Source: Chloroflexia bacterium | Lineage (GTDB): Bacteria > Chloroflexota > Chloroflexia > QHBQ01 > JADMIH01 | NCBI GenBank assembly: GCA_036388595.1 | Contig: DASVRN010000269.1 | Coordinates: 1,628-65,627, forward strand | Length of the DNA: 64,000 nucleotides | Direction: 5' to 3' | Shown here: piece by piece, positions 1 through 64,000 of the stretch | How the letters are laid out: the number at the start of each line of letters is the position of its first letter | How positions within the stretch are numbered: position 1 is the first letter of the stretch | The notes under the pieces: model-generated | Databases searched by the model: none | What the model was told of the DNA's origin: nothing | The model's input: the letters and a program-made list of their open reading frames with translations, nothing else | Made by a program: the position numbers and the translations under genes

Positions 1-470
1 CGCTCGACCGCCTCGACCGTCTCGGCAGCCTCACCATGCCCCGGCATGATCTCGGTAGCCATTACCGCGCCTACAAGGTCGTGCTCGAAGAAGCGGGAAC
101 GGCCTTCCGGCGTCTCGATATATGTCGGCCCTTTACCGATATCGTGCATCAACGCGGCCCACCTCCTGATTAGTGTAGGCTCGATGGCATCCACCACCTT
201 CAGGGTGTGGATGAAGGCGTTGTCACGGTGCGCCGAAAGCTGTGGGACGTTTCGCAGGTAGTCCAGGTCGCTCAGGATGCCCACAAGGACGCCCTCATCC
301 GCCCAGCGAGCAAAGGTGTCGGAGGGGCGCTCCGAAAGCAGGGCTTCGCGCACGGTAGGCTCCGACGCTTCAGGCACCGCCTCCGTCTGCGAATCTAGCT
401 TGTTCTTGAGCCATGCAAACATGATAGTTGGCAGGTTCACTCCCGGCTCACGCCGCGACACGGCCCGCAT
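1..470 (-). CDS. HD-domain phosphohydrolase, 3' part of the gene lies outside the window; start at ATG 470 or 422
   Basis: Manual minus-strand translation gives ...HTLKVVDAIEPTLIRRWAALMHDIGKGPTYIETPEGRSRFFEHDLVGAVMATEIM..., the classic H..HD motif of the HD superfamily; an in-frame stop lies at 477-479 upstream. Confidence 0.5.
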   Translation of the reverse strand, partial: MRAVSRREPGVNLPTIMFAWLKNKLDSQTEAVPEASEPTVREALLSERPSDTFARWADEGVLVGILSDLDYLRNVPQLSAHRDNAFIHTLKVVDAIEPTLIRRWAALMHDIGKGPTYIETPEGRSRFFEHDLVGAVMATEIMPGHGEAAETVEAVE

Positions 471-685
471 TGTCCTCTACGCAGGCTTCCTGGTTACCGC
501 TGATGACGAGCTCAGCGAAAGTGCAGGGTGCTATGTAAAGCACTACTGCAAGGGATGTGCCTAACGGAGTTCAAGTGCGCGTCTGGTAGGAAAACCGGGC
601 AGGTAGGGAGAGTATTGTCAGCCGCATTGATGGGGCCAGCAACAAGGGCAAGGGCAAGACTTCAGGTAGGACATTGCTGGCTGGC

Positions 686-1096
686 TTAGCTAACCGCCTC
701 CCTGAGCTTCTCCATGCTGCCGTCTCCGCGCTGCCTCACGGCTTCGAGGAAGTAATCTATGACGCCATCCCCAAAGTCCTCGAAGAGGCCGTTGACGACG
801 CCTCGGACCACGTAACGCTGGAAATCGCCACGCGACAGGGTGGGCGTATAGACGTAGCTGGAGTTGGTGGTGTCCTGGTTGAGCAGGTGCTTCTTGGCGA
901 GGCGGCTCATAGTGGTCATCACGGTGGTGTAGGCTATGTCCTTCTTCTCGCGAAGGGCCTTGTGCACAGTGCTCACAGTGGCGCTGCCCTGCGACCAGAC
1001 CACCTCCATGATGTCATCTTCGAGCGGGCCAAGTACCTTGCTCGAACGTTCCGATGAGGGGTTGAACCGGAATTTTATGTCCTGGGAGGTGTTCAT
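686..1096 (-). CDS. BlaI/MecI/CopY-family winged-helix transcriptional repressor; start placed at internal ATG (MNTSQ) preceded by GGAGCAGGA
   Basis: Translation ...DIMEVVWSQGSATVSTVHKALREKKDIAYTTVMTTMSRLAKKHLL... matches the penicillinase-repressor fold; size about 136 aa. Confidence 0.6.
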   Translation of the reverse strand: MNTSQDIKFRFNPSSERSSKVLGPLEDDIMEVVWSQGSATVSTVHKALREKKDIAYTTVMTTMSRLAKKHLLNQDTTNSSYVYTPTLSRGDFQRYVVRGVVNGLFEDFGDGVIDYFLEAVRQRGDGSMEKLREAVS

Positions 1097-1235
1097 TTCC
1101 TGCTCCTGATACACAAAAAGGATACGCGGAAGCAAAAGCTTCCATCGCCGTGCGCCATTGAGCAGGAAGTGAGAGGCCAGGAAAAGGCATCCGGCAAGTT
1201 CATTTTACCACGAGTCGTACAGGCACGCTAGGGGA

Positions 1236-1418
1236 GGACGATGGACGATGGACGATGGACGATGGACGATGGACGATGGTAGGAGACGAAAACGCCAAGA
1301 CGCAAAGGACGCGCAGAGATTAGGGTTGTTTGGGAAGGGTGCTATCTTCTACTTGGTCCTCAGTCCTCAGACCTCAGTCCTCATCACTCCTATCGTCCAT
1401 CGTCCATCGTCCGTCGTC
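1236..1418. repeat. MITE-like intergenic element, copy A: (GATGGAC)n heptamer run at left end, (GTCCATC)n at right end, conserved internal core
   Basis: Seen directly: gacgatggacgatggacgatggacgatgg...ggagacgaaaacgccaagacgcaaaggacg...ctcatcactcctatcgtccatcgtccatcgtcc; second copy at 15544-15703. Confidence 0.6.
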
Positions 1419-2862
1419 ACCTTACGTCGTCGGTGTTGTCGCCGAGGCCGCGCGGGTCGGCGGTACCGGGGATGTCGGTGCCTGAGCTGGCCTGGGAGTC
1501 GTCGGTAGGGGTGACGGCGTAGGTTGGCGCGGTATCGACGTCGCTGTTGGAATAGAGGTCGGTGCGGTCTACCTCCTGGCGAGTGCCGGGGCCGTAGCTT
1601 GGGCCTGCTTCGTAGACGTCCACCGTGGCGGGGTCCTGCTGGATGGGCACGGCATCGGTGTCGGTGCGGGCGTACTTGTCCTCCACCGTGGCATCGCGCT
1701 CGTCACCTTGGAGCGACTCCTGCGAGTCAGTGGAGGCCCTACCGCCCATCTCGTACGCCGCCGTATCGGGGGTCGAGCCACGGAAGTCGCCCGACTGGCT
1801 GGCCTGCTCGCCGCCCGCGGTGCCGGTGCCTATGGTAGAGCCGGAGGTACCGTGCCCCGTGGTGACAGGTGTCCCGGCTGTGCCGAAAGTGCCTGTGTCC
1901 GGGTTGATGGCACCCTGAGTGCCTGTCGCCGTGTTCGGATTGGTGCCCTCTGGATTTTCGTTCACGTTGCTATCCTCCTGTCGTTCCAGGTTCGCAATGT
2001 CGGCCCAGGTCTCTTCGTCCTCGGTCAGCCCCGAATATGTCGTCGGCGCGGCATCGGCCTCGGCGGTTGTGGGTGGGTCGGGCAGCGACTCGTACCAGCC
2101 CGCTTCGCCGGTGCTTGCCTCCACGTCGCGCTCTACTTCTTCCTCGGTTGTTACATCGTCAGCCTGCTCGGGCCGGTCGTCACGAGGCTCGTCATCTGCC
2201 ATCCAGGTACCTTGCATATCAGGCTCCTCATCGTCGCGAACCAGTGCCTGCAACCCGCTGAAATCCACGAGCGATGGGGTTGCAGGTTCGGCTTCGTCTA
2301 ATTGCGCGGCCGTAAAGCCGACTACGGGCGTAGGTTCGACTACAGGTGCGCTCGTGACTGCTTCAGTACGCACTTCCCGTCCCCCGCTCGACGCCAGCAG
2401 CTCCTCGACGTACCGCGAGTCAGCTGTGGCGGGCGTACGCACCTGCACCAAAAAGCCGCCTTCCGCGCTGTCCTCCGCTTCTTGTGAGGCCGGGATGCTC
2501 AGCCCCGCCAACCCTCCAACGAGGCCGCCTATGATTGCCCCAAGAAGCATGCCGGTGAGAGTGGCGGCGATCGAGCTGACGCCTGAAGTGGGGCCTTGCC
2601 CCGGCTGTGCCATGCTCCCCAGAGCCATGAACCAGGCTGCCGCGCCTCCCAGCATGGCCCCCAACAATGCGCCAAGCCCCGCAGCGACCAGGACATTCGA
2701 GCCGAGGTCGCGCCCTATCCGGTTTTCGTGTTCGGTGGCTCGCATGACGACGGAGATGTCCTCTGCGGCGTGACCCCTCGAACCCAGGGCTTCCAGCGCG
2801 TCCTCCGCGTCCTCTTCGGTCCGGAAGGCGGCGACTACGGTGCCACCCGGCTCTCTTGACAT
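1417..2862 (-). CDS. YflT/general-stress-protein-like N-domain plus glycine-zipper membrane segment plus about 330-aa acidic T/P/G/D/E-rich disordered tail; start at second ATG (MSREP) because GGAGG lies 9 nt upstream
   Basis: N-terminus GTVVAAFRTEEDAEDALEALGSRGHAAEDISVVM resembles the YflT heat-stress domain; GLGALLGAMLGGAAAWF...LTGMLLGAIIGGLVGGLAGL are glycine zippers; the remainder is low complexity. Confidence 0.5.
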   Translation of the reverse strand: MSREPGGTVVAAFRTEEDAEDALEALGSRGHAAEDISVVMRATEHENRIGRDLGSNVLVAAGLGALLGAMLGGAAAWFMALGSMAQPGQGPTSGVSSIAATLTGMLLGAIIGGLVGGLAGLSIPASQEAEDSAEGGFLVQVRTPATADSRYVEELLASSGGREVRTEAVTSAPVVEPTPVVGFTAAQLDEAEPATPSLVDFSGLQALVRDDEEPDMQGTWMADDEPRDDRPEQADDVTTEEEVERDVEASTGEAGWYESLPDPPTTAEADAAPTTYSGLTEDEETWADIANLERQEDSNVNENPEGTNPNTATGTQGAINPDTGTFGTAGTPVTTGHGTSGSTIGTGTAGGEQASQSGDFRGSTPDTAAYEMGGRASTDSQESLQGDERDATVEDKYARTDTDAVPIQQDPATVDVYEAGPSYGPGTRQEVDRTDLYSNSDVDTAPTYAVTPTDDSQASSGTDIPGTADPRGLGDNTDDVR

Positions 2863-2994
2863 TGTGACTGCCTCCACAGGTCTTCAGCTCGGTTACGGAG
2901 CTTGCGATAGTAGGAGACATGATACCACAACCGACCGTGAGCGTGTCGAGTGCAACATTCGTGCCCCTCGTCATCGTTTGCCACTACCGGGGAT

Positions 2995-3030
2995 TGGTTC
3001 TAGTCGCAGGCGAATACTGGTGCTATAATC
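2995..3030 (+). promoter_or_regulatory. Candidate promoter for comEC with TGcTATAAT (TG at 3021-3022; -10 hexamer at 3024-3029); weak -35
   Basis: ggtgctataatc 27 nt upstream of the comEC ATG. Confidence 0.3.
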
Positions 3031-3055
3031 GCCGCAATATTGAGCAGGTGGTGTA

Positions 3056-4648
3056 ATGAACTCGATTGGCTTCGTAGTGGCCTGGATTGCCGGTTGTACG
3101 GCCGGACTGGTGCTGCATCTCTCGCGACCGGAGGGGCTGGACAAGACGTTCGGCACCTGGGTGCTAGGTCTCGCTGCCCTGGCGGTTATACCCCTGGCGT
3201 TGGGCTGGCGGGAGAAACGCCTGCGCTGGGCCGGGTTGTGGCTCCTTGCGTTACTGGCAGGTGCCGGTCGTACCCTGCTCATACATTCCCCGGCCGGACC
3301 GAGCGATCTTGCGTATTACAACGGCACCGAGGACTCGGCGCACGTGCGAATCACAGCAATCGTGAGCGCCGAACCAGTCTATCGGGATCGCTCCCAACGG
3401 CTGAGACTTTCCGCTAAATCCCTTGTCCGCGAGGGCGACAGCACCGCGGTGCCGGTCTCAGGGGATATGCTGACTCTCTTGCCCCGTTACCCTACCTACT
3501 ATGTGGGCGAGCAGCTTACCCTCTCGGGCAAGCTAACGGTACCCCCCCAGGTTGAGGACTTCGATTACGCAAGCTACCTAGCGCGCCAGGGCGTGTACTC
3601 GTATATGCTGTTCCCGGCGGTAATCGACCGTCGCGCAGGCACTGACGGCGGGCTGCTTGGGCCAATCTCCTTCACCCGTAATGCGGTGCGGCAGGCGTTG
3701 CGAGAGGGCTTGCCGGAGCCACAGGCCGCCCTCGTGATAGGCGTCGTCACCGGGGACCGGACCGGCATCCCCGAAGAATTGCAGGAAGCATTTACCAGGA
3801 GCGGCACGAGCCACATCCTAGCTATTTCAGGGCAAAACATTTCGATGCTCGTCGGCCTCGTATTCCTGGTCTACGGCGGGAAAGAGAGGCGAAAGATGCC
3901 ACTCTGGCTGCTGGGGACCGTGCTGGCGCTGCTGGCAGCCTACACCGTCTTCACCGGCGCGACACCTGCCGTGGTGAGAGCCTCGGTGATGAGTGCCGTG
4001 TTGCTGGCGTCGCAGGTGGCGGGCAGGCGGTTCGATCCAATTTCGGCGCTGGCGGTATCGGCAGCCTTGATGTCGGTGGTGGACCCGGACCTGCTGCTCG
4101 ATGTGGGATTCCTGCTGAGTTTCGCCGCGATGGTTGGCTTGGTGCAGATTGCTCCATTGGTCTTGAGGGTGCTGGACAAAGCGAAGGTGCCGCAACTCCT
4201 GGGCGTACCTCTATCCGCGAGCTTAGGGGCGCAACTGAGCACCGCGCCTCTAATACTCCTCTTCACCGGGCGTTTCTCGACAGTGTCGCCGCTGGCTACT
4301 CTCACCACGGAGTTCATGCTGCTACCGCTCATGCTCGCGGGTATCGCCGGAGGTCTTGCGGGCGCAATGTTCGGGCAGGTAGGCTCTCTGGTGTCATTGT
4401 TAGCCTGGCCTCCCGCTACCTGGATGATCGAGTCGGTACGTTGGTGGGCGAGCCTGCCCGCTGCTTCGTTGGAGGTCGGGGAGGTAGGTCTGCCGTGGGT
4501 TGTGGGCTATTACCTGCTGGTGGCGCTCTGCATCTGGTGGTTGCGCGAAGGACGGCTCCGCTTCAAGATACGCCCTCGCGAGTTGGCACTTGCGGCGGGC
4601 GCGGTAACTGTGTGGACCCTGTTCCTGGCCCTTCTAGTGAGTCCCTAA
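3056..4648 (+). CDS. comEC: ComEC/Rec2-family DNA internalization channel protein (DUF4131 plus competence domain; no C-terminal metallo-beta-lactamase domain)
   Basis: Polytopic protein; conserved competence-domain motif TRSGTSHILAISGQNISMLVGL and OB-like N region typical of ComEC. Confidence 0.7.
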   Translation: MNSIGFVVAWIAGCTAGLVLHLSRPEGLDKTFGTWVLGLAALAVIPLALGWREKRLRWAGLWLLALLAGAGRTLLIHSPAGPSDLAYYNGTEDSAHVRITAIVSAEPVYRDRSQRLRLSAKSLVREGDSTAVPVSGDMLTLLPRYPTYYVGEQLTLSGKLTVPPQVEDFDYASYLARQGVYSYMLFPAVIDRRAGTDGGLLGPISFTRNAVRQALREGLPEPQAALVIGVVTGDRTGIPEELQEAFTRSGTSHILAISGQNISMLVGLVFLVYGGKERRKMPLWLLGTVLALLAAYTVFTGATPAVVRASVMSAVLLASQVAGRRFDPISALAVSAALMSVVDPDLLLDVGFLLSFAAMVGLVQIAPLVLRVLDKAKVPQLLGVPLSASLGAQLSTAPLILLFTGRFSTVSPLATLTTEFMLLPLMLAGIAGGLAGAMFGQVGSLVSLLAWPPATWMIESVRWWASLPAASLEVGEVGLPWVVGYYLLVALCIWWLREGRLRFKIRPRELALAAGAVTVWTLFLALLVSP

Positions 4649-4836
4649 CGTACCGTTCCATACCGTTTTCGCAAGGAGATTGCACTCCTAATACTTTGGC
4701 GCTACCGGACACAGGACTTAAGGTGCCGCGACTATTACCCAATCGTCTCTTCCCGCCGCCCGTACCATCATGTATAATCCTCAACATAACTCTCTTTACC
4801 GGCTCGTCCCGCACCATTGATGAAGGACTGTCATTG

Positions 4837-7341
4837 ATGTCGCGTTTCACCCGAGCATTCACAGCCTCAGCCCTGGTATTGCTGGTGGCTGCGTCTGTGT
4901 TTTCACCAACCTACTTCAATGCCAACTCCAGCGTCCCTAGGGCGCAGGCGGCAGCGGCATACGCACCCGACCCAGGCTCTCCCTTCGGAATCGCCGGTGT
5001 GATGCGCTGGCCGGAGTGGGGTACTTTCAGCCGCCCCGCCGACGCGTTCATGGAGACGGGCGCTTCCTGGGTGAGGGAGGACTTCGCCTGGGGCCTGATA
5101 CAGCCTACCGAGCAGAAGTACGAGTGGACCGCCACCGACCGGATAGTAGGCGAGCTAGCCACGCGCAAGGTAAACGTGCTCGGCATCATCTCCTACTCGG
5201 TCAACTGGGCCACCCCCACGAAGGAAGACGACAAGCAACCATCCGCCCTCTCGTTCTACCCGCCCGATCATGCGAAGTATGCCCATTTCGTGCGCACGCT
5301 GGTGTCACGCTACAAGGGCACCGTGAAGCACTGGGAGATCTGGAACGAGCCGGACAACTCTATGTTCTGGAAGCCCAAGCCCAACGCCCGCGAATACGCC
5401 GAGTTGCTGAAGGTGGCCTACAAGGCGGTCAAGCAGGCCGATCCCACGGCCAAGGTGCTCTCCGGCGGCGTGTCGGGTAACGCGGTGCCTTACCTCGAAG
5501 AGATGATGTCGGCAGGGGCAGGTGGTAGCTTCGACATACTGGCCTTGCACCCTTACGCGGTACCCCTGAACCCCGCGAACGCCCGCGCCGAAAGCCGCCC
5601 CGAAGTGCACAAGATGGTGGACGTGGAGCTAACCAAGTACCGCGCCTTCCTGGAGAGACATGGCATCAAGCGGCCGGTCTGGGTCACCGAGATGGGCTGG
5701 CCCGCGCTCGACTGGGGCCTGGACGAGGCGGCGCAGGCCGATTACATGGCGCAGGCATACGCGCAGATGCTCGCCAGCGGACTTGTAGAGCGCATCTTCT
5801 GGTACAGCTTCAAGGACGACTCGGAGCGTCCTACCCAGACGTGGGGTATGCTCGGCTGGGGCGCGGGTAAGACCGACCTGGCACCCCGCCGTGCCTCCTT
5901 CGCGACTTATGCCACCCTCTCGCGCATGCTCAAATTCACCAAGCCTGGGGGCAGGTTCCAACTGGGGCAGTTCGCCATAGTAGAAGGGTTCGAGTCGCCC
6001 GCGACCTGGCAGCGCTCGTTCCACACGGAAGGCAGCATGCTCGCAGCTACCGGACTGGCGCGGGATGGCACCGGGGCGGGCAAGCTCGAATACAACTTCA
6101 GCGCCCCCAACCAGGCGGTAGACTTCGCGCCCGGTAATCCGCTACCGCTGCCCGGCAATCCGACGCGGCTAGGGCTGTGGGTGAAAGGCGACAACTCCGG
6201 CAATTACCTGTCAGCGTGGCTCAAGGACAAGGATGGAGAGCTATTCAAGGTCCGATTAGGTGCCGTATCCAGCGTAGGCGATGGTTGGCGGTACTACGAG
6301 TCGCGAGTGAACAACTACTACTTCGACTGGGAGCGCGCGGGTGGCGAGCCTCCCAACGGCAAGCCCGACTACCCGCTGCACTTCATCGGCTTCCGCCTGG
6401 AAAACACGCCGGACGAGCCGCCCGGCAAAGGCACGGTGCTGGTGGACGACCTGCAATCGTACGACGGCCCCGACGTGAGCGCCGTCCGCTTCACGCGAAC
6501 TGACGGGCAGGTAGTGGACGTGCTGTGGTCTGTAGACCCCACGGGGGTGCAGCTTGCCACAGGCTCCCCGAGGGCCACGGTGGTGGACCGCAACGGCAAA
6601 GAGACGCAACTGTCGGCCAAAGATGGGGCGCTCTCCCTGAAGGTGTCCAGCAGTCCGATCTACGTTGTGCATAAGCCTGGGGAGATTTCCAGGGCAGGGG
6701 AATCGCCTGCGTCAGGTGCTACGGGTGACGCCCAGGCGCCACCGAAGATGGAGCGCCTGCCGCTATGCGCCTACACAGACCGAGTCGAGGCCGAACAGGA
6801 GCCGGACAACCTTTACTTCCAAGAAACAGGGCACAACCTGGGCGGTGTCTTCCGGCAGTACTGGGAGAGCCACGGCGGGGTGCAAATTCTCGGGTACCCA
6901 CTGACTGAGGTGTTTACCGCGCCTTCCTCGGACGGCAAGTCGTACCGGCAACAGTACTTCGAGCGCGCGAGGCTGGAGCACCACCCGGAGAACTCGCCGC
7001 CCTACGACGTGCAGGTGGGACTCCTGGGCATGTGGGTCACGGACGGGCGCGCCTTCCCTAGCTCCCACGCGCCCACGACCGCGGGTGAGTACTTCCCACT
7101 GACGGGGCAGAGCCTGGGCCTATTCCAGGAGTGGTGGCGGGCGCATGGGGGCCTGGCGGTGTTTGGATATCCGATATCAGCCGAGCTTCAGGAGCGCAAC
7201 GCGGCTGACGGTAAGACCTACACCGTGCAGTACTTCGAGCGCAACCGCCTTGAATACCACCCCGAAAACAAAGGCACCAACGCCGAGGTGCTGCTTGGGT
7301 TGCTAGGCGTGGAGTACTTGAACAAGCAGGGCTGCCAATAG
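4837..7341 (+). CDS. Secreted clan GH-A (TIM-barrel, GH5/GH39-like) glycoside hydrolase with a beta-sandwich domain and three C-terminal LGFP-type repeats; start at ATG 4837 (signal peptide MSRFTRAFTASALVLLVAASVF), not the listed 4441
   Basis: HWEIWNEPD catalytic acid/base motif; three about 55-aa repeats YFQETGHNLGGVFRQYWESHGGVQILGYPLTE.../YFPLTGQSLGLFQEWWRAHGGLAVFGYPISAE.../YTVQYFERNRLEYHPEN; the upstream in-frame stretch overlaps comEC and lacks coding character. Confidence 0.6.
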   Translation: MSRFTRAFTASALVLLVAASVFSPTYFNANSSVPRAQAAAAYAPDPGSPFGIAGVMRWPEWGTFSRPADAFMETGASWVREDFAWGLIQPTEQKYEWTATDRIVGELATRKVNVLGIISYSVNWATPTKEDDKQPSALSFYPPDHAKYAHFVRTLVSRYKGTVKHWEIWNEPDNSMFWKPKPNAREYAELLKVAYKAVKQADPTAKVLSGGVSGNAVPYLEEMMSAGAGGSFDILALHPYAVPLNPANARAESRPEVHKMVDVELTKYRAFLERHGIKRPVWVTEMGWPALDWGLDEAAQADYMAQAYAQMLASGLVERIFWYSFKDDSERPTQTWGMLGWGAGKTDLAPRRASFATYATLSRMLKFTKPGGRFQLGQFAIVEGFESPATWQRSFHTEGSMLAATGLARDGTGAGKLEYNFSAPNQAVDFAPGNPLPLPGNPTRLGLWVKGDNSGNYLSAWLKDKDGELFKVRLGAVSSVGDGWRYYESRVNNYYFDWERAGGEPPNGKPDYPLHFIGFRLENTPDEPPGKGTVLVDDLQSYDGPDVSAVRFTRTDGQVVDVLWSVDPTGVQLATGSPRATVVDRNGKETQLSAKDGALSLKVSSSPIYVVHKPGEISRAGESPASGATGDAQAPPKMERLPLCAYTDRVEAEQEPDNLYFQETGHNLGGVFRQYWESHGGVQILGYPLTEVFTAPSSDGKSYRQQYFERARLEHHPENSPPYDVQVGLLGMWVTDGRAFPSSHAPTTAGEYFPLTGQSLGLFQEWWRAHGGLAVFGYPISAELQERNAADGKTYTVQYFERNRLEYHPENKGTNAEVLLGLLGVEYLNKQGCQ

Positions 7342-7358
7342 TAAGTCGCTGCCCCTCG

Positions 7359-8105
7359 TCAACGCGCCAACTGCCCGCGCAAGGTGCGCACCGCCAGGCT
7401 TCCGAGGCAAGGGCGCTTCTCGGCGCGACGTAGCGGCCAGACGTGCGCTTCCATGAAGTGGGAGTAGTGCAGCAATGCGTCTGCTCCGTCCACCTGCAAG
7501 CCATATGCAAGTGCCATGCTGTTCTCGCGGAAAGTTGCGCGGGCGGATTGCAGGTCCCACTTCGGGTGCTCTATGTCGCAGCGCCGGACCCTACCCTGGC
7601 TCACAGAGTAGTAGCAATAGCGCTCGGTGAGCCACTTTTGTAGATGTATGCTGCCAGCATTAGGGGTGCTTCGACCTTCTCCCATCGGCGCATAAGTCAC
7701 GTCCAGCCGCGCCTCCGGTAGGCCGCGCTCTATCCGGCGGCTCTTGAAGTAGAAGCCGTCCGCGTCCTTGCCGTAATGGATTTCGGCGTTGTAATAATTG
7801 AGGCCATACCAGGGGCGGGCAATCGCAACGGCTAACGGGTTGTCGGCGTCCAGGCTCAAGAAATAGACACCCGGCTGCCCCTGATAGGTCACATAGGTGC
7901 GGATGTTGACCTCCGGGAAGGAAGCTACGGCTTTTACTTCAGGCAAGCCCCGCAGCTTGATGCCGCTCAAGCGGAACACCACCAACCCCAGCCACACCTC
8001 TCCGGCAAAGGTATCGAGGTCCAGTTCCGGTGGAACGGCTTGGCGCAAGATGTCAGGACTAACGGGCCAGTGGGCAAACAGGAGATGGTGCCAACGCTGC
8101 CGCAT
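7359..8105 (-). CDS. DUF2071 (YqjF-like) family protein; start placed at MRQRWHHLLFAHWPV
   Basis: The N-terminal motif MRQRWHxLLFAHWPV and overall length fit DUF2071. Confidence 0.5.
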   Translation of the reverse strand: MRQRWHHLLFAHWPVSPDILRQAVPPELDLDTFAGEVWLGLVVFRLSGIKLRGLPEVKAVASFPEVNIRTYVTYQGQPGVYFLSLDADNPLAVAIARPWYGLNYYNAEIHYGKDADGFYFKSRRIERGLPEARLDVTYAPMGEGRSTPNAGSIHLQKWLTERYCYYSVSQGRVRRCDIEHPKWDLQSARATFRENSMALAYGLQVDGADALLHYSHFMEAHVWPLRRAEKRPCLGSLAVRTLRGQLAR

Positions 8106-8239
8106 GATCCAGGGGCCTGTGCGCAGGGGGCTTGGTGCAGTTCCAGGACGCCGGTCGCTCGCCATTGATGCCCTCCTTCCTGGTGGCCCGGTGCCACTTC
8201 CTCACTGGACAAGCTTCAATGTGTTCCCCACAGCTAGAT

Positions 8240-8266
8240 TGTGATATTACTCACAAGTACTTGTGA
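8240..8266. promoter_or_regulatory. Candidate CRP/FNR-family operator: TGTGA-tattac-TCACA-agtact-TGTGA (three half-sites at 6-nt spacing; contains the perfect 16-bp palindrome TCACAAGTACTTGTGA)
   Basis: Seen directly in the AT-rich divergent region between the DUF2071 gene (-) and tatD (+). Confidence 0.45.
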
Positions 8267-8403
8267 TTTATTGTACAATTAATCTTCTGTTAATGCAATA
8301 CCTTTTGCAGTTGAATGTCCCAGCAAGGTGTGGTACGATACACCGCACCCGCCATCCCAGGCAGGTGCTAAGGGCACGTATAGTGTTGTGAGGACCCCCG
8401 CCC

Positions 8404-9255
8404 ATGCACTCACCCGACCCCGGCAGACCACCCCTCGTTGACAGCCACGCTCACCTCGACTCCACCGACTTCGCGGGAGATAGGGACGAGCTAGTGGCGC
8501 GTGCGCGCGAAAAGGGGCTGGTAGGCATAGTCTCCATCGGCTTCGAGCCTGAGGGTTGGGCATCAACGCTGCAACTGGCAGACCGTTACGAGATGGTGTT
8601 TCCGGCACTCGGGGTACACCCCAATAGTGCCGACCAGACCTTCGAGGCTACGCTGGCGGATTTGGAGTCGTTGTGCAGGCGGCACCAAATAGTCGGGCTG
8701 GGCGAGACAGGGTTGGACTACTACCGCGAGTACGTGACGCACGAGCAACAGCGGGAGTCCTTTCGGGCACACCTGGACCTGGCGCGACAGCTTGACCTCC
8801 CCGTGATCGTCCACAACCGCGATGCACACACCGACATCCTCGACATCTTGAAGCGGGACGGCCATGCTACACGCGGGGTGATGCACTCATTTTCGGGCGA
8901 CGTGGCCTACGCGGAGGAGTGCATGGCGCTGGACTATATGATTTCCATGTCCGGGCCGGTGACTTTCAAGAAGGCAGTCGATAAGCACCAGGTGGCGGCA
9001 GCGGTGCCGCTGGACATGCTGCTGGTGGAGACCGACTGCCCCTACCTTACGCCCGAGCCTTACCGGGGCAGGCGCAACGAGCCGTCCTACGTCTACTACA
9101 CGGCGGAGGCTATTGCGCGCCTACGTGGAGTACCCTTTGAAGTGGTAGCGGAGGCCACCACAGCGAACGCCGCGAGGTTGTTCGGCCTTCCTATACGAGT
9201 TGAGCGGACTGCAACGTGGCAGCCAGAACAGACAGCTATTGAGGCACAACCATGA
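8404..9255 (+). CDS. tatD: TatD-family metal-dependent DNase/hydrolase
   Basis: VDSHAHLD..., LGETGLDYYR, IVHNRDAHTDIL, MHSFSGD, LVETDCPYLTP motifs of the TatD family. Confidence 0.8.
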   Translation: MHSPDPGRPPLVDSHAHLDSTDFAGDRDELVARAREKGLVGIVSIGFEPEGWASTLQLADRYEMVFPALGVHPNSADQTFEATLADLESLCRRHQIVGLGETGLDYYREYVTHEQQRESFRAHLDLARQLDLPVIVHNRDAHTDILDILKRDGHATRGVMHSFSGDVAYAEECMALDYMISMSGPVTFKKAVDKHQVAAAVPLDMLLVETDCPYLTPEPYRGRRNEPSYVYYTAEAIARLRGVPFEVVAEATTANAARLFGLPIRVERTATWQPEQTAIEAQP

Positions 9256-10376
9256 TAAACCTATGGCAGGTACAGGTCTTCCTGGTGGTGGCGGAGACGG
9301 GTAGTTTCTCGGCGGCGGCGGTCCGGTTGCACCTCACGCAACCCGGTGTGAGCCAGCAGATCCGCGCGCTCGAAACCCACCTTGGCACCAAGCTTTTCAT
9401 CCGTCGCGGGCACGGCGTAGAATTGACGGCGGCGGGCTACGACCTGCTCGATCCGGCGCGCCGCCTCATCCACCTCTCGGAGATGACCGAGCGCACCGTC
9501 ATGTCGCGCCGCAGCGAGGTCAGTGGGCGTATCCGCCTGGGCTGCTGCGTCTCGTCCGCACCGTACACATTGGGCGGCTGGCTGTACGAGTTCCGTAGCA
9601 AGTTCCCGGAGGTGTCGGTGCACCTGGAGCACACCGAGCCGGGGCCGATGCTGGGGGCGTTGCGCGCGCAGGAGCTTGACGGCGGATTTGTGCTTGGCCG
9701 CATGCGGGGCCGGGGCCTGGTACACCACAAGATCACCGAGGACCCCATCACGCTCATCGTGCCATTGAACCATGCCTGGACCTCCCCCGCCGAGATAGGC
9801 CGCGCCGAGATGGAGCTTCAAGCCCAGGCCCGTGAGGAGCGTCATACCACGCCCGCCGCTACCCACCCCGCGCCTGCCTCCGCCTCCGGTGGCCGCACTC
9901 CGCGGTTCGGTGAGGACGGCTGGGTGCCCGCCATCAAGCCCGCCCTGCTCAAGACGCAGCCGCTCATCATCGAACACGGCAACGGTGAGAGTCATAGCGA
10001 CGCCCGCCGCGCCCTCAACGACGCCCTGGAGGAACGGAGCCTTTCCATCCGCGATATGCGCGTGGTGCTGGAGCTACCCGACCCCACAGCGGTGGCGTGC
10101 GCGGTAGCCGAAGGACTAGGGGTGGGCCTGGTGCCGCTGTCCATAGCGCGCCGCTTCGTCGGCCAGGTCTTCCCCCTGCGGATAGAGGGTTTCTCGCTCG
10201 CCCAACACGTCTACCTGATCCACGACCGCAAGGCATTGCACAGCCCGGCGGTGAGCGCCTGGTGGAAGTTCGTGGACAACAAGGTCGGCAAGCAGGGGCG
10301 CACCGAGTCGCAAGTCGAGGAAGAGCAGCGAGAAGAGGCACTAGCGCCTGTGGAGATGGCGGCCAGCCTGGTTTAG
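9252..10376 (+). CDS. LysR-family transcriptional regulator (start overlaps the tatD stop, ATGA) with a low-complexity insertion (HTTPAATHPAPASASGGRTPRF) in the effector domain
   Basis: N-terminal HTH VQVFLVVAETGSFSAAAVRLHLTQPGVSQQIRALETHLGTKLF is the LysR signature. Confidence 0.8.
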   Translation: MINLWQVQVFLVVAETGSFSAAAVRLHLTQPGVSQQIRALETHLGTKLFIRRGHGVELTAAGYDLLDPARRLIHLSEMTERTVMSRRSEVSGRIRLGCCVSSAPYTLGGWLYEFRSKFPEVSVHLEHTEPGPMLGALRAQELDGGFVLGRMRGRGLVHHKITEDPITLIVPLNHAWTSPAEIGRAEMELQAQAREERHTTPAATHPAPASASGGRTPRFGEDGWVPAIKPALLKTQPLIIEHGNGESHSDARRALNDALEERSLSIRDMRVVLELPDPTAVACAVAEGLGVGLVPLSIARRFVGQVFPLRIEGFSLAQHVYLIHDRKALHSPAVSAWWKFVDNKVGKQGRTESQVEEEQREEALAPVEMAASLV

Positions 10377-10398
10377 CGGGCACTGGACGAGTAGTGGC

Positions 10399-10461
10399 AG
10401 TGCATAGTCGCAGGGTGAAGGTGCATAGTCGCAGGGTCAAGGTGCGTAGTCGCCAGGAGAC
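10399..10461. repeat. 21-bp tandem repeat x3 (GGTGCATAGTCGCAGGGTGAA-like) immediately 3' of the LysR gene
   Basis: ggcagtgcatagtcgcagggtgaa / ggtgcatagtcgcagggtcaa / ggtgcgtagtcgccaggagac. Confidence 0.6.
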
Positions 10462-10654
10462 GCCCGTCGACTAAAGTCGAGGGCTATACTCTGCAAAGTC
10501 CCCCTTCGGGGACTGGCTTGTTCTAAGGGCTTCTATCGTGGTGAAAATGTAGCTAAAGCAGTCCGCCGCAGGGCGGACTTTGTAATGTGTAGCCCGCGAT
10601 TTCAATCGACGGGCGTCACCCTGTGACTGATACACAATTTCACCGCTTGCTTCC

Positions 10655-10684
10655 TTGACGCTCCCCGCACCCCTCCTGTACTAT
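10655..10684 (+). promoter_or_regulatory. Candidate sigma70-type promoter TTGACG-18-TACTAT for the CoA ligase gene
   Basis: ttgacg ctccccgcacccctcctg tactat, about 30 nt upstream of the TTG start (RBS GGAGGA at 10707-10712). Confidence 0.4.
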
Positions 10685-10716
10685 GGTGGGACCGCATATC
10701 TCCCACGGAGGAAGCC

Positions 10717-12720
10717 TTGAGCGACCGGCGCATCTTGCAGGTTCCCGCCACAATCCAGATTCCATCTGGGATAGTCAGCCCCCGTGCCCGCGAAATTGCC
10801 TGGCGGCCCAGCCCTGTATACCTGGAACGCTCTCGGTTACGGCGGTTCATGCAGCAGCAGGGCGTCGGCTCGTTCGAGGAGCTTTTGCAGCGCTCGGCGG
10901 CGGACCCGGTCTGGTTCTGGGATGCCACGGTCAAGGACCTGGGATTCGAGTTCTACACTCCCTACACTCAGGTGCTGGATACTAGCCGAGGCTGGGAATG
11001 GGCCACCTGGTTCACGGGCGCGCAGTACAACTACGTACACGACGCCCTGGACAAGCACGCCACAGGTGACAACGCCGACCGCCCCGCCATCATCTTCGAG
11101 GGCGAAGAGGGCGTAATTCGTACGCTGACCTATGCGCAGCTACACGCCGAGGTCTGCCGCTTTGCGAACGGCCTGAAGTCGCTCGGCATAGAGAAGGGCG
11201 ACCGCGTAGGGCTGTTCATGCCGTTCACGCCGGAGGTAGCAATCGCCATGCTGGCCTGCGGCAAGCTGGGGGCTATTTTCATCCCGGTCTTTTCGGGCTA
11301 CGCCGCCCCATCTGTGGCCTCACGTCTGAGCGATTGCGGGGCGAAAGTGCTGGTCACATCGGACGGCTTCACCAGGCGTGGCAAGCCTGTAGCTATGAAG
11401 GAAGTCGCGGATGAAGCAGCGGCCGCCGCGCCGTGTGTCGAGAAGGTGGTGGTGCATAGACGGTTGGGGCGCGACGTTCCCTGGAACCCTGAGCGCGACA
11501 TCTGGTGGGACGACCTTCTAGCGACCCAGGACGACCACCTTGAGACCGAGCGCACCGGGGCCGAAGACCTCTACATGATAATTTACACGTCGGGCACCAC
11601 CGGCAAGCCGAAGGGCGCTCAGCACGTCCACTGTGGCTTCCCAATCAAGGGCGCGCAGGACATGGCCCACTGCTTCGACGTGCAGCCCGGCGACGTCTTC
11701 TTCTGGTTCACCGATATCGGCTGGATGATGGGGCCGTGGGCAATCAGCGGTACGCTCATGCTCGGGGCCACCCTCTTTATGTACGACGGCACGCCCGACT
11801 CCCCCGGACCCGACCGCGTTTGGGCCATGATCGAGCGGCACCGCATCACGCACCTGGGCATCTCGCCCACTGCCATACGCTCCCTCATGGCGCAGGGCGA
11901 CGAGTGGGTGGACAAGCACGACCTGTCTTCGCTGCTGTTCCTGGGGTCTACGGGCGAGCCGTGGAACCCCGACCCCTGGTGGTGGTACTTCCGCAAGATC
12001 GGCGGGAGCCGCTGCCCCATAATCAACTATTCGGGCGGCACCGAGATTTCGGGCGGCATCCTGTCCTGCATCCCGCTTCTGCCCATCAAGCCTTCCTCCT
12101 TCAACTCCCCCGTGCCCGGCATGGCTGCCGACGTTGTGAGCGACACCGGGGAGCCTGTGAGGGGCGCGGTGGGCGAACTGGCGATACGCGGCCCCTGGCC
12201 CGGCATGACGCGTGGCTTCTGGGGCGACCAGGAACGCTACATCGACACCTATTTCTCTAGGATACCAGGGCTGTGGGTGCATGGCGACTGGGCTCAAATT
12301 GACGAACACGGCTACTGGTACATCCTGGGCCGCTCCGACGACACCATCAAGGTGGCAGGCAAGCGACTGGGTCCGGCGGAAGTAGAGTCGGCCGCGGTGA
12401 GCCACTCCCATGTGCGTGAGGCGGCGGCGATAGGGGTGCCGGACGAATTGAAGGGCGAGTCGGTGGTGGTGTTCGCCGTGCTCAGGCCCAACGTCGAGCA
12501 GTCGGACGCGCTACGGGGGGAGATAGCTGCGGCCATAGTGGGGCAGCTTGGCAAGAGTCTTGCACCCAAGAAGGTGCTGTTCGTGAGCGACTTGCCCAAG
12601 ACACGCAACGCCAAGATCATGCGCCGCGTCATACGCGCCCGCTACCTGAACGAGACCCTGGGCGATATTTCCTCTCTTGAGAACCCGGCGGCGGTGGAGG
12701 AGATAGCCAACGCCCGGTGA
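10717..12720 (+). CDS. AMP-forming acyl-CoA synthetase of the acetyl-CoA/acetoacetyl-CoA synthetase family (ACAS_N plus AMP-binding domains); TTG start
   Basis: DPVWFWD N-domain, IIYTSGTTGKPKG P-loop, GWMMGPW, YSGGTEISGG, DDTIKVAGKRL motifs. Confidence 0.75.
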   Translation: MSDRRILQVPATIQIPSGIVSPRAREIAWRPSPVYLERSRLRRFMQQQGVGSFEELLQRSAADPVWFWDATVKDLGFEFYTPYTQVLDTSRGWEWATWFTGAQYNYVHDALDKHATGDNADRPAIIFEGEEGVIRTLTYAQLHAEVCRFANGLKSLGIEKGDRVGLFMPFTPEVAIAMLACGKLGAIFIPVFSGYAAPSVASRLSDCGAKVLVTSDGFTRRGKPVAMKEVADEAAAAAPCVEKVVVHRRLGRDVPWNPERDIWWDDLLATQDDHLETERTGAEDLYMIIYTSGTTGKPKGAQHVHCGFPIKGAQDMAHCFDVQPGDVFFWFTDIGWMMGPWAISGTLMLGATLFMYDGTPDSPGPDRVWAMIERHRITHLGISPTAIRSLMAQGDEWVDKHDLSSLLFLGSTGEPWNPDPWWWYFRKIGGSRCPIINYSGGTEISGGILSCIPLLPIKPSSFNSPVPGMAADVVSDTGEPVRGAVGELAIRGPWPGMTRGFWGDQERYIDTYFSRIPGLWVHGDWAQIDEHGYWYILGRSDDTIKVAGKRLGPAEVESAAVSHSHVREAAAIGVPDELKGESVVVFAVLRPNVEQSDALRGEIAAAIVGQLGKSLAPKKVLFVSDLPKTRNAKIMRRVIRARYLNETLGDISSLENPAAVEEIANAR

Positions 12721-12750
12721 GCAAGAAATACCCTCAACTAGGACGACATT

Positions 12751-13677
12751 ATGAGATTAGTTACTTTCGACTCCGGAGAAGGTGGACCGCATGTCGGCGT
12801 GCTGCTGGACGACCAGGTGCTGGACCTGACCGTATGGCTGGGCACGAAGCAAGCGATGCCGACGTTTGACATGCTCGACCTGATAGAGATGGGCGAGGCG
12901 GGCTTGCGATTGGTCAGGCACGCGGTGGAGTCAGCCCCCGAGGACCTCGACATAGAGGGAGCCATACTGCCACTGGCGGAGCTTCGCCTATTGGCACCGA
13001 TTCCCCGCCCGCGTAAGAACGTGTTCTGCCTGGGCCGCAACTACGCCGAGCACGCGAAAGAGTCTACCCGCGCCTGGGGTGAGGACGCGCCCCCGCCGCC
13101 TCCGCAGTACCCCGCCATCTTCACCAAGGCCCCCACGTCCGTTATCGGACCTTACGACGACATTCCATACGACCCGAACGTCAGCACGCAACTGGACTGG
13201 GAGTGTGAGCTTGCGGTAGTCGTGGGCCAGGCGGGCAAGAACATCAGGCGCGATGAGGCGATGGACTACGTCTTTGGTTACATGGTGCTCAATGACGTGT
13301 CGGCCCGCGAGGTGCAGAAGCGGCACGGCGGTCAGTTCTTCAAGGGCAAGAGCCTGGATGGTACCTGCCCCATCGGCCCCTGGATCGTCACAGCCGACGA
13401 ACTCGGCGACCCCGGCGACCTCAAACTCTGGACCCGCGTGAACGGCGAAGTGAAGCAACACGACACCACCCGCTCTATGCTGCTCGACGTGCCGGGCACC
13501 ATCGAGAGCCTGTCCCTCGGCATGACGCTCGAACCGGGCGACATTATAGCCACGGGCACACCCGCCGGGGTCGGTTTCGCCCGCACGCCCCCCGAATACC
13601 TCTTTCCAGGGGACGTGGTGGAGTGCGAAGTGGAACGCATCGGCATCATCAGGAACAGAGTGGCTGGCGCGAGCTAG
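12751..13677 (+). CDS. Fumarylacetoacetate hydrolase (FAH) family protein (2-keto-4-pentenoate hydratase / oxaloacetate decarboxylase-like)
   Basis: NYAEHAKE, ELAVVVG, NDVSAREVQ, KGKSLDGTCPIGPWIVTADEL, IATGTPAGVG motifs. Confidence 0.75.
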   Translation: MRLVTFDSGEGGPHVGVLLDDQVLDLTVWLGTKQAMPTFDMLDLIEMGEAGLRLVRHAVESAPEDLDIEGAILPLAELRLLAPIPRPRKNVFCLGRNYAEHAKESTRAWGEDAPPPPPQYPAIFTKAPTSVIGPYDDIPYDPNVSTQLDWECELAVVVGQAGKNIRRDEAMDYVFGYMVLNDVSAREVQKRHGGQFFKGKSLDGTCPIGPWIVTADELGDPGDLKLWTRVNGEVKQHDTTRSMLLDVPGTIESLSLGMTLEPGDIIATGTPAGVGFARTPPEYLFPGDVVECEVERIGIIRNRVAGAS

Positions 13678-13709
13678 CCCACAAACAGAACAGGCAGGAG
13701 ACATAGAAG

Positions 13710-14042
13710 TTGCTTACAAGTGAGGAAGTGCGCCACGTCGCCATGCTGGCCCGGCTGGGCTTGTCGGACGAGGAAGTGGAGACGCTACGGAGCCAGCTAG
13801 GGCAGGTGCTGGAATACATCGAGATACTGCAAGGGGTAGATACCTCGGCTGTGGCCCCCACCGCGCAGGTGCTGTCACACGTGAACGTGGTGCGCCCCGA
13901 TAGCTCCAGGCCGTCGCTACCCCCCGGTGAGGCCCTGGTGAACGCCCCCGGCCGCGAAGGCGAGTTCTTCCGCGTGCCTGCCGTGATGGAGGACTTCGAG
14001 GCAGGGAGCACGGGCGGTGGGACCGGAGGCGGCGATGAATAG
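13710..14042 (+). CDS. gatC: Asp/Glu-tRNA amidotransferase subunit C (TTG start, RBS AGGAGA)
   Basis: VRHVAMLARLGLSDEEVETLRSQLGQVLEYIEILQGVDTSAVAPT is the GatC signature. Confidence 0.8.
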   Translation: MLTSEEVRHVAMLARLGLSDEEVETLRSQLGQVLEYIEILQGVDTSAVAPTAQVLSHVNVVRPDSSRPSLPPGEALVNAPGREGEFFRVPAVMEDFEAGSTGGGTGGGDE

Positions 14043-15543
14043 CGCAGTTGGCAGCGAGTCGCTGGCGTTCCTCACCATCCACGAAGCCCGCGACCTGCTG
14101 GACGGAGGGCAGGTCTCCTCAGTGGAGTTGACGGAAGCGGCCCTGGCCCAAATCGATAGCCACGAAGAGCAGGTCCACGCGTTCGTGTCCGTCACCCGAG
14201 AGCGCGCCCTGGAAGCCGCCCACGACTTCGACCGCCGTAGGGCTTCGGGCGGAGGGCCACGCTCCACCCTGGACGGCGTCCCAATGAGCCTCAAGGACGT
14301 GCTGATTACCAGGGATGTGCCTACGACGTGCGGTTCGCGCCACCTTGAGAACTTTTCCCCTCCATTCGACGGCACGGTGCCCGCCAGGCTCATGGAAGCA
14401 GGGGCGGTGCTGCTCGGAAAGAACAATTGCGACGAGTTTGCGATGGGTTCTTCCACGGAGAACTCGGCGTGGGGCGTGAGCCGCAACCCGTGGGACACGT
14501 CGCGCGTGCCGGGCGGCTCCAGCGGAGGGTCGGCGGCGGCCGTGGCGGCAGGCATGGGCCACTACTCGCTCGGCACCGACACCGGCGGGAGCGTGCGCCA
14601 ACCGGCTTCCTTGTGCGGCCTGACCGGGCTAAAGCCAACGTATGGGAGGGTGTCCCGCTACGGCCTGGTGGCCTTCGCTTCCTCTCTCGACCAGATCGGC
14701 CCCTTCACGCGGGACGCTATGGACGCGGCTCTGGTGCTGGAACTCATCGCGGGCCAAGACCCATGCGACTCAACTTCGCAGCCGGTGGAGGTGCCCAGCT
14801 ACAGCACAATCCTTCGCGAGAGCGGAGAATCCCTCAATGGCGTTAGAGTCGGTGTGCGGCGCGGGGCTTTGGATGCTGCGAGTGGCTCAGATGGAGGTCT
14901 AAATCCAGAAGTGGCGGCTGTGGTGCAGTCGGCGGTCACGCAGTTGACGGAGCTTGGTGCCGAGTTGCGCGAGATAGATTTACCCAGCCTCGACTACGCA
15001 CTGGCGGCTTACTACATCATCGCGCCCGCCGAAGCAAGTTCTAATCTTGCTCGCTACGATGGCATGAAGTACGGCTACCGCGATCCAGAGGCACGAAACG
15101 CGGTCAACTCCATGCTGGCAACCCGCGAATACGGCTTCGGACCGGAAGTCAAGCGGCGCATCATGCTAGGCACCTACGCCCTGAGCGCGGGCTACTATGA
15201 GGCGTTCTACAAGAAGGCGCAGCAGGTCCGCACACTGGTGGCCCAGGACTTCAAGCGCGCCTATGAGGACGTGGACGTCATATTGGACCCCACCTCCCCC
15301 ACGGTGGCCTTCAGGATTGGCGAGAAGCTAGACGACCCGCTGGCGATGTACCTCACCGACATCTACACCGTACCGGCCAACCTGGCGGGCGTGCCGGGCG
15401 TCTCGATCCCCTGCGGCTTCTCGGACGGCCTGCCCATTGGCCTGCAAATCCTCGGCAGGCACTTCGATGAAGCTACCATCCTGCGAGTGGCCCACGCCTA
15501 CCAGCAGGTGACCGATTGGCACAGGCAGACACCACGACTTTAG
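14035..15543 (+). CDS. gatA: Glutamyl-tRNA(Gln) amidotransferase subunit A (amidase signature family); start ATG 14035 overlapping the gatC stop
   Basis: GGSSGGSAAAVAAG amidase signature, KDVLITRDVPTTCGSR, LGTDTGGSVRQPAS. Confidence 0.85.
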   Translation: MNSAVGSESLAFLTIHEARDLLDGGQVSSVELTEAALAQIDSHEEQVHAFVSVTRERALEAAHDFDRRRASGGGPRSTLDGVPMSLKDVLITRDVPTTCGSRHLENFSPPFDGTVPARLMEAGAVLLGKNNCDEFAMGSSTENSAWGVSRNPWDTSRVPGGSSGGSAAAVAAGMGHYSLGTDTGGSVRQPASLCGLTGLKPTYGRVSRYGLVAFASSLDQIGPFTRDAMDAALVLELIAGQDPCDSTSQPVEVPSYSTILRESGESLNGVRVGVRRGALDAASGSDGGLNPEVAAVVQSAVTQLTELGAELREIDLPSLDYALAAYYIIAPAEASSNLARYDGMKYGYRDPEARNAVNSMLATREYGFGPEVKRRIMLGTYALSAGYYEAFYKKAQQVRTLVAQDFKRAYEDVDVILDPTSPTVAFRIGEKLDDPLAMYLTDIYTVPANLAGVPGVSIPCGFSDGLPIGLQILGRHFDEATILRVAHAYQQVTDWHRQTPRL

Positions 15544-15703
15544 GATGATGGACGACGGACGATAGACGATAGGAGACGGAACCGCCAGGACGCCAAGGAC
15601 GTAAAGTGCGCGCCAAGTGGATGAAGGGTAGGTAGCAGCACTCTACCTACCCACTACTCAGCCCTCATTCCTCATCACTCCCATCGTCCATCGTCCATCG
15701 TCC
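15544..15703. repeat. MITE-like element copy B, same family as 1236-1418 (GATGGAC-type heptamers at left, GTCCATC x3 at right, shared core GATAGGAGACGgAAcCGCCAgGACGCcAAGGACG)
   Basis: Direct comparison with copy A; the internal segment differs and is itself palindromic (gggtaggtag...ctacctaccc). Confidence 0.6.
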
Positions 15704-15776
15704 AAATCGGGTGCAAAACCACGGCGCGCAACCCCATTTGCTATATACTCTCTTTCGTGCCGGAGTCGAGGGAGAT

Positions 15777-16220
15777 ATGAGCGTCGTATTCAAGCTGCCC
15801 ACAGGTAGGAACAGGTCGTTGTCCACCACCGCTATCTCGGTTGTGCTGGGGCTGTTTGCCTTGCTGTTCCTCGTGCGCTTCGGACAGGAGCTACTGCTGG
15901 AACACGATCTGAACGCCAGGGCAGCAGCGCAACGCCGCGCCAACTCAGCCCTGCGGGACGACAACACCCGGCTGCGAGCCAGCCTCCAATACTTCCAGTC
16001 TACCAAGTACATCGAGCAGCGCGCCCGCGAAGACCTCAACCTGCGTCGGGCCGACGAGGAAGTGCTCATCCCGGTCGGGTTGGATGCTACACTTGCGGGT
16101 GGGCTGGGAGGCACTATGGGGCAGGGTGCGGAGGAGAACGCGACCCGGCAAGAACCGTCGAACTGGGAGAAATGGTTCGGGCTTTTCACCCCCGCAAAGT
16201 CCGCCGACCAGTTTCCTTGA
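15777..16220 (+). CDS. FtsB/DivIC-like septum-formation initiator family protein (single TM plus coiled coil); start at MSVVFK with RBS GGAG
   Basis: N-terminal TM (ISVVLGLFALLFLV) followed by a heptad-rich segment; size and architecture fit the family. Confidence 0.45.
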   Translation: MSVVFKLPTGRNRSLSTTAISVVLGLFALLFLVRFGQELLLEHDLNARAAAQRRANSALRDDNTRLRASLQYFQSTKYIEQRAREDLNLRRADEEVLIPVGLDATLAGGLGGTMGQGAEENATRQEPSNWEKWFGLFTPAKSADQFP

Positions 16221-16245
16221 CATTTGCTCCGCGACCCCGTATAAT
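16217..16245 (+). promoter_or_regulatory. Perfect sigma70 consensus promoter TTGACA-17-TATAAT driving the initiator tRNA; the -35 overlaps the TGA stop of the upstream gene
   Basis: ttgaca tttgctccgcgaccccg tataat, 12 nt upstream of the tRNA 5' end. Confidence 0.7.
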
Positions 16246-16256
16246 AGCAATGTTGA

Positions 16257-16331
16257 CGCGGGGTGGAGCAGTGGAAGCTCGTTGGGCTCATAACCCAAAG
16301 GCCGTAGGTTCGAATCCTACCCCCGCTACCA
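16257..16331 (+). tRNA. Initiator tRNA-fMet (anticodon CAT), CCA encoded
   Basis: About 85% identical to E. coli tRNA-fMet by eye: CGCGGGGTGGAGCAG...GGGCTCATAACCC...GGTTCGAATCC...CCCCGC; three G:C pairs closing the anticodon stem; C1:U72 mismatch. Confidence 0.9.
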
Positions 16332-16334
16332 GTA

Positions 16335-16360
16335 AGAGGCCGAGAGGCCTCTTTTTTGTT
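16335..16360 (+). terminator. Rho-independent terminator after the initiator tRNA
   Basis: agaggcc-gag-aggcctct hairpin followed by ttttttgtt. Confidence 0.8.
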
Positions 16361-16488
16361 GCCTTCTTTAGGGTGTGATAAAATGGAGTACTTGCCCGGA
16401 GTCGCGGGTGGTCGCTAAGTCAGGCGGTCTGAGAGGCAGCGCCCCCACGCTCATTCTACCGGCATTCACTTCATGTAGGAGACAACTC

Positions 16489-18306
16489 ATGGTCACAAAA
16501 GCAGTTCCGACACGCTCGGAAATAGCTGACGAGCACAAGTGGGACCTGGAAGCGATTTACAGCCAGGACGTAACCTGGGAAGAGGACTTCAATTCGCTCA
16601 TGCCCCTGGTGGAGCGGCTGTCGAGCTACCGTGGCAGGCTTGGGGAGAGCGCCGAGACCCTGCTGGAAGCGTTGCGGTTGCGCGACGAACTGGGCCAGGT
16701 ACTTGAGCGGGTCATCGTATACGCCAAGATGCGCCGGGACGAAGATAACTCCAACGCGCAGTACCAGGCCCTCTCCGACAGGGCTTTCGCGCTGTACGCA
16801 CGCGTGCAGGAGGCGCTGGCGTTCGTCAGCCCCGAGCTGCTGAGCGTGGGGCAGGAGAAGATAACCGGCTTCATGCAGGAGCTTGAGCCGCTGAAGCTGC
16901 ACGAGCACGAGATGGACGACCTCTTCCGCGAGAAGGAGCACATGCTCAGCGAACGGGAGGAGGCCCTGTTGGCGGGGGCGGGCGAGATAGCCGGAGGCCC
17001 CGAGACCACCTTCGACATGCTCACCACCACCGATATGGTGTACGGCACGATCAAGGACGAAGAGGACTCCGATGTGGAGTTGAGCCACGGGCGCTACATC
17101 CGCTACATCATGTCGTCCGACCGCCGGGTGCGCCGCGATGCCTTCCTCACCTACCACAAGGCGTACTCACAGAACCGCAACACGATAGCCAGCACGTACG
17201 CGACCCAGGTGAAGGCAGATATCTTCTTCTCCAGGGCGCGCAAGTATGGCTCCTCGCTGGAGATGTCCCTGTCAAAGGACAACATCCCGCTGAGCGTCTA
17301 CACCGGGCTGATTGATGCCGTACACGAGAACCTGCCGCAGATACAGCGGTACCTTGAGCTGCGCAAGCGCGTGCTCCAGCTCGACGAGTTGCACATGTGG
17401 GACTTGCACGTGCCGATGCTGCCCGAAATCAACGAGGAGATTCCGTACGACCGTGGCACGCAGATGGTAAGCGACTCCCTCGCCCCGCTGGGTGCCGAGT
17501 ACAACGCGGCGGTGCGGGAGGGCTTTACCTCGCGCTGGTCCGACGTGTTCGAGTCGGTGAACAAGACCTCCGGCGCCTATAGCTGGGGCACCTATGGCGT
17601 GCACCCCTTCATCCTGCTGAACTACCAGGACACGTTGCGCGACGTTTTCACCGTGGCGCACGAGATGGGGCATGCCATTCACTCCTACTTCTCCAACAAG
17701 AACCAGCCTTTCCTGTACGCGGGCTACACGCTCTTCGTGGCCGAGGTGGCTTCCACGCTGAACGAGGAGTTACTCATTCATCACCTGCTGACCAACTCGG
17801 ACGACAAGAACGTGAAGCTGGCAGTGGTGAACTACAGCCTGGAGCAGTTCAGGACCACCCTTTACCGCCAGACGATGTTCGCGGAGTTCGAGAAGATCGC
17901 GCACGAGCGGGCGGAGGCGGGCGAGGCACTCACGGCGGATATGCTGTCGGAGGTGCACTACGACCTCAACAAGCAGTACTATCCCGGCGTGAACGTGGAC
18001 CCGGAGATTGCGATAGAGTGGGCGCGCATACCGCACTTCTACCGCAGCTTCTACGTCTACAAATACTCCACGGGTATGTCGGCGGCGGTGGCGCTTTCGC
18101 AGCAGATCATCAACGAAGGCCAGCCCGCGGTGGACCGCTACCTGCGCTTCCTGAGCCGGGGCGGCAGCGACTACTCGATCAACCTGCTGCGCGACGCCGG
18201 GGTGGACATGGCATCTCCCGACCCGGTGCGCCAGGCGCTCCAGATGTTCGGCAAGCGGCTCGACCAGATGGAGTCGCTGCTGGGCATCGGTGAAGCGGTA
18301 GCATAA
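16489..18306 (+). CDS. pepF: Oligoendopeptidase F (M3B family); start at ATG 16489 (RBS AGGAGA)
   Basis: HEMGH zinc motif (TVAHEMGHAIHSYF); N-terminal KWDLEAIY...; length and FAEFEKIAHE fit PepF. Confidence 0.8.
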   Translation: MVTKAVPTRSEIADEHKWDLEAIYSQDVTWEEDFNSLMPLVERLSSYRGRLGESAETLLEALRLRDELGQVLERVIVYAKMRRDEDNSNAQYQALSDRAFALYARVQEALAFVSPELLSVGQEKITGFMQELEPLKLHEHEMDDLFREKEHMLSEREEALLAGAGEIAGGPETTFDMLTTTDMVYGTIKDEEDSDVELSHGRYIRYIMSSDRRVRRDAFLTYHKAYSQNRNTIASTYATQVKADIFFSRARKYGSSLEMSLSKDNIPLSVYTGLIDAVHENLPQIQRYLELRKRVLQLDELHMWDLHVPMLPEINEEIPYDRGTQMVSDSLAPLGAEYNAAVREGFTSRWSDVFESVNKTSGAYSWGTYGVHPFILLNYQDTLRDVFTVAHEMGHAIHSYFSNKNQPFLYAGYTLFVAEVASTLNEELLIHHLLTNSDDKNVKLAVVNYSLEQFRTTLYRQTMFAEFEKIAHERAEAGEALTADMLSEVHYDLNKQYYPGVNVDPEIAIEWARIPHFYRSFYVYKYSTGMSAAVALSQQIINEGQPAVDRYLRFLSRGGSDYSINLLRDAGVDMASPDPVRQALQMFGKRLDQMESLLGIGEAVA

Positions 18307-18317
18307 GGCAAGTTCCG

Positions 18318-18368
18318 GCACGAAAAAGACAGAGCTGTGACTTTGCTCCGGCTCTGTCTTTCCGTCTG
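18318..18368 (+). terminator. Terminator-like hairpin 3' of pepF (10-bp stem AAGACAGAGC/GCTCTGTCTT, 15-nt loop, weak T tract)
   Basis: aagacagagctgtgactttgctccggctctgtctttccgtc. Confidence 0.35.
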
Positions 18369-18374
18369 ACAAAA

Positions 18375-18403
18375 TTGACAGAAACAGGGTTCTTAGGTAT
18401 AAT
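18375..18403 (+). promoter_or_regulatory. Perfect sigma70 consensus promoter TTGACA-17-TATAAT upstream of tRNA(CAU)
   Basis: ttgaca gaaacagggttcttagg tataat; about 45 nt upstream of the tRNA. Confidence 0.7.
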
Positions 18404-18449
18404 ATTTCGGTCCCTCGTGCGTCTGAATGTATGGAGGGAAGCAGTTCCG

Positions 18450-18521
18450 TGGCGAGGTAGCTCAGTGGCAGAGCAGGGGACTCATAAGCCCTTGGTCGGC
18501 AGTTCAAATCTGCCCCTCGCC
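18450..18521 (+). tRNA. tRNA with CAU anticodon, most likely tRNA-Ile2 (lysidine-modified, k2CAU) rather than elongator Met; CCA not encoded
   Basis: GGCGAGGTAGCTCAGTGGCAGAGCAGGGGACTCATAAGCCCTTGGTCGGCAGTTCAAATCTGCCCCTCGCCA closely resembles E. coli ileX (D arm and TTGGTCG..GGTTCAA.TC T region); it sits immediately 5' of tilS. Confidence 0.8.
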
Positions 18522-18641
18522 ACTTTTGTATTTAAGCCTCCTATACCGCACCCGCCTGCGCAGTCCTCCTCTTGCCCCGGTGCGGCACTCTTCTACTGAA
18601 CATCAACTCCCCTAAGCATTCGTGAGAGGCCGATAGCACTA

Positions 18642-20210
18642 ATGTCTCTGCTGGCCGAGTCAGTCGCAAGAGAGGCCCGAGTAGCGGGCTTGTTCGACCT
18701 GCTGAGTGCGGCTCCCCTGGTCGTGGCGGTGTCGGGCGGGGCAGATTCGCTTGCTCTGCTCAGCATCTTGCGCGAGCTACGGGGTAATAGTGCTCGTCAG
18801 ACGTTGCACGTGGCTCACCTCGATCACAGCTTCCGGGGTGATGAGAGCGCCGCAGATGCCCGGTTCGTTGCAGAGTTAGCGGAGGCTTGGGGGCTACCCT
18901 GTACCACTGGGCGCTTTGACGTGCCTGCCTATGCCGCATCTCGCAAATTGTCAGCCGAGGACGCGGCCCGCCGTGTGCGTTACGCATTCCTGGCCGGGGT
19001 GGCCCATCAGCGCGGCGGCACGGTGGCCGTGGCCCACAACGCGTACGACCAAGCCGAAACGGTGCTCATGCACCTGCTGCGCGGCTCGGGCATAGGTGGG
19101 CTGGCGGGTATGCGCATGTTGAGTGAGCCTCCCGTTGCTACGGGCGACTCGGCTTTGGGTCCGCTGTTGGGTAAGGACAGTTTCTCAAGTGTCCGTCTGT
19201 TTCGTCCCCTACTCGGTACGTGGAGAGCAGAGATTGAAGCCCACTGCAAGCAAGCGGGCCTTGAGCCTCGGCTGGACGCGACCAACCTGGACACGGCCTA
19301 CCGGCGTAACTTCATCCGGCATGAGGTCTTACCCCCGCTTGAGGCGGCAAGCCCGCAGGTCAAGCGCCACCTGGTGCGGCTGGCGAACATCGCGGCGGCT
19401 GAGGATGACGTGTTGCGGGGCCTCACCAATCAGGAGTGGGACCGGCTTGGCATAGACCTGGAAAGGGGTTCCAGGGCCAGTGTCTCCTCACAGGCCCTTG
19501 CGGGTCTTCCTACCGGCCTGTCCCGGAGAATGGTCCGGCGCATGATTCAAGAGGTCGCGGGACATACCGAGGGGCTAGATTTTAACCAAGTGGAGGCGGC
19601 GTTGCAAGTCCTATCCGGTGCTCCTGGAGACCCTGGCGCCGTGGACATCGTTGGAGGGTTGCGGGTTAAACGAGTGGCTGGATTAGGAGTGGTGGAGCGT
19701 CGGAAGGCCGACTATGCCGGGGATTTAGCGCAAGTTCCGGGGGGCACATTGGACCGGCCCCTGATGTCCGTCGGGTGCACCATGACGCTCGAAATCGGAA
19801 GCACAACCACGCTGGCGAACGGCTGGACCGCGAGCGTGGAGGTGATAGAGCACAGCAGCTCGGCCTCTACTCCGGGCGATTACCTTGCGTTGTTCGACCT
19901 GGACGCACTTCCACCTGATGCCCAGGTTGTGCTGCGAACGCGGGCGCCGGGCGACGACATCCGGCCCTTTGGTATGGTCGGGCGCAAGAAGTTGCAGGAC
20001 GTGCTGGTTGATGCTAAAATCCCCAGGGAAGTGAGGGCTTACCTGCCGGTAGTGGCCCTGCACGGCCCGCACGCGGAGGTGTTGTGGGTGCCCGGCCCCG
20101 GTGGCAGGCGCGCCGCTATCGCGCCCGTCACCGGGCACACGCGCCGGTTGCTGTGCATCGAGTTTAGACCGCCAACAGAGCCAGGCCAGGAGGCAGAGGG
20201 CAGCGCATGA
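18642..20210 (+). CDS. tilS: tRNA(Ile)-lysidine synthetase with C-terminal extension
   Basis: PP-loop SGGADS (VVAVSGGADSLALLSIL); conserved tilS-hpt gene order. Confidence 0.8.
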   Translation: MSLLAESVAREARVAGLFDLLSAAPLVVAVSGGADSLALLSILRELRGNSARQTLHVAHLDHSFRGDESAADARFVAELAEAWGLPCTTGRFDVPAYAASRKLSAEDAARRVRYAFLAGVAHQRGGTVAVAHNAYDQAETVLMHLLRGSGIGGLAGMRMLSEPPVATGDSALGPLLGKDSFSSVRLFRPLLGTWRAEIEAHCKQAGLEPRLDATNLDTAYRRNFIRHEVLPPLEAASPQVKRHLVRLANIAAAEDDVLRGLTNQEWDRLGIDLERGSRASVSSQALAGLPTGLSRRMVRRMIQEVAGHTEGLDFNQVEAALQVLSGAPGDPGAVDIVGGLRVKRVAGLGVVERRKADYAGDLAQVPGGTLDRPLMSVGCTMTLEIGSTTTLANGWTASVEVIEHSSSASTPGDYLALFDLDALPPDAQVVLRTRAPGDDIRPFGMVGRKKLQDVLVDAKIPREVRAYLPVVALHGPHAEVLWVPGPGGRRAAIAPVTGHTRRLLCIEFRPPTEPGQEAEGSA

Positions 20211-20848
20211 CACCCGAACTAGAATATATCGAGGAGGCCGTAGTGCCGCCACTTTCAAGGGACATCCGGAGCGATATCGACCACATCCTCGTCACCGAGG
20301 AAGACCTTAACAGGGCGATTGGGGAACTGGGGCGCACCCTCGCGCGGGAGTACGCGGGCAAGGAACTGCTGCTAGTCGGCGTGCTCAGGGGCGCGATCAT
20401 GTTCATCGTGGACCTGGCGCGGGCCATCGACCTGCCACTGACGATGGACTTCATGGCCGTGGCCTCGTACGGCGCTTCCACCGAGACCAGCGGCATCGTG
20501 CGCATCTTGAAGGACCTAGATAGCTCCATCGAGGGCAAGCACGTGCTCGTGGTGGAGGACATCATCGACAGCGGCCTCACCCTCAACTACATCCTGGACA
20601 CGCTGAAGACGCGCAACCCCGCGTCGGTGCGCGTGGCCGCCCTGCTGAACAAGCCCGCCCGCCGACGGGTGGCCGTGGGGGTGGACTACGTCTGCTTCGA
20701 CATCCCCGACGAGTTCGTGGTGGGGTATGGTCTCGACTTCAACCAGATTTACCGCAACCTGCCTTTCGTGGGCGTGCTCAAGCCCGAAGCCTACTTGAAC
20801 GGCGGGCACGAGGCGGGCGAGGACGAGGGCGCTGAAACCGAGATCTAG
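20207..20848 (+). CDS. hpt: Hypoxanthine-guanine phosphoribosyltransferase
   Basis: LLVGVLRGAIMFIVDLARAI, VLVVEDIIDSGLTL PRPP-binding motif; start overlaps the tilS stop. Confidence 0.85.
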   Translation: MTPELEYIEEAVVPPLSRDIRSDIDHILVTEEDLNRAIGELGRTLAREYAGKELLLVGVLRGAIMFIVDLARAIDLPLTMDFMAVASYGASTETSGIVRILKDLDSSIEGKHVLVVEDIIDSGLTLNYILDTLKTRNPASVRVAALLNKPARRRVAVGVDYVCFDIPDEFVVGYGLDFNQIYRNLPFVGVLKPEAYLNGGHEAGEDEGAETEI

Positions 20849-21002
20849 CAGCACTGGGAGGGGTCTCGCATGGCTCCTCCCGCCGCTGTTCTTCCTCGCC
20901 TGGGCCGTCGCCTTCTCGTTTCCCCTGGTCCTGCACCTGGGCGACTCCGTAATCCTCTCGCGGGGCAGCGATGCGTGGCTGCACCTGTGGGACCTCTGGT
21001 GG

Positions 21003-22973
21003 GTGGACAAGGCGCTGGTGGACCTCCAGCAGAACCCCTACCAGACGACCTATCTCTACCACCCCACCGGCCTCAACCTCTATTACCACTCCCTCAATCT
21101 GCTGAACGCCCTCGTCTCGATACCGTTACAGCACCTCTTCAACCTGACCGCCGCCTTCAACCTGCTGGTGCTGGCAAACCTCACGCTCGATGGGCTGGCC
21201 GCATACTGGCTGTGCCGCGAGCGCACGGGGTCAATGGAGGCGGGGCTTGTAGGTGGCGCGCTGTTCGCCTCTACCCCGCTGCTCGGCACCTCCCTCGATT
21301 TCGGGCAGTTGGACGAGGTCACGGTCTGGTGGGTGCCGCTTTATATGCTTGCGCTATGGCGGGCGCTGGACAGTCCCGGACCGGTGTGGAAGCCGGGGGG
21401 AGGCAGGCGAGCGTCCGTCTGTGCGGGATTGTGCCTGGTGGGGGCGTCGCTGGCTACGTGGTACTTTACCGCCGGGCTGGTGGTCTTTTCGGCCTTCTTC
21501 GTGCCCCTTCACCTGCTACAAAGGGATGGTGGGGGCACCCGGCAGTACATGGCGCGGTTGTGGAACGCGGGCCTCAAGGTTGGGGTAGCGGTGGCGCTCT
21601 TCGTGGTGCTGCTGAGTCCCCTGCTCTGGGCGATGATAAATGAGCGTCTTTCAGGCGAGACCTACATGCTACCCGCGCTAAGGACCACCATCTTCAATTC
21701 GGCTGACGTGCTGGCACTCTTCGCGCCGCCCCAGGTGGAACTGCCCGAGTTGAACGCCCACAACAGCACAGTGGCGTTAGGATACATAGCTATCGTGCTG
21801 GGCGTACTGGGGCTTGTGGTGCGCCGCAACCTCGCCCTGCCCCTGGGTGTGGCGTTGCTGGCGCTTATCGTCATGTCGCTCGGCCCGGTGCTCCAGGTCG
21901 CGGGCAGCGAGACTGGCGTGCCGATGCCTTATGCCGTGCTGAACAACGTGCCGTTCATCGGTGCCTCCCGACAGCCGCTGAGGTTCCTGGCGACCGCCGG
22001 CATGGTCCTGTCGCTCCTGGGGGCATATGGGTTCGCCTGGTGGATGGGTCGCCTTCGAAGTTCCGGCTTGCGGGCGCGGGTCACGGCGGGGATACTTCTG
22101 CTCGTCGCTATAGAGCTATTCGGAGTGCCGAGGCAGCTTGCTACGACACAGGCAGGTGAAGCGGTCGATTTCTTGCGGTCGAGCGCAGAGGCCGGTGCGG
22201 TCGTTGAGGTCCCTTTCGAGAATTATTCGGCCCTGTCCCTCCTGCACCAGACCGTACACGAGCGTCCAATCGTCGGCGGCTACACCTCGCGCCACTTCCC
22301 GTACCCCTTCGCGGACGCGGCACCGGGACTTGCTCAACTCGTACGCGAAGACCCGGCCCCGATGGTGGGAGCGGATGTCCTGCTGCCCGCTGTGCCTGAG
22401 ACGGCGCGTGGGAGCCTGGAATTTTACGGCATGCGCTACGTGGTGGTGCACAAGGGTGATCTGGCGACGGGCCGCTACGGGCAGCTAGAGGCGGTATTGG
22501 AGGCGCTGTTCGGCGGCGAGACCCCGGCCTACGAGGACGCGGATGTCGCTATTTACAGGGCAGCGGGACGAGAGGTTGCGGCAGGCGAGCAGTTGCCACT
22601 CGTGGGCCTGGGGAGTGGCTGGCACAGCGTGGAGCCGGACCCGACGCACAGGTGGACCGGCAGCAACGTGACCGACGGCAACGGGCTTGTCTGGATCGGT
22701 ATCCCGCCCGCGGCCGAGGGCACTTATCGCCTGCAAATGACCGCTTACGCCTACGACAAGCCCAGGACGCTCAGCATAGAGCTAGACGGCAGGTTGTTGG
22801 CTCAGCAGGCGCTTACCCCCGCCTTCACGGAGCTGGATATCGACCTGGGTCACCTGCGTACGGGCAACCACATCCTCTTGCTGAAGGCCCACGAGCCACC
22901 CGACAGCCCGCCCGGCGACGAGCGGAGACTGGCTATCGGCACGACTCGCCTGGCTATCGTGCGACAGCCCTAG
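21003..22973 (+). CDS. Large polytopic membrane protein (about 11 TM plus a 250-aa C-terminal soluble domain), GT-C-like, homologous to the 53372-55621 gene; the true N-terminus probably lies near 20870 (see findings)
   Basis: Hydrophobicity pattern; the N-region GSDAWLHLWDLWWVDKALVDLQQNPYQTTYLYHPTGLNLYYHSLNLLNALVSIPLQ aligns with the N-region of the 749-aa protein at 53372-55621. Confidence 0.5.
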   Translation: MDKALVDLQQNPYQTTYLYHPTGLNLYYHSLNLLNALVSIPLQHLFNLTAAFNLLVLANLTLDGLAAYWLCRERTGSMEAGLVGGALFASTPLLGTSLDFGQLDEVTVWWVPLYMLALWRALDSPGPVWKPGGGRRASVCAGLCLVGASLATWYFTAGLVVFSAFFVPLHLLQRDGGGTRQYMARLWNAGLKVGVAVALFVVLLSPLLWAMINERLSGETYMLPALRTTIFNSADVLALFAPPQVELPELNAHNSTVALGYIAIVLGVLGLVVRRNLALPLGVALLALIVMSLGPVLQVAGSETGVPMPYAVLNNVPFIGASRQPLRFLATAGMVLSLLGAYGFAWWMGRLRSSGLRARVTAGILLLVAIELFGVPRQLATTQAGEAVDFLRSSAEAGAVVEVPFENYSALSLLHQTVHERPIVGGYTSRHFPYPFADAAPGLAQLVREDPAPMVGADVLLPAVPETARGSLEFYGMRYVVVHKGDLATGRYGQLEAVLEALFGGETPAYEDADVAIYRAAGREVAAGEQLPLVGLGSGWHSVEPDPTHRWTGSNVTDGNGLVWIGIPPAAEGTYRLQMTAYAYDKPRTLSIELDGRLLAQQALTPAFTELDIDLGHLRTGNHILLLKAHEPPDSPPGDERRLAIGTTRLAIVRQP

Positions 22974-24290
22974 CCCCTCGGAATGGAGGCTGCCCTCAAC
23001 CAGGCGACCTCTAGCTGCTCGGCAACCGGGCCGAGTCTAAGTCCCTCAGCGACCTTCAACCCGTTGTCCCTTACCCGGCCGTACAGGTCTGACTCGGTGA
23101 GCAGGCGGATAATTGCATCCGCTATGGCCTGGGCGCTTCGTGGGGCTACTGCCATGGTGGCTTCGTATGGGGCGAGGTAGGAGGCCGCGCCGGTGGTCTC
23201 GCTCACCACGGTGGGGGTGCCGACCGCCGCCGCTTCGAGTGCGACCCTGTGCAGCGCCTCCACTACGCTTGGAGAGGTCACTACGTCGGCCCCGGCCAGG
23301 TGCTGCCTCACGTCAGGGTGGGCCACCTGCCCGGTGAAAATCAGGTGTTGCGCCACACCCAAATCGACCGCCCTCTTGAACAGGAACTCCCGGTAGTCGC
23401 CGTAGTTCTCGGTGCTCCTCGACGGCCCGCACAGCACGAACCACGGCACCGCCCTACCCTTCGCGCGCATGGCAGAGGCCACCAGGGGTATCGCATCCAC
23501 CAGATACTCCAACCCCTTGAACGGGTGCAGGCGGCTGAGCGACATGACTACCGGGCTGGGAAGCCCGATGCCGTAACGCTCGGACAGGTGTGCGCGACTG
23601 TGCCGCCTGAACTCGTCCAGGTCAACCACCGGCGGGGGGAAGGCGTTGTCCTCCAGCACACGAGGCACCATCACGATACGCGCTCGCTCGGCCAGGCGCT
23701 CGCCCAGCAGGTACCCTATCATGAAGGGCGAGTTCACCCGTATCAGGGCCGCCCGCCGCAACGCCAGGTTCACGGCCGCGCGAGGTAGCCGGAAGCGGCG
23801 GTAGCCGTAGTCGTTCTCGGGTAGCTCGATCACGTCCGCTCCCTGTGCGTTGGCTAGGTAAGGGGTCTTGCCCGCAGCGATTGCGGCCACCGCCCCGAAG
23901 GGGTAGACCCCCTCGACGTGCAGCAGGTCGTAGCGGTGTCGCTTCAGGTGGCGGCGCAGGGCGGAGAGGAGAGTGAAGGTGTGCTCGTACTTGAGGAAGT
24001 GCCCGGCGGCCCGCCTCACAAGCCCTGTCACGCGCCCGCCGGTGGTCGCGAGGTTTACCCGGTAGGTCGTCACGCCTGAGTAGGCTGTGCGGCTGTACCT
24101 GGGAACGCCCGGCTCGTTGATCTGGGTCAGCACCTCAACGTCGTGGCCTTTCGCCTTCAGGGCCAGTATCGCCTGTTCGTGCCCCACGTTGCCCATGAGG
24201 TCGGGGCTGTACGAGCCTATGAAGTAGAGCACGCGCAGGCTGCTGGCGGCGGCCACGCTCCCCGGCCCGTGTGATGTGTCTGGTATGGTC
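22970..24290 (-). CDS. GT4-family (GT-B fold) glycosyltransferase; start at ATG 24290 just after the S-layer gene terminator
   Basis: LRVLYFIGSY N-domain and E..7..E-like C-domain region (ALHRVALEAAAVGTPTVVSETTGAASYL). Confidence 0.65.
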
Positions 24291-24310
24291 ATGGGTGCAT
24301 TATATAACAG

Positions 24311-24351
24311 CGGGCAAAGCAAACACCCCACCGTGTAAGAACGGTGGGGTG
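24311..24351 (-). terminator. Rho-independent terminator of the SLH-protein gene (10-bp GC-rich stem CACCCCACCG/CGGTGGGGTG, then TTTGCTTTGCCC on the minus strand)
   Basis: Seen directly, 20 nt 3' of the stop codon at 24373. Confidence 0.6.
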
Positions 24352-24372
24352 TCTGATAGCGACCTGTGAGGC

Positions 24373-26823
24373 CTACTTGGTGGCGGCCGCGCTAGCCCCG
24401 GTGAAGGGGCCGATGGCCTGTGCCAGCATCTTGGAGATCTGCCCGCGTGTCACGTCCCTGTTGGGGCGGAAGTAAGGCTTGTTGCCCGCACCGCAAGGCT
24501 CGCCCGCACCACCGCAGGCGTAGCCTCCGATGATGCCCCGGCGGGCCGACTCCTCAACGAAGCCGAAGAGCGGGCTGTTAGCGGGCACGTCCTCGAATGT
24601 GGGCGAGCCGGGCCTGTATTCGCTCCAGCCACGCGACAGCACGATCATCTTGGCGGTCTGCGCGCGAGTTACGTTGTTATTGGGCCGGAAGTAGTTGCGC
24701 CCCGAGCCGTCGCACGGCTCGTTGGGGAGGCCACACTGGTATCCGCTGATGATGCCCCTGGCCGCCGCCGTCTCCACGAAGGTGTAGAGGGGGGAACTCG
24801 CGGGCACGTCCATGAAGCTGGGCGCGCGAGGGTTCACCAGGGTACCGCCCGCGCCGAGCACCACCATCTTGCTGAGTTGCGCCCTGGTAGCCGTCGCGCC
24901 AGGCCTGAAATGTATGGTGCTATCGGGCTGGCCGTAGCCGTTGATGATGTTGCGGGCCGCGAGGTTCGCTATGTCGTTCGCGAACGGGTTGTTCGTCGGC
25001 ACGTCGGTGAAGATCGTGCTAGCCGAGCCATGGTCGATACGCACGGGCAAGAGACTGTAAAACTGGCTCGTGTTGGTCCCATCGCTGGCAACGGCATACA
25101 CCCAGTAGTCGGTGCCGTTCGGCAAGCCGCTCGTATTCCAGCCCGCCTGGCCCTGGTCGATAGGCACGTTGGCGGCGATAAGCTGGCCGTTGAAGCCCGA
25201 GTTGTTGGTGTCGTAATAGAGACTCACGGTGGCGTTGCTACTGCCCTGCACCTTGCCCCAGCGCACGAGCGTGGCGTTGTTCGCGAAAGGCTGCGACATC
25301 AGGTGGGCGCTCTGGACGCGGAAGAAGGGCAGGTTCACGGGAGGCTGCTTCTGATCGTCCTCTTCATGCGGGTCCAGGCGGAAGACCCTTATAGGACCCG
25401 ACCAGCCGTAAGAGGGCGCTCCAGGGATCTTCGGGATAGTCGCCAGGTCCACGGACATCGGTATCCAGCGGTTGTACTGGGCGTACATGCCCTCGGTTTG
25501 CACCCACTCCGACCCTGAACCCTGGTTCCAGGTAAAACGCGGGCCGAGATTGCCCTTGGAGCCGGGGTGCTGGCTGGGAGCCTGTAACCACAGTTTCACC
25601 GTCATATAACGGTAGCGGCTGGCGTCCACACTGCCACGGTCCTGCCCGTTGTAAGGGTAGAGCCAGTAGATAGAGGGGTCCTCCACCGTGGTGCCCGGCA
25701 GCGTCCTGGAAGTAGCCTGTAGATACTCGCCGTTAAAGGTAGGAGGGCCTGTGAGGTTCTCGTATAGCTGCAACTGGTTGGGGTTGGCGCCGTCCCAGAT
25801 CTGGCCCAGCCGGGCCGCCGCGAAGTCCTCGCCGCTCAGGGGGCCGGGGGCCAACACCTGGACTACGGGCGCGGTATTTACCGTGATGGGGCCGGTGGTG
25901 CTCCACTGGCCGTTTTGCTCCCCGTGGATGTAGTACGTGCCGGGGGCCACACCTGTGCGGTTCCAGGTCCAGCTACCCGCTGTGGCGCTGGTGCTGCCTA
26001 TCTGCATCTCCCTCGCATTGTGGTCGGGGGTCAGACCGAGGTAGAAATTGACCGTCGAGCTACCGTCGGGGCGGAAGGTCACATTGACGGGGGTGGAAGT
26101 ATCGGGAGCCATACGCACCCAGTCGAACTTTACGTTGTTGCCGTACATGTTCCACGGAGCGTCCATGCGGATACCCGCCACCGTGCCGAGGTTCGCCCAG
26201 TTCTGGGGTTCCGCGTTCAGGTTGGCCTCATAAATGTGCCAGCCTTGCTGCACGGTTATGAAGTCTTTGAGGTTGCAATTGCTACAGGGGGCACGCTCAC
26301 CGGGGTTCTTGAACCACCAGAGCATCATGCGCCCGGCCTGCTCGGAGTACATCCTGAAAACGAGGCGGGTGTATCGCTGGGTGGGCACGGGGTAGTTGCG
26401 GCCGTCCTTTTCGCCCATGTAGGAGAAGGTGGTGGCGAAGTTCTGCTCCACCAGCATCACGAACATTTCGGGGTTGCTTGAGGAGCCGGTGGTGGTCGCG
26501 CTCCAGATGCCGTTGCTGAGTGTAGGTTGGGTGAAGTTGTGCGGATAATCGAGGTCGTCGGGGTTGTTCATGTCCCACGGGTCGCCCTGCACCTGGGTGG
26601 CATAGTCGTCGGACTCGGGTATGGTAACGGCGCCAGGCCCAGTCAGCGTGAAGTTGCCGCCTGTGGGGTTGTTGGCGTTCTCCTCCGCCTGGGAGGCTTC
26701 TTGACCAAGGGCTGACCCGGATGCCGAGCTACCAGGAAAGAAGGCCGCGGGCAGGAGGACTAGCGCCGCCAGGACCAGCGCGCCGAGTTTGCCAATGCCA
26801 TTGATTCGTGCTGAATGCATCAT
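24373..26823 (-). CDS. Secreted 816-aa protein with N-terminal signal peptide, large W/N/G/T-rich beta-type domain and three C-terminal SLH (S-layer homology) domains; candidate S-layer (glyco)protein
   Basis: Signal MMHSARINGIGKLGALVLAALVLLPAAF; three SLH repeats FTDVPTNNPFANDIANLAARNIINGY...TRAQLSKMVV / FMDVPASSPLYTFVETAAARGIISGY...TRAQTAKMIV / FEDVPANSPLFGFVEESARRGIIGGY...TRGQISKMLA. Confidence 0.75.
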   Translation of the reverse strand: MMHSARINGIGKLGALVLAALVLLPAAFFPGSSASGSALGQEASQAEENANNPTGGNFTLTGPGAVTIPESDDYATQVQGDPWDMNNPDDLDYPHNFTQPTLSNGIWSATTTGSSSNPEMFVMLVEQNFATTFSYMGEKDGRNYPVPTQRYTRLVFRMYSEQAGRMMLWWFKNPGERAPCSNCNLKDFITVQQGWHIYEANLNAEPQNWANLGTVAGIRMDAPWNMYGNNVKFDWVRMAPDTSTPVNVTFRPDGSSTVNFYLGLTPDHNAREMQIGSTSATAGSWTWNRTGVAPGTYYIHGEQNGQWSTTGPITVNTAPVVQVLAPGPLSGEDFAAARLGQIWDGANPNQLQLYENLTGPPTFNGEYLQATSRTLPGTTVEDPSIYWLYPYNGQDRGSVDASRYRYMTVKLWLQAPSQHPGSKGNLGPRFTWNQGSGSEWVQTEGMYAQYNRWIPMSVDLATIPKIPGAPSYGWSGPIRVFRLDPHEEDDQKQPPVNLPFFRVQSAHLMSQPFANNATLVRWGKVQGSSNATVSLYYDTNNSGFNGQLIAANVPIDQGQAGWNTSGLPNGTDYWVYAVASDGTNTSQFYSLLPVRIDHGSASTIFTDVPTNNPFANDIANLAARNIINGYGQPDSTIHFRPGATATRAQLSKMVVLGAGGTLVNPRAPSFMDVPASSPLYTFVETAAARGIISGYQCGLPNEPCDGSGRNYFRPNNNVTRAQTAKMIVLSRGWSEYRPGSPTFEDVPANSPLFGFVEESARRGIIGGYACGGAGEPCGAGNKPYFRPNRDVTRGQISKMLAQAIGPFTGASAAATK

Positions 26824-27015
26824 ATTTTGAGTGAGTTCCTTTCAAAAGGTGCTTATCGCGCCCGTGTATAGGTGTGCCTTTCTCTAGATTGGCTGTATGG
26901 TCAAGTTAAGTTTACCAGTATGGTGGGTAATAAGCCAGTGCTAAAGGGGCTACGGCTGTCGGACAATGGTCTTGGCGGGCACCCGGACTTAAGGGCTAGT
27001 AGCACATGTAGGCTG

Positions 27016-28233
27016 TCAGGCGGCCCGGACTTCGCGGTACAACGCCTCAATCCGGCCAATTAGGTCGGCTTCGGAGTAGCGTGCCAGCGTGTCGCGGCCG
27101 CCTTCAACGAGCCGCATGCGCAGACCCGGCTCGGACAGCAGGCGAACTATGGCCTGGGCGAGCGCATGGGGGCTTTCAGGCTCAACCAGCAGGCCGTTCA
27201 CCTCGTGCCGCACCATCTCTCTGACCACGGGCAGGTCGGTAGCGATTACGGGACAACCCGCCGACATGGCCTCCAGGGGTGGCAGGCCGAAGCTCTCATA
27301 GCGGGTGGGGTAGACCAAACAGTCGGCCGAGCGCATGAGCCGCACCTTGCTCTCCTCGTCCACCTTCCCCAGCAGGACCAGGTTGTCGATGCTGCCGTTC
27401 TCGCGGCAAATGGCCTCCAGGTGCCCTGCCCTGGCGGGGTTTTGCCCGGCAAAGAGGAATGTAGTCGTGGGGCACCTGTCGAGCACCAGTGGCATAGCGT
27501 GGGCCAGGGTGTCGTAGCCCTTACGCTCCTTCAACTGGCCCAGGAAGAGTACGTGCGGCGACGGGTAGCCCGCAGACATAGACTCGCTGTACGGCACCGA
27601 TTCTATATAGGGCACGTCCACCCACAGCGGGATCATGGTTATCTTGCGCTCTCCCATACCGAGACGCTTGAGCACGCCTACCTCGTGCAGGGAAAGCGCA
27701 ATAAGGCGGTCGGCGGCGCGCAAGGGGAAGTGCATGCAGAAATTCTGCCATATAGAGAGCGGCTTCTTACCTTTCGATTTCACAAGCTCTCTAACGAGGC
27801 GTGCCGGGGTGTAGATCAGCCGTCCGGGGTACATCTTGCCGCTATAGGGGCGCTCGCGGTCGTCCACAAGGTAGGGGTCGTGGAAAGGCCCGACCACGGT
27901 AAACACGGCGGGCCGCCGCGCCGATTTGGCCCAGAGCGCCGCCTGCCAGTTAAGGGCGTTTCGCAGGTGGAACAGGTGCACCACGTCAGGGCGGAACGCG
28001 GTCAGCGCGGGGAGCAAGCTAGGTGCCAGCCAGGCTTTGTTCACGCGCACCCTGTGGACTTCGATGCCGTCCACGTTCTCGCGAGCTTCGGCGGTGATTT
28101 CCGAGTCTTCCTCGCGCAGGGTGAAGGCCGCTACGGTGTGGCCTCTAGCGACGAGGGCGCGCCCAAGCACCGCCTCCGGCCACTGGCGGAACTGCCGCGT
28201 CACCCCGGTGGTCGTGACAATCGCTACTCGCAT
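27016..28233 (-). CDS. GT4-family glycosyltransferase
   Basis: MRVAIVTTTGV N-domain; YESFGLPPLEAMSAGCPVIATDLPVVREMV. Confidence 0.75.
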   Translation of the reverse strand: MRVAIVTTTGVTRQFRQWPEAVLGRALVARGHTVAAFTLREEDSEITAEARENVDGIEVHRVRVNKAWLAPSLLPALTAFRPDVVHLFHLRNALNWQAALWAKSARRPAVFTVVGPFHDPYLVDDRERPYSGKMYPGRLIYTPARLVRELVKSKGKKPLSIWQNFCMHFPLRAADRLIALSLHEVGVLKRLGMGERKITMIPLWVDVPYIESVPYSESMSAGYPSPHVLFLGQLKERKGYDTLAHAMPLVLDRCPTTTFLFAGQNPARAGHLEAICRENGSIDNLVLLGKVDEESKVRLMRSADCLVYPTRYESFGLPPLEAMSAGCPVIATDLPVVREMVRHEVNGLLVEPESPHALAQAIVRLLSEPGLRMRLVEGGRDTLARYSEADLIGRIEALYREVRAA

Positions 28234-29829
28234 CTACAGGTACCTCAGCACGACGTTTGCGAAGGGGACGCGCAGGCTGGAGAAGCGCGTTTTGTCCTCC
28301 TGGTCCATGCCCCCAAGCAGTCTGAACATCACGTAGAAGACCAGCGCGCCCGTGACGATCATGGCGAGCGTGGGCAGCGGCGTGGGTGGGAGGAACGCCA
28401 GGAACGGCAGCAGTACCGCCCCCATGACTGCCGAGGCAAATCCCACACGCACAAAGAACTCGCCCGGAAATCTCAGCCCCACACTCCGTGTCGCGTAGAC
28501 GAGGGCCACGAGCCTGGAGGAGAGGGCCGCTACGGAGGCGGCGATGGCGGCCCCCGTAACTCCAATCGTGGGCACAAGTACGAGCACAACCGGTATGCTG
28601 GAGAGGGCGAAGAGCCTGGCTGTAATCACCGCCCGGTAATCTTCGTGCACCATCAGCACGTTCAACACCACGCTGATTATCGCCTCCCCAAACAGGCCCA
28701 CGGTCAGTATCACCACGCAGGCTACTGCGGCGGGCATCTTGGGTTCGGTGAGTACCGCGTCCGAACCAACCTGGAGAAAGAACACGCTCAATAGGTTGCG
28801 GGCTGTCAGAATCAGGCCGACGCCTGCGGGCAGCAGGGCGAGAATGAGAAACTTCGTCAGGGTGGCGTAAGCGGTGCGCAGACCGTCCATACGGCCCTCT
28901 GCGTATAAGCGGGCGAACAGGGGCGTCTGCACGCCCGTCAGGGGCACCACGAGCGACCGGAGAAACTGCTTGGTGACCCGGTATGCAAGCCCGAGGATGG
29001 CGATCTGCACCTTCTCGGCGTCCTCCGCCACCACAATCAGGGTGATCATGATAGTGAAGAAAGGCAGGTCGTACAGGTTGACCGACCAGTTTATCAGGTA
29101 GTTCAGCCCGGCGAAGCCGACAATGCGGTCGCGGAGGGACCTGGTGGACGGGCGTTTCACATCGGCTGCCTTCGGGTGCGGCTCGGCATCGAGGGAAGCG
29201 AGCATCGCCCAGGCCTGCCACACGGATAGCACCACCGACACGACGGTAGTAATAAGCAGGGCGAGCATCATGCCCAGGGCACCCCATTCCAGGGCGACGA
29301 ATATGGAACTCAGCACGGGGAGGGCAACGCTGGCGAGCACATCCAGGGCGTTGGTAATTTTCTGCCGGAAGTGCGTGTACAGTAGCTGTATGGTTACATC
29401 AGACATCGCGCCGAGGGCCAACAGCACGCCGATCATGAGCAGGAACCAGACACCCTGCTCGCCCAGGTTAAACCAGGATATCCAGAAGTTGGGAGCGGCA
29501 GCGAGGGCCAGTATCAGCACGAGCAGCACCGCGCCCTTGATGGCACTTATCCACAGGAGCAGCCGCAGGATGCCCCGGCGGCCGTAGCGCATCTCGATTT
29601 CAGGGTAGAAGCGCGGCAGGGTGCGCTCGATGCCGAGGTCCACCACCAGCCCAAACCCGTTAAGCAGGGAAGTCACCACGAGATACAGCGCCCAGCCCTC
29701 GGTCCTGAGCAGGCGCACGGTGATGATGCTCGCGCCAAACGCCACCAGCACCTTCAGAGGGAAGAAGGCGGCGTTCCAGAAGGCGGCCAGACCGGCTCGT
29801 TCGACTAGTGGTTTGGTGTCCCTGCTCAA
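28234..29829 (-). CDS. Wzx-like oligosaccharide/polysaccharide flippase (MOP superfamily, polysaccharide biosynthesis protein)
   Basis: 531 aa, about 14 predicted TM segments in two halves; the N-terminal amphipathic region FWNAAFFPLKVLVAFGASIITVRLL is typical of PF01943/PF13440 proteins; it abuts the downstream GT4. Confidence 0.6.
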   Translation of the reverse strand: MSRDTKPLVERAGLAAFWNAAFFPLKVLVAFGASIITVRLLRTEGWALYLVVTSLLNGFGLVVDLGIERTLPRFYPEIEMRYGRRGILRLLLWISAIKGAVLLVLILALAAAPNFWISWFNLGEQGVWFLLMIGVLLALGAMSDVTIQLLYTHFRQKITNALDVLASVALPVLSSIFVALEWGALGMMLALLITTVVSVVLSVWQAWAMLASLDAEPHPKAADVKRPSTRSLRDRIVGFAGLNYLINWSVNLYDLPFFTIMITLIVVAEDAEKVQIAILGLAYRVTKQFLRSLVVPLTGVQTPLFARLYAEGRMDGLRTAYATLTKFLILALLPAGVGLILTARNLLSVFFLQVGSDAVLTEPKMPAAVACVVILTVGLFGEAIISVVLNVLMVHEDYRAVITARLFALSSIPVVLVLVPTIGVTGAAIAASVAALSSRLVALVYATRSVGLRFPGEFFVRVGFASAVMGAVLLPFLAFLPPTPLPTLAMIVTGALVFYVMFRLLGGMDQEDKTRFSSLRVPFANVVLRYL

Positions 29830-29905
29830 AGTGCGGTGCCAGGGCTAATGCTTGCCAAATGACGGGCCAAGCTCAAAATGCGTGCCATTGAGAGACTACC
29901 GGGGG

Positions 29906-32698
29906 TCATGGGGCAGGCTCCACGCGCAAGGCGTCAATCTGCACCCCAAGCGCGCGAGGGTCGTTGCCAAGTCCAGCGGGCCGCCCGGACCATGTAGGCG
30001 TGAATACGTGCAGCAGGCCGGTAGCCGGATCGCTCTCTGTCTTGGGGGTGCCCGGCGGTACGGTGAAGGTGTACTCCCTGAAATCGGTACCCGGCTCCAC
30101 CACGACCTGCCCTATCTGAGTGTCATCCAAAGCCACCGTGATTGTCAAGGGTTCGGTCCGTAGCACCGGGCTACCTTCCACAGGCGTCTCGGGCCGCATG
30201 CTCAGGGTGACACGTGTGCCCTGGTAGGTGGCTGCGCCGGGTGTCCCGGGTATAGGCACTCGCAGGACGGCATGGCCCCCGGTCCAGCGCCAGAAACTCT
30301 CTCCTCCGTCGCTGGTCTCCTGCTTGTTGAAGCCCGCCACCAGCCACGGGTAGTCCATCTCGCCAACGTCCAGCGAGAAGGGCAGTGCGGAAGGTTGGGG
30401 GGCGGCGGGTTCGACCCTGTAGATGCCCCACGGCAGGTAGGCCCGCGAGACGTTGGTGGGCTTCTGGTAGTACAACTGCTCGAACTCGTCAACGTCGTAC
30501 TCCCAGCTACCGACCTCCCGCAGCGATAGGTCAGTGAAGTGGGCCTTGCCGCCGTTCACGCCCATCATCATGTAGACTTCCCACCCCTCCGACTGCCACC
30601 GCTTAATTATTTGCTGCACTATGTCGCTGCGCAGGTTCGGGTACTCGCGCACGAGGACAAAGCTCTCAATGCCATAGATAAAGTGCAACGGGGTGGAAAT
30701 GAGGTACGGTTCGTCGCGCCCGTCGCTGAACAGCACCACGGTCTTGCCGGGGTTTGGGAAGCGGGAGGCGAGGTCGTTCAGTTGCGCCACCGCGCCGCGC
30801 TCCTCGACGTGAGGTATGATGGCCCGCGACGTGTAGATGTAGAACACGCCCAGCCCCAGGACTATCACACCCGCGAGGGCCGCACCCACCACCCTGGGAC
30901 GAACACGGGACCATAGCCACTGGCAAAACCAGGCCACCCCCAGCAGCAGCGCGGGGAGAATTATCGGCACGTAGCGGCGCATGGTGTAGATGAAGTGAGC
31001 GTCGGTGTAGGTCTCCTGCACGAAGACGAAGCTCAGGATGAGGAGCATCGCGAAGAAGAGTCCAGTGGCGGCGTTGAGGCGGGTCCAAATCCAGCGCAAC
31101 AGGCCAGGGATCGCCAGCAGCATAGCAAGGGGCGACAGGTACCAGCCGATGCGCAGCAGGTTGTAACGGCTGCCCTGGTCTACGGGTGCCCCTATGTAGC
31201 TCTCCCAGGTGGTGTTCACCAGTTGGGGGAGCCTCTCACCCGCGTCCGTGGCGCGCACGTTGGGCAGCCAGGGGCCGACGAGGTAGTTGAAGGCCATGTA
31301 GCCGCCCACCAGGAGCATCAGCGCCCCCGCCCAGAGCCACCTGTACCGGGCCGCCAAGCCCTCCACGCGCAGCCACAGAGGGGCCAGTCGAGGGTGCAGC
31401 CGGTCGAGCGCCACCAGAGCGATAGTGCCCGCGTAGAGCGCCAGCAGCAGCGGTCCCCAGAGCCTGCGGGTCTTCTGTATGACGTTATGGTACAGGTCGA
31501 GCGTGTAGGCGAACCCGTAGACGCTCAGGTGGACCGCGTATATGCCCAGCACTACGGCCAGGCTGCCGAGCAGCCAGGTGTGGGCGCGGTGCCAGCGTCT
31601 CGTCAGCCGCCAGTAGATGAGGTACGCGGGTAGGGGCGCGAGGTAGAAGATGAAATCGGGCCGGGCAAGCGCCATCTCCCCCAGCGACACACCGGCGATA
31701 ATTCCAAACAAGGCTGCCCACACGGTGCGGCCTTCGCTGTCTGCCTGCAACGGCTCCTCGTGAGTCGTTGTTAAGTCAGACGAAACAGGGCCTTCTCTGG
31801 TAAGCTGCACCATCCGCATGAAGGCATAGCACGCGCTGAAAACCAGCACGCCCATGAGCACTTCCGACACCGGGTAGCGCGCGAACCAGATGGTTATCGG
31901 GCAAAGCACCAGCAGCGCCAGCGCGGCCAATGCCGACCCCTGGCTGAACGCACGCCGCGCGAAGAAGTAGACAGCCGCCACACCCAGCATCGCCAGCAGG
32001 GGGTTGGCGTAGAGGCCCCCCCAGATGCCGAACAGGCTGTAGAGCAGCCCTATCCAGACGGGCAGCAAGGAGTAGTGCTGAGGCATCACGAGCGCGGCTT
32101 GCTTGTCGAGCACGTAGAAACCCGCCATGCGCAGGTTAGCCAGAGTGTAGCGGTCGCGGGACATGCCCTGCATTAGCTCGTTTACCTCGCCCTTATCGTT
32201 GTCGAGGTAGCGCATGAGCATATCGCGCTGGAAGATCGTGCCACTGCGAGCGAGCGACACCCCGGCGTTTACGTACACCCCGGAGTCGAGCGCCCCGCGC
32301 AGCATCTCGGCGGGCCGCGAGAACAACCCGGCTGCCACCAGCAAAGTGACAACCAGGCAAGCGGTATGAAGACGAGCGAAACGGCGCTCCTCGGCCCTCT
32401 GGGGTTGCGGCGAAGGAGGCAGCATGAGGCGTACGAGGGATGAGAGACCCTGCCGATAGCCGCCCAGCATCAGGGCCGCAATAAGGCTGAACGCCAGCAA
32501 CAGGGCGAACAGTAACCAGGGCCGGAACATGCCTATCTGCGCGAGTATTAGCCCTACGCCACTCGTCAGCAGGAAACTAACGAGCACAGCCGTGAAGAGC
32601 CATTCGTCGGTGCCAGAGAAGACGTGCCTGCGGGCCGACCGGGCGCCCAAGCAGTTGAGGAGCACGGCCCCCGGCGCGTACAGCAGGAACGCGAGCAC
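29906..32698 (-). CDS. 930-aa polytopic membrane protein with a large C-terminal extracytoplasmic domain; GT-C-fold glycosyltransferase-like (ArnT/PMT-like architecture)
   Basis: Roughly 13 TM in the N-terminal 520 aa, followed by a soluble beta-rich domain; context. Confidence 0.4.
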   Translation of the reverse strand: MLAFLLYAPGAVLLNCLGARSARRHVFSGTDEWLFTAVLVSFLLTSGVGLILAQIGMFRPWLLFALLLAFSLIAALMLGGYRQGLSSLVRLMLPPSPQPQRAEERRFARLHTACLVVTLLVAAGLFSRPAEMLRGALDSGVYVNAGVSLARSGTIFQRDMLMRYLDNDKGEVNELMQGMSRDRYTLANLRMAGFYVLDKQAALVMPQHYSLLPVWIGLLYSLFGIWGGLYANPLLAMLGVAAVYFFARRAFSQGSALAALALLVLCPITIWFARYPVSEVLMGVLVFSACYAFMRMVQLTREGPVSSDLTTTHEEPLQADSEGRTVWAALFGIIAGVSLGEMALARPDFIFYLAPLPAYLIYWRLTRRWHRAHTWLLGSLAVVLGIYAVHLSVYGFAYTLDLYHNVIQKTRRLWGPLLLALYAGTIALVALDRLHPRLAPLWLRVEGLAARYRWLWAGALMLLVGGYMAFNYLVGPWLPNVRATDAGERLPQLVNTTWESYIGAPVDQGSRYNLLRIGWYLSPLAMLLAIPGLLRWIWTRLNAATGLFFAMLLILSFVFVQETYTDAHFIYTMRRYVPIILPALLLGVAWFCQWLWSRVRPRVVGAALAGVIVLGLGVFYIYTSRAIIPHVEERGAVAQLNDLASRFPNPGKTVVLFSDGRDEPYLISTPLHFIYGIESFVLVREYPNLRSDIVQQIIKRWQSEGWEVYMMMGVNGGKAHFTDLSLREVGSWEYDVDEFEQLYYQKPTNVSRAYLPWGIYRVEPAAPQPSALPFSLDVGEMDYPWLVAGFNKQETSDGGESFWRWTGGHAVLRVPIPGTPGAATYQGTRVTLSMRPETPVEGSPVLRTEPLTITVALDDTQIGQVVVEPGTDFREYTFTVPPGTPKTESDPATGLLHVFTPTWSGRPAGLGNDPRALGVQIDALRVEPAP

Positions 32699-32742
32699 CG
32701 GGATGCCGACAAGCAGCTTAACTATATCCAGCAGGGACGTAA

Positions 32743-33987
32743 CTAGACCTCCTGAGAGCGGCAGGCGTTCCGCTCGTCAATCAGACGCCGCAGGAGCATC
32801 TCGGTTTGCTCGGCTATGCTCCGCCAGCTAAACTCGGCAGCCACCTTGGCGGCAGCCCGCTCTCCCATGACTCTGCGCTCGGCGGGACTCTGCGCCATCC
32901 GCACAATGTGGGTCGCCAACTGTGCGACGTCGCCGGGGCGCACAAGGTAGCCTGTCTCGCCATCGATTACCTTGTCCGGTATGCCACCTACGGCGCTGGC
33001 TACCACCGGCAGGCGGTGCGACATAGCCTCCAGGGTGACCAGCGAACTGCCCTCATAAAGCGACGGGTGGGCGAACAAGTCCGACATGGCATAGAGGTTG
33101 TGCAGTTCCTTATCTGCGACGGACCCGGCGAGAAACAGGTGGTTATCCAGTCCCAACTCTCTAACGAGGGCCGTGAGTTGAGGTTTCAGGGAGCCTTCAC
33201 CCACGAGTAGCCAGCCCCAACTCTCGCCAATCTGCGGGCGTGCCTCGGCCAGCGCGCGCAGCAGGTACTCGAAGCCCTTGTTCTGCTCCAACCTACCCAC
33301 GCTTATGCCCCTAAGTGTATCATCCCCGGCGGCGAGATGCGGCCATTTTAGCGCGAGTGCCGCTCTCATTTCCTCCGAGGCGTGCGAGTGGATTTCGTCC
33401 AGGTCCACGCCGTTTGGGACGACGACCACCTTCTCCTCGCGCAGGCCCAGCAGAGTCACCAGTTCCGACTTGATGGAACGATCTGTGGCTATGACGGCAT
33501 CCGCTGACCGGCAACCCGATCTCACCCAGGCTCGGAACGGGGCGTAAGCCAGCCTCTTGAGCGGGTGGCGGACCTTGAACTCCTCGAGGCCGTGCGGGTT
33601 GGCTACCAGGGGCACCCCCCAGCGTCCCACACGCCGCACTCCCCAGGCGCAGAGGCCGTGCGCGTACACAGCCGACAGCGAACCGGCCCGCGCCTGCGCG
33701 CTCACCCGCCGCCCCATCTCCTCAACGAAGGAGCTGTAGTTGGTCAGCCGCGCCGGGATGCCGTTGGGAGGCAGGGGAAACCTGCCGTAGCGCACGGTAT
33801 GGACGGCGAGACGACCCTTAGCACCCTCCGTCGCCACAAATGGCATCCCCGCAGGAAAGGCCCGCGTGTAAAGGTCTAAGTCTACGCCACGTTGGAGCAT
33901 ATTGCGTGTCAGGGCCGTGGCCGCGCGCTCCAAACCGCCGTAGCCATGTTGCGGGAAGACGGCACGCACGCAGTTGGCGACTCTCAC
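32743..33987 (-). CDS. GT4-family glycosyltransferase
   Basis: YEGSSLVTLEAMSHRLPVVASAVGGIPDKV E..E motif; GT-B two-domain length. Confidence 0.75.
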   Translation of the reverse strand: MRVANCVRAVFPQHGYGGLERAATALTRNMLQRGVDLDLYTRAFPAGMPFVATEGAKGRLAVHTVRYGRFPLPPNGIPARLTNYSSFVEEMGRRVSAQARAGSLSAVYAHGLCAWGVRRVGRWGVPLVANPHGLEEFKVRHPLKRLAYAPFRAWVRSGCRSADAVIATDRSIKSELVTLLGLREEKVVVVPNGVDLDEIHSHASEEMRAALALKWPHLAAGDDTLRGISVGRLEQNKGFEYLLRALAEARPQIGESWGWLLVGEGSLKPQLTALVRELGLDNHLFLAGSVADKELHNLYAMSDLFAHPSLYEGSSLVTLEAMSHRLPVVASAVGGIPDKVIDGETGYLVRPGDVAQLATHIVRMAQSPAERRVMGERAAAKVAAEFSWRSIAEQTEMLLRRLIDERNACRSQEV

Positions 33988-35321
33988 TGCCCGCCACCCC
34001 TTTGCGCGAGGAGGGAGCGGTATAGCGCCTCTACCTGGGCGGAGACGGCCGGGGCCGCAAATTTGTCTTGCGCCCGCTGCCTGGCGCCACGACGCAGGCG
34101 GGCGTTTAGCTCAGCGTTGGTTACCACGGCCCTTGCGCCCGCGACAAACTCGTCAAGGTCACTGGCGAGCCAGCCGCTGGTGCCGTGCTCGATAACATCG
34201 GACGTGCCCCCGGTGTTGAGGGCTACTATCGCGGCACCTGCGGCACACCCTTCCAGGAGCACCCTGCTGAGGGGTTCCTGCCACGCGGAGGGGAACAGGA
34301 GCGCCACCGCCCTATTCATCAGCCTGAGCACGGCATCGTTGTCCAGCCAGTCATAGAAGCGGAAGTCGAGGCCCAGTTCAGCAGCCTCTGCCGCGAGGCT
34401 CTCCCGCCACGGCCCATCCCCTGCTACGACCACCGGCATGTCTACGGCGGCACGTGCAAGCACCTTCGGCAGTTGCCATGCTCCTTTGTTCGTATCCAGC
34501 TTGCCCGCGAATAGCAGGAACTTGTCCTCAGGGGATATGTCGTGCAGGGGCCACTCGCCGCCAAGTGCGCGGTCCACACCGGGCAGGTCCATCAGGTTGG
34601 GGATGACGTTCAGGCGAGAAGCAGGCACCCTACCGCTCCGTCTCAACTCGCGACCGACGTAGCTGCTAACGGCGATTACCGCGCCGACCTTTGCGAGGTT
34701 CCGGCTGTCAGCCAATGTGTTCAACCACCGTGCGAGGTCGAGTGGGATACGTGCCGCACCACGCAGGCCCTTTCGCTGGGCGCAACGAAGATGGATTGGC
34801 AAGCGGTGGCAATCTTCGCATTCAAACGCCTCGATATCCGATGCCTCAAAGAGCCTAGTGCTCACCGGACAAAGCGGCCAATAATCGCGCACCGTCACCA
34901 CGGACACGAAGTTGCTTCGTGCCCTCGAAGCCGCCCGCACAGCCGCTATGCCGGACACCTGGTGCTGTCCGTGCAGCACGTTTATAGTTCCGTTAGCGGC
35001 TAGGGACGCTGCTCGCTTCTCCAACAACCCTCGCGCTTTGCGTTGCGACCATGCTTTGCCTGCTCCTGCCCTCACCGCCCAGGCGGGAGGCTCAGGTACA
35101 AGCACCTCCTCTACCGCCAGTGCCTCATACCGTGTGGGACGCCGCGCGGGTTTGCGTACCTTGCTGCCATAGACGGGACGAAGCACGGTCACATGGTGCC
35201 CTCGCTCCGACAGCGCCTTGCCGAGATAGTACGTGCTCCAGCCGCTGCCACCACTTTTGGGAGGAAAAACGTCGGTGAGCAGGCACACACCCAGGTTTTC
35301 GGGCTGCGAGGAGTCACGCAT
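33984..35321 (-). CDS. GT4-family glycosyltransferase; start at ATG 35321 (MRDSS) to avoid the 160-nt overlap implied by the listed ORF
   Basis: LLTDVFPPKSGGSGWSTYYLGKALSERGHHVTVL N-domain; QEPLSRVLLEGCAAGAAIVALNTGGTSDVI. Confidence 0.7.
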   Translation of the reverse strand: MRDSSQPENLGVCLLTDVFPPKSGGSGWSTYYLGKALSERGHHVTVLRPVYGSKVRKPARRPTRYEALAVEEVLVPEPPAWAVRAGAGKAWSQRKARGLLEKRAASLAANGTINVLHGQHQVSGIAAVRAASRARSNFVSVVTVRDYWPLCPVSTRLFEASDIEAFECEDCHRLPIHLRCAQRKGLRGAARIPLDLARWLNTLADSRNLAKVGAVIAVSSYVGRELRRSGRVPASRLNVIPNLMDLPGVDRALGGEWPLHDISPEDKFLLFAGKLDTNKGAWQLPKVLARAAVDMPVVVAGDGPWRESLAAEAAELGLDFRFYDWLDNDAVLRLMNRAVALLFPSAWQEPLSRVLLEGCAAGAAIVALNTGGTSDVIEHGTSGWLASDLDEFVAGARAVVTNAELNARLRRGARQRAQDKFAAPAVSAQVEALYRSLLAQRGGGQ

Positions 35322-36501
35322 GAGCGATCTTCCGTAGGATGCGGTCGAGCGCGACACAGTGGGCCTGCCAGCTATAGCTCGCCACCACCCGTTGCCGCGC
35401 AGATGCTCCAACACTGTCGCGCAAATTGTGGTCCTGAGCAAGTCGCTCCAACGCCAAAGTGAGACCAACCACATCGCCCGTGCGGAATAGTAAGCCTTCC
35501 CTACCCTCTCGCACGATATCGTTCAGCGGCGGAATGTCGATAGTAACGACCGGCAGGGCCATAGCCATGTACTCGAATACCTTCAGCGGCGACCAGTAAA
35601 AGCCGAACTCCGCCAGCGGGGCGTGAGAAGCCACGTCGAAGGGTGCCACCCCGATGTCGGCCAGTGAGAGTAGTTCCGGGATGCGCTCGTGGGGTTGAGG
35701 CCCGGTAAAGACGAAGCGGCCCGGCGGCAATCCCCAGGAGGCCACCCGTGACTTCAATCCCTCAAGCTCCGGCCCACCGCCTACCGCCAGGAACGAGATG
35801 CCGCTACCAACTTGCACCAGTCGCCGCGCGGCCTCCGCGAAGTGCTCTACACCGTGCCAGCGTCGAAAGCTGCCCAGGAATACGGCTATGGGGTAGTCGA
35901 GCACCATGCCAAATTCGTCCGCGAGGGCCTGCTTCGCCGCACCCTGCAAGCGGTTCTCCGGGTCGAAACGCTCAATGTTGGCACCCCAGGGTAGTTCGTG
36001 GATCTTCTGGCGGGAAACTTCGGGCGGTACCGTGGTTGCCAGCGGCGTTACTATCGCGTCACTCCACCGGCCCTGGGTGGCCGCCCAGCGGCGCATCGAG
36101 CCAAGCAACAAGCCGTCGAGCCGCGTCTTCAGGCTGCCCGGCGGGTCGACCATAGGGGCGTTTACTTCGAGCAGCGAAGGTATACCTTGCCGGTGCGCCA
36201 GCATTACCCCAGCACCGGCGAAATTGTAGAAGCGTTCCATCACCACGTCAGGTCGGAAGCCCTGGATGGCGCGGCGCACCTTCGGCAGTCCCAACAGGGC
36301 GAACTCTTTGCGCCAGCGCAGGCCACTCACCGGCACATCGCACTCCAATTGCCCAGGTGCCGACTCCCCTTTGCTCTGCCTGGACAGCACAAGCACCTTA
36401 TGCTCTAGCTGTTGCAGCCCGCACGCCACCTCCTGAATATGTATTGAGCCGCCGGACGTGCCGAACGCTTCCACCGCTCCGGCCACGTACAGCACTCTCA
36501 C
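35314..36501 (-). CDS. GT4-family glycosyltransferase; GTG start inside a GTGA overlap with the upstream stop (VRVLYVAG...)
   Basis: FDVASHAPLAEFGFYWSPLKVFEYMAMALPVVTIDIPPLNDIV. Confidence 0.7.
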   Translation of the reverse strand: MRVLYVAGAVEAFGTSGGSIHIQEVACGLQQLEHKVLVLSRQSKGESAPGQLECDVPVSGLRWRKEFALLGLPKVRRAIQGFRPDVVMERFYNFAGAGVMLAHRQGIPSLLEVNAPMVDPPGSLKTRLDGLLLGSMRRWAATQGRWSDAIVTPLATTVPPEVSRQKIHELPWGANIERFDPENRLQGAAKQALADEFGMVLDYPIAVFLGSFRRWHGVEHFAEAARRLVQVGSGISFLAVGGGPELEGLKSRVASWGLPPGRFVFTGPQPHERIPELLSLADIGVAPFDVASHAPLAEFGFYWSPLKVFEYMAMALPVVTIDIPPLNDIVREGREGLLFRTGDVVGLTLALERLAQDHNLRDSVGASARQRVVASYSWQAHCVALDRILRKIAHA

Positions 36502-37595
36502 CCTGCCACCTCGCCGCCAACCTTCCGCGCCAGCACGAAGTACGGACCCGCCCGCCAGCTTCCAAAGAGCACCAGATCGAGCCACATTAGACGCGTGAGC
36601 AGCATCATCGCCTTGTATTCGGGGCCGCGCCTTACCAGCCGCTGCTTTACGTCGCGGCGCATAGCATCCTCTCCACCGCCGCCTGCCCCGTTCTGGCCTG
36701 GACTCGCTTGCGCCTTTCCCTTCATTCGTCGCATGGCCGATTCGGCCAGTTTCACCACCAGATTCTCGATGATGCTCTGGAATAGCCCGTTCCAGAAGAC
36801 CACCTTCTCAACCTGGAAGCCGCACTCGCACATCACCCTTTCCAGATCGGGGTAGGTCTCCAGGGCCTTGACGTGGTCCGACTTGCGGAGGCGGTCGCGA
36901 GTGTCGTCCAATACGCCACGTTCGCCAAGCCAGCGGGAGAGCCGCCGGACGGTCCGCACGATGAAGTCCAGGCGGGAACCCTCGCGGGTGTTAGAGAAGA
37001 GGAAGAGCCGCCCGGTGCCATCCAGCACGCGGTTGGCCTCGCTGAGGAAGGCACGAATGTCTTCCAGCGGCAGGTGCTCCAGTACGTCGATGGACATAGC
37101 GGCGGTGAAGGTGCCATCGGGGAACGGCAGCACGCGGGCATCGGACAGGCACAGGTCGAGGCCCTGCAACGCCTCCCGTGCGAAAAGCGGGGCCGGATCG
37201 ACGCCCACCGCCCACTCGACCGTCTTCCTGTTCCAGAAGACGAACTTGCCGTTACCGCAGCCTAACTCAATCAGGCGGTCCTGGGCACTGGGCCTGAGCA
37301 TCTCGAGGATGGCACGTTGGCGAACGGCAGCCCCCAGGAGCGGTATGCCGATACGCTTGTAGTCGAGGGCCGCGTCGAACTCATCTCCGTGCGAAACGTA
37401 GAGGGAGGTGTGCTGCCCGCGCTCCGGGGGCATCAGCTCGATGTAACCTGCCGGGTTCATGCGGTAGCGGCTCTCACAGCGCGGACACTGAAGCGCACTC
37501 CTCCAACGGCGGGTGAGTGAGGTGCCGGTGCCCCAGCGTTGTATGCACTCCGGGTTGACGCAGCAAACGGTCCGGAGCAGTCTGTCAGAGATCAA
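36498..37595 (-). CDS. Class I SAM-dependent methyltransferase with an N-terminal Cys4 zinc-ribbon
   Basis: CCVNPEC...CPRCESRY zinc ribbon; motif I LIELGCGNGKF; motif region SIDVLEHLP. Confidence 0.7.
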   Translation of the reverse strand: MISDRLLRTVCCVNPECIQRWGTGTSLTRRWRSALQCPRCESRYRMNPAGYIELMPPERGQHTSLYVSHGDEFDAALDYKRIGIPLLGAAVRQRAILEMLRPSAQDRLIELGCGNGKFVFWNRKTVEWAVGVDPAPLFAREALQGLDLCLSDARVLPFPDGTFTAAMSIDVLEHLPLEDIRAFLSEANRVLDGTGRLFLFSNTREGSRLDFIVRTVRRLSRWLGERGVLDDTRDRLRKSDHVKALETYPDLERVMCECGFQVEKVVFWNGLFQSIIENLVVKLAESAMRRMKGKAQASPGQNGAGGGGEDAMRRDVKQRLVRRGPEYKAMMLLTRLMWLDLVLFGSWRAGPYFVLARKVGGEVAG

Positions 37596-37681
37596 TGTGG
37601 TGTCTCACGTTGGATTTGTTGGCTAAGGCGCGTTCCATGTCGCTGCCCTGCCGGGATTCTAGCACCCGCACAGGGGAGCCG

Positions 37682-39136
37682 TCAACGCGGGCCTGTCTCG
37701 CTGTAGAACGTCTCGCGGTCGGTGATGTAGGTCCAGAGCAGGCGGACCACCTTGGTAGGCATCTCAAGCTGTCCGCTCAGCACCCGCGCCCAGTCAAGTC
37801 CCTGGCGCTGATCCGAGGTCCAAAGCGCGTACTGGATGAGCAAGCCGCCGTTCCACGCCACGAACAGGGCAGCCAGGGCACCCAAAGCCCACTTCGGCGC
37901 GCCGTTCGCCAGCAGCCACGAAGCCAGTGCTACCAGACCCAACACCAATATGGCGGTGCTGTTGATGAACCGCCGCTGCCCGAACGACCCCGCGCTCTGC
38001 CATGTGAGGAAGGAGCCTGCGATGTACACTTGCACGAAGAAGGCAACCGCAAGCGCGCATGTTAGCAGCCGGTCGTGCCTCCAGAGGAAGAATAACCCCA
38101 CAAGCGCGACCGCCACAATGGGCGTCCAGGGTACCAGGCCATGGTCGGGCGCGAACAGCACGTTCAAGGCATTGGGAGAGGTCCAGTTGAACTTGCTGGA
38201 CACCACTTTTGACGGGCCGAACTGGCCCGTGATTACCCGGTACGCGATGAGTTGCGGGATGAATACGAATGCAGCCGTGACGCCCATCAAGATAAAGCCT
38301 GCGATAGGTCGCAGCAGAGCATTACGGTCGGCCAGTCCTCTCTTGCGCAACTGAGTGAGCAAGCGGACTGCCACTTCCAGCCCAGGCACGATAAGGAAGA
38401 GCGCGTCCTGCTCCCGTACCAGCATCATCAGACCCGCGAACGCGCCCAGCAGCAGCCATTCGCGCCACTCGCGCCCGCTATCTCGCTTCGTACGCAGCCA
38501 GTACCAGAGGAAGAGGGTAACTGTGAAAAGCGAGGTGGCATGCGACCAGGGAGGAGCTATGACCGTGTAGAAGACCAACGGCGTAGCAAGCCAGATGGTG
38601 GCTACTCCCACCGCCGACACTCGCTTGCCGAACAACCGCCGCGACATCAAGTAGCACAGCAGCAGCCCCGCGCAGCCCAGCAAGTACGACGTGAGGCAAA
38701 TCGCGGTGATGTAGGGCTGCGAGTAGCCATTGGCGGGTATATTGGCACCCAGGCTATTGCCCGCTGTAACGAACAGGTGCGCCACGGCATAGGCAGGCAG
38801 CCAGAACAGGCCCGTGCCTATTGGCGCGACGTTGATGGGGAGGCCCGTAAGGGCTTCCTTCTTCAGGTAGAGATCGGTGTAAATAGCTCCAAACTTGGCA
38901 GGGTTCGAGGAGTAGAAGTGCATGTACTCGTTGCTGAAGTCCATATCCAGGTCGAAGAAGAGGGAGCGGGTGTAAGCGAAGTACTGTATCTCGTCGCTGG
39001 CGTATATGCGGTGGGTGGCGAACGGGGCCACCACGGCGAATAGAACAAGCAGGGCGACGAGCGCGCGGTCGTCCCACCAGCGAGCGGTCGTGTCGCGGCT
39101 GCTGATTACTGGCGTTGGTCTCACAACTGCCGTCAA
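37682..39136 (-). CDS. GT-C-fold polytopic membrane glycosyltransferase-like protein (PMT/ArnT-type first-loop acidic motif)
   Basis: 11-12 TM; first extracytoplasmic loop carries ASDEIQYFAYTRSLFFDLD, resembling the DE/DD motif of GT39/GT83 enzymes. Confidence 0.45.
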   Translation of the reverse strand: MTAVVRPTPVISSRDTTARWWDDRALVALLVLFAVVAPFATHRIYASDEIQYFAYTRSLFFDLDMDFSNEYMHFYSSNPAKFGAIYTDLYLKKEALTGLPINVAPIGTGLFWLPAYAVAHLFVTAGNSLGANIPANGYSQPYITAICLTSYLLGCAGLLLCYLMSRRLFGKRVSAVGVATIWLATPLVFYTVIAPPWSHATSLFTVTLFLWYWLRTKRDSGREWREWLLLGAFAGLMMLVREQDALFLIVPGLEVAVRLLTQLRKRGLADRNALLRPIAGFILMGVTAAFVFIPQLIAYRVITGQFGPSKVVSSKFNWTSPNALNVLFAPDHGLVPWTPIVAVALVGLFFLWRHDRLLTCALAVAFFVQVYIAGSFLTWQSAGSFGQRRFINSTAILVLGLVALASWLLANGAPKWALGALAALFVAWNGGLLIQYALWTSDQRQGLDWARVLSGQLEMPTKVVRLLWTYITDRETFYSETGPR

Positions 39137-40335
39137 CTCCGCACCACCGCTGCTATCTTTTCGGCCCGTGCCCGGTAGGTGTATTCGGTTGAACGCTGCA
39201 ACGCGGTTGCACCAAGCTTGCGAGCGGCTTCTGGATCATCAAGCACACTAATAAGTGCCGCAGCCATAGCTTCTATGCTGCCAGCCTCGAAAAATACTGC
39301 CGAGTCGTCGTCCAGTATCTCACGCAACGCGGGCATATCTTTGCACACAATCGGCTTGCCCACTGCCATGTACTCGAACAGCTTGAGGGGCGAAGCGGTC
39401 ATGGTAGTGACCGTGTCGGGGATGACCAGCACGTCCGAAGCGTTCAAGTAGCGGGCGGACGCGGGCTGCGACACCTGTCCGGGGAACAGCACCTTCTCGT
39501 CGGGGATGCCGCACCGCCGCGCAAGCTCCTTTAGCTCAGCTATCTCATGCGCCCTGCCACCCACCAGCACCAGCAACGCCTCGGGGTGCCTGTGTCGCAC
39601 CTGGGCGAAAGCCTGTACCAGCAGGTCGAGGCCCCTGTAGGCGAAAGTCAGCCCGGTATACCCTACTATCGGGACTTCCTGGGGCAAATCTAGTTCAGCT
39701 CTGGCAGACCTGGGGTCGGAGGGGAAATATACTTCAGGGTCGTAAGCGTCGGGTATGACGGCCACTTGCTCCGGCTGCCGCAGCCGCTTGGTTGCCGCCC
39801 AGGCCCTGAAGGCTTGCGTCAGCGATACGAGTCTGTCGCTTCGGGTGAGAGCCGCGCGGTCGAGCCAGGGGAGGAAGCGCCGCCAGAAGGCACGAGGCCA
39901 CCGGGAGGCTTTGCTTGGGTGGGAGGCTTCAAGGTCGTGCACTTCGTATATAACGCGGCTGCCGTGGAGGGGTCGCAGGACGGCCAGCCAGGCAGCACAT
40001 ACCGCATCTCGGATGTAGAGCATCCGGTAACGCCTGCCAGTAAGCCTCCACACCATGAGCAGTACCAGGAGCATAAAGGCGTAAACAGTACGCTCGATGT
40101 ATGACCATCCCGCCCACGGCAGGAACTTCGACAGCTTGTTGGCGGCGGGGCGGGGCAGGTGCAACGCTCCCAACTCCGCAAAGGCGCTAGGCTCGCGCAG
40201 CCACCGTGGCACGACCAGACGCACGCCAGGCATCATACGCTGAAGCTCGCGCACGGTGCTGTACGTCTGGATGGCGTTGGCGGCACCCAGGTCGAGCCGC
40301 ATAGGGTAGGCTACGTAGAGGAGGGTGCGAGACAC
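39133..40335 (-). CDS. GT4-family glycosyltransferase (GTG start preceded by GGAGG, 7-nt spacer)
   Basis: SPLKLFEYMAVGKPIVCKDMPALREIL. Confidence 0.7.
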   Translation of the reverse strand: MSRTLLYVAYPMRLDLGAANAIQTYSTVRELQRMMPGVRLVVPRWLREPSAFAELGALHLPRPAANKLSKFLPWAGWSYIERTVYAFMLLVLLMVWRLTGRRYRMLYIRDAVCAAWLAVLRPLHGSRVIYEVHDLEASHPSKASRWPRAFWRRFLPWLDRAALTRSDRLVSLTQAFRAWAATKRLRQPEQVAVIPDAYDPEVYFPSDPRSARAELDLPQEVPIVGYTGLTFAYRGLDLLVQAFAQVRHRHPEALLVLVGGRAHEIAELKELARRCGIPDEKVLFPGQVSQPASARYLNASDVLVIPDTVTTMTASPLKLFEYMAVGKPIVCKDMPALREILDDDSAVFFEAGSIEAMAAALISVLDDPEAARKLGATALQRSTEYTYRARAEKIAAVVRS

Positions 40336-41456
40336 CTGTAGACCTCCTCCAGTCGGTCGGCCACCGCCTTCCAGCTAAACATATCCAACACGCGACGTCT
40401 CCCCGCCTGCCCCATCCTGTCACGAAGCTGCGGACTTGCTAGCAGGGCGGTGATCTTGACCGCAAGGTCGCGTGGGTCTTGGGGGCTGACCCTGAACCCC
40501 GTTTCTCCCTCCACGACGACCTCTCGGAAGCCCCCGAAGTCGGAGGCTACCACCGGGGTGCCGCACGCCATGGCTTCGCACAGGGCCATACCGAACGTCT
40601 CATTCACGAAGGAAGTGGCTACCAGCATGGCGCAGTTGCGGTAGAGGGCCGCAAGTTCGTCCTGCCCCAGTCTGCCCAGAAAGCGTACCCTATCGTCCAC
40701 ACCAAGCTCTGCTGCCATCTTCTGCAAGACTGGTCCGTACTCACCCTCACCCGCAATCCAGAGCACGGTGTTCTCGGGTACAATCTCCGTCATCGCCTTG
40801 ATGAGGTATTCCACACCTTTCCAGCGCACCAGGCGTCCCGCGTAGAGGATGGCGGGGGCTTCCGTCGTGGACCGGGTAAGTCCGTATGCCGCCAGAACTT
40901 GAGCATCATTTGGGCCTTCAGGGGTGAACCTTTCCAGGTCAACCCCATTATAGACTACCACGGGATCGATCCCATATCTTGCCTGCACCTGCTCCGCGTT
41001 GAAATGGCTGGCCGAGACGGAGCCGCCCGCGAACCGCACGAACAGCTTGTCGCCGGGCCAGAAGTCCTTGCCGTGGCAGCCGAACAGGAGCTTCGCGCCG
41101 CTCAACCTGGCGAGTGCCCCCACCGGTAGGTCGTAGGGCTTCTGGATGTGCACGATGTCGAACCTTCCGCCGAACAGCGCGGGCAGTGCAAACGGAGCCA
41201 TCGACAGCCGTTCTAGGAGCTTGGTCAAGCCATACTGGCGGCTCATCAGGGGCAGCTTGCGCCACGCGTCTCTGTCGATATAGGGGAAGAGACGGACGCG
41301 CACTCCCGGTATGCGCCTGCGCTCTCCAGAGCCACGCCCGCCGAAGATGGTCACTTTATGCCCGCGTGAGGCCATTTGCGCGGCCACCTCCCATACGAAG
41401 GTCTCGACCCCGCCCCACCTGGTGGTAGTGGTCAGGTTGTAGAGGGCGATCTTCAC
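40311..41456 (-). CDS. GT4-family glycosyltransferase
   Basis: MKIALYNLTTTTRWGGVETFV N-domain; FVNETFGMALCEAMACGTPVVASDFGGFREVV. Confidence 0.75.
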   Translation of the reverse strand: MKIALYNLTTTTRWGGVETFVWEVAAQMASRGHKVTIFGGRGSGERRRIPGVRVRLFPYIDRDAWRKLPLMSRQYGLTKLLERLSMAPFALPALFGGRFDIVHIQKPYDLPVGALARLSGAKLLFGCHGKDFWPGDKLFVRFAGGSVSASHFNAEQVQARYGIDPVVVYNGVDLERFTPEGPNDAQVLAAYGLTRSTTEAPAILYAGRLVRWKGVEYLIKAMTEIVPENTVLWIAGEGEYGPVLQKMAAELGVDDRVRFLGRLGQDELAALYRNCAMLVATSFVNETFGMALCEAMACGTPVVASDFGGFREVVVEGETGFRVSPQDPRDLAVKITALLASPQLRDRMGQAGRRRVLDMFSWKAVADRLEEVYRCLAPSST

Positions 41457-42460
41457 CTGGGCTTTACCAGCATGACCTGGTAGGTACCCTGCCAGCCATA
41501 CCTGTAGATGCGATAGAACGGGTCAACCAGCCGCAGCCCGCGCATCAGGTTCAGGAGCGTACGACGCAAGCCGTGTAGCTGCCGGATTTCCCCGGTGAGG
41601 ATGCGATGCCGCACCTGGTCGCGGACGCGAAAGCCCTTGCTCGAAGCCAGCCGAGCGAACGCAGCCCAGGTGTAGGTGTTAAGCTCCGAGTGCTCCTGCC
41701 GGTCCTGTAGAGGACCACCACTCTTGGAGCGGCCCGCACGCCTGATGACCTGCTCGGAGATAGGAGCGGGCAGCCAGTTGATAAGGGGCAGGTGGTAGTG
41801 TGGGTCGCGGAAGGCCCGGCGATTGGGCACGGTGGTCAGCACCACGCCGCCCGGCTTGAGCACCCTGTATATCTCACTCAGTACCGCCTCAACGTCTTGT
41901 ACGTGTTCCAGCACGTCCATGCACAGCACCACCCCGAACTGTCCGTCACCGTAAGGTAGCTTCTCACCCGCAGCCACAGTCAAGGGCAGGCCTAGGCTAT
42001 AGCGTCGCGCCCGCAAACGGGCAATTTGCGCGTAAGCTGGATTGTAGTCCGTGGCCTGCACCTCCAGGCCATTGTCCCCATACTCGCGCAGAAGGGCCAC
42101 CGAGAGGCCACCCATCCCGGCACCCAGGTCCAGCAGGCGAGTACCCTCCACGCGTAAGCCGAGCACCGGACGGATGTCACGCAGGTTGGCCTCCTGATGG
42201 TCCTCCTGCCAGATGCGACGTTCGCGCCAGCTATCGAAGTCGGCGCGCCACTTCATATGCTGCAACCACGGCTCGATAGCCTCCACTAAACTGGCCTCAA
42301 GCTCAGGGCTGGAAGTGGGCGGTACTATGTGGTTGCCTGCGTCCCTCGTAGCGGTTTCTACTGCCAATGTGTAGCCTCTGTCCGTGAAATTAGGGCCTAC
42401 GCGCCGCCATCGGCTCCCGGAGCGGCGTCCTGCTCGTCCTGCGAGTTGCGGCGTAGCCAA
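41453..42460 (-). CDS. Class I SAM-dependent methyltransferase (start uncertain; the listed start overlaps the DUF971 gene by 64 nt)
   Basis: LLDLGAGMGGLSVAL motif I; VVLCMDVLEHVQD; LKPGGVVLTTVPN. Confidence 0.65.
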   Translation of the reverse strand: MATPQLAGRAGRRSGSRWRRVGPNFTDRGYTLAVETATRDAGNHIVPPTSSPELEASLVEAIEPWLQHMKWRADFDSWRERRIWQEDHQEANLRDIRPVLGLRVEGTRLLDLGAGMGGLSVALLREYGDNGLEVQATDYNPAYAQIARLRARRYSLGLPLTVAAGEKLPYGDGQFGVVLCMDVLEHVQDVEAVLSEIYRVLKPGGVVLTTVPNRRAFRDPHYHLPLINWLPAPISEQVIRRAGRSKSGGPLQDRQEHSELNTYTWAAFARLASSKGFRVRDQVRHRILTGEIRQLHGLRRTLLNLMRGLRLVDPFYRIYRYGWQGTYQVMLVKPR

Positions 42461-42759
42461 TCGTACGTGTAGATGCCGTCGTGGTGCCCGTCGGCCCAGA
42501 AGAACATGATCGCGTACCTGCCGATTTGCTCCGCGCCCTGCATAGTGGTCTCCTGGGGGCTAAGCTCCTTCACGAAATCGAGCCGGCCGGGAGCGCCCAT
42601 CTCGCCCCGGCAAAGCGCGCATGGGCACTGCCACCGAAGCCAGTCCACCGAGTACTGAGTTACCTTGCCGTCGCTCCAGTTGATGTGGAGCCGGTTGTCA
42701 GCCTCGACCAGCTCAACGCCGATTGGCTCTATGGGATTGTAGTCTTGCGTGCTGTTCAT
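42397..42759 (-). CDS. DUF971 (gamma-butyrobetaine hydroxylase N-terminal-like) small Cys-containing protein
   Basis: LHINWSDGKVTQYSVDWLRWQCPCALCRGE...YAIMFFWADGHHDGIYTYDWLRRN fits PF06155. Confidence 0.5.
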   Translation of the reverse strand: MNSTQDYNPIEPIGVELVEADNRLHINWSDGKVTQYSVDWLRWQCPCALCRGEMGAPGRLDFVKELSPQETTMQGAEQIGRYAIMFFWADGHHDGIYTYDWLRRNSQDEQDAAPGADGGA

Positions 42760-42811
42760 CTTACCACCTAACTATTGTGGGGAGTGAGAGGTCCCACCCT
42801 CTTATTCATTG

Positions 42812-44437
42812 CTATTGTTGCCGCTTGAAGAGCAAAATACCTTCTTTGTCCGCGTGCAGGGTCCACCCCGGCTCCGCTTGTACGAACTCTATCGCGTTCT
42901 TGCCGCCAATCATGCGGTCCGGCGAATTGAACGACTCGTTGCCGGGGTCCGCCAGGATGTAGTCGAGGTCAGTATAGGGAGGTCCGAAGCCGGGGTGGAC
43001 GTGCGGGCCGAGGTTGTATGGCGAGTAGGGCGCGGGCGGGAAGTTGTAGATGTAGCGCCGGGGGAGCAAGTGAGGGGCCAGCTTGGAAGTTACGGCAACC
43101 CTGGCGTCTTGCGGCACCATAGCTACCAATTCGTTCGCCGCCTGCACCTTGGCACCCGACTCGTGGAAGCGTATCACCCGCACCACCGGGTTGGCATAGG
43201 GCACTGTCATCAATAGCGCCCACAGTGCGAGGGCCACACCGCCTGACTGTAACAGCCGCTTGTTGACTCCTTCCTCTCGCTGCCGGGTCATCCACTTGCG
43301 CAGATTGTCCGCCCCGTAGATTGCCGCCGCCACCAGGCCGGGTACGAGCAGCAGGCTGTAGTGGGACTCGAGGTCTATCTGCGAGCCGCGCAACGACAGC
43401 AGGTTGAGCGCCAGGATAGGCAGACCAAGCACCAGGGGCTTCGGAGCCAGCAGGGGGAGCAAGCCAAGGGGCACCACCAGGTTGAGCAGGTACATCAGCT
43501 TTGGCCCCAGCAGCCCAGGCTCAAGCACGGCCTTGTTGAAAGTCTCGATGGGGTGCAGCAGGACGAACTGCGCGATTTCGGTGCCGCTACGCCCCAGGTG
43601 TGCGTAATAGGCCAGTTGGGGGCTCATGCCGCAGGGCCAGCACGACATATCAAACTGAGTACCAGGGGGTGGCGGAGTCAATGCGCCCGGATAGGCAAAG
43701 GAGGGTGTAATCACGAACGTGGAGAGCGCGAAGTAGCCCAGCCCGGCAACCAGAGGCAACAGTACGAACTGCCATTTGCGCCTGGTGAGGAGGCCATAGA
43801 ACCCGAACATCATCACGACCAGGGCCACATCGGTGCGGGCCAGCATGGCAGTCAGCGCGAGGGCCAGGAAAAGCTGCCAGTTGCCGCGCTCGTAGAAATA
43901 GAATCCGAACAGCAGCAGGGTCAAAGCGAAGAGTCGCACCTGAAACGGGTTGAGGGCAGTGTGCAACAGCGTCGGATAGAGCAGGTAGGCCGCCGCGATG
44001 CCCAGCGCAGCCAGCTTGACGCCCAACCTGTCGCGGGCGAGCCAGTACACAGGCAGCGCGCCCAGGCCGGAGGCGACGATTTGCAGGAAGAAGAGTGCGT
44101 GGGGCGAGGGTACCAACGCGTAGACCGGCACGAAGAAGAGCAGCATCGGCATCCAGTCCATGCCGAACACGGAGCCGGTGAAGTTGAAGCGCGAGTCCTC
44201 CATCACGCGGCCCTGGAGGGTGTTCCAGATGCCTTGCTCGAAGTCCACCTGGTCGTAGCCCTGGCCGAGCGTCTCGTACTTGTAGTAGCTCGCCACGAAC
44301 ATGACCGCTACCCAGAGCAGCATCATAACGGTCAGCAAGCGTGGGGCAAGCGACTCCAGCCGTATCAGGGCCATACTCAGCCGCCCCCCGGTCGCACTGG
44401 CACGTTCCGGCTGCCTGGCGGCCACCGTGCTGCTCAA
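42812..44437 (-). CDS. 541-aa polytopic membrane protein (DUF2079-like / GT-C-like); function unknown
   Basis: About 12 TM segments, periplasmic loops rich in aromatic residues; context within the glycan locus. Confidence 0.35.
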   Translation of the reverse strand: MSSTVAARQPERASATGGRLSMALIRLESLAPRLLTVMMLLWVAVMFVASYYKYETLGQGYDQVDFEQGIWNTLQGRVMEDSRFNFTGSVFGMDWMPMLLFFVPVYALVPSPHALFFLQIVASGLGALPVYWLARDRLGVKLAALGIAAAYLLYPTLLHTALNPFQVRLFALTLLLFGFYFYERGNWQLFLALALTAMLARTDVALVVMMFGFYGLLTRRKWQFVLLPLVAGLGYFALSTFVITPSFAYPGALTPPPPGTQFDMSCWPCGMSPQLAYYAHLGRSGTEIAQFVLLHPIETFNKAVLEPGLLGPKLMYLLNLVVPLGLLPLLAPKPLVLGLPILALNLLSLRGSQIDLESHYSLLLVPGLVAAAIYGADNLRKWMTRQREEGVNKRLLQSGGVALALWALLMTVPYANPVVRVIRFHESGAKVQAANELVAMVPQDARVAVTSKLAPHLLPRRYIYNFPPAPYSPYNLGPHVHPGFGPPYTDLDYILADPGNESFNSPDRMIGGKNAIEFVQAEPGWTLHADKEGILLFKRQQ

Positions 44438-45210
44438 CGCCTAATCTCCTGGCCCTTCTGGGCGACACACACCACCGACAGCCCGAACGGCAGGCGAGAG
44501 CGGCTGATGAACCGCGCCTCTCCCTGGTAGTACTTTATTAGCAGCTTGTTCACAAAGCCGGGCACCGGCATGAAGTCGGTTTCGGGGTCCTTGTTTTCGT
44601 TGCGGAGTTGCGCCCGCTTCTGGAGGAGCGTCTTCAGCAGGCGCACGAGCACCACCGGGGCCAGGATGAGGGCATTGGAGTAGCTTACTTTACGCACCCG
44701 CAGCCCCGCCTTCTGCATCGCCCGGCGCAGCATGCCGGTGGTATATCGCCTTCGGTGCCCCAGTATGTCGTCCCAGTAGGTCCACAGCGCCTTGTAGGCA
44801 GGTACGCTCACTATCAGCAGGCCGCCGGGCCTTAGCACCCGCTTCAGTTCCGTCAGCGCGGCGTGGTCGTCGTCCAGGTGCTCGATCACGTCGAGCGCCG
44901 TGATGATATCAAAGTAGCCGTCGGGGAAGGGCAAGTGGGCGGCGTCGGCCTTGGCGAGGCTGGTATGCCCGCGCTCCCGGCAGAAGGCCAACGCCTCTTC
45001 CGAGAAGTCGGTGCCGGTGGGATGGGCGTACCACGCCAGGTGGTCCAGGTTCATGCCCGTACCGCACCCCAGGTCGAGTGCCCGGCGCACGCGACCATTA
45101 GAGGCGGGGAGGTACCTGTCGAGCAAGCTGTAGACGATAGCGCGCTTGCCTACGTGCCACCAGTAGTCCTGCTCTTTGATGTAGAGGTCGTAATAGAGGT
45201 CTTGGCGCAT
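44434..45210 (-). CDS. Class I SAM-dependent methyltransferase
   Basis: ALDLGCGTGMN motif I; FDIITALDVIEHLDDD; LRPGGLLIVSVP. Confidence 0.75.
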   Translation of the reverse strand: MRQDLYYDLYIKEQDYWWHVGKRAIVYSLLDRYLPASNGRVRRALDLGCGTGMNLDHLAWYAHPTGTDFSEEALAFCRERGHTSLAKADAAHLPFPDGYFDIITALDVIEHLDDDHAALTELKRVLRPGGLLIVSVPAYKALWTYWDDILGHRRRYTTGMLRRAMQKAGLRVRKVSYSNALILAPVVLVRLLKTLLQKRAQLRNENKDPETDFMPVPGFVNKLLIKYYQGEARFISRSRLPFGLSVVCVAQKGQEIRR

Positions 45211-45214
45211 AAGC

Positions 45215-47191
45215 TTATGGTGCGTGGTAGCGGAAGAAGATCATGTCGCCCACCCAGGTGGTGAGCAACTGCCAGGTCATGGCCGCCAGTAATAGGGTGA
45301 CGAACCACCGGGCGAGGCGGCCCCGTTGCCCCAGGAGGCCCAGCAAGCGGCCCGACAGCAGGGCAACCGCCGCCGCGACCAGGTAGTACCATCGTATCGC
45401 GTCCCCAAGAGCCTGGTCGAGCAATGCGAAAACGCCCCCGACCGCCAACCACGAGCCTAGCCAGGCCCCCGCGACCGCCTGAAGTCGTGCCCCTGCTACC
45501 CCACCCCATGCGGCTAGTATTAGCTGCGCTGGGCCGACCAGGTAGACTACCTTACGGGCCAGCTTCTCCAGCGAGAATGGCAGTGCGGACGTCGTGCCGC
45601 TCTCCCCCCCGGCCACTCTGCCCAGCAAGCCGCCAAAGTGGTTACTTACCAGGTCCAGCACGTTCCGGTAGTAGGAGACGAGACTGACCGCCGTGGCGAA
45701 GGAAAAGACCCGGATGAGCCTCCAACCCCTGTCCGGCGCTCGGCCTCTTAGATGAGCTATAAACATCCACAACAGGAACAAAAGGGCTATCAGGAAGGCA
45801 CCTAACATCATACCGTAGTGCCCCAGCATCGTCAAGAAAAAGCAGGCACCTGTGGAAAGCAGCAGCCAGCCGTCACGTCTGACCGTATCGCTGCGGCCGT
45901 TCAGGTAGACCAGCCCGCCAAGCAAACCCAGGTTCAGCACGCTCTGGGCAAACAGGTTGGTGTAGTTGCCCGCGGAGAAGAGGTCGAACGGTGCGGGGGA
46001 AACAGCGTAGACCAGCGCCGCCAACCCTCCATACGCGCCCCTCCACAGCCTGTAACCGCACCAGGCCAGCGCCAGGCAGGTCAACGAGTCGAGCAGCGAA
46101 CACACCCACTTCAGGACCAACGCGAGGGCTTCATCGCCGCTGCCAAAGATCCAGGTAAGGGGAGCCACCAGTGCGTAGAGGGCCGGTGGATATGGGGCGG
46201 GAGTGCCATCAGGCAGAGGCTCGCTCATTATCCACTCGCCCCTTAGAAGCGCCTGGACGTTATGCACGTTGAGCAACAGGTCGCTTGTGAGAAACTGTGG
46301 GTAGGTGAGGCCGCCGAAGCGGAGCGCAAAGGCCAGCACGAACGCAGCCGATCCTAGCGCCACCGCGAATCGAGCAGCCGAGGTTGGTTCTCGGATGAGC
46401 GAGCCGAGCGCCAATCTTGCCAGGCCAGCGAGTACGAGACACCATGCCCCCATCGGCAGGATTGAGGGCACCAGCAGTCCCAACTCAGGCCGTGCTACCA
46501 GCAGCAGGAATGTAGACGCAACGGACAGCACTACGCCCACAGCCAGCGCGGGAAGGTGTCTACCCGTGGCGACCGCCGCCGCGAGACTAAACAGCAACAG
46601 GCCCACCGCGAACGTTAACAGAGTGCCCGGTGAAGGCAAGACAACCGGACGCAGCCCATATTCCGCCGGTGCGACCTCCACAGAGTCGATGTTGACGCCG
46701 AGGTCGCGGCCGCGATTGTTCGTTGGGTCTTCGTTGAAGGTCGCGGCCTCCAGGGTGAGCGTGAGGCTGGCCTGCCAGGGGTCGTTACGGGGCACGAAGA
46801 AGGTATCGGTGCGGCGTTCCGGGAGGCTGGGCACGCTGAACTCCTGCCCGCGGATCGTAACCTTTACTGCGCCAGGAGCAAGGTCGCTTGCCGCCCCAAC
46901 GTGGCTGATGGAGACGTTGACCGGCTGATTGCCGATTTCCGGGAAAGTAATGGTTGCATAACCCGTGCTCCAACGGTAATCGAACTCCGGCGTTGCCTCC
47001 TTCGCGTGGAAGCCGCTCACATATGCGTCGTCCAGCAGACCACCCACATCGACCCTATAGGGGGCCTTGTACTGGTACGCGGCGGTCCAAGCAGCAAGGC
47101 TAAACAGGAGGAGCAGGTACAGTGCGGGCGTCCGCAAAAGGCGGATGGCAGCATTCAAACCGGGGTGCAGAACGGTCACAAACGTTTTCAT
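45215..47191 (-). CDS. Paralog 1 of a four-gene tandem family: N-terminal TM anchor, about 170-aa extracytoplasmic beta-rich domain, about 12-TM domain; family unassigned, GT-C-like
   Basis: Architecture from hydrophobicity; shares blocks (R-x-GG-x-x-P-Q, HN/HM-K-W-L, P-L-T-W/F) with 47188-49239. Confidence 0.45.
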   Translation of the reverse strand: MKTFVTVLHPGLNAAIRLLRTPALYLLLLFSLAAWTAAYQYKAPYRVDVGGLLDDAYVSGFHAKEATPEFDYRWSTGYATITFPEIGNQPVNVSISHVGAASDLAPGAVKVTIRGQEFSVPSLPERRTDTFFVPRNDPWQASLTLTLEAATFNEDPTNNRGRDLGVNIDSVEVAPAEYGLRPVVLPSPGTLLTFAVGLLLFSLAAAVATGRHLPALAVGVVLSVASTFLLLVARPELGLLVPSILPMGAWCLVLAGLARLALGSLIREPTSAARFAVALGSAAFVLAFALRFGGLTYPQFLTSDLLLNVHNVQALLRGEWIMSEPLPDGTPAPYPPALYALVAPLTWIFGSGDEALALVLKWVCSLLDSLTCLALAWCGYRLWRGAYGGLAALVYAVSPAPFDLFSAGNYTNLFAQSVLNLGLLGGLVYLNGRSDTVRRDGWLLLSTGACFFLTMLGHYGMMLGAFLIALLFLLWMFIAHLRGRAPDRGWRLIRVFSFATAVSLVSYYRNVLDLVSNHFGGLLGRVAGGESGTTSALPFSLEKLARKVVYLVGPAQLILAAWGGVAGARLQAVAGAWLGSWLAVGGVFALLDQALGDAIRWYYLVAAAVALLSGRLLGLLGQRGRLARWFVTLLLAAMTWQLLTTWVGDMIFFRYHAP

Positions 47192-49239
47192 GTGGAGGCC
47201 CGTACCAAACGCTCAACCCAGAAGACCAGCGCCTGCCATGCCACCGCACTCAAAAGCAGTCCCGCCAGCCGCCTGCCCCAGGTGCCGTGCCCGCCCAGCG
47301 CGGCCAGACCCGCACCACCCGCGACCGCCACCGGCAGCATGGTGAAGAAGAGGTGCTTGCCGATCATGTCGAGCTTGTAATTCGCGGCAACGAAGATGGG
47401 CAGAATGGCAAGCCAGGCGATAACCAGGGTAGTAGCGCGAGACTGCACGTGGTTAACGTGCCGCCTTGAGAGGAGTAGAAGCATACCGGCCGCGGCTAGC
47501 AATGAGGGCAGAGTACTCGCCAGGTAATCACCCGTCCACGCGAGCAATTCAGCTATCCCGCCCGGCCACCGGACCGTCGTACCACCACCTGGTGCCGCGC
47601 CCAGCAGCGCCACCGCCGAGGCTGTCACAGGTGTCACATAGAGGCCGTAGTAGGCTATGAATGCCAGCAGCCAGCCCGCCGCCAGCACCACGTAAGGTTG
47701 CCAGCTAAAGGAGTGCGCTGATTTCGGAGCGGGGCGGGACAACCTCCAACCCACCGGCACGACCGCCAGGATCAAGGTTACAAACACCGCCACAGTTGGG
47801 AAGGACAGCAACGTGAGAGCAGCAAGCAACACTGCCGCCAGCAACGTGGCAAGTCGCCACCCCTTTGCCGAGGAGGCAAGCACGACTGCCAGCAGACCCG
47901 TAGCAAGCCACTGGGCAAGTATGGTCGGCAGGATGCCATAGGAGAAGGCGCGGAACGCCAGGGGCATCACCGCATAGAGGAAAGCAGCAGCCAATGCTGC
48001 CCTTGTGGAAGCACCAACTCGCCGGGTGAACCAGTATGCGAACAGCAGAATAGTGGAATCTATCAAGCAAGTTGACCATTTGACCAATGTCTCAAGTTCG
48101 AATGATAGGGTTGCCAGAGGCGCGGCGGCAAGGTAGAACAGCGGGGACTTGGGGATTAACAGCGCCATGCCCCATTCCGGCGGCACCTCGCTCAACCCAC
48201 CCGGAAAGTACAGCGCCTGCCAGTCGCCCGCAAGCAGAGTACGCAGCCACTTCATGTGGTAGGGCATGTCTATGATTACCGCTTGGGGAAGCGCCATCCC
48301 GCCGTAGCGCAACCCGAAGGCGAACGCGACTGCAACGGACAACAGCCGCGCGACTTGCAGCCCAGGACCCGAGCTACGCCAATCGACCACTCGCTCACTT
48401 ACCAGGAATACAAGCAGCATGCTGCCCAGGGTAGTCGCTAGGTGTGGTGCCACCACAGTAGCTGCTGTGTGGCTACTTGCCAGCAACAGACAGAGGCCGA
48501 CGCCCACCGCCAGACTCACCACTAAAGCTCGTATCGGTACTGCCCGCCTGGCGCTGAAGCCCCGTAGCATCCTGCCAATCAGGATGTATGCGACCAATAT
48601 GCTCAACATCAGGAAGCCCAACGTCGTCAGGGAGGGCCAGATGAAGCCCCCGGCTGGGGACTGTTCGAGAACGAGGCGGTCTACCTTCAGCCCTTTGGCC
48701 TGTGCTTCTTCGCCTGGTAGACGGTACTCAGAAGCGCGAAATTCTACTACTGTGTCTCGGGACGCCAGGGCAGCGGGTTGGCTCTCATCGATTCTGAACG
48801 TCAGCTCCTGCCAGCCAGGCACGACCTCGGAGGCAAAGAACCTGACGCCGTTCACGTGTACCTCAACCGGCGCCGTCCGCTGGGCGTCCAGGGTGACGGT
48901 TAGCGTGAAGGGCCTGGAGCCACCCACACCAGGGAAGCTCACATAGCCGTATACGTCGGACCACCTGTAGGTGCGGCCCGATTCCTCAAGGCGAGTGTGG
49001 AAGTTACGGGTGTACGCCTGGTCCTGCGGCGAGCCGACATCCACAATGTACGTGCCTGGAATCTGGTAGGCTGCAACCGATAGGCCCATTACCAGCATGA
49101 GGCCAGGCCAGACGACCCACCACCTCAGCAGTCCCACGGCGAAGCGGAATTCTTCAACAATCCACCGCACGAGTGAGAAGAGATAGGCAGCGACTCCCAC
49201 CGGAGGGCGCGGGGCACTTGGACGGCTACTTGAAGGCAT
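47188..49239 (-). CDS. Paralog 2 of the tandem polytopic membrane-protein family; start at ATG 49239 (MPSSSRP) to remove the spurious Cys/Arg-rich leader
   Basis: AYQIPGTYIVDVGSPQD...RWSDVYGYVSFPGVGGSRPFTLTVTLD beta-domain aligns with paralogs 3 and 4; 4-nt overlap with paralog 1. Confidence 0.45.
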   Translation of the reverse strand: MPSSSRPSAPRPPVGVAAYLFSLVRWIVEEFRFAVGLLRWWVVWPGLMLVMGLSVAAYQIPGTYIVDVGSPQDQAYTRNFHTRLEESGRTYRWSDVYGYVSFPGVGGSRPFTLTVTLDAQRTAPVEVHVNGVRFFASEVVPGWQELTFRIDESQPAALASRDTVVEFRASEYRLPGEEAQAKGLKVDRLVLEQSPAGGFIWPSLTTLGFLMLSILVAYILIGRMLRGFSARRAVPIRALVVSLAVGVGLCLLLASSHTAATVVAPHLATTLGSMLLVFLVSERVVDWRSSGPGLQVARLLSVAVAFAFGLRYGGMALPQAVIIDMPYHMKWLRTLLAGDWQALYFPGGLSEVPPEWGMALLIPKSPLFYLAAAPLATLSFELETLVKWSTCLIDSTILLFAYWFTRRVGASTRAALAAAFLYAVMPLAFRAFSYGILPTILAQWLATGLLAVVLASSAKGWRLATLLAAVLLAALTLLSFPTVAVFVTLILAVVPVGWRLSRPAPKSAHSFSWQPYVVLAAGWLLAFIAYYGLYVTPVTASAVALLGAAPGGGTTVRWPGGIAELLAWTGDYLASTLPSLLAAAGMLLLLSRRHVNHVQSRATTLVIAWLAILPIFVAANYKLDMIGKHLFFTMLPVAVAGGAGLAALGGHGTWGRRLAGLLLSAVAWQALVFWVERLVRAST

Positions 49240-51295
49240 AAGTGATCCTGTATTGCCACAGGTTGAGAGCCTCGAATGCGAAGAAGGCGAGCACCAGGCA
49301 CACCAGCACCTGGCCCGCCCATCCGCGCCGCGACACCCCGGAGAGCACAATCGCGCTGCCCAGGCATAACACCGGCAGGGCGAACAAGGCGTATCGCACG
49401 TAGAGGTTCATCGTCCACCCAACCAGGGCGAACGCCAGCACCGCGCCACCCCAACCGAGCACGGTCAGCACGAGCATCCGCCGCCGTATAGCCCAGGACT
49501 GTAACCGGCGGCGAACGGGCCAAACGACCATGAAACCGAGTAAGGCGGCCAGCACGGGCCACACGCGGTAGTATGCCTGCGCCTCGTTCCAGAATCCAAG
49601 CAGGCCCCCGAAGAACCACTCGCGGCGCGTCTCGGCGTAGCGCACCACCAGACCCAGGCTCCGGTCCGACACCGAACCCCCGATGAGCAGGTGCAACGCC
49701 CCAGGTTCTGCTTCGGCGGCACGCTCCGCCCGTATCTGCTGGAGGGTGGTGAGCATATCCGCCGCGAAGTGGCTGTAGTAGAAGGTGTAGGCTAACCCAG
49801 CGCCGAGCAGCAGGGCCGACAGCACCCACACCCCGGCAGGGACGGCTCGCCTCACACCAGCTTGAGACTTCCTGCCAAACGCCCACCAGATCAGGCCGGT
49901 TAATCCAACAGCAGCACCCGTAAGCTGCACGACACCGGGGTGGCTGAGCAGGGCGGGCAGCAGCAACAGGAGTAGCAGCCAGAACGCCGGTTTCGACGGC
50001 CTTAGATAATGGTAGCACGTCACGAGCAGGGTGAGAGCGCACAGGGCGAAGTACTCCCCGAACAGGTTTGAAGTGATGCCCCAGGAGTACGGGAGCACCG
50101 CGATGGGCATGATGACGTACAGCCCGGAGGCAAGCAAGGCAACGCGGCTGTCTCCCGTTGAAGCCTTCGCGGTCAGGTAGAGCAACCCGGCCCCCAACGT
50201 GCCCAGCGCCACGGTGAACAGCCTTATCACCAGGAGTTGGTCGTTCAGGAGTGCCTGTAGGGGGAGCATGAAGACATACGGGGTAGGCAGGTAGAAGGTC
50301 TCGTGCCCGCCCCATTCGTCCGACCTGATGGTGAACAGGAGTTGCCCGGCCTGTACCGTGTCGAACCTGTGGCTGTGGAAGACGAGGTCCATGATGAAGA
50401 TGAGCGGGTGTAATTGTCCGACGAACCGCACGACGAACGCCAATAGCATCACGCTTAACAGGATGCGCCGGTCGAGCACGGGCCACCGAGCGCCCACGAC
50501 ACGCTTCACGGCAAGACCTGCCACCGCCGCCAGGCCCACGAACACCGCCCCCGCTAAAAGCGCTTGCGGCCAGGCTTCATACCAGCGCCCCGACGTCAGC
50601 CACAACCTGTTGGCAACCAGCAGCCAGGCGGCCAAAAGCCCCACCAGCGCGGACCCGGTCGCCACCACACCCACTCCCCAGCCAAGCAATGCCAGGACCA
50701 CGCCCAGGGTGGCGGCGGCAGCGACCAGTCCGAGTACCACGCGCAACGGCGGCTCGATGAAACGGTCGGGGTTGGCGGCGGGCTGGACCAGCACCCCTGT
50801 GACCACCACGCCGAGCGGTCGCGGGTTGGGGTCTTCAGGCGGCACAAAGGTGTTGCCGGAGAGCCGCAGCACCAGCGTTCCATCGGCAAGGCCCTCCCGC
50901 GACACCTGGAACGAGTAATTGGTCAATTGGGGCGCGGGATTCACCTCCAGCAGCGTACGGTCGCCCACGTCTACTCGAAGTGCTGCCAGTTCCTGCCCCG
51001 CTGGGCGAAACCCGCTCGCGGTCAGGGTTATATTGAAGTCCTGCCTGCCTACATCGCGTAAGGTGACGAACGACTCCTCTGTAGTCCACCGGAACGGCTG
51101 CGGGACTTCACCCGGCATTTGTTCGGGCGTGTTGAAGCCGCGCACCATCGAGGCGTCCAGGGGCGTACCTATACCAATGGCATACGTTGGCCGGACCTGG
51201 TACGCCAGTACAACCATCACCAGGGTCGCGAATACCCCCACGAAGGTGCCTGGGTTCAGCAGCCGTCTCAATATGGTGGCAAGTTCGGTCCTCAC
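49226..51295 (-). CDS. Paralog 3 of the tandem family; GTG start (VRTELATILRRLLNPG) chosen by analogy with paralog 4, which removes the Cys-rich leader
   Basis: LNPGTFVGVF...AYQVRPTYAIGIGTPLD...FRWTTEESFVTLRDVG aligns with paralog 4 MSLRPVLRTLLNPGIYAGAL...GYQSRPTQQVIVGSPTD. Confidence 0.45.
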   Translation of the reverse strand: MRTELATILRRLLNPGTFVGVFATLVMVVLAYQVRPTYAIGIGTPLDASMVRGFNTPEQMPGEVPQPFRWTTEESFVTLRDVGRQDFNITLTASGFRPAGQELAALRVDVGDRTLLEVNPAPQLTNYSFQVSREGLADGTLVLRLSGNTFVPPEDPNPRPLGVVVTGVLVQPAANPDRFIEPPLRVVLGLVAAAATLGVVLALLGWGVGVVATGSALVGLLAAWLLVANRLWLTSGRWYEAWPQALLAGAVFVGLAAVAGLAVKRVVGARWPVLDRRILLSVMLLAFVVRFVGQLHPLIFIMDLVFHSHRFDTVQAGQLLFTIRSDEWGGHETFYLPTPYVFMLPLQALLNDQLLVIRLFTVALGTLGAGLLYLTAKASTGDSRVALLASGLYVIMPIAVLPYSWGITSNLFGEYFALCALTLLVTCYHYLRPSKPAFWLLLLLLLPALLSHPGVVQLTGAAVGLTGLIWWAFGRKSQAGVRRAVPAGVWVLSALLLGAGLAYTFYYSHFAADMLTTLQQIRAERAAEAEPGALHLLIGGSVSDRSLGLVVRYAETRREWFFGGLLGFWNEAQAYYRVWPVLAALLGFMVVWPVRRRLQSWAIRRRMLVLTVLGWGGAVLAFALVGWTMNLYVRYALFALPVLCLGSAIVLSGVSRRGWAGQVLVCLVLAFFAFEALNLWQYRITYAFK

Positions 51296-51314
51296 GAGAA
51301 GTAGGCGACCTCTT

Positions 51315-53375
51315 CTACTTGAACTGGTAGCTGATTCTATAATGCCACAGCAGCATCGCCTCGACGGCGAAAAACACCACCACGAGAAGCGACAGCAGGC
51401 GTCCGCTGCTGCCCCTGCGCCACACACACGACAGCAACAACCCGGCACCCAGTGCGATTACAGGTAGCGCCGAGAGCATGTAGCGCACGTAGACGCTGGT
51501 TGCCCAGCCCACAATGGCGAACAGCGCCACTACGCCGAACCACGCGCCGCCCGCCAGGACGAACCGCAGCCGCTCGCGTCCACGGGGATGTGCGAGAAGC
51601 CCCTTTACCGGGAGCACCAGCACAAGCCCGAGGACTGCCGCCAGCACCGGCCACCCCCGGTAGTAGGCGACGACCTCCCGCCACACACCCTCTAGCCCAC
51701 CCAGCACCCACCGGCTGCGACTCCTCACTTCCCAGTTGATGAGGCCCAGGCTTGCGTCCTCCACCGAGCCGCCCACTACGCGACTGAAGCCCTCCCCCTG
51801 GCTCGCCTGTGCCCTTTCGGCTCCGATGCGAGCCAGGCTGTCTAACATTTGCCCCGTGAAATGGTGGTAGTAGACCGCGTAGGATATACCCGCAGACAGC
51901 ACCAACGATACAAGCAGCCATGCCCCCGCACGCCTCGTAGCGCCACGCCTAGCCAGCCACAGTACGCCGACCAATCCAAAAGCTACCCCACTCAACGCGA
52001 CCACGCCGGGGTGGCTGAGCAACGTAACCGCCAGCAGTATGACGAGCGCCCAGAAGACAGGTCTCGTGGGAGCCAGGTTCCCGGCACTACCAAACGCGAC
52101 CGCCAGCGAGCAAAGCATGAAGAACTCGCCAAAAATATTCGGAGTGATGCCCCAGGAGTAAGGCAACACTGACATGGGAAGCGACACGTACAGCAGGGCA
52201 GCCAGGACTCCCGCTCGCCCACCAGGCAGGAGTCGCCGGGCAATGTAGTAGATGGGCAGCACACCGAGCGTTCCCAGGAGGACGGTGAGCACCCTTATGG
52301 CTAGCCTGCCGTCGGCGAGCAGCCAGTCAAGAGGCATGGCGAACAGGTAAGCTGTGGGCAGATAGAAGGTCTCGTGTCCGGTGCCCCCGAACTCGGCTGG
52401 TGCGTTGGTGAAGAGTAATTGGCCGGTCTGCACCAGGCGCAAGTGGTTCAGGTGAAAGCCGAGGTCGTAGACGAAGATTTGAGGGTGTAGCTGCCCGGCC
52501 AGGCGCACCACGAACGCGACAAACAGTACGGTGAGAAGCAGCATGCGCTCCGCACGCGACCACACGACCCCGCCCAGGCGTAGCAACCACCCACCCAACA
52601 ACCAGGCAAGCCCCACAACCACCCCGCCCAGCAACAACACGCCAGCCCACACCCCATACCACTCCCCGGTGGTGAGCCAGAGACGGTCAAGCACCAGGAG
52701 GCCCCCTGCCAGCAGTCCGGGGAGACTCGCGCCAAGACCGACCAGGCCCCTCCCCCAGCCCAACAATGACAGCAACAATCCAGCCAGGACGGCCGCGAGC
52801 AAGACGGACACAAGCACCGGAAGCGCAGGCGTAAGTATCCCCGGCCCGCCCTGTACTGGTTGCACGGCAATGCGGGTTACGATGAGACCAAGCTCGCGCG
52901 CGTCTCCCGGCACCTGGAAGGTATTGCTGGAAAGCTCCAGGGTAAAGCTACCGCGTTGGGACTCGAGCAACGAAGTGGGGACGACAAACGTATAGGTCTC
53001 CACTTGGGGCGGCGGTTGGACCTGTAGAAGTACTTCACCGTTTACCTGTGCGGTGAGCACCGGAGGGGGCGTATCAGGAGGTCGCGAGCCGTTGACCGTG
53101 AGGGTTATCGAATATGGCTGCGCTCCCAGGTCGGTGAACGTCACACGGCCGTAGCCGCTAAGCCACCTGAAGGTCCGGTAGCCCAGGTCCACGCCCTCCG
53201 GCACCCGCTCCGGCCCACTGAAGCCATCGAGTAGAGGCGCGTCCGTGGGCGAGCCGACGATGACTTGCTGCGTCGGGCGCGACTGGTAGCCTAACACCAC
53301 CAGCAGACACGAGATGAGGGCACCTGCATAGATGCCGGGATTGAGCAAGGTCCTGAGCACGGGGCGCAGGCTCAC
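51315..53375 (-). CDS. Paralog 4 of the tandem polytopic membrane-protein family
   Basis: Same architecture; FVVRLAGQLHPQIFVYDLGFHLNHLRLVQTGQLLFTNAPAEFGGTGHETFYLPTAYLF block shared with paralog 3. Confidence 0.45.
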   Translation of the reverse strand: MSLRPVLRTLLNPGIYAGALISCLLVVLGYQSRPTQQVIVGSPTDAPLLDGFSGPERVPEGVDLGYRTFRWLSGYGRVTFTDLGAQPYSITLTVNGSRPPDTPPPVLTAQVNGEVLLQVQPPPQVETYTFVVPTSLLESQRGSFTLELSSNTFQVPGDARELGLIVTRIAVQPVQGGPGILTPALPVLVSVLLAAVLAGLLLSLLGWGRGLVGLGASLPGLLAGGLLVLDRLWLTTGEWYGVWAGVLLLGGVVVGLAWLLGGWLLRLGGVVWSRAERMLLLTVLFVAFVVRLAGQLHPQIFVYDLGFHLNHLRLVQTGQLLFTNAPAEFGGTGHETFYLPTAYLFAMPLDWLLADGRLAIRVLTVLLGTLGVLPIYYIARRLLPGGRAGVLAALLYVSLPMSVLPYSWGITPNIFGEFFMLCSLAVAFGSAGNLAPTRPVFWALVILLAVTLLSHPGVVALSGVAFGLVGVLWLARRGATRRAGAWLLVSLVLSAGISYAVYYHHFTGQMLDSLARIGAERAQASQGEGFSRVVGGSVEDASLGLINWEVRSRSRWVLGGLEGVWREVVAYYRGWPVLAAVLGLVLVLPVKGLLAHPRGRERLRFVLAGGAWFGVVALFAIVGWATSVYVRYMLSALPVIALGAGLLLSCVWRRGSSGRLLSLLVVVFFAVEAMLLWHYRISYQFK

Positions 53376-55621
53376 CGCGCATTGCTCCCCGTGCTGCCTC
53401 CAGTGTTGTGCTTGTAGAGCGTGACGAACTCGTTGGACCAGACCTGTTGGCCCGCCGAGAAGCCGTACTGCGCCGGGTCCTCTCCGGTCCAGAGTAGCGC
53501 GAAGTCGGGGGTCGGTGCCGGTTGCGGTGCCTGTATGGGCTGCCCGAAGCTAAGCCGCGACTCGCCGTACTGGAGGTGGTCGCGCAGGTAGAAAGCAAGT
53601 GCGGCCATGTAGCCCCCGTACACAGTCTCAGCGCCCTCGCGTGCGGGGTCGTTCTCAGGGTTCGCCAACAGCAACGAGGCACCTGCGGGTATTAGTCCGG
53701 CTAGCTCCTGTGCGTCGTCCGGCCCGGTGAGGCGGTAGACGCGGTCGGGGCCGAAGTCCTGCACCAACTCGAAATCGTCTACAACTTTGCCTTCTGGAGC
53801 GGTCGAGCGCCACTTGAAGTCCTCACGTTGCGGCCCGCTCAGGTTCTCCAGGTGCGCCACTACGTACTCGACACCCAAAGCTCTCAAGGCACCCAGGCTG
53901 CGCGGGCAAGGGAAGCAGCGCTCGGTCTCCAGCACCAGGGCCGAGTACGCGAAGGGGCGAATGGTGGTGCTGCCGTTGATGGTGTTGTGCCAGTGGTACA
54001 CGCTGTAATACTGGTACATGTTTGCCATCTCGACGCTGGGGTCGCCTCGTTTGTAGTGGGTCATCGGGTATTCCAGGATGACGCTCTGGGGTTGCGCGGC
54101 AAGCCACTTGTAGACGGCCGGTACCGCGTCTCTAGTGCCCACCGGCTGCATGCTGATGGGCGCGCTCCAACTTTCGGCTACGGGCACAAACGCAACCAGC
54201 ATCGCCACAACCGGCACCAACCTGCGCGCCACTGCTTGCCCCTTTGTCCTCGCCAACAGGTACCTCAACAGGAATAACGCGCCTATACCGGCGAGCACCG
54301 CTAAAGCCAGCGCCGTGACAATCCCGATCCTGGTGACCACGCGCATGCTCTGGAAGCCGGGTACCCACTCGTGCAGAAACAGGTAGGGCAGGGGCATCAC
54401 ACGCTGAATGGCCGCCGGGTCGTAGTTGGAGGGCGCATACCAGGGTTGCAGGCTCGGCCCAAGGGATAACACGGCGGAAATAATTGCCACGATTGCATAG
54501 AACCCGGCATGAAGCCTGAGTGAACCTTTTACGACGCCGTCCGGTACTGACACTGCTCTCCTGCGAAACGCGAGAAGCAAGCCGGCAATCGCCAGCCCCA
54601 GCACGAAGAAACCAGGGAAGGCAGCGCGCTCGATGGCCCAGGGGCCGGGGTCGGCAAAGGGGGCCAGTAACGACCTGTAGGCGGGGCTGCCCTTGAACAC
54701 GGCCAGGAAACTGGCAAGGGTGTTAGAGAAGCGTTCGGCCTCAAAGATGCTGCGGCTGAACTCGAATTGGCCCTGGTCGCGCACGTAGGGGATGGCAATC
54801 GGCAGGATGAACACCAGTGAGCCTGCGAGCCCTGCACCTGCTTTTACCAGGAAGGTGAAGGAGAACACTCTTCGTTGTGCAAGGGCGTAGTAGAGGACGA
54901 ACAGCCCAAGCAGCATCGCGGTGTAGAAGGCCAGGTAATGTCCCGACAGTGCCTGCAAAGTGAAGAAGCCACCCAGCGCCAGCGCCCAGCCCCACTCCCG
55001 CGTCCAGAGCAGCTTGTAGGCGGCCAGCAGCACCAGCGGCATCCATTGGGTGTTATCCAGGGTGATGTGGGGCAGGTGATTTATGCGATAGAAGCAGAAC
55101 GCGAACGCCGTGCCCGCCACGATCCCCGCCCAACTGCTCCCGGTCAATTCGCGCACCAGCAGCCACGTGGCCCATCCCGACAGTACGAAGCTCAGGAAGA
55201 GTATCAGGTTGTGGCTGAGCACCGGGTTGCCGAGCAGGAAGTAGAAGGGGGCCGACAGCACGGCCTGGGCGAACGAAAGCTCGTCAAAGGTGAGCGTTCC
55301 ACGGAAGGGGTACATGATATTGCTGTTGAAGAGGTCGAACGGCTGGGTCGCCAGCGCGTGCGCCTGCCACGCCATCGCCCACACGCTGTAAAGTGGATCG
55401 CCCTTGTCCATGACGAAGCCGCCTAATTGCGGGAACATCGGCCAGGTGGCGACGATGGTGAGCAGCGTGAAAGCGCCGAGCACGGCCAGGTGCGGCAGCA
55501 GTCTCGACATCCTTGAGGGTCGTGCGGGTACGGTAAGGTCAGCCCGCTCCGGAGCCACCTCTTCAGCCGGCTCGGGCTCGACCACGCTTGTAGCCGCGAA
55601 TTGCAGACGACCTACTTTCAT
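53372..55621 (-). CDS. 749-aa polytopic membrane protein homologous to the 21003-22973 product; GT-C-like, possibly YfhO/PTPS-related-type
   Basis: N-region GDPLYSVWAMAWQAHALATQPFDLFNSNIMYPFRGTLTFDELSFAQAVL aligns with the 21003 gene; more than 12 TM plus C-terminal soluble domain. Confidence 0.4.
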   Translation of the reverse strand: MKVGRLQFAATSVVEPEPAEEVAPERADLTVPARPSRMSRLLPHLAVLGAFTLLTIVATWPMFPQLGGFVMDKGDPLYSVWAMAWQAHALATQPFDLFNSNIMYPFRGTLTFDELSFAQAVLSAPFYFLLGNPVLSHNLILFLSFVLSGWATWLLVRELTGSSWAGIVAGTAFAFCFYRINHLPHITLDNTQWMPLVLLAAYKLLWTREWGWALALGGFFTLQALSGHYLAFYTAMLLGLFVLYYALAQRRVFSFTFLVKAGAGLAGSLVFILPIAIPYVRDQGQFEFSRSIFEAERFSNTLASFLAVFKGSPAYRSLLAPFADPGPWAIERAAFPGFFVLGLAIAGLLLAFRRRAVSVPDGVVKGSLRLHAGFYAIVAIISAVLSLGPSLQPWYAPSNYDPAAIQRVMPLPYLFLHEWVPGFQSMRVVTRIGIVTALALAVLAGIGALFLLRYLLARTKGQAVARRLVPVVAMLVAFVPVAESWSAPISMQPVGTRDAVPAVYKWLAAQPQSVILEYPMTHYKRGDPSVEMANMYQYYSVYHWHNTINGSTTIRPFAYSALVLETERCFPCPRSLGALRALGVEYVVAHLENLSGPQREDFKWRSTAPEGKVVDDFELVQDFGPDRVYRLTGPDDAQELAGLIPAGASLLLANPENDPAREGAETVYGGYMAALAFYLRDHLQYGESRLSFGQPIQAPQPAPTPDFALLWTGEDPAQYGFSAGQQVWSNEFVTLYKHNTGGSTGSNAR

Positions 55622-56853
55622 GCGCCCTTTCGACCTTCCAGGCGTCCCGCTACGTGTCTAAGCACTTTCAACAAAGCGTCGGCACCCTTCTCCCACTGGA
55701 ACTGGCTGTGCACGAAGTTGGACCCGGCACTTCCCATCGCCCGCGCCCTCTCCAGGTCCGACAGCAGGTCCGCCGTTGCACTCCCCAGGGCACCGGGCGT
55801 GGCCGGTACGAGGTAGCCGCTACTGCCGTGCTGCACCGTGTCACAGGGGCCGCCCTCGTTCACCGACACAACCGGCAGTCCAAGCCCCAGCGCTTCGATC
55901 ACCGACAGGCCGAAGCTCTCCTCCCGCCCGGTGTGCATGTAGACGTTACCCAGGGCGTAGTGTGCGGGTAGTTCTTCCTCCGGCACCGCCCCTGTGAAGA
56001 TGACATCCCGCCCCGCGACCATGCCTAACGACTCGGCCAACGTCTCCAGCGATGCACGTTCAGGCCCGCCGCCCACGATCAATCCTACCGTGCCCGGTAC
56101 CTGCTCTGTGGCATGATGCACAGCGCGGATGAAGAGGTCTATGCGCTTCCGAGGGTGCAGGTGGTTTACGGTGACCACCACACGCTTGCCATGCAAACCG
56201 TACCGCTCGCGGAGGCTTTCAAGCGTTGCCGGGTCAGGTTCGCGGAAGTCCATGCCGTGCTCGATCACGACCGCCTTGCGCTTGTAGGCGTTCCAAATGC
56301 GCCTTGAGCCATAGGGGCTGTTGGAAAGCACCCGGTGAGCCGAGCGCACCATAGCCTGGTCGAGCCGCCGGTAGACACGAAAGGCTGGTGACATGAGCCT
56401 GCCCAGCGTGCCAAGCCGCGAGACAATATCGCCTGTGTCGCTATAGATGAAGCGCGGCGGCTCGAAGCAGAAATAAAGCACAGGCACGCGCCTACGCAAT
56501 AGTGGCAGCCATATCCGCCGTGCGAACCACATAGCGGGGACGCTTGGCGGTCCAAAGAAGACCACTCCGCTCAACTTCTTGCGCGGGATGCCCAGGGCCA
56601 GCGCCGGACCGAGCGCGTACTCAGCGGCAGCGTCGATATAGTGGTTGCCCGTGAGTTGGAGCGGCATACCCGACTCGATCAGCCCCACTCCCTCACCGAG
56701 CGCGGGAAGGCATTCGTCGGCAATGTGGTGGGTGAGCAATACGACCTGCTCGCGCCCCTCCAATGCCTTAGCGGTGTAGCCTGCCAGCTTCAGTATCAGC
56801 CGCTCGGCCCCCGTAAGCTTCTTTAGCTGAGGGTAGAAAAAGACAAGCGCCAA
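55618..56853 (-). CDS. GT4-family glycosyltransferase
   Basis: REESFGLSVIEALGLGLPVVSVNEGGPCDTV. Confidence 0.75.
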   Translation of the reverse strand: MALVFFYPQLKKLTGAERLILKLAGYTAKALEGREQVVLLTHHIADECLPALGEGVGLIESGMPLQLTGNHYIDAAAEYALGPALALGIPRKKLSGVVFFGPPSVPAMWFARRIWLPLLRRRVPVLYFCFEPPRFIYSDTGDIVSRLGTLGRLMSPAFRVYRRLDQAMVRSAHRVLSNSPYGSRRIWNAYKRKAVVIEHGMDFREPDPATLESLRERYGLHGKRVVVTVNHLHPRKRIDLFIRAVHHATEQVPGTVGLIVGGGPERASLETLAESLGMVAGRDVIFTGAVPEEELPAHYALGNVYMHTGREESFGLSVIEALGLGLPVVSVNEGGPCDTVQHGSSGYLVPATPGALGSATADLLSDLERARAMGSAGSNFVHSQFQWEKGADALLKVLRHVAGRLEGRKGA

Positions 56854-57048
56854 TCAGCTTTGCTTCCCAGGAAGTTCCGCTTCTTCTTCCAGCATGATGG
56901 GGATGCCTTCGCGCACGGGGTAGGCCCGCCCGCACTGCTCGCACACCAGCCGGTCACCCTGTAGATTCACTTTCGCCTTGTCCACCGGGCAAACCAGTAT
57001 TTCCAGAAGCTCGCGGGGCACCGTCGCCTCGTTTGACATGTTGTTCAC
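56854..57048 (-). CDS. Trm112/YcaR-like (UPF0434) small zinc-ribbon protein
   Basis: [14 protein letters not shown]...[24 protein letters not shown] matches the Trm112-like pattern. Confidence 0.6.
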
Positions 57049-57059
57049 TCCTCCGCCGT

Positions 57060-58652
57060 CTACCGGGGTACGTATATATTCTCAACGTTGCGCTGATCCA
57101 GTTTATAATTATCACGCAGGGCCTGCAAGATGCCGGGCGAAACGTCCCCCGCGCCGGGATTGGGGTCAAAGATATTGATGCGTAAGATCACCTGCGCGAA
57201 GCCTTTGCGCCTTATCTCGGCCACAAGCTTGCTCTCGTCCCAGCGCCCGTATTGAGTGGCATGCGTCTGCGTATAAGGGTCGGTCGTCCAGAGCCGCTTG
57301 CCTGTAGTTAGCAGCAGTCCCACGTTGTCCGAGTAGGCGGGGCCGCCGTTGTTGGTCACGTACTGGAAGATCTTGTGCATCTCGCCCGCTATCTCAGGGT
57401 GCATCGGCCTGAAGGAACGCTCCAGCCAGGCCGGGTTCGAGAAGAGCGAGGGTAGAGCCAATACTACCACGAGAGCTACCCCCACCGCCGCGACCCTTAC
57501 GCCCAGGTACTCCGCACGCCGGGTCAGCCCCGCCGCCATGCCCAGCCCCAACCCTCCCGCAGCCGCCCAGTCGAGCAGGTGGTTGTGATTACCGCCTAGC
57601 GTGCCGGTGCCTATCGACACGAAGACGCTCATGCCCAGGTGGGCCAGCAGCAGGATAGCACCCCGGTGCAGCGTGTCCAGCCTGGCGCTCCGTTGAGACA
57701 CCCGCACCCACAGCGAGCGCAGGCCCACTAGCAGCAAAGCAACCATACCGGGCACAAGGAACACGGCATAGGTGGTAGCAAAGTTGCTGACGTACAGTGC
57801 GAAACGGTCGGCCATCCAGGGCAGGTCGTGCACGGGGCTGGGCAGGCCAGGCAACTCGAAGGTGCCCTGGTGGTAGTAATAGCCGCCGTCGGTCATCCAG
57901 GTGAGGATGGCACTCGGAACGAACGCACCCAGGGCGTACGCGCCCAAGAAGCCCAGACCCATACGAGGCCGCATTACCAGCAGCCAGAATATGCCCGCAG
58001 CAGCCGCGGCAATCGCTGTCTGCTTGGTGTAGAAGGCGGCCAAGAAAAACAGCAGCGCCCACCACGCCTGCCGCTCCGGCTTGGCTAGCAGCCACCACAG
58101 CCCCGCGAAACCCAGCGCCACCGCCGTCATGTCGGGCTTGACCAGGCTGCCCCAGAAGGTGACCACCCCCAGCGACCACCAGGCAGCAGCGCCTATTGCA
58201 CCCGCCAGCCTGTCCCTCGTAAGCGCCACCACGATGCCGAATATCGCCACGCCCACGAAGATAGTCGCCAGTATCGAGATCGTGCGCCCGACCTTGAAGG
58301 TAGGCTCGCTCCCCGCCAGGTGCTGACCCGGCAACGCTAGCAGGTAGAACAGTGGCGGATAAGGGGCGGAGATGAAGAGGTCGGGGCCGGGCACATCAAA
58401 AATAGGTACCCCCTGGTCCAGCAGCATCGTCTCGGCAACTATCATGCCTTCCGACTCGTCAAACTGGAACGGGTAAGCCCACATCTGCGCCGAGGTAGCA
58501 GCCGAAAAGGCGCTCTTGGCGACCAAACCTACCAGCAGAAGCACCAGCACACCGGTAAGCGCCCAGCTTGCGAGCCGCCACACCTCTGGCCTGTCCGGCA
58601 CCGAAAAGTGCCGGTTACTCTGTATTTCCTCTGGATTCCTTACCGTTGGCAT
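57060..58652 (-). CDS. GT-C-fold polytopic membrane glycosyltransferase-like protein (PMT_2/ArnT-like)
   Basis: First loop [16 protein letters not shown] acidic DE motif; about 11 TM; C-terminal soluble domain. Confidence 0.45.
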
Positions 58653-60817
58653 CCGATGACCTTTGTTACTTGCACCCCGACCAATCTTGGATCGCTGCCC
58701 GACACGATGAAGGAGTTCACATCTAGCTCAAGCGGGCTCTTTGCGTCGTTTGGAAGAAGGATGAACTCCGAAGTAGTCCAGTCGGCGGAGTTTGGAAGGG
58801 ATATGTCGTCAGAAGATCGTCGGTTATACGGACCGACGCTCGACGTTAGAGTCGCTATGGCTTGAGGCAGTCCCGATGGCCGCCAACCGTTCCACTCCAG
58901 CGCACATACTCCCGAGCTCAGACCTCGGACCTCCGCAGTGTCCTTGCTCCAGCGGAAGGCTCGTCCATCGCCATCTCTTTCGGGGCCGTGGAACCCTCTC
59001 ACATACCCTACATCAAGACCGCTACCCACGTCGATGCTTTGCACCGCTTCAGGGCGCAGGTGGTCCCAGGCCCAGCGCAACGCCTCGTCTCCCGCCACCT
59101 GGACCACCCTCGCATTGAAGAACGAGCGAGCATCATCGTGGTTGCCCCGCATGCTCGCGGCCTGACCTCGCAGAATGGGTGGCTCGTAGCGGTCCTCCGG
59201 CTCGTCCTGCCTGAGCACCGACATGGCTTCATCGGGCCTACCTTGCTGTAGGAGGGCGGCTGCCAGTCCGTAGCGAGTGTCGCCCACGTTCATGTCGGCT
59301 GCGCGGTAGCTATTCACCGCAAAGTCAGAGTTCCCTGACATGAGCCATCGTTCGCCCTCTCGGTAGGGTGCCTGGCGCTCCCACGCCTGCATGCCGCTTA
59401 GCGTGTCACCGAACGGCACGTTCAGCACCACGACCGCAAATATCGCCAACGTGGCAGCCACAGAAGCTAGACGTGTGACTAAATGGGTAGACCGAAGTGC
59501 TTGCAGGCGCGGCAGAGCCGTAATGCCCATCGCAGCCCACGGCAGCAACGACGCTACCACCGGCATGCGAAACCGTGTGACCGCGAAAAAGACGAACGAC
59601 ATGACCACCCAGAGTAGCACCCACCCAAGCGTAAGCCACTTCAGCGACGTAGGCTTCGACAAGGCCAGCCCCACGACCGCCAGCAGCAGAATAGCCACGT
59701 ACAGCAAGTTGTCGAACACGAACAAGAATCCGAGGTGCCATGACGGGACCCTGCCCGAAGGGTACCCGCGCACCGCGTTCTCCTCGGCGCTGAGTAGCGG
59801 CTTCCACAGGTCCAGGGACTCCTTCAGTCCCTTGCCCACGAAGACAGCCGGGTCTGTGACAATAATGTCCCAGGCGCGCGACAAGGCGTAGTCCTGCCGC
59901 TCGCCCTGGCCCTGGATGCGCCGAAGTTCATCCTGCATTCTCGGCTCGTCACGCACTCCCAGGCTGGCTAGCCACAGATTGTATCCACCTGTCGTGTCAA
60001 CCGGGATGAAGCGATGATAGGCAGCGTAGTTGCGTGCGGTCCAGGGCAGCAAGGTAGCCAGCGCGACCAGCACCAACAGCGCCGCCTGGACGAACCGGCG
60101 TCGGAACGTCCAGGCACGCGGAAGGCTAAGCAGCAACCAGAGCGCCGCGATGAAGACGAACAGGAGTGCGGTGGACCGGGTCAGAGTAGCGCAGCCCAGG
60201 AGCACGCCCGCACCCACCAGCCAAAAATAGGCCCGCCGGGTTGAGCCTTCCACCACCAGCCCCAGCCGCGCCTTCCACAGCGCCAGCAGAGCGAATCCGA
60301 ACAGCAGCAGGAATAGCGTCTCTGAGACCAACAGACCAGCAAAGAGCGCGAACGGCACATAGAGAACGCCCAGCGCCAGCGTCCATTGTGCCGCCGCCCT
60401 GCCCCTCACCTCTGCCGCCAACCACCCAAACGGGAGGAGCGATACAGCACTGATTAGCGACTGCGCCACCAGCACGGCCAGGTAGTTGTAGCTGCCGCCT
60501 CCCAGTGAGAACAGGCCACCCAGGAACAACACGTACACGGGTGGCCGGACCCAGATGAAGTCGTTGTAGAAGGCGAAGCCTCGTCCCGCGGCCAGCATAT
60601 GGGCCGCGCTGAAGTACTCGCGCTCGTCAATGACGAAATCGAGAGGGGTGTGCCGGTCCGTGTGTAGGGCGGCATTGTAGAGCACCCGGAAGGCGAACGC
60701 GGCTACTAGCAACGCCCAGGTAAGGGGGTCTTTCCAGAACGAATAGGAGGGTGCGCTGTCGGCGGGCGCGTCGTTCAATTGCAGGGTGACGGTGGTACCG
60801 TTACTGTGCGCCTTCAA
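58640..60817 (-). CDS. GT-C-fold (GT39/GT83-like) membrane glycosyltransferase-like protein with C-terminal TPR-like region
   Basis: First loop FVIDEREYFSAAHMLAAGRGFAF (DExxY motif of the ArnT/PMT family); TPR-like LAAALLQQGRPDEAMSVL... Confidence 0.5.
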   Translation of the reverse strand: MKAHSNGTTVTLQLNDAPADSAPSYSFWKDPLTWALLVAAFAFRVLYNAALHTDRHTPLDFVIDEREYFSAAHMLAAGRGFAFYNDFIWVRPPVYVLFLGGLFSLGGGSYNYLAVLVAQSLISAVSLLPFGWLAAEVRGRAAAQWTLALGVLYVPFALFAGLLVSETLFLLLFGFALLALWKARLGLVVEGSTRRAYFWLVGAGVLLGCATLTRSTALLFVFIAALWLLLSLPRAWTFRRRFVQAALLVLVALATLLPWTARNYAAYHRFIPVDTTGGYNLWLASLGVRDEPRMQDELRRIQGQGERQDYALSRAWDIIVTDPAVFVGKGLKESLDLWKPLLSAEENAVRGYPSGRVPSWHLGFLFVFDNLLYVAILLLAVVGLALSKPTSLKWLTLGWVLLWVVMSFVFFAVTRFRMPVVASLLPWAAMGITALPRLQALRSTHLVTRLASVAATLAIFAVVVLNVPFGDTLSGMQAWERQAPYREGERWLMSGNSDFAVNSYRAADMNVGDTRYGLAAALLQQGRPDEAMSVLRQDEPEDRYEPPILRGQAASMRGNHDDARSFFNARVVQVAGDEALRWAWDHLRPEAVQSIDVGSGLDVGYVRGFHGPERDGDGRAFRWSKDTAEVRGLSSGVCALEWNGWRPSGLPQAIATLTSSVGPYNRRSSDDISLPNSADWTTSEFILLPNDAKSPLELDVNSFIVSGSDPRLVGVQVTKVIGCQR

Positions 60818-62084
60818 TCTGGTTTCCGGCGGTCTCAGCGTGCCGCTTGCTCTTGCGCCTGCGACCGAAGGCCGCGGTATAGAGTTTCTCGAAGGTGCGG
60901 GCGGTGGTATCCCAGTTGAGATCGTCCTCCACGCGGCGGCGGCTCGCCTCCCCGTATTGCTGGCGCAGGTCGGGTGCCCTCAGCAGCAGGTTGATGGCCG
61001 CCGAAAGCTCGCCCGGCTGCTTCTCCGGCACCACCAGGCCGTTCTCGCCGTCCTTCACCGCCAGCGGTATGCCCGCCACGTTGGTCGCCACCACCGGGCG
61101 GGCCGAAGCCATCGCCTCCAGCAGCGTGTTGGGCAGGCCATCGACGTTCCCCTGCTGGTCCACCACCGAAGGCAGGACAAAGAGGTCGCAGCCACTGAAG
61201 TAGAGCGGCAGTTTGTCGCGCGACACCCACCCCGGCATGATAACCGACTTCTCGACGCCCAACTGCTTCACCAGCGACACCAGCTTGCTTTCGAGGTCGC
61301 CGCCCCCGGCCAGCACGATTTTAGCATTGGGGTGCTCGCGCAGCACGGCAGGCACGGCGCGTATCAGGTACTCGAAACCCTTCTTGTAAACCATGCGCCC
61401 CACCGCGAAGATGACAATCGCATCCTCCGGCAAGCCGAGTTCCTTGCGCAGCAGCGGCCCGGCACCTTCGATCCTCTTGAACTGGCTGGGGTCCACGCCA
61501 TAAGGCACGAGGTGGCACCGGTTGGCGGGAGCGCCTATCCGCATGGCGCGCTGGCGCAGGTCGTCGCTGGGCGCGGTAATAGAGTGTGCTGCCCTGAAGA
61601 CCCTGCGCGCCACTGAGGATATGAGGCGACTGTGCTCCGCGATGAAGACGTCCGAACCATGCAGGCTGACCACCAGTGGGAGCCTTCGGAGCCGCGCCAC
61701 CAGCGCCGCCACCGGGCCGTTGGGCACCACCCAGTGAGCGTGCATGATATCGAACTTGATTTCACGAGTAAGCTGGAGGAGCGACAGGAGGCTGCTGGCG
61801 AACACGACCGGCGTAAGGGGGAAGATAGCGCCTTTCACCCGTACGTCGGCCTCTAGCGCCTCCGCGTAGCCCCAGATGTTGAGGTGCCGTAGCGGGGCGT
61901 ACTTGAAGAAATGCAGGTGCACGCCCTTCTCCACAGGCTCGCGCTTGAGGTCGGGGTGATAGGGGGCGAGTACGTGTACTTCGTTGCCCCGCGCCGCGAT
62001 GCTGGCCGCTATCGACTCGATGAACGGTGCGGTAACGTCTCCTTCGTACTTGGGATAGGAGCTTGTTACCATGAGGATCTTCAT
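60801..62084 (-). CDS. GT4-family glycosyltransferase
   Basis: MKILMVTSSYPKYEGDVTAPFI N-domain; GLPNTLLEAMASARPVVATNVAGIPLAV. Confidence 0.8.
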   Translation of the reverse strand: MKILMVTSSYPKYEGDVTAPFIESIAASIAARGNEVHVLAPYHPDLKREPVEKGVHLHFFKYAPLRHLNIWGYAEALEADVRVKGAIFPLTPVVFASSLLSLLQLTREIKFDIMHAHWVVPNGPVAALVARLRRLPLVVSLHGSDVFIAEHSRLISSVARRVFRAAHSITAPSDDLRQRAMRIGAPANRCHLVPYGVDPSQFKRIEGAGPLLRKELGLPEDAIVIFAVGRMVYKKGFEYLIRAVPAVLREHPNAKIVLAGGGDLESKLVSLVKQLGVEKSVIMPGWVSRDKLPLYFSGCDLFVLPSVVDQQGNVDGLPNTLLEAMASARPVVATNVAGIPLAVKDGENGLVVPEKQPGELSAAINLLLRAPDLRQQYGEASRRRVEDDLNWDTTARTFEKLYTAAFGRRRKSKRHAETAGNQIEGAQ

Positions 62085-62177
62085 AGGTCTGGGTAGTTCC
62101 TACGCAGGATTGGATGCCGCCCACCATGTCAGGCACGCTGCCCATTATACAGCATATGCCCGCTACCTGCCCCGGAA

Positions 62178-62540
62178 CTACTTCAGCCCTCTAATGTAGA
62201 CAAGCAGGCTTGCCAATTCCTCCTCGGAGATTTCCCGGTCGCTGAAACCTGGCATGCGGGTCTTACCATGCCGGACGAGATCGCGTACCTGTTGGTCGGA
62301 GAGGCCCGGGAGCGCCCGGATGAGAGACGGTCCCGCGCCCAGGCCGCCGCCAGGGTGGCAGACGTTGCAGTAGCGTTGGAACACCACCTCACCGGAGCGG
62401 GGAACCCCCGTGCCGGAGTTACCACTCCCGCCGTTGTCGCAGGCAGCAAGGGCAACGGGTACAAGCAGCGCAGAAAGAATTAGCAACGTGCTGAGCACCA
62501 GGCGTGTGGGGGTGTGCGTTCTCAAGTTACGACTTTGCAT
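62178..62540 (-). CDS. Class I c-type cytochrome, lipoprotein (lipobox LAAC)
   Basis: CNVCH heme-binding motif; signal peptide with VPVALAAC; distal Met in GKTRMPGF. Confidence 0.75.
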   Translation of the reverse strand: MQSRNLRTHTPTRLVLSTLLILSALLVPVALAACDNGGSGNSGTGVPRSGEVVFQRYCNVCHPGGGLGAGPSLIRALPGLSDQQVRDLVRHGKTRMPGFSDREISEEELASLLVYIRGLK

Positions 62541-62620
62541 GACACGACTCGCGTGGGGAGGGATGGTAGCGCACCTTAGGGTGCATGTACAGGTTCTTCA
62601 TGTGCCCGTGCGCCGCGCAC

Positions 62621-62649
62621 ATTGTACAAGTGTGGAGCGCCACGGTCAA
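62621..62649 (-). promoter_or_regulatory. Candidate sigma70 promoter TTGACC-17-TACAAT for the cytochrome c gene (about 100-nt leader)
   Basis: Minus strand cttgacc gtggcgctccacacttg tacaat. Confidence 0.45.
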
Positions 62650-62684
62650 GCGTAAGAACCACCGGCAGCACAGTCATTAGAAGC

Positions 62685-62919
62685 TATCTCATAAACCTGG
62701 AGTCTGAGAAGAGAACCCAAAGCCCCACCCTGTCATTTCGAACGTAGTGAGAAATCTCGTCCCTCAGCACCCATGTCTCACCTTTCTCTTGGTTAATCTG
62801 TACTACAACGTACCACAAGAAAGCAGTAACATCCTGGTGAAGGACGAGATTTCTCACTACGTTCGAAATGACATAGGGGGGCTTTGCTGCTCGTATTCGG
62901 TCCGGTATTCATGAGATAG
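62685..62919. repeat. Low-GC palindromic element: perfect 31-bp inverted repeat (62732-62762 / 62842-62872) around a 79-bp spacer that is itself partly palindromic, with shorter outer inverted repeats (ctatctcat / atgagatag)
   Basis: GTCATTTCGAACGTAGTGAGAAATCTCGTCC and its exact reverse complement; local GC about 45% against about 65% background. Confidence 0.65.
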
Positions 62920-63169
62920 TTTCTAGAAATTCGGCTCGTTCACCGAATTTGATATATTCACCTCCTATCCTTTGCGCCTACGCGTCGTTATAACAATCGG
63001 AACGGCTTGATGAGTGCGCCCCTCATCTCTCCGTCAGGGCAGCCGGGGCACCTGTGCCCGTTTACGAGTACATTTTGCCTCGGCCAGCCCAGACCTTTTC
63101 CTCCCGCATAATCACTTCCATCACAACAGCTTCGTCCTACTACGTCGCACCCGATAAGAGGGTACTATC

Positions 63170-63313
63170 ATGGACCATGAGACTATCGAACAGAATTTCA
63201 CACATCACTTCGTAGGTTTTGCGGCAAGCGGCTTCGGCAAGGTGGGCCTCACCCTCAGCACGCTTGGCCTGCTCGTTGGTGGCTTGCTCGTTTCGCTCTG
63301 CGCCAGGTAAGAA
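63170..63313 (+). CDS. Candidate 47-aa hydrophobic small protein (MDHETIEQNFTHHFVGFAASGFGKVGLTLSTLGLLVGGLLVSLCAR)
   Basis: ATG with AGAGGG 9 nt upstream; single predicted TM; followed by an intrinsic terminator. Confidence 0.35.
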
Positions 63314-63332
63314 ACATCTCTACAACAAGCAA

Positions 63333-63365
63333 GAAGGACGACCTTGCGGTCGCCCTTCTTTTTAT
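63333..63365 (+). terminator. Rho-independent terminator (GAAGGACGACC-ttgc-GGTCGCCCTTC plus TTTTTAT)
   Basis: Seen directly; T tract on the plus strand only. Confidence 0.65.
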
Positions 63366-63380
63366 CCCATCGTAAGGCGA

Positions 63381-64000
63381 CTAACGCCGCGCTACTCCCA
63401 GGCTTATCGCCGCCCCGCCAACCTGTTCATCCTGGGTGAAGGCACCTTCCGGCGCGGCCCCCTCCACGAGGTCGTTCGACAGCGTCTCGGCCCGTATATA
63501 GTCGCCAAAGTTCTCCACGGCACCCTTTAGCAGGCTCGCGTCTCCGTTAGCGCCGCCTCCGGTCAGCCGGAAATACGTCGTGATGCGGTCGCTCACGTCG
63601 AAGTCCGCCGACTTGCGCATGTCGTTTATGACGCGCACGAGGTCGCGGGCCATACCCTCCTGCAACAGCGGCTCGTCCAGTTGCGTATCGAGCGCCACCA
63701 CCAGGCCGCCCTCCTGTGCCACCGCGAAGCCCTCCCGCTCGCGGGTCTCCACGACAAGCTCACCGGGCAAGAGTTCTACCGGCTCGTCCTCGCCATCCAG
63801 GTGGACGCGTACGGGCATCTCCTTCTCGACCGTGGCGGCCACCTCGGCCGGGTCGGCTTTGGCAAGCGCCTGCCGTATGGCGTTCAGGCGAGAGCCATAC
63901 TTGGGGCCGAGCGCGGCGAAGTTCGGCTTGATGACGAAGGTGATAAGCTCGCCCACCTGGTTGGTGAGGGTGAGGTTCTTCACGTTCAACTCCTCAAGCA
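63381..64000 (-). CDS. ileS: C-terminal end of isoleucyl-tRNA synthetase (gene continues beyond the window; the listed Met at 63989 is internal)
   Basis: LQEGMARDLVRVINDMRKSADFDVSDRITTYF resembles the conserved EGLAREhVRxIQxxRKxAGhxVxDRI block near the IleRS C-terminus. Confidence 0.45.
   Translation of the reverse strand, partial: LEELNVKNLTLTNQVGELITFVIKPNFAALGPKYGSRLNAIRQALAKADPAEVAATVEKEMPVRVHLDGEDEPVELLPGELVVETREREGFAVAQEGGLVVALDTQLDEPLLQEGMARDLVRVINDMRKSADFDVSDRITTYFRLTGGGANGDASLLKGAVENFGDYIRAETLSNDLVEGAAPEGAFTQDEQVGGAAISLGVARR

Follow-up and report, generated by a model that had tools for sequence, protein, structure and literature searches.

Heptamer-repeat hairpins in two intergenic regions

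The window, a stretch of 64,000 nucleotides from a Chloroflexia genome, contains two copies of a non-coding element, here called A and B. Copy A (1236-1418) is a 183-bp intergenic hairpin made of 7-base tandem repeats and lies between two genes arranged in tandem on the minus strand. The upstream gene (1417-2877, minus strand) codes for 486 amino acids according to the ORF list and has orthologues at the fetched loci L130/L131 and L134. Its N-terminus is only weakly YflT/ActD-like in Pfam, and the earlier label of a YflT-like gene is accordingly weak since the PF11181 match (E = 0.0016) falls short of the Pfam cut-off. The position given for its TGA, 1417-1419, was correct: read at 1419-1417 on the minus strand, the stop codon falls in TGACGAC, the degenerate heptamer with which the array opens on that strand. 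The downstream gene (686-1096, minus strand) encodes a repressor of the BlaI/MecI/CopY family (PF03965, E = 2.6e-25), to which the protein P0121 is 100% identical. The preliminary description had placed the element between two stop codons, but the BlaI-family gene turns its 5' end and start codon toward copy A and has its stop at 686-688, so that the genes are in tandem rather than convergent.

Copy A ends where a conserved block upstream of blaI starts (1097-1235, minus strand). In alignments of the window with L131, identity was about 97% for this block as compared to 83% for the two loci overall, and the block is also conserved in L132-L134. It includes TGGTAAAAT (plus-strand positions 1202-1210), which we infer to be an extended -10-like box of a putative blaI promoter.

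Copy B (15543-15704) is located on the plus strand between gatA (14035-15543), whose stop codon it adjoins, and a divIC/ftsB-like gene (15777-16220; PF04977) that is found in synteny in L125-L129. The C-terminal tail of gatA differs in each close relative. The region upstream of divIC (15705-15776), with GGGTGCAAAACCAC...TGCTATATACT at 15739-15749 in alignment A3, is kept in relatives with as well as without the element, and the TGCTATATACT box in this block is likewise a candidate promoter. Both boxes were read from the alignments and not from the output of the promoter scan.

The arms of copy A consist of inverted heptamer arrays, as previously described, and Tandem Repeats Finder (TRF) identified 6.3 units of GGACGAT on the left and 3.9 units of ATCGTCC on the right. 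The left arm (1236-1279, plus strand as for all segments below) is perfect, with 100% matches in TRF, and was also recovered in the inverted-repeat arms I5/I9/I10. It is followed at 1280-1318 by a stem extension, TAGGAG, and by a conserved left inner module, GAGACGAAAACGCCAAGACGCAAAGGACGCGCAGAG, composed of approximately 9-base units of the type GRCGCMAAG; the pattern GAGACGRAAHCGYMARGRCGCHAAG from this module matched at 1283 and at at least nine other genome loci. The central segment (1319-1355) begins with GATTAGGRTTGTTTGG, becomes variable thereafter and forms the less conserved apex of the hairpin, as judged from the comparison of copies and the predicted fold. Next comes a right inner array detected by TRF, (GTCCTCA) x 4 at 1356-1383, which recurs with 3-7 units in L005, L033, L100, L103 and L131. 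The right side (1384-1418; TRF, sequence and ORF list) begins with TCACTCCT, in which CTCCTA pairs with the TAGGAG of the left stem extension, and continues with the right arm proper (1392-1418, 95% matches in TRF), of which the last, degenerate unit, GTCGTCA, carries the minus-strand stop codon of the upstream gene. With a length of 27-32 nt and a complementarity of 91-96% (I5/I9), the two arms form a stem of about 30 bp.

A second copy with a conserved core had also been claimed, and copy B indeed aligns to copy A at 80% mean column identity. Its left arm (15543-15572) starts in the TAG stop codon of gatA and is degenerate, with the units GGATGAT, GGACGAC, GGACGAT and AGACGAT. The core (GAGACGGAACCGCCAGGACGCCAAGGACG...; 15573-15677) was located by a pattern match at 15573, by nhmmer and by folding, and contains an apical hairpin at 15626-15652 and, as a separate part, CTCAGCCCTCATTCCTCATCACTCC; the right arm (15678-15704) has 3.4 units of ATCGTCC at 100% matches in TRF. 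A profile of the core matched copy A at 1276-1356 (E = 1e-15) and copy B at 15566-15638 (E = 5e-16), and no further degenerate copies were found in the window with this nhmmer profile.

Both copies are located between genes and have 3.4-6.3 head-to-tail units with a period of 7 in TRF. When up to 3 mismatches were allowed, the window had 17 occurrences of the 14-mer GATGGACGATGGAC, as compared to 5.3 +/- 2.2 in shuffled sequences, and all of them except three matches with 2-3 mismatches were within the two elements. An open reading frame that runs through the copy A array (1248-1508) was considered as a coding repeat and rejected as spurious, the arrays being located outside conserved genes. 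An assembly artefact was also rejected since independent assemblies contain identical elements, which are internal to contigs of more than 100 kb.

A dispersed repeat family in the Chloroflexia

Related copies were found at at least 10 other loci in at least three other Chloroflexia/Chloroflexota MAGs (SMAG_U3335, PEA bin11 and PEA bin13), where the counts from the genome scans represent samples and are lower bounds. Full-length relatives with 77-80% identity were present at L033, L005, L103, L100 and L039, and matches to the left half at L050, L049, L051 and L043. The members share the core GAGACGRAAHCG...GATTAGGATTGTTTGG, are 160-215 bp in size and non-coding, and have flanking sequences that differ from locus to locus. 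About half of the copies have the core in the sense and about half in the antisense orientation relative to the flanking genes.

The relatives carry both arms and core at unrelated loci in other Chloroflexia genomes, which makes copies A and B more than a local duplication. Across unrelated loci and genomes, a core of 60-90 nt, either non-repetitive or made of 9-mers, together with GATTAGGATTGTTTGG is 75-88% identical, and the similarity can therefore not be convergent. Copy A is one member of a family of non-coding repeats that form hairpins and are dispersed in a clade of the Chloroflexia.

The left inner module corresponds to one half of a palindromic 9-mer array, and a scan of metagenomes with the core pattern yielded 6 matches, all of which were palindromic 9-mer arrays without GGACGAT arms. 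No matches to the element were obtained in a scan of viral contigs or in BLAST searches of plasmids and phages.

A broader class of inverted heptamer arrays

The family belongs to a much larger class of hairpins formed by inverted heptamer arrays, which is abundant in the Chloroflexota. Among the fetched loci we identified 73 inverted pairs with many different unit sequences, and arms of the GGACGAT type were far more common as simple hairpins without a core than with one. Arm length varied from 1 to more than 12 units across copies, and the outer units were degenerate. GGACGAT arrays were present in Chloroflexota, Bacteroidota, Acidobacteriota, Planctomycetota, Verrucomicrobiota, Armatimonadota and Cyanobacteria.

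Two regularities were observed in this class. The purine-rich arm was on the 5' side in 43 of 46 GGACGAT pairs and in 24 of 27 pairs with other units (p = 5e-5), and both copies in the window likewise have convergent arrays with the purine-rich array first on each strand. Moreover, the hairpins mostly begin, at their outer edge, directly at the stop codon that precedes them and spare the putative promoter of the next gene. Facing stop codons were located at most 10 nt from the array edge in 40 of 56 cases, and for spacers between tandem genes with at least 40 nt of free space, abutment to the stop was observed in 13 of 18 as compared to 1.4 expected, whereas only 25 of 101 unpaired arrays abutted a stop codon. 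The gene contexts were derived with a heuristic caller (stop-to-stop ORFs weighted by GC3-GC2) rather than from curated annotation. Some copies are located between divergent gene starts (L100/L049 and L043), and a role at the 3' end does not apply to these.

Turnover of elements at orthologous sites

Comparisons of orthologous sites revealed changes both within and of whole elements. At site A, L131 (83% nucleotide identity) has kept the element with a number of units that differs from the window, L133 (93%) has it in the opposite orientation and with a different inner array, and L134 lacks it. At site B, the precise position of copy B is occupied in L128 (92.9% identical) by another palindrome, (ACGTAAC)n...(GTTACGT)n, while L125, L127 and L129 have no element. 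In more distant relatives, the element is absent from the orthologous sites. A third case is provided by L100 and L049 (88.5% identical), which have the element at one shared site with 1 versus 3 units in the left arm and 6 versus 3 in the right; all 9-mers switch together from CAAAG to CCAAG between the two, and a nested palindrome of 190 bp is found in the apex at this site. Independent assemblies concur on the sequence, while contigs of the relatives break inside elements.

These alignments show that the arms gain and lose units and that the 9-mer units change in concert. The interior occurs both ways round within the inverted arms, other palindromes insert into the apex, and close relatives differ by the exchange or loss of whole elements. 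The comparison of filled and empty orthologous sites A and B revealed no target duplication, and no direct repeat was common to the flanks of about 12 copies with a core or about 25 simple hairpins, although the fuzzy ends of the arrays limit the power of this test. We found no autonomous IS or transposase partner among 134 fetched loci, and no RAYT gene was seen in these loci. Pairs of arrays 0.7-3.4 kb apart enclosed housekeeping genes for spermidine-synthase-like, RNA-binding and EF-P-like proteins, not transposases.

Folding energies and searches for RNA signals

The very long hairpin proposed from the sequence was borne out by the folding energies. The minimum free energy of copy A as RNA was -96.6 kcal/mol for the plus strand (z = -7.3) and -87.3 kcal/mol for the minus strand (z = -6.8), the corresponding DNA fold had a z-score of -6.6, and copy B folds with z-scores of -6.4 and -7.1. 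We also oriented 33 hairpins by the abutting gene and assessed the asymmetry between G-U and A-C mismatches through the folding energies of both strands. The sense and antisense RNAs did not differ in stability (15 versus 16, p = 0.78), and this lack of a sense-strand bias in G-U versus A-C mismatches provides nothing in favour of selection acting on the RNA.

A search of the window against Rfam 15 at gathering scores yielded only two tRNAs and nothing at the element, and with E-values up to 10 the region 1100-1550 gave only chance-level matches of at most 15 bits. The intrinsic terminator scan found none at either element, and T runs are missing from the flanks after the stems. Stems of this type lacking a U-tract are not canonical intrinsic terminators. 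Likewise, the consensus promoter scan, including a strict sigma-70 model, produced no site inside or beside the elements.

Discussion

We consider it probable, with a rough probability of 60%, that the element is a composite of simple repeats which folds into a hairpin at the 3' ends of genes, is reshaped by slippage and recombination and has a 3' hairpin role by analogy to REP and STRR elements. Such an element can be pictured as an onion of short tandem repeats, in which heptamer arms enclose the TAGGAG/CTCCTA stem, the 9-mer module, the variable apex and the (GTCCTCA)n array. The changes seen at orthologous sites are probably driven by slippage during replication and by recombination or gene conversion among copies, and the spread to new sites may occur by insertion directed to hairpins or stop codons, as opposed to classical cut-and-paste transposition with target duplication. 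When transcribed as the untranslated 3' end of the upstream mRNA, a stem of more than 30 bp would act whatever its orientation. By analogy to REP/BIME and STRR elements, it would serve as a 3' barrier against read-through or exonuclease attack, and it would insulate tandem genes and possibly influence the terminating ribosome. The element is probably a REP- or STRR-like structure with a function as a 3' hairpin, but it could just as well be selfish or neutral and simply be tolerated.

Several mechanisms have to be weighed against this reading. The preliminary description suggested a non-autonomous transposon, and in a true MITE the terminal arrays would be binding sites for a transposase acting in trans and insertion would occur preferentially just after stop codons. 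The terminal inverted repeats, the small non-coding size of 160-215 bp, the presence of the core at about 12 unrelated loci in at least four genomes, the presence and absence at orthologous sites and the strongly non-random placement at stop codons are all consistent with this idea, and the two different heptamer palindromes at exactly one site in genomes that are 93% identical suggest targeted insertion. Against it, a target-site duplication was recognisable at no copy, the arrays, anywhere from 1 to over 12 units long and degenerate on the outside, provide no defined terminus, neither a transposase between the distant pairs nor plasmid, phage or viral matches were found, and the arms are shared with many hairpins that lack a core and with bacteria of other phyla. 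We therefore regard a MITE in the classical sense as unlikely, yet the conserved composite copies at unrelated loci require some mechanism of transfer, which may be a transposon-like process. It is also conceivable, albeit rather improbable, that a dedicated process installs and exchanges palindromic modules in a 7-nt register precisely at stop codons, with the purine strand 5' and with units common to different phyla.

At the other extreme, slippage and fold-back template switching could build the arrays in situ, with neither mobility nor function and with convergent similarities. Unit numbers do vary between arms and between orthologues, fold stability has no strand bias, and heptamers are the most over-represented long simple sequence repeats in bacteria, which has been ascribed to polymerase slippage (Mrazek 2007, summarised in PMC4679880). 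However, the 60-90-nt core and GATTAGGATTGTTTGG at 75-88% identity between unrelated loci largely refute this for the composite element, slippage cannot explain the replacement of a whole heptamer family between genomes that are 93% identical, and the 5'-purine polarity and the abutment to stop codons need an extra cause, for which reasons we consider purely local mutation very improbable. Least of all do we favour a structured or cis-regulatory RNA, be it an sRNA, a leader of the gene that follows or a protein sponge in which GGA motifs recur, with its function in the core. The very strong folding energy, the conserved core, the location upstream of blaI and divIC and, in our own reading of the sequence, units with GGA or GAGGA that resemble CsrA-type or anti-Shine-Dalgarno-binding motifs would fit such a role. 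Yet no Rfam family matched even at E = 10, the core is present in both orientations relative to its neighbours, with L133 and the window differing even at a single locus, the variable apex accommodates an insertion of 190 bp, and the element is missing upstream of divIC in close relatives in which the promoter region is still conserved. With no conserved promoter inside or beside the element, no U-tract and strands that fold equally well, the structured RNA or terminator module of the preliminary description is not supported. The preferred reading remains that of a remodelled repeat hairpin at gene 3' ends.

Among known systems, the element is closer to the hairpins that heptamer repeats form in cyanobacteria and Xanthomonas than to a miniature transposon of the classical type. 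In the part of the literature covered, the STRR sequences of cyanobacteria are likewise described as intergenic tandem 7-bp units that pair into a hairpin near the 3' end of the preceding gene, as between hupS and hupL and upstream of hoxW in Nostoc/Anabaena, with proposed roles in transcript stability or termination (PMC2670836), and their occurrence in filamentous bacteria is a further similarity. Their function is itself unproven, the phylum and the unit sequences are different, and the STRR literature surveyed in part describes neither a conserved non-heptamer core nor a dispersed composite family. Small dispersed repeats within cyanobacterial heptamer arrays were reportedly noted by Elhai and co-workers in 2008.

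In Xanthomonas, the sections covered report 70-75 pairs of GGGAATC arrays per genome, mostly intergenic and in convergent inverted orientation, with the G-rich array first on the plus and second on the minus strand, which is the polarity seen here, and with lengths that vary between related genomes while the single or inverted-pair type is preserved (Rehm et al. 2015, PMC4692102). GGGAATC can form G-quadruplexes, which GGACGAT cannot, and as far as covered the Xanthomonas study reports neither a composite core nor abutment to stop codons (PMC4692102). From the same phylum as our element, (GATAGRA)n of Chloroflexus aurantiacus (Fam_1_14_23) is a single family of scattered heptamer satellites, probably transposed according to Subirana and Messeguer 2019 (PMC6749651), but the unit differs from GGACGAT, and the study describes neither inverted pairing nor hairpins nor a location with respect to genes. 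The novelty attributed to inverted heptamer arrays was overstated in view of the precedents in the STRRs, the Xanthomonas pairs and the Chloroflexus satellites (PMC2670836, PMC4692102, PMC6749651). The TAACTGA repeats of Beggiatoaceae, Cyanobacteria and Bacteroidetes are tandem intergenic heptamers (MacGregor 2015, PMC4679880) and, like GGACGAT, represent one heptamer in distant phyla; their hosts are mostly filamentous, and the arrays are direct, with one inverted case, and located just upstream of start codons, whereas the arrays here are inverted pairs at stop codons.

Comparisons can also be made with shorter palindromes and miniature transposons. The REP, BIME and REPIN sequences of Proteobacteria are intergenic palindromes at gene 3' ends, often in inverted doublets with long hairpins, are dispersed in hundreds of copies and act as stabilisers or attenuators at the 3' end of mRNAs; however, REPs are single imperfect palindromes of 20-40 nt with a fixed sequence, while the element here is built from tandem-repeat arrays. 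A 2015 study by Liang, Rudd and Deutscher reportedly found effects on translation termination for REPs located up to about 15 nt from a stop codon. Bacterial MITEs such as Correia/NEMIS, ERIC, RUP and the cyanobacterial Nezha also have terminal inverted repeats, dispersed non-coding intergenic copies and long hairpins, and at 100-400 bp their sizes include the 160-215 bp seen here. They differ in having defined termini derived from IS elements and target duplications of fixed length, neither of which was seen in the element. REPINs, in turn, are tied to RAYT genes of the IS200/IS605-like type (PMC3116915).

In practical terms, the elements fragment Chloroflexia assemblies from metagenomes, with contigs of relatives that stop inside them, and they alter the C-terminal tails and stop codons of neighbouring genes. 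If they are only tolerated products of slippage and recombination, this account of a repeat family is useful yet ordinary. Should the dedicated process exist, it would represent a new kind of repeat system, mobile or templated and targeted to hairpins, perhaps with a protein that binds in heptamer register, and it would shape gene 3' ends in the Chloroflexota and in other, mostly filamentous, bacteria. If the polarity, the start at stop codons and the exchange of modules hold genome-wide, the arrays would be more than microsatellite noise. Heptamer hairpins would then be a general way of building gene 3' ends across phyla, and a tractable case for why 7-base repeats dominate the long simple repeats of bacteria, a question that dates from 2007.

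Structure and neighbourhood of the element

The repeat element at 1236-1418 (copy A, 183 bp) lies in a window with a G+C content of 62.6%. Tandem repeat analysis with TRF resolved it into a perfect left arm of 6.3 GGACGAT units (1236-1279), a second heptamer array of four GTCCTCA units (1356-1383) and a right arm of 3.9 units of the reverse complement, ATCGTCC, with 95% matches (1392-1418). The arms span 27-32 nt with a complementarity of 91-96%. The 14-mer GATGGACGATGGAC occurred 17 times in the window when up to three mismatches were allowed, as compared to 5.3 +/- 2.2 times in shuffled sequences, and its close matches were confined to copy A and a second copy at 15543-15704 (copy B). The two copies aligned at 80% and were the only matches in the window to an nhmmer profile of the core. 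A single long hairpin was predicted for both copies on either strand, with RNA z-scores of -6.4 to -7.3 and a DNA fold z-score of -6.6, bearing out the expectation of a long hairpin. Because the repeat, arm, 14-mer, folding and alignment results agree, the preliminary description of an element with inverted heptamer ends at these coordinates is correct.

That description also placed copy A between two stop codons, which holds for one side only. The TGA of the upstream 486-aa ORF (1417-1419, minus strand) is located within the last degenerate heptamer of copy A, but the BlaI-family gene (PF03965, minus strand, stop at 686-688) presents its start, at 1096, to the element. The flanking genes are in tandem, with copy A separating the stop of the upstream gene from the promoter region of the downstream one. 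The stops in the window sit in the first, degenerate unit (TGAcgac at copy A, taGGATGAT at copy B).

Comparison of the element copies revealed a modular anatomy that reads, from left to right, 1-7 GGACGAT units; TAGGAG; GACGRAAHCG followed by 3-4 repeats, each about 9 nt long (GRCGCMAAG); CGCGCAAAGATTAGGATTGTTTGG; a variable apex, with a small hairpin in copy B (15626-15652); another heptamer array (mostly GTCCTCA, in some copies TAACCAC, TCATAAC or TAACAAC); TCACTCCY; and 3-9 ATCGTCC units. A metagenome scan with the core pattern identified six contigs only (L119-L124, JGI), in which the 9-mers form palindromes of their own, (GRCGCMAAG)n...(CTTKGCGYC)n, between GAGACGG and CCGTCTC, again with the purine-rich arm at the 5' side. 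The core of the element is therefore half of another palindromic tandem-repeat element, nested in the heptamer hairpin.

Relatives and the wider class of inverted arrays

The best homologues of GatA, encoded next to copy B, and of BlaI were all from Chloroflexia metagenome-assembled genomes (MAGs). In a scan that took a single genome from each species, at least 116 stretches of three ATCGTCC units were recorded, where well under one would be expected by chance. Among the 116 matches listed, 68 were from Chloroflexota and the others from Bacteroidota, Acidobacteriota, Planctomycetota, Verrucomicrobiota, Armatimonadota, a Phormidium and a few others. In BLAST comparisons of the window with the listed loci, the whole element (1236-1418) was matched at 77-80% identity in L033, L005, L103, L100 and L039, and its left half alone in L050, L049, L051 and L043. 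These loci belong to three other MAGs, and only one pair of them, which is orthologous, has related flanks. Since relatives of the element occur at unrelated loci in other MAGs, it is neither a duplication restricted to two loci nor a repeat whose relatives lack the heptamers. It represents a repeat family that is dispersed in Chloroflexia and composed of nested tandem repeats.

The fetched loci contained 380 period-7 arrays and 73 inverted pairs, many of which lack a core and are closed by short loops (2-15 nt). Arrays of units other than GGACGAT, which were outside the selection imposed by the query, had a density of about 2.4 per 10 kb in the loci from Chloroflexota. Whichever strand was read, the purine-rich array formed the 5' arm in 43 of the 46 GGACGAT pairs, the three exceptions being Vicinamibacterales arrays with a near-palindromic unit, and in 24 of the 27 pairs of other units (p = 5e-5). 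Gene positions were taken from a heuristic gene caller that recovers the genes of the window. By these positions, 40 of the 56 stop codons facing a hairpin were at most 10 nt from its edge. Among the 18 hairpins in spacers between tandem genes that offer at least 40 nt of free space, 13 were within 10 nt of a stop, as compared to 1.4 expected. Unpaired arrays adjoined stops far less often (25/101). The family falls within a large class of inverted heptamer arrays whose polarity is fixed and which strongly prefer the position right after a stop codon, and the family turns over quickly.

Simple hairpins in five loci (L020, L068, L079, L080 and L093) have GGACGAT throughout one arm and ATCGTCT throughout the other, giving a G-T (G-U) pair in every unit; therefore the arms have been homogenised independently and perfect complementarity is not maintained. 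Another locus (L108, 4970-5745) carries (GGACGAT)n and (ATCGTCT/ATCGTCC)n arrays on both sides of an EF-P-like gene, so arrays can enclose not just short cores but entire housekeeping genes. Different heptamer arrays are also joined end to end there, (GGACGAT)(CACGCAT)(TCCGCAC).

Turnover at orthologous sites

At the gatA/divIC spacer that holds copy B, a relative with 92.9% DNA identity (L128) has a different palindrome, (ACGTAAC)n-core2-(GTTACGT)n, in precisely the position of copy B, between the stop codon (gaaTAAc) and a conserved TCGGGTGCAAAACC...TGCTATATACT block, and three relatives with 79-82% identity (L125, L127, L129) have no element. The last 5-15 residues of GatA vary in every close relative (RQTPRL*, RRTPSLAEE*, ...PADLIE*, ...CSPPT* and ...GGVQNQ*; window 15500-15543, L125-L129). 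Where an element is present beside gatA, the stop codon comes from its first degenerate heptamer; together with the variable tails, this implies that the elements reshape the C-termini of neighbouring proteins. Further along, tRNA-Met (CAT) genes (16257-16331 and 18451-18523) lie on either side of a pepF-like gene. The divIC-pepF interval appears to be a variable spot, as a PDDEXK_5 nuclease-family gene is present there in the relative with 89% GatA identity (L125/L126, 4192-4704).

At the spacer of copy A, the element is kept in unchanged orientation at the orthologous site of the Chloroflexia MAG SMAG_U3335 (83% identical), where it aligns along its whole length, with different unit numbers and CTTTGCG versus CTTGGCG units. 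Among other relatives, the core is reversed in orientation and the inner array is TAACAAC in L133 (93%), additional inner inverted arrays are present in L132, and the sequence is unrelated in L134 (about 77%). In the orthologous loci L100 and L049 (88.5%), an element occupies the same site. The two copies have unlike unit numbers, all four 9-mers have switched in concert from CAAAG to CCAAG, and a palindromic element of 190 bp interrupts the apex. The changes observed in these alignments are slippage, homogenisation, interior inversion or exchange, and nested insertion, together with the gain, loss or replacement of whole elements between relatives.

A palindrome in the window at 62718-62886 (52-nt arms, 90% complementary, TGTCATTTCGAACGTAGTGAGAAATCTCGTCC...GGACGAGATTTCTCACTACGTTCGAAATGACA) shares its architecture (TGTCAT..GA.CG.AG.GA..ATCT) with the elements nested at the L049 apex and within a heptamer hairpin from Saprospiraceae (L008). 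It probably represents a distinct and widespread MITE/REP-like family.

Origin, possible function and precedents

The preliminary description had suggested a MITE or a structured RNA or terminator, and each reading is supported in part. The dispersal of a family with inverted ends is as expected for a MITE, but we do not class the element as such because no copy is flanked by a direct repeat, comparisons of filled and empty sites reveal no duplication, and it has neither a defined terminus nor a known partner. There was no transposase between the more widely spaced array pairs, and plasmid, phage and viral-contig collections gave no matches. The strong hairpin would suit a structured RNA, but the element matched no Rfam family. 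Scans of the elements found neither a U-tract terminator nor a consensus promoter, and an intrinsic terminator was rejected on the former account. The window-wide Rfam scan also gave nothing at gathering score in 10400-10628, where three tandem units of 21 bp (GTGCATAGTCGCAGGGTSAAG, 10400-10462) merge into a palindrome that has arms of 57 nt and inner hairpins (10448-10504/10572-10628), directly upstream of an acetyl-CoA-synthetase-like gene (10627-12720).

The core is in sense orientation to the abutting gene in about half of the copies and antisense in the other half, and the stability of sense and antisense RNA folds was equal in 33 hairpins (15 versus 16; Wilcoxon p = 0.78). This comparison gives no positive evidence of RNA-level selection, and with no orientation preference any function is orientation-independent. 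By analogy with REP/BIME and cyanobacterial STRR hairpins, the element may act as a 3' hairpin in either orientation, providing a barrier to read-through or exonucleases and an insulator between tandem genes, and perhaps interacting with the ribosome as it terminates. A 3'-end role does not suit the copies located between divergent genes (L100/L049, L043), and the element could also be neutral or selfish. Its arrays may evolve by replication slippage and by recombination between inverted arms and between copies, with insertion by some route directed at hairpins or gene ends.

The preliminary description regarded heptamer-array ends as undescribed for the common bacterial REP/BIME/ERIC/MITE families, but inverted heptamer arrays have precedents. 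In Xanthomonas, GGGAATC arrays form 70-75 inverted convergent pairs per genome, in which the G-rich array leads on either strand (PMC4692102), and the present arrays resemble these in being inverted, convergent and fixed as to the first array per strand. Heptamer hairpins of the cyanobacterial STRR type have been proposed to act in transcript stabilisation or termination (PMC2670836), Chloroflexus aurantiacus has scattered (GATAGRA)n satellites (PMC6749651), and one heptamer, TAACTGA, is common to several phyla (PMC4679880). Among long simple repeats in bacteria, the most over-represented are those with a heptamer unit (Mrazek 2007, summarised in PMC4679880). We found no description in the literature of a composite with a conserved 9-mer core spread as a Chloroflexia family, of 5'-purine polarity as general across many units, or of heptamer arrays adjoining stop codons. 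The repeat class has clear precedents, and the element in the window is one of its ordinary members.

In independent assemblies, the contigs of close relatives stop inside the elements (L118 at its end, L132 and L133 at their starts), and many homologous BlaI and GatA genes are located on contigs of only 0.8-4 kb. Evidently, these repeats fragment short-read assemblies of these Chloroflexia.

Follow-up and report, generated by a model that had tools for sequence, protein, structure and literature searches.

The question raised by this locus is which regulator recognizes the TGTGA/TCACA half-sites located between a DUF2071 gene and the divergently oriented tatD-lysR pair, and which of the two transcription units it controls. 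The preliminary description of the region, which belongs to a 64,000-nucleotide stretch of Chloroflexia DNA (the window), had proposed that three phased half-sites form the operator of a Crp/Fnr-family regulator, or of another dimeric regulator, acting on one or both units.

Two adjacent 18-bp palindromes

Direct reading of the 27-bp feature (8240-8266) bore out the sequence of the three half-sites, TGTGA (8240-8244), TCACA (8251-8255), and TGTGA (8262-8266), which are separated by TATTAC and AGTACT, respectively. The first two provide a match at all ten positions (8240-8255) to the Crp/Fnr-family core dyad TGTGA-N6-TCACA, as had been claimed, and the corresponding sequence, TGTGATATTACTCACA, is the only perfect match in the window. 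The mean number of perfect matches expected by chance was 0.06, as deduced from dinucleotide shuffles (one match in 6 of 100 shuffles). Allowing one mismatch, three matches were present in the window for 1.23 expected; a one-mismatch match to the Crp core, at 47623, is located where overlapping long open reading frames join. The middle of the feature is also a perfect 16-bp palindrome, TCACAAGTACTTGTGA (TCACA-N6-TGTGA), and the palindrome said to follow the half-sites is TTGTACAA, found at 8271-8278. The region was correctly described as AT-rich, with a GC content of 30% (8240-8319) against approximately 62% for the window.

A scan for TatD proteins, based on one genome per species, led to three Chloroflexia/Chloroflexota MAGs (L001 to L003) with TatD proteins displaying 88-91% identity. 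In the alignment of the intergenic regions of these three loci, the 15 half-site columns showed no variation at all, and substitutions were confined to 5 of the 12 columns of the spacers (hypergeometric p ~0.01). Since the whole stretch equivalent to 8237-8403 was conserved at this close distance, only 8187-8236 having diverged, more distant orthologs were required. Thirteen further loci were fetched via homologues of the LysR and DUF2071 proteins, and 16 related Chloroflexota loci were compared. A search of metagenomes for ATTTATT-N5-ATTAAT-N3-CTGTTAATGC, the conserved core, returned one locus only (L009), which was added as an ortholog but was insufficient to delineate a regulon.

Comparison of the 16 loci indicates that the conserved unit is an 18-mer, TTGTGA-N6-TCACAA, present in two adjacent copies with a degenerate fourth half-site, and the three equivalent phased half-sites originally proposed are better described as two abutting 18-bp palindromes. 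Site A (8239-8256; TTGTGA-TATTAC-TCACAA) is a perfect 18-bp palindrome, without any mismatch, that holds the first two half-sites. Site B (8261-8278; TTGTGA-TTTATT-GTACAA) contains two mismatches, and its intact half is the third half-site. Of the 12 distinct orthologous loci containing the element, 10 harbored a site A with zero or one mismatch; two mismatches were present in L005 and L009. Pooling both halves of site A from the 12 distinct loci gave T24, T23, G24, T24, G22, and A19 (each out of 24) for the six half-site positions, followed by A10, T9, G3, and C2 at position 7; the N6 was not conserved and was 75% A+T. On these counts, the constraint on the outer TT/AA is no weaker than that on the TGTGA core.

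Sites A and B were offset by 22 bp in the majority of loci; the offset increased to 23 bp in L006 and to 25 bp in L016. Locus L012 contained a single perfect site and no site B. This variation in spacing and the presence of a single site in L012 indicate that A and B behave as two independent dimer sites. The N6 spacing of the central palindrome TCACA-N6-TGTGA was lost in L006 and L016, and the palindrome was missing from L012. The second palindrome sharing the TCACA half-site, as put forward in the preliminary description, is therefore present in the window but is not a conserved unit; it is a by-product of the 4-bp distance between sites A and B in this genome. NrdR boxes were also considered for the central palindrome and rejected because its N6 spacing is not conserved.

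The predicted DUF2071 promoter and the probable target of the sites

The DUF2071 gene (COG2071/YqjF-type; 7359-8165, minus strand) was identified by a match to Pfam PF09844 (E = 9.9e-65). Its start region is conserved in relatives and is preceded by the ribosome-binding site AAGGAG (8173-8178, minus strand). The protein showed weak Pfam similarity to acetoacetate decarboxylase, no NCBIfam match, and no solved relative detectable by sequence. Leftward transcription of the gene is predicted to be driven by a sigma-70-type promoter comprising a -35 hexamer, TTGCAT (8298-8293), and a -10 hexamer, TACAAT (8275-8270), separated by 17 nucleotides. The inferred transcription start is located near 8263, generating a 5' UTR of approximately 98 nucleotides. 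In the orthologs, the -35 hexamer was TTGCAT, TTGTAT, TTGACA, or TTGCAA and the -10 hexamer was TACAAT, TAGAAT, TAAAAT, or TATAAT, the variation between the latter four being confined to position 3, or TATTAT in L016. The spacing of 17 nucleotides was fixed even where the surroundings differed: a promoter scan detected TTGACA-N17-TAAAAT (11/12) in L013 and TTGCAA-N17-TATTAT (9/12) in L016. On the DUF2071-sense strand, the arrangement [-35]-N17-[-10]-AAATCACAA-N4-TTGTGx-N6-TCACAA is common to all loci with two sites; in L012, the single site is preceded, at a distance of four bases, by TGGTATACT. An operator of the MerR type in the promoter spacer was rejected, the spacer being of 17 rather than 19-20 nucleotides.

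Relative to the predicted start, site B extends from about -15 to +3, its degenerate half overlapping the -10 hexamer, and site A from about +8 to +25; the centers of the two sites are located at about -7 and +17. Occupancy of these positions would block RNA polymerase, which implies repression, provided that the DUF2071 gene is transcribed from the predicted promoter. Based on the conservation of the sites and their position, we consider it very probable that the feature is a conserved operator pair for a dimeric repressor of the DUF2071 gene. A promoter-like match on the plus strand, CTCACA-N18-TACAAT, overlaps the sites, with a candidate start at about 8286; it recurs in L013 and is absent from L016 and L012. 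A weak divergent promoter on the plus strand, also covered by the same sites, is conceivable.

The location of site A close to the predicted 5' end of the transcript, where it could form a 6-bp hairpin, raises the possibility that the palindromes act at the RNA level as a stem-loop stabilizing or attenuating the DUF2071 mRNA. We regard this as having next to no chance of being correct and rejected it since the inferred 5' UTR did not fold better than shuffled sequences (z = 0.14) and the base pairs disrupted by substitutions in orthologs are not restored by compensatory changes (TTGTGC/TCACAA, TTGTGC/TAACAA, and TAGTTA/TCACAA). Furthermore, site B is mostly upstream of the inferred start, and conservation within the intergenic region is lowest in the remainder of the UTR (8187-8236). 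An Rfam scan of 7800-8800 returned only a sub-threshold match to the ffh sRNA inside the DUF2071 coding sequence, indicating that no known RNA element is present in this interval.

The divergent unit comprises tatD (8404-9255, plus strand) and lysR (9252-10376, plus strand), both identified by Pfam; lysR codes for a LysR-family regulator, and its start overlaps the stop codon of tatD (ATGA). A gene encoding acetyl-CoA synthetase is located further downstream of lysR. The predicted tatD-lysR promoter, TTGAAT-N17-TACGAT (8311-8339, plus strand), is conserved upstream of tatD, would start transcription near 8346, and contains a spacer ending in TGG, which forms an extended -10 element (8331-8339) preceded, 17 nucleotides upstream, by TTGAAT (8311-8316). 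In almost all of the tatD-lysR loci that were examined, L007 and L008 included, the extended -10 element close to the start of tatD was TGGTAGGAT, TGGTACCAT, or TGGTACGAT; its counterpart in L005 is TGTTAGGAT. The tatD-lysR pair was kept with or without the AT-rich element (L001-L003, L005-L010, and L013-L016) and was present in all loci found through LysR.

Several observations were made on the pair itself. The genes tatD and lysR remain paired in Chloroflexota orthologs with as little as 58% identity; such an association of a TatD nuclease/hydrolase with a regulator is unusual. With 374 residues, the LysR protein exceeds the typical length by approximately 70 residues, and its substrate-binding domain is matched by Pfam as two separate stretches. 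The 5' leader of tatD (8340-8403; GCTAAGGGCAC...GTGTTGTGAGG) is nearly invariant in the relatives with 88-91% identical TatD proteins, as well as in L010 and L014; it is not conserved in more distant loci and has no Rfam match.

Among the tatD-lysR loci, the AT-rich element was found only where DUF2071 is the divergent neighbor (L005, L006, L009, L010, L013, L014/15, and L016). Loci L007 and L008, in which tatD-lysR is present without DUF2071, do not contain the element upstream of tatD. Conversely, DUF2071 genes in other contexts, devoid of tatD-lysR, still carry the sites (L011 and L012). Together with the existence of a separate tatD-lysR promoter, these results indicate that the element belongs to DUF2071. 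The regulated target is therefore probably the DUF2071 gene only, tatD-lysR being outside the control of the sites. Of the earlier proposal that one or both divergent units are controlled, the part concerning DUF2071 stands and the part concerning tatD-lysR does not. In L005, L006, and L016, the element adjoins DUF2071 and is separated from the tatD promoter by an insertion of approximately 190-390 bp containing long inverted repeats, which places the sites roughly 240-440 bp away from that promoter. The repeats, none of which is present in the window, are located between both promoters at ~4890-5010 in L005, ~4897-5018 in L006, and ~4560-4860 in L016 (locus coordinates). Examples are CGTTCCGAGGCACGAGGAAT...ATTCCTCGTGCCTCGGAATG in L005 and CTAACCGCCAAGACGC...GCGTCTTGGCGGTTAG in L006, in addition to a CCCCTGA tandem repeat. 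These insertions may be MITE-like elements or terminators.

Linkage between the sites and DUF2071 holds within this Chloroflexota clade down to approximately 50% identity between DUF2071 proteins. A Rex-type site was looked for upstream of the DUF2071 gene of a Cohnella (Firmicute), and none was found. In L017, in which DUF2071 is located behind another gene, there was no linkage of sites. The scan for TTGTGA-N6-TCACAA covered approximately 246 kb, consisting of the window and the related loci and representing mostly one syntenic region, and all matches with zero or one mismatch were upstream of DUF2071 genes. With two mismatches, TTGTGACTGCCTCCACAG (2862-2879) is a weak Rex-like match located approximately 180 bp upstream of a comEC-like gene (3056-4648). 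This match is preserved in L002 and L003 and degraded in L001. We consider it a chance or weak occurrence that is probably not functional.

The product of lysR is itself a candidate regulator, which would bind the phased half-sites as an OxyR-like tetramer, autoregulate tatD-lysR, and control DUF2071. OxyR binds as a tetramer to four half-sites located one helical turn apart, and LysR-type regulators commonly control the divergent gene. As in OxyR-type sites, half-sites with centers 11 bp apart alternate in orientation, here over approximately 40 bp, in a divergent promoter region beside a lysR gene; DUF2071 and tatD-lysR are divergent neighbors in most loci. This explanation is nevertheless highly improbable since the sites occur without lysR within 5 kb (L011 and L012), and lysR occurs without the sites (L007 and L008). 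The variable spacing of the pair and its reduction to a single site in one locus are also unlike the fixed footprint of a tetramer. In addition, there is no T-N11-A LysR box, the 18-bp palindrome, which is of even length, giving only T-N10-A, T-N14-A, and T-N16-A. Finally, the position of the sites with respect to the predicted DUF2071 promoter (-15 to +25) does not correspond to -65/-35, and their distance from the tatD promoter in L005, L006, and L016 is a further argument against this explanation.

Candidate repressors

Four features of the sites, namely the conservation of the outer TT/AA, the A+T-rich center, the repressor positions, and the pairing, favor Rex over a Crp/Fnr activator. 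Site A is an 18-bp inverted repeat conforming to the Rex operator consensus TTGTGAAnnnnTTCACAA (PMC6391272, PMC2883068), which specifies 14 positions; site A agrees with 12-13 of them, both in the window and in most orthologs, and site B matches 10-12. A departure from this consensus is that positions 7 and 12 (A/T) are matched on one side only. A generalized Rex consensus, TTGTGAANNNNTTCACAA, is presented as an 18-20-bp palindrome in the part of PMC6391272 that cites Ravcheev 2012, and the consensus reported for Staphylococcus aureus is TTGTGAAW4TTCACAA (PMC2883068). The crystallized operator of Thermotoga maritima Rex, ATTTGAGAAATTTATCACAAAA (...TTTATCACAA), contains an A at position 12, before TCACAA, as do the sites of the window (PMC8836258). 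The TTGTGA/TCACAA arms of an 18-bp inverted repeat and its A+T-rich center are likewise found in the Rex operators of Gram-positive bacteria, Thermus, Thermotoga, and Chloroflexi, for example those of S. aureus ldh1, adhE, and pflB, of Streptomyces coelicolor cydA, nuoA, and rex, and of T. maritima TM0201.

The location of the sites on the predicted TTGCAT-N17-TAnAAT promoter is also that expected for Rex. In S. aureus, Rex sites colocalize with promoters, Rex acts as a repressor, and two sites are predicted for ldh1 (PMC2883068). Placement at or beside the -35, -10, or +1 positions and occasional pairing are common to Rex operators and to the predicted DUF2071 sites (PMC2883068, PMC6391272, PMC8836258). 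Rex orthologues are reported in Chloroflexi in the portion of PMC6682613 that cites Ravcheev 2012, and RegPrecise includes a Chloroflexi regulog collection (PMC3840689). No rex gene was detected in the 64-kb window or in approximately 180 kb of related loci by phmmer, with an approximate Bacillus subtilis Rex query, or by Pfam. The regulator gene of known Rex operators is located elsewhere in the genome, as would be the case here. The main difference from known Rex operators concerns the target, a gene encoding a DUF2071 protein instead of a respiratory, fermentative, or NAD-related gene: DUF2071 is not known to belong to a Rex regulon, and there was no canonical Rex target gene, such as nuo, cyd, ldh, adh, or rex itself, in the DNA examined (window and fetched loci).

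Based on these comparisons, we favor Rex, with moderate confidence, as the repressor acting at the DUF2071 sites. In the corresponding model, a dimer would bind to each of sites A and B. Occupancy of site B would cover the -10 hexamer and the transcription start, occupancy of site A would cover positions +8 to +25, and RNA polymerase would be shut out. Binding of S. aureus Rex is enhanced by NAD+ and lowered by NADH (PMC2883068). A repressor of this type, sensing the NADH/NAD+ ratio, would keep DUF2071 off at a low ratio and would be released as NADH rises.

The regulator initially proposed, a Crp/Fnr-family dimer responding to cyclic nucleotides, O2, or redox state, would bind to TGTGA-N6-TCACA and activate or repress DUF2071, the plus-strand promoter, or both. 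The TGTGA-N6-TCACA core is used by several Gram-positive members of the family, including B. subtilis Fnr, S. aureus ArcR, and actinobacterial Crp/GlxR. The DUF2071 sites share with these, and with the sites of Escherichia coli CRP, an identical ten-base core and the geometry of a 16-bp dyad. The same ten bases form the core of the Rex operator, and sequence alone cannot tell the two families apart. In addition, the center of site A is located at about -38.5 with respect to the plus-strand candidate CTCACA-N18-TACAAT, near the position of a class II activator. However, that candidate promoter is lost in L016 and L012, and neither site is centered at the activator positions (about -41.5 and -61.5) of the predicted DUF2071 promoter, where both occupy repressor positions. 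Conservation also extends, unlike that of Crp/Fnr sites, to the outer TT/AA, which is outside the Crp core and invariant, whereas, within the core, conservation is lowest at the A of TGTGA. Finally, the two sites abut with an offset of 22 bp, and abutting pairs are unusual for Crp. A search by phmmer, with approximate E. coli CRP and FNR queries, and by Pfam revealed no Crp/Fnr homologue in the window, which is weak evidence since only 64 kb were searched; the fetched loci likewise contained no crp/fnr gene. Overall, we consider control by a Crp/Fnr-family regulator unlikely. The general proposal of an operator for a dimeric regulator was upheld, since the operator is conserved in the divergent promoter region, and its assignment to Crp/Fnr was weakened by a fit poorer than that of Rex.

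Among the 46 predicted proteins of the window, the Pfam scan identified only two regulators, LysR and a winged-helix repressor of the BlaI/CopY type (Penicillinase_R; 686-1135, minus strand). The latter gene adjoins an open reading frame of 486 residues without a Pfam match (1417-2877, minus strand), and the two may form a sensor-repressor pair resembling BlaI/BlaR1, in which the sensor would be divergent. Elsewhere in the window, the interval ~21000-62100, mostly transcribed from the minus strand, encodes GT4 glycosyltransferases, SAM methyltransferases, PMT_2, YfhO, and DUF2079 membrane proteins, and an SLH-domain protein, in addition to at least nine long open reading frames (530-930 residues) without a Pfam match. 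These genes probably represent a locus for cell-envelope polysaccharides or for glycosylation.

A dimeric repressor dedicated to DUF2071, uncharacterized and encoded elsewhere (for example of the TetR, MarR, PadR, or XRE type), would account for the presence of the motif only at DUF2071 promoters in approximately 246 kb, as expected for a local regulon, and the resemblance to Rex and Crp sites would then be coincidental. The sequence scanned is mostly a single syntenic region, so that the absence of other sites carries little information. Dedicated repressors are usually encoded next to their targets, but no regulator gene is consistently adjacent to DUF2071, and L011 and L012 contain no transcription factor gene within 5 kb. 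Chance is also an unlikely explanation for a resemblance that extends to 12-13 of the 14 positions of a well-defined consensus and to its 18-bp geometry. A further argument for a dedicated repressor is that the promoter contains a second palindrome, ATTAA-N7-TTAAT, so that a single known motif does not account for all of its regulatory information. Taken together, these arguments make a dedicated repressor rather improbable.

A second palindrome in the promoter and significance of the sites

The second palindrome, ATTAA-N7-TTAAT (ATTAATCTTCTGTTAAT; 8278-8294), is conserved and located between the -35 and -10 hexamers of the predicted DUF2071 promoter. It is the sole such site in the window even if one mismatch is allowed, for 0.11 expected. 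The palindrome was perfect in 10 loci and occurred nowhere else within them, and all substitutions in orthologs were inside the N7. It was missing from L012, L013, and L016, though TTGTGA-N6-TCACAA sites are present in these loci. A second regulator may recognize this conserved palindrome, which could also be just a constrained spacer. The DUF2071 promoter could accordingly be viewed as a composite switch combining the two TTGTGA-N6-TCACAA operators with ATTAA-N7-TTAAT and responding to one or two regulators other than Rex and Crp/Fnr, or to Rex and a second factor. We regard this as decidedly improbable. If it were correct, DUF2071 would have a tightly gated function, induced by redox conditions or by stress, and the promoter would offer the first physiological handle on a widespread family with an acetoacetate decarboxylase-like fold.

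Rex boxes on promoters are already well known, including those of computationally predicted Chloroflexi regulons; the identification of a DUF2071/COG2071 protein as a target may be new. The locus also provides an example of a Crp-like core that is misread when the flanking TT/AA and the position on the promoter are ignored. If the sites are not Rex operators, they would amount to a routine regulatory site on a gene of unknown function. If they are, they would tie the uncharacterized DUF2071/COG2071 family to control by the NADH/NAD+ redox state in poorly studied soil Chloroflexia, and oxygen limitation or reductive stress would be a testable condition for the function of DUF2071.

Follow-up and report, generated by a model that had tools for sequence, protein, structure and literature searches.

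Between gatA and an ftsB/DivIC-like gene in the 64-kb window (the whole stretch of Chloroflexia DNA that was analysed) lies a 160-base intergenic element, referred to here as copy B, which is bounded by inverted arrays of the heptamer GGACGAT (Table 1). The gene upstream, which follows gatC, encodes an Amidase-family protein whose start codon is uncertain, with called products ranging from 502 to 519 aa. Its TAG stop codon (15541-15543) overlaps the element by one base, such that the final base of the stop is also the first G of the left arm. The gene downstream belongs to the DivIC/FtsB family. These neighbors are the ones assigned by the first-pass annotation, and the features it had described for copy B lie where it placed them when the layout is read directly from the sequence. 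Each arm is the reverse complement of the other, and the two pair in a predicted fold that forms one long hairpin of −72 kcal/mol (z −5.6).

Table 1. Coordinates of the two element copies, the modules of copy B and the neighboring features (window positions)
Feature	Position	Strand	Description
Copy A	1236-1419	+	Six GGACGAT units, core, type 1 center, (CTCAGTC)n, CTCATCACTCCT, ATCGTCC x3 + GTCGTCA
gatA	14017-15543	+	Amidase family; gatC precedes; stop touches left arm of copy B
Copy B	15543-15703		Element between gatA and ftsB-like gene
Left arm, copy B	15543-15570	+	Four units: GGATGAT GGACGAC GGACGAT AGACGAT
Core, copy B	15571-15617	+	AGGAGACGGAACCGCCAGGACGCCAAGGACGTAAAGTGCGCGCCAAG
Core submodules, copy B	15571-15617	+	AGGAGACGGAAC, then 8-9-mer repeats CGCCAGGA CGCCAAGGA CGTAAAGTG CGCGCCAAG
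Type 2 center, copy B	15618-15652	+	TGGATGAAGGGTAGG...
Perfect 10-bp local palindrome in center, copy B	15626-15635 and 15643-15652		GGGTAGGTAG and CTACCTACCC
Right interior, copy B	15650-15682	+	Decayed heptamers CCCACTA, CTCAGCC, CTCATTC, then right-end motif
Right-end motif, copy B	15671-15682	+	CTCATCACTCCC
Right arm, copy B	15683-15703	+	ATCGTCC x3
Conserved non-coding block	15709-15749	+	GGGTGCAAAACC...GCTATATACT; just 3' of copy B
ftsB/DivIC-like gene	15777-16220	+	ATG at 15777; 147 aa; downstream of copy B

Just beyond the right arm, a short non-coding block (GGGTGnAAAACC..GCTATAtACT) is kept in all five orthologous loci, whatever insert stands upstream of it. This block is likely to be the promoter region of the ftsB-like gene; a consensus promoter scan made no call on it.

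A second member of the family, copy A, is located 14.3 kb upstream of copy B in identical orientation. The TCA at its right end (1417-1419) is the stop codon of a minus-strand gene encoding 481 aa, and its predicted fold is again one long hairpin (−97.7 kcal/mol, z −7.2). The two copies have in common the inverted (GGACGAT)n and (ATCGTCC)n arms, a core of ~47 nt and the right-end motif CTCATCACTCCy. Likeness by chance is excluded: a degenerate pattern of the core matched twice in the window against 0.00 matches expected from shuffled sequence, and a two-unit arm pattern matched 13 times against 0.15 expected. When the window was searched with a family profile (nhmmer), copies A and B were the only full copies in 64 kb, and all weaker reverse-strand and partial matches fell inside them. 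Scans for sigma-70 promoters and T-tract terminators returned nothing inside either copy, and an Rfam scan of the window at gathering thresholds found two tRNAs and no match to the element, the hits of an E-value scan being noise far below threshold. Read directly, pure GGACGAT arrays are free of stop codons in all six frames. The interval between the copies had been proposed as one that might be inverted or deleted in relatives; in the relatives examined it is neither, being colinear with loci L048 and L044 as well as with L045 to L047.

Range and anatomy of the GGACGAT family

Species-representative genomes were scanned once with the right-end motif as an exact 25-base pattern (CTCATCACTCCNATCGTCCATCGTCC). 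The scan yielded 38 loci, all in four Chloroflexia metagenome-assembled genomes (MAGs): SMAG_U3335 (26 loci), PEA bin11 (7), PEA bin13 (4) and BP_590 (1). Further copies that do not carry the exact motif were found within fetched loci (L020, L030, L032, L044, L048, L050 and L070). The window is metagenomic DNA, and its organism is related to SMAG_U3335, with an FtsB that is 97% identical and ~20 kb of colinear sequence at 88% nucleotide identity. The carriers are uncultured Chloroflexia of soil and biocrust that form a narrow clade. Copies range from 112 to 252 bp in length (median, 174), and no credible open reading frame was found in them; called genes flank the elements and do not cover them.

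An alignment of 39 copies shows that similarity goes well beyond the heptamers, since many columns of the left core are invariant or at least 90% conserved even though the copies were collected without reference to the left core. The alternative that the resemblance is confined to the simple-sequence arrays therefore does not hold. Read from left to right, a copy begins with two to 12 units of GGACGAT or AGACGAT, followed by (GG/AG)TAGGAGACG and by rAAmCGC with an 8-9-mer array (mAAGrACGC) that ends in GCGCmAAG. A center comes next, then optional arrays of (CCCACTA)n, (CCCGTTA)n or (CTAACCA)n, one to seven units of CTCAGTC, the motif CTCATCACTCCy and, at the right end, two to 12 units of ATCGTCC. 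Centers fall into two recurrent types, namely type 1 (TTAGGATTGTT..GTGCTG) in 29 copies and type 2 (GGATGATGGTTTGG.., with GGATGAwGGkTwGG...) in 7; the other 4 copies have different centers, some with a nested GC hairpin (GGGGCAyG..CGTGCCCC). The first-pass annotation had regarded the middle of copy B as replaced by a different sequence; it is instead the second of the recurrent types and is shared with six other copies (L027, L031, L033, L034, L039 and L042). The proposal that the elements form a true dispersed family, in which the ends are conserved and the middle is modular and variable, is borne out.

The terminal inverted repeats consist of (GGACGAT)n with rGGAG on the left and CTCCy with (ATCGTCC)n on the right. 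Unit numbers of the left and right arms are uncorrelated (rho 0.01), and the arrays end raggedly on their outer sides, in partial units. Inside any one copy, the 8-mers are nearly all of the CCAAG or all of the CAAAG type. Variant AGACGAT units are confined to left arms, where they occupy core-proximal positions. A test of which RNA strand might be in use, based on the fact that these variants would leave G-U pairs only on minus-strand RNA, was not taken as evidence; slippage against the adjacent AGGAGACGA can explain the variants, and the reading is also undercut by the lack of any orientation bias of the copies relative to neighboring genes.

The annotation had named the family MITE-like, and a classical MITE would be a non-autonomous cut-and-paste element whose heptamer-array terminal repeats are bound by a transposase encoded elsewhere. 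The small size, lack of coding sequence, inverted ends and dozens of dispersed copies agree with this explanation, and the direct 8-9-mer repeats beside one end resemble subterminal transposase-binding sites. The ends themselves argue against it. The longest direct repeat in the flanks averaged 2.55, compared to 2.77 ± 0.17 for a null of shuffled flanks; a target-site duplication anchored at the element had length zero in 27 of the 38 copies, and offsets for ragged ends likewise gave no signal. The ragged arrays offer no fixed terminus, and the two interior ends are dissimilar. No long element and no transposase with these ends was found in the ~430 kb of fetched loci, nor did the called-gene tables around the copies contain a RAYT (IS200/IS605-like tyrosine transposase) gene. 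Collections of phages and plasmids gave no match to the family. Among viral contigs, the right-end motif had zero matches, and (GGACGAT)3 occurred in 14 stretches, a few of which are arms-only hairpins or arrays and none of which is a full element. A metagenome scan with the core pattern returned one match, which is armless and reads as chance, from a collection evidently without the source biocrust samples. Classification as a MITE in the strict sense is therefore not sustained by the ends, and we regard the explanation as unlikely, taking also into account the turnover described below.

A second palindromic family and other heptamer hairpins

Core-only matches to the family profile were found at many places in the MAG loci, where they occur in inverted pairs and define a second palindromic family, designated P. 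In P, the core modules are inverted around a terminator-like hairpin, with the layout (G)AGACGGAAmCGCC(AAGACGCC)n..GCGCCAAGGTTTAGGATTGT, then AAAGGACCAGGGTAC N6 GTACCCTGGTCCTTTT, then the same in reverse; heptamer arms are lacking. The core had been proposed as a feature of the GGACGAT family. It is conserved in the copies, as claimed, but it is not exclusive to them because it also belongs to P. The core together with the type 1 center is thus a terminal half of P set between heptamer arms. The type 2 center matches the other half of one P copy (L043) exactly and the remaining P copies loosely, and it may tentatively be assigned to that other half.

The same loci contain further hairpins built from inverted heptamer arrays, with the units TGAAACG (13 arrays), GAATTTC/GGAATTT, CGAGTGC/CGAGTTA, AATTACT, TAGTGGT and GTAATTC. 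Some of these hold small palindromic elements nested in their loops. Hairpins that consist of GGACGAT arms only are also present (L035, 1504-1557; L017, 2734-2790).

Position at gene ends and turnover at orthologous sites

In 23 of 41 copies, an arm lies within 5 nt of the end of a frame that stays open for 120 codons or more, compared to 2.9% of random genomic positions. Other copies sit between cistrons, 9-25 nt ahead of the next start codon (L016, L024, L030 and L013/L019), and these must therefore be transcribed within operons. Such positions raise the main functional rival to a selfish origin, namely a selected RNA element whose hairpin would end transcription or shield the upstream mRNA at its 3' end, and might also slow translation termination at the neighboring stop codon. 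Protection of mRNA 3' ends by REP-like sequences is known from enterobacterial operons, and Liang, Rudd and Deutscher reportedly found in 2015 that REPs within ~15 nt of a stop codon affect translation termination. The stems of the GGACGAT elements are very stable, and a bias toward stop codons is also seen for inverted heptamer pairs in Xanthomonas (PMC4692102).

Several results stand against such a role. Neither window copy has a T-tract or a terminator call, while the genomes possess ordinary T-tract terminators, and in L023, L036 and L018 the element comes directly after one. Other copies separate divergent genes (L011, L035 and L027/L042), and the arm that faces the stop codon can be either one (13 versus 9). 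RNAalifold, applied to 39 copies, predicted 15 pairs, all of them end-to-end between the arms and the adjoining interior bases, with zero compensatory changes; no conserved interior structure and no covariation were detected. The same result led us to drop a small RNA or riboregulator as a candidate. A CsrA sponge, considered for the many GGA motifs, was likewise set aside, as the stem hides the GGAs and the other heptamer families of the same genomes have no GGA. No tRNA or tmRNA was found upstream of the copies that follow the motif GGTTCGAGGC.

Orthologous sites reveal how these positions change between lineages. At the gatA-ftsB junction, SMAG_U3335 (L044) carries a member of the GGACGAT family at the same point (TTTAG, then GACGAT...), which differs from copy B in having CAAAG-type 8-mers, a type 1 center and barely one right unit. 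In JALYDY01 (L045), whose FtsB is 91% identical, the junction holds an unrelated element with (TAACGCG)n and (CGCGTTA)n arms, and gatA takes its stop codon from the TAA of this element. The junction is empty in L046 (86%), where GatA is longer by 17 codons, and in L047 (82%) it is occupied by a different element, again palindromic. At the site of copy A, L048 bears the GGACGAT family in the orientation of the window, L050 a shorter member of the family, and L051 a (TAACACG)n-armed element. In L049, where the protein is 94% identical, the core side adjoins the stop codon. The interior of L049 is probably inverted with respect to copy A, a reading rated as probable only because the contig ends inside the element. 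Inversion is clear for L027 versus L042, in which the flanks are colinear and the interiors opposed. The same orientation is kept in the MAG pairs L013/L019, L031/L041 and L010/L034.

A third site, at the 3' end of rpoN, has an arms-only hairpin in SMAG and, at the same place in L070, an arm with core and (CTCGCAA)n, the sequence CAGGGT(G)TCT next to the indel being common to both. Arms-only and core-bearing forms are thus allelic at this site. L071 has a (TGAAACG)n element there, and a site upstream of rpoN is empty in L070. All three of the gene ends examined (gatA, the 481-aa gene and rpoN) bear heptamer-armed hairpins in several lineages, with arms of the GGACGAT, TAACrCG and TGAAACG types.

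The sequences of the elements diverge faster than their surroundings. Orthologous copies are 62-81% identical compared to 83-96% for the alignable flanks in five of six pairs; for the sixth (L034/L010), the sole comparable flank aligned at only 65%. Orthologous copies rank from 1st to 33rd among each other's matches, the best matches being mostly paralogues of the same genome, and the center type differs at three of the six orthologous sites. Identity was slightly higher within genomes (0.760) than between genomes (0.720), a difference this extreme arising in 2 of 2,000 permutations, and some paralogues are 95-97% identical. On a shorter time scale, the ftsB-like protein of the window recurs unchanged on JGI 3300034236 Ga0334938_000162 and four further contigs, with the element identical on all. 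Overall, same-strain assemblies (four or five, from different samples) have an identical sequence in one orientation; turnover is therefore slow on population time scales.

These comparisons bear on each of the rival explanations. As for a selected RNA role, the recurrence of differing heptamer-armed hairpins at all three gene ends looks as if a hairpin were needed there; set against this, the gatA site of L046 is empty, and the element sequence changes faster than the non-coding flanks. Weighing both sides, we consider a selected RNA element improbable. Opposite interiors between conserved flanks (L027 versus L042, and probably L049 versus the copy A site) would also be produced by a programmed inverton, in which a site-specific recombinase flips the interior between the arms and alters expression of a neighboring gene. 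Copies A and B contain no promoter-like site, however, and both orientations are seen only between species, with a single one across same-strain assemblies from different samples. Nor is there an orientation bias relative to neighboring genes; dozens of copies adjoin unrelated housekeeping genes, and no recombinase gene is found beside the copies in the called-gene tables. An inverton is highly improbable on these grounds. For the MITE explanation, empty orthologous sites (L046 and upstream of rpoN in L070) fit well, and paralogues of 95-97% identity suggest recent copying, but cut-and-paste transposition does not predict replacement of subtype or orientation at a fixed site.

Interpretation and relation to known repeats

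Taken together, the empty site in L046, the inversion of interiors, the exchange of centers at half of the orthologous sites and the closest paralogues, at 97% identity, bear out the mobile or recombining behavior anticipated in the first-pass annotation. We favor, with a probability of roughly 0.55, the reading that the GGACGAT family is a selfish or neutral non-coding intergenic repeat that recombines or moves, and is neither a gene nor a structured RNA. The existence of the family, its anatomy, its positions, its presence or absence at orthologous sites, the inversion, the subtype swaps and the divergence in excess of the flanks are observed directly. The mechanism we propose is as follows. 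An element would persist in the short stretch that tolerates insertions between a stop codon and the promoter that follows, where replication slippage would alter its unit numbers and so account for their variation. Recombination or gene conversion, guided by homology between arms, would copy interiors from one site to another, overwriting or flipping them; as each arm is the reverse complement of its partner, a donor could be aligned in either orientation. Long palindromes are known fragile sites that are cleaved by SbcCD, and cleavage of the hairpin or cruciform may start such repair.

Gene conversion with the inverted arms as homology is probably the copying mechanism. We propose it because the symmetry of the arms explains insertion and replacement in either orientation, because no target-site duplication is needed, and because it explains both the exchange of subtypes at a given site and the occurrence of arms-only and filled forms as alleles. 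A trans-acting transposase is possibly involved. At the locus of copy B, transcription of the element as the 3' extension of gatCA mRNA would yield a very stable hairpin starting at the stop codon, which could impede 3' exonucleases or read-through; any such effect on the 3' end of the mRNA would be incidental, a side effect and not a conserved function. The proximity of 23 of 41 copies to a stop codon weighs against this reading, and the presence of heptamer-armed hairpins at all three gene ends may reflect a benefit of a hairpin at these positions, which would not be expected under a purely selfish model. We also put forward, as a tentative extension, that inverted heptamer arrays may serve as orientation-free homology handles. 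Interior cassettes, for example half of P, would home into arms-only hairpins, and no transposase would be needed for them to flip or to displace each other at the 3' ends of genes. Such mobility within a genome would be driven by recombination, and particular gene ends would be structure-specific hot spots that different heptamer-armed elements serially re-occupy in related lineages, a pattern seen at all three sites.

If the favored reading is true, this clade would offer a clean natural system for the persistence and spread of small palindromic repeats, based on coexisting heptamer families, one of which captured half of another, and on sites in empty, arms-only, filled, flipped and replaced states. 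It would make testable whether REP- and MITE-like repeats are moved by dedicated enzymes or are kept by host recombination at fragile hairpins. There are practical consequences as well. Assemblies break at the elements, stop codons can be shifted by them (the C terminus of GatA differs in each lineage examined, following the insert), and gene callers are misled, as with a predicted gene start inside the element in L070.

Literature searches found no such element described in Chloroflexi, and comparison was therefore made with repeats of other bacteria. Pneumococcal BOX elements (boxA-boxB(n)-boxC) are modular with a variable number of internal units, and cyanobacterial STRRs are intergenic tandem heptamers of filamentous bacteria, described mainly as direct arrays. 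Both differ from the GGACGAT family in that sequences and hosts are unrelated, and BOX elements are not known to have heptamer arms. With MITEs, the family shares its short length (under ~600 bp), lack of coding sequence, inverted ends, dispersed copies, presence/absence polymorphism and variable internal tandem repeats, the MITE of P. gingivalis carrying an internal minisatellite (PMC4596501). Unlike MITEs, it has no target-site duplication, its ends are slippage-prone with ragged limits, and there is no known cognate transposase. The family is a real mobile or recombining one but not a demonstrated MITE.

REP sequences are defined as short imperfect palindromes tagged by GTAG or CGTC, two inverted units of which form a REPIN (PMC3733652). 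Like REPINs and REP-BIMEs (PMC3116915; PMC3733652), the GGACGAT elements are intergenic doublets that form long hairpins, mostly downstream of genes; they evolve within genomes, lack target-site duplications and may have mRNA-stabilizing side effects. Unlike REPINs, they are built on a unit that is no palindrome, pairing occurs only between two distant arrays, stem-loops tagged by GTAG or CGTC are absent, and the element is much longer with an asymmetric interior. Direct TAACTGA heptamer repeats of marine Beggiatoaceae, cyanobacteria and Bacteroidetes (MacGregor 2015, PMC4679880) lie just upstream of start codons, carry stops in all forward frames and have been reported in inverted form in one case only. 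They resemble the present family as abundant intergenic heptamer arrays of unknown origin and patchy phylogenetic distribution, but GGACGAT arrays always form inverted pairs, are open in six frames and stand at gene ends.

The closest published analogue is provided by the convergent (GGGAATC)n pairs of Xanthomonas, of which 70-75 per genome, able to form stem-loops, have been reported (Rehm et al. 2015, PMC4692102). These are mostly intergenic, at a mean of 28 nt from the stop codon of the upstream open reading frame, and related species do not share them at the same genes; heptamer arrays of GGGGAyT in Nostoc were described in the same study (PMC4692102). The Chloroflexia elements agree with the Xanthomonas pairs in consisting of tandem heptamer arrays of variable unit number that are convergent, intergenic and near an upstream stop. 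They differ from those of Xanthomonas and Nostoc in their unit, as GGACGAT lacks three consecutive Gs and no G-quadruplex is expected, in contrast to the G-quadruplex-prone units of Xanthomonas. The arrays in Chloroflexia also enclose a conserved interior of ~100 nt in all copies, for which no counterpart is described in Xanthomonas. Finally, inversion and subtype replacement at orthologous sites are not described in PMC4692102, and the host, a member of the Chloroflexia, sets the GGACGAT family further apart from its closest analogue.

Coding sequence ends at the gatA-ftsB and rpoN sites

At the gatA-ftsB site, the C terminus and stop codon of GatA differ in each lineage and track the insert, as judged by comparing the window with the orthologous loci L044 to L047. 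Tails at sites with an insert read ...TPRL*, ...RPEL*, ...SSLSKE* and ...TPSLA*, and the stop codon of the ...SSLSKE* tail comes from a TAACGCG array. The GatA tail is 17 codons longer in the lineage lacking the element. Downstream of the ftsB-like gene, the window carries two tRNA genes; L046 carries an inserted PDDEXK_5-domain gene directly after ftsB, at the position of the window's first tRNA.

At the rpoN 3' site of L070, the called start of the downstream methyltransferase ORF (ATG in GACAATGGACGAT) falls within the element. Across the core and a (CTCGCAA)n array, the methyltransferase frame remains open and runs into the YYDLE region, which is conserved. Possibly the element donates, or mimics, an N-terminal extension. 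Upstream of rpoN itself, a sigma-54-type promoter motif (TGGCAC N5 TTGC) is conserved in three lineages, and in SMAG_U3335, a metagenome-assembled genome (MAG) related to the window organism, a composite element lies 3 to 4 nt upstream of it.

Other repeat families in the window and in Chloroflexia MAG loci

Family P, a second palindromic repeat, has at its ends the same ACGCCAAG-repeat module that forms the core of the hairpin family, and both ends enclose a terminator-like hairpin (AAAGGACCAGGGTAC N6 GTACCCTGGTCCTTTT). In many cases, copies are found directly 3' of stop codons. The MAG loci also hold many more inverted heptamer-array hairpins with units TGAAACG, GAATTTC, CGAGTGC/CGAGTTA, AATTACT, TAGTGGT and GTAATTC, and at one orthologous site the array units of two MAGs are 1 to 2 bases apart.

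Within the window, a further palindromic repeat with inverted ends GGAGACGCCCGTCGA...TCGACGGGCGTCACC, preceded by a 21-mer tandem repeat, has copies in L025, L029 and L037. A third palindromic family has inverted ends of ~35 nt (CCCTGTCATTTCGAACGTAGTGAGAAATCTCGTCC) and related copies in L008, L015, L016, L022, L036, L037 and L039; the gatA-ftsB site of L047 holds a relative (GTCATTCTGAGCGTAGCGAAGAATCTCGTCC).

Coordinates of features (L008 to L043, Chloroflexia MAG loci; L046, gatA-ftsB locus; L070 and L071, rpoN 3'-site loci)
Feature	Locus	Position	Strand
GatA C terminus and stop	window	15500-15543	
tRNA genes	window	16257-16328; 18451-18522	
PDDEXK_5-domain gene	L046	10538-11050	
Region of element and methyltransferase start	L070	3303-3567	
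TGGCAC N5 TTGC motif region	L035	3100-3330	minus
	L070	~1750	
	L071	~2440	
Family P copies (examples)	L024	7630-7830	
	L043	7195-7380	
	L016	4766-4939; 6726-6900	
	L023	5518-5692	
	L011	4648-4814	
Other-unit heptamer hairpins (examples)	L043	4990-5090	
	L012	5661-5750	
	L013 vs L019	4660-4800 vs 6191-6300	
21-mer tandem and palindromic repeat region	window	10400-10625	
21-mer tandem repeat	window	10400-10453	
Palindromic repeat	window	~10455-10617	
Third palindromic family	window	62678-62898	
Sites of CTGGTTCGAGGC beside family copies	L036	4150-4227	
	L018	~2700-2800	minus

Copies beside a shared terminator and arrays in viral contigs

Two family copies, in L036 and L018, lie just past a common motif, CTGGTTCGAGGC, which is followed by a T-tract terminator hairpin. 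Because neither site matches a tRNA, tmRNA or Rfam family, motif and terminator may constitute the 3' end of an unannotated small RNA.

(GGACGAT)n arrays or arms-only hairpins are present in four IMG/VR contigs (L054, L055, L059 and L061), from all of which the full family element is absent. In L055 they adjoin (CACGTTT)n, and the contig gives a weak partial match to the family profile (E 8.6e-05). The four contigs may represent Chloroflexia phages or mis-binned host DNA.
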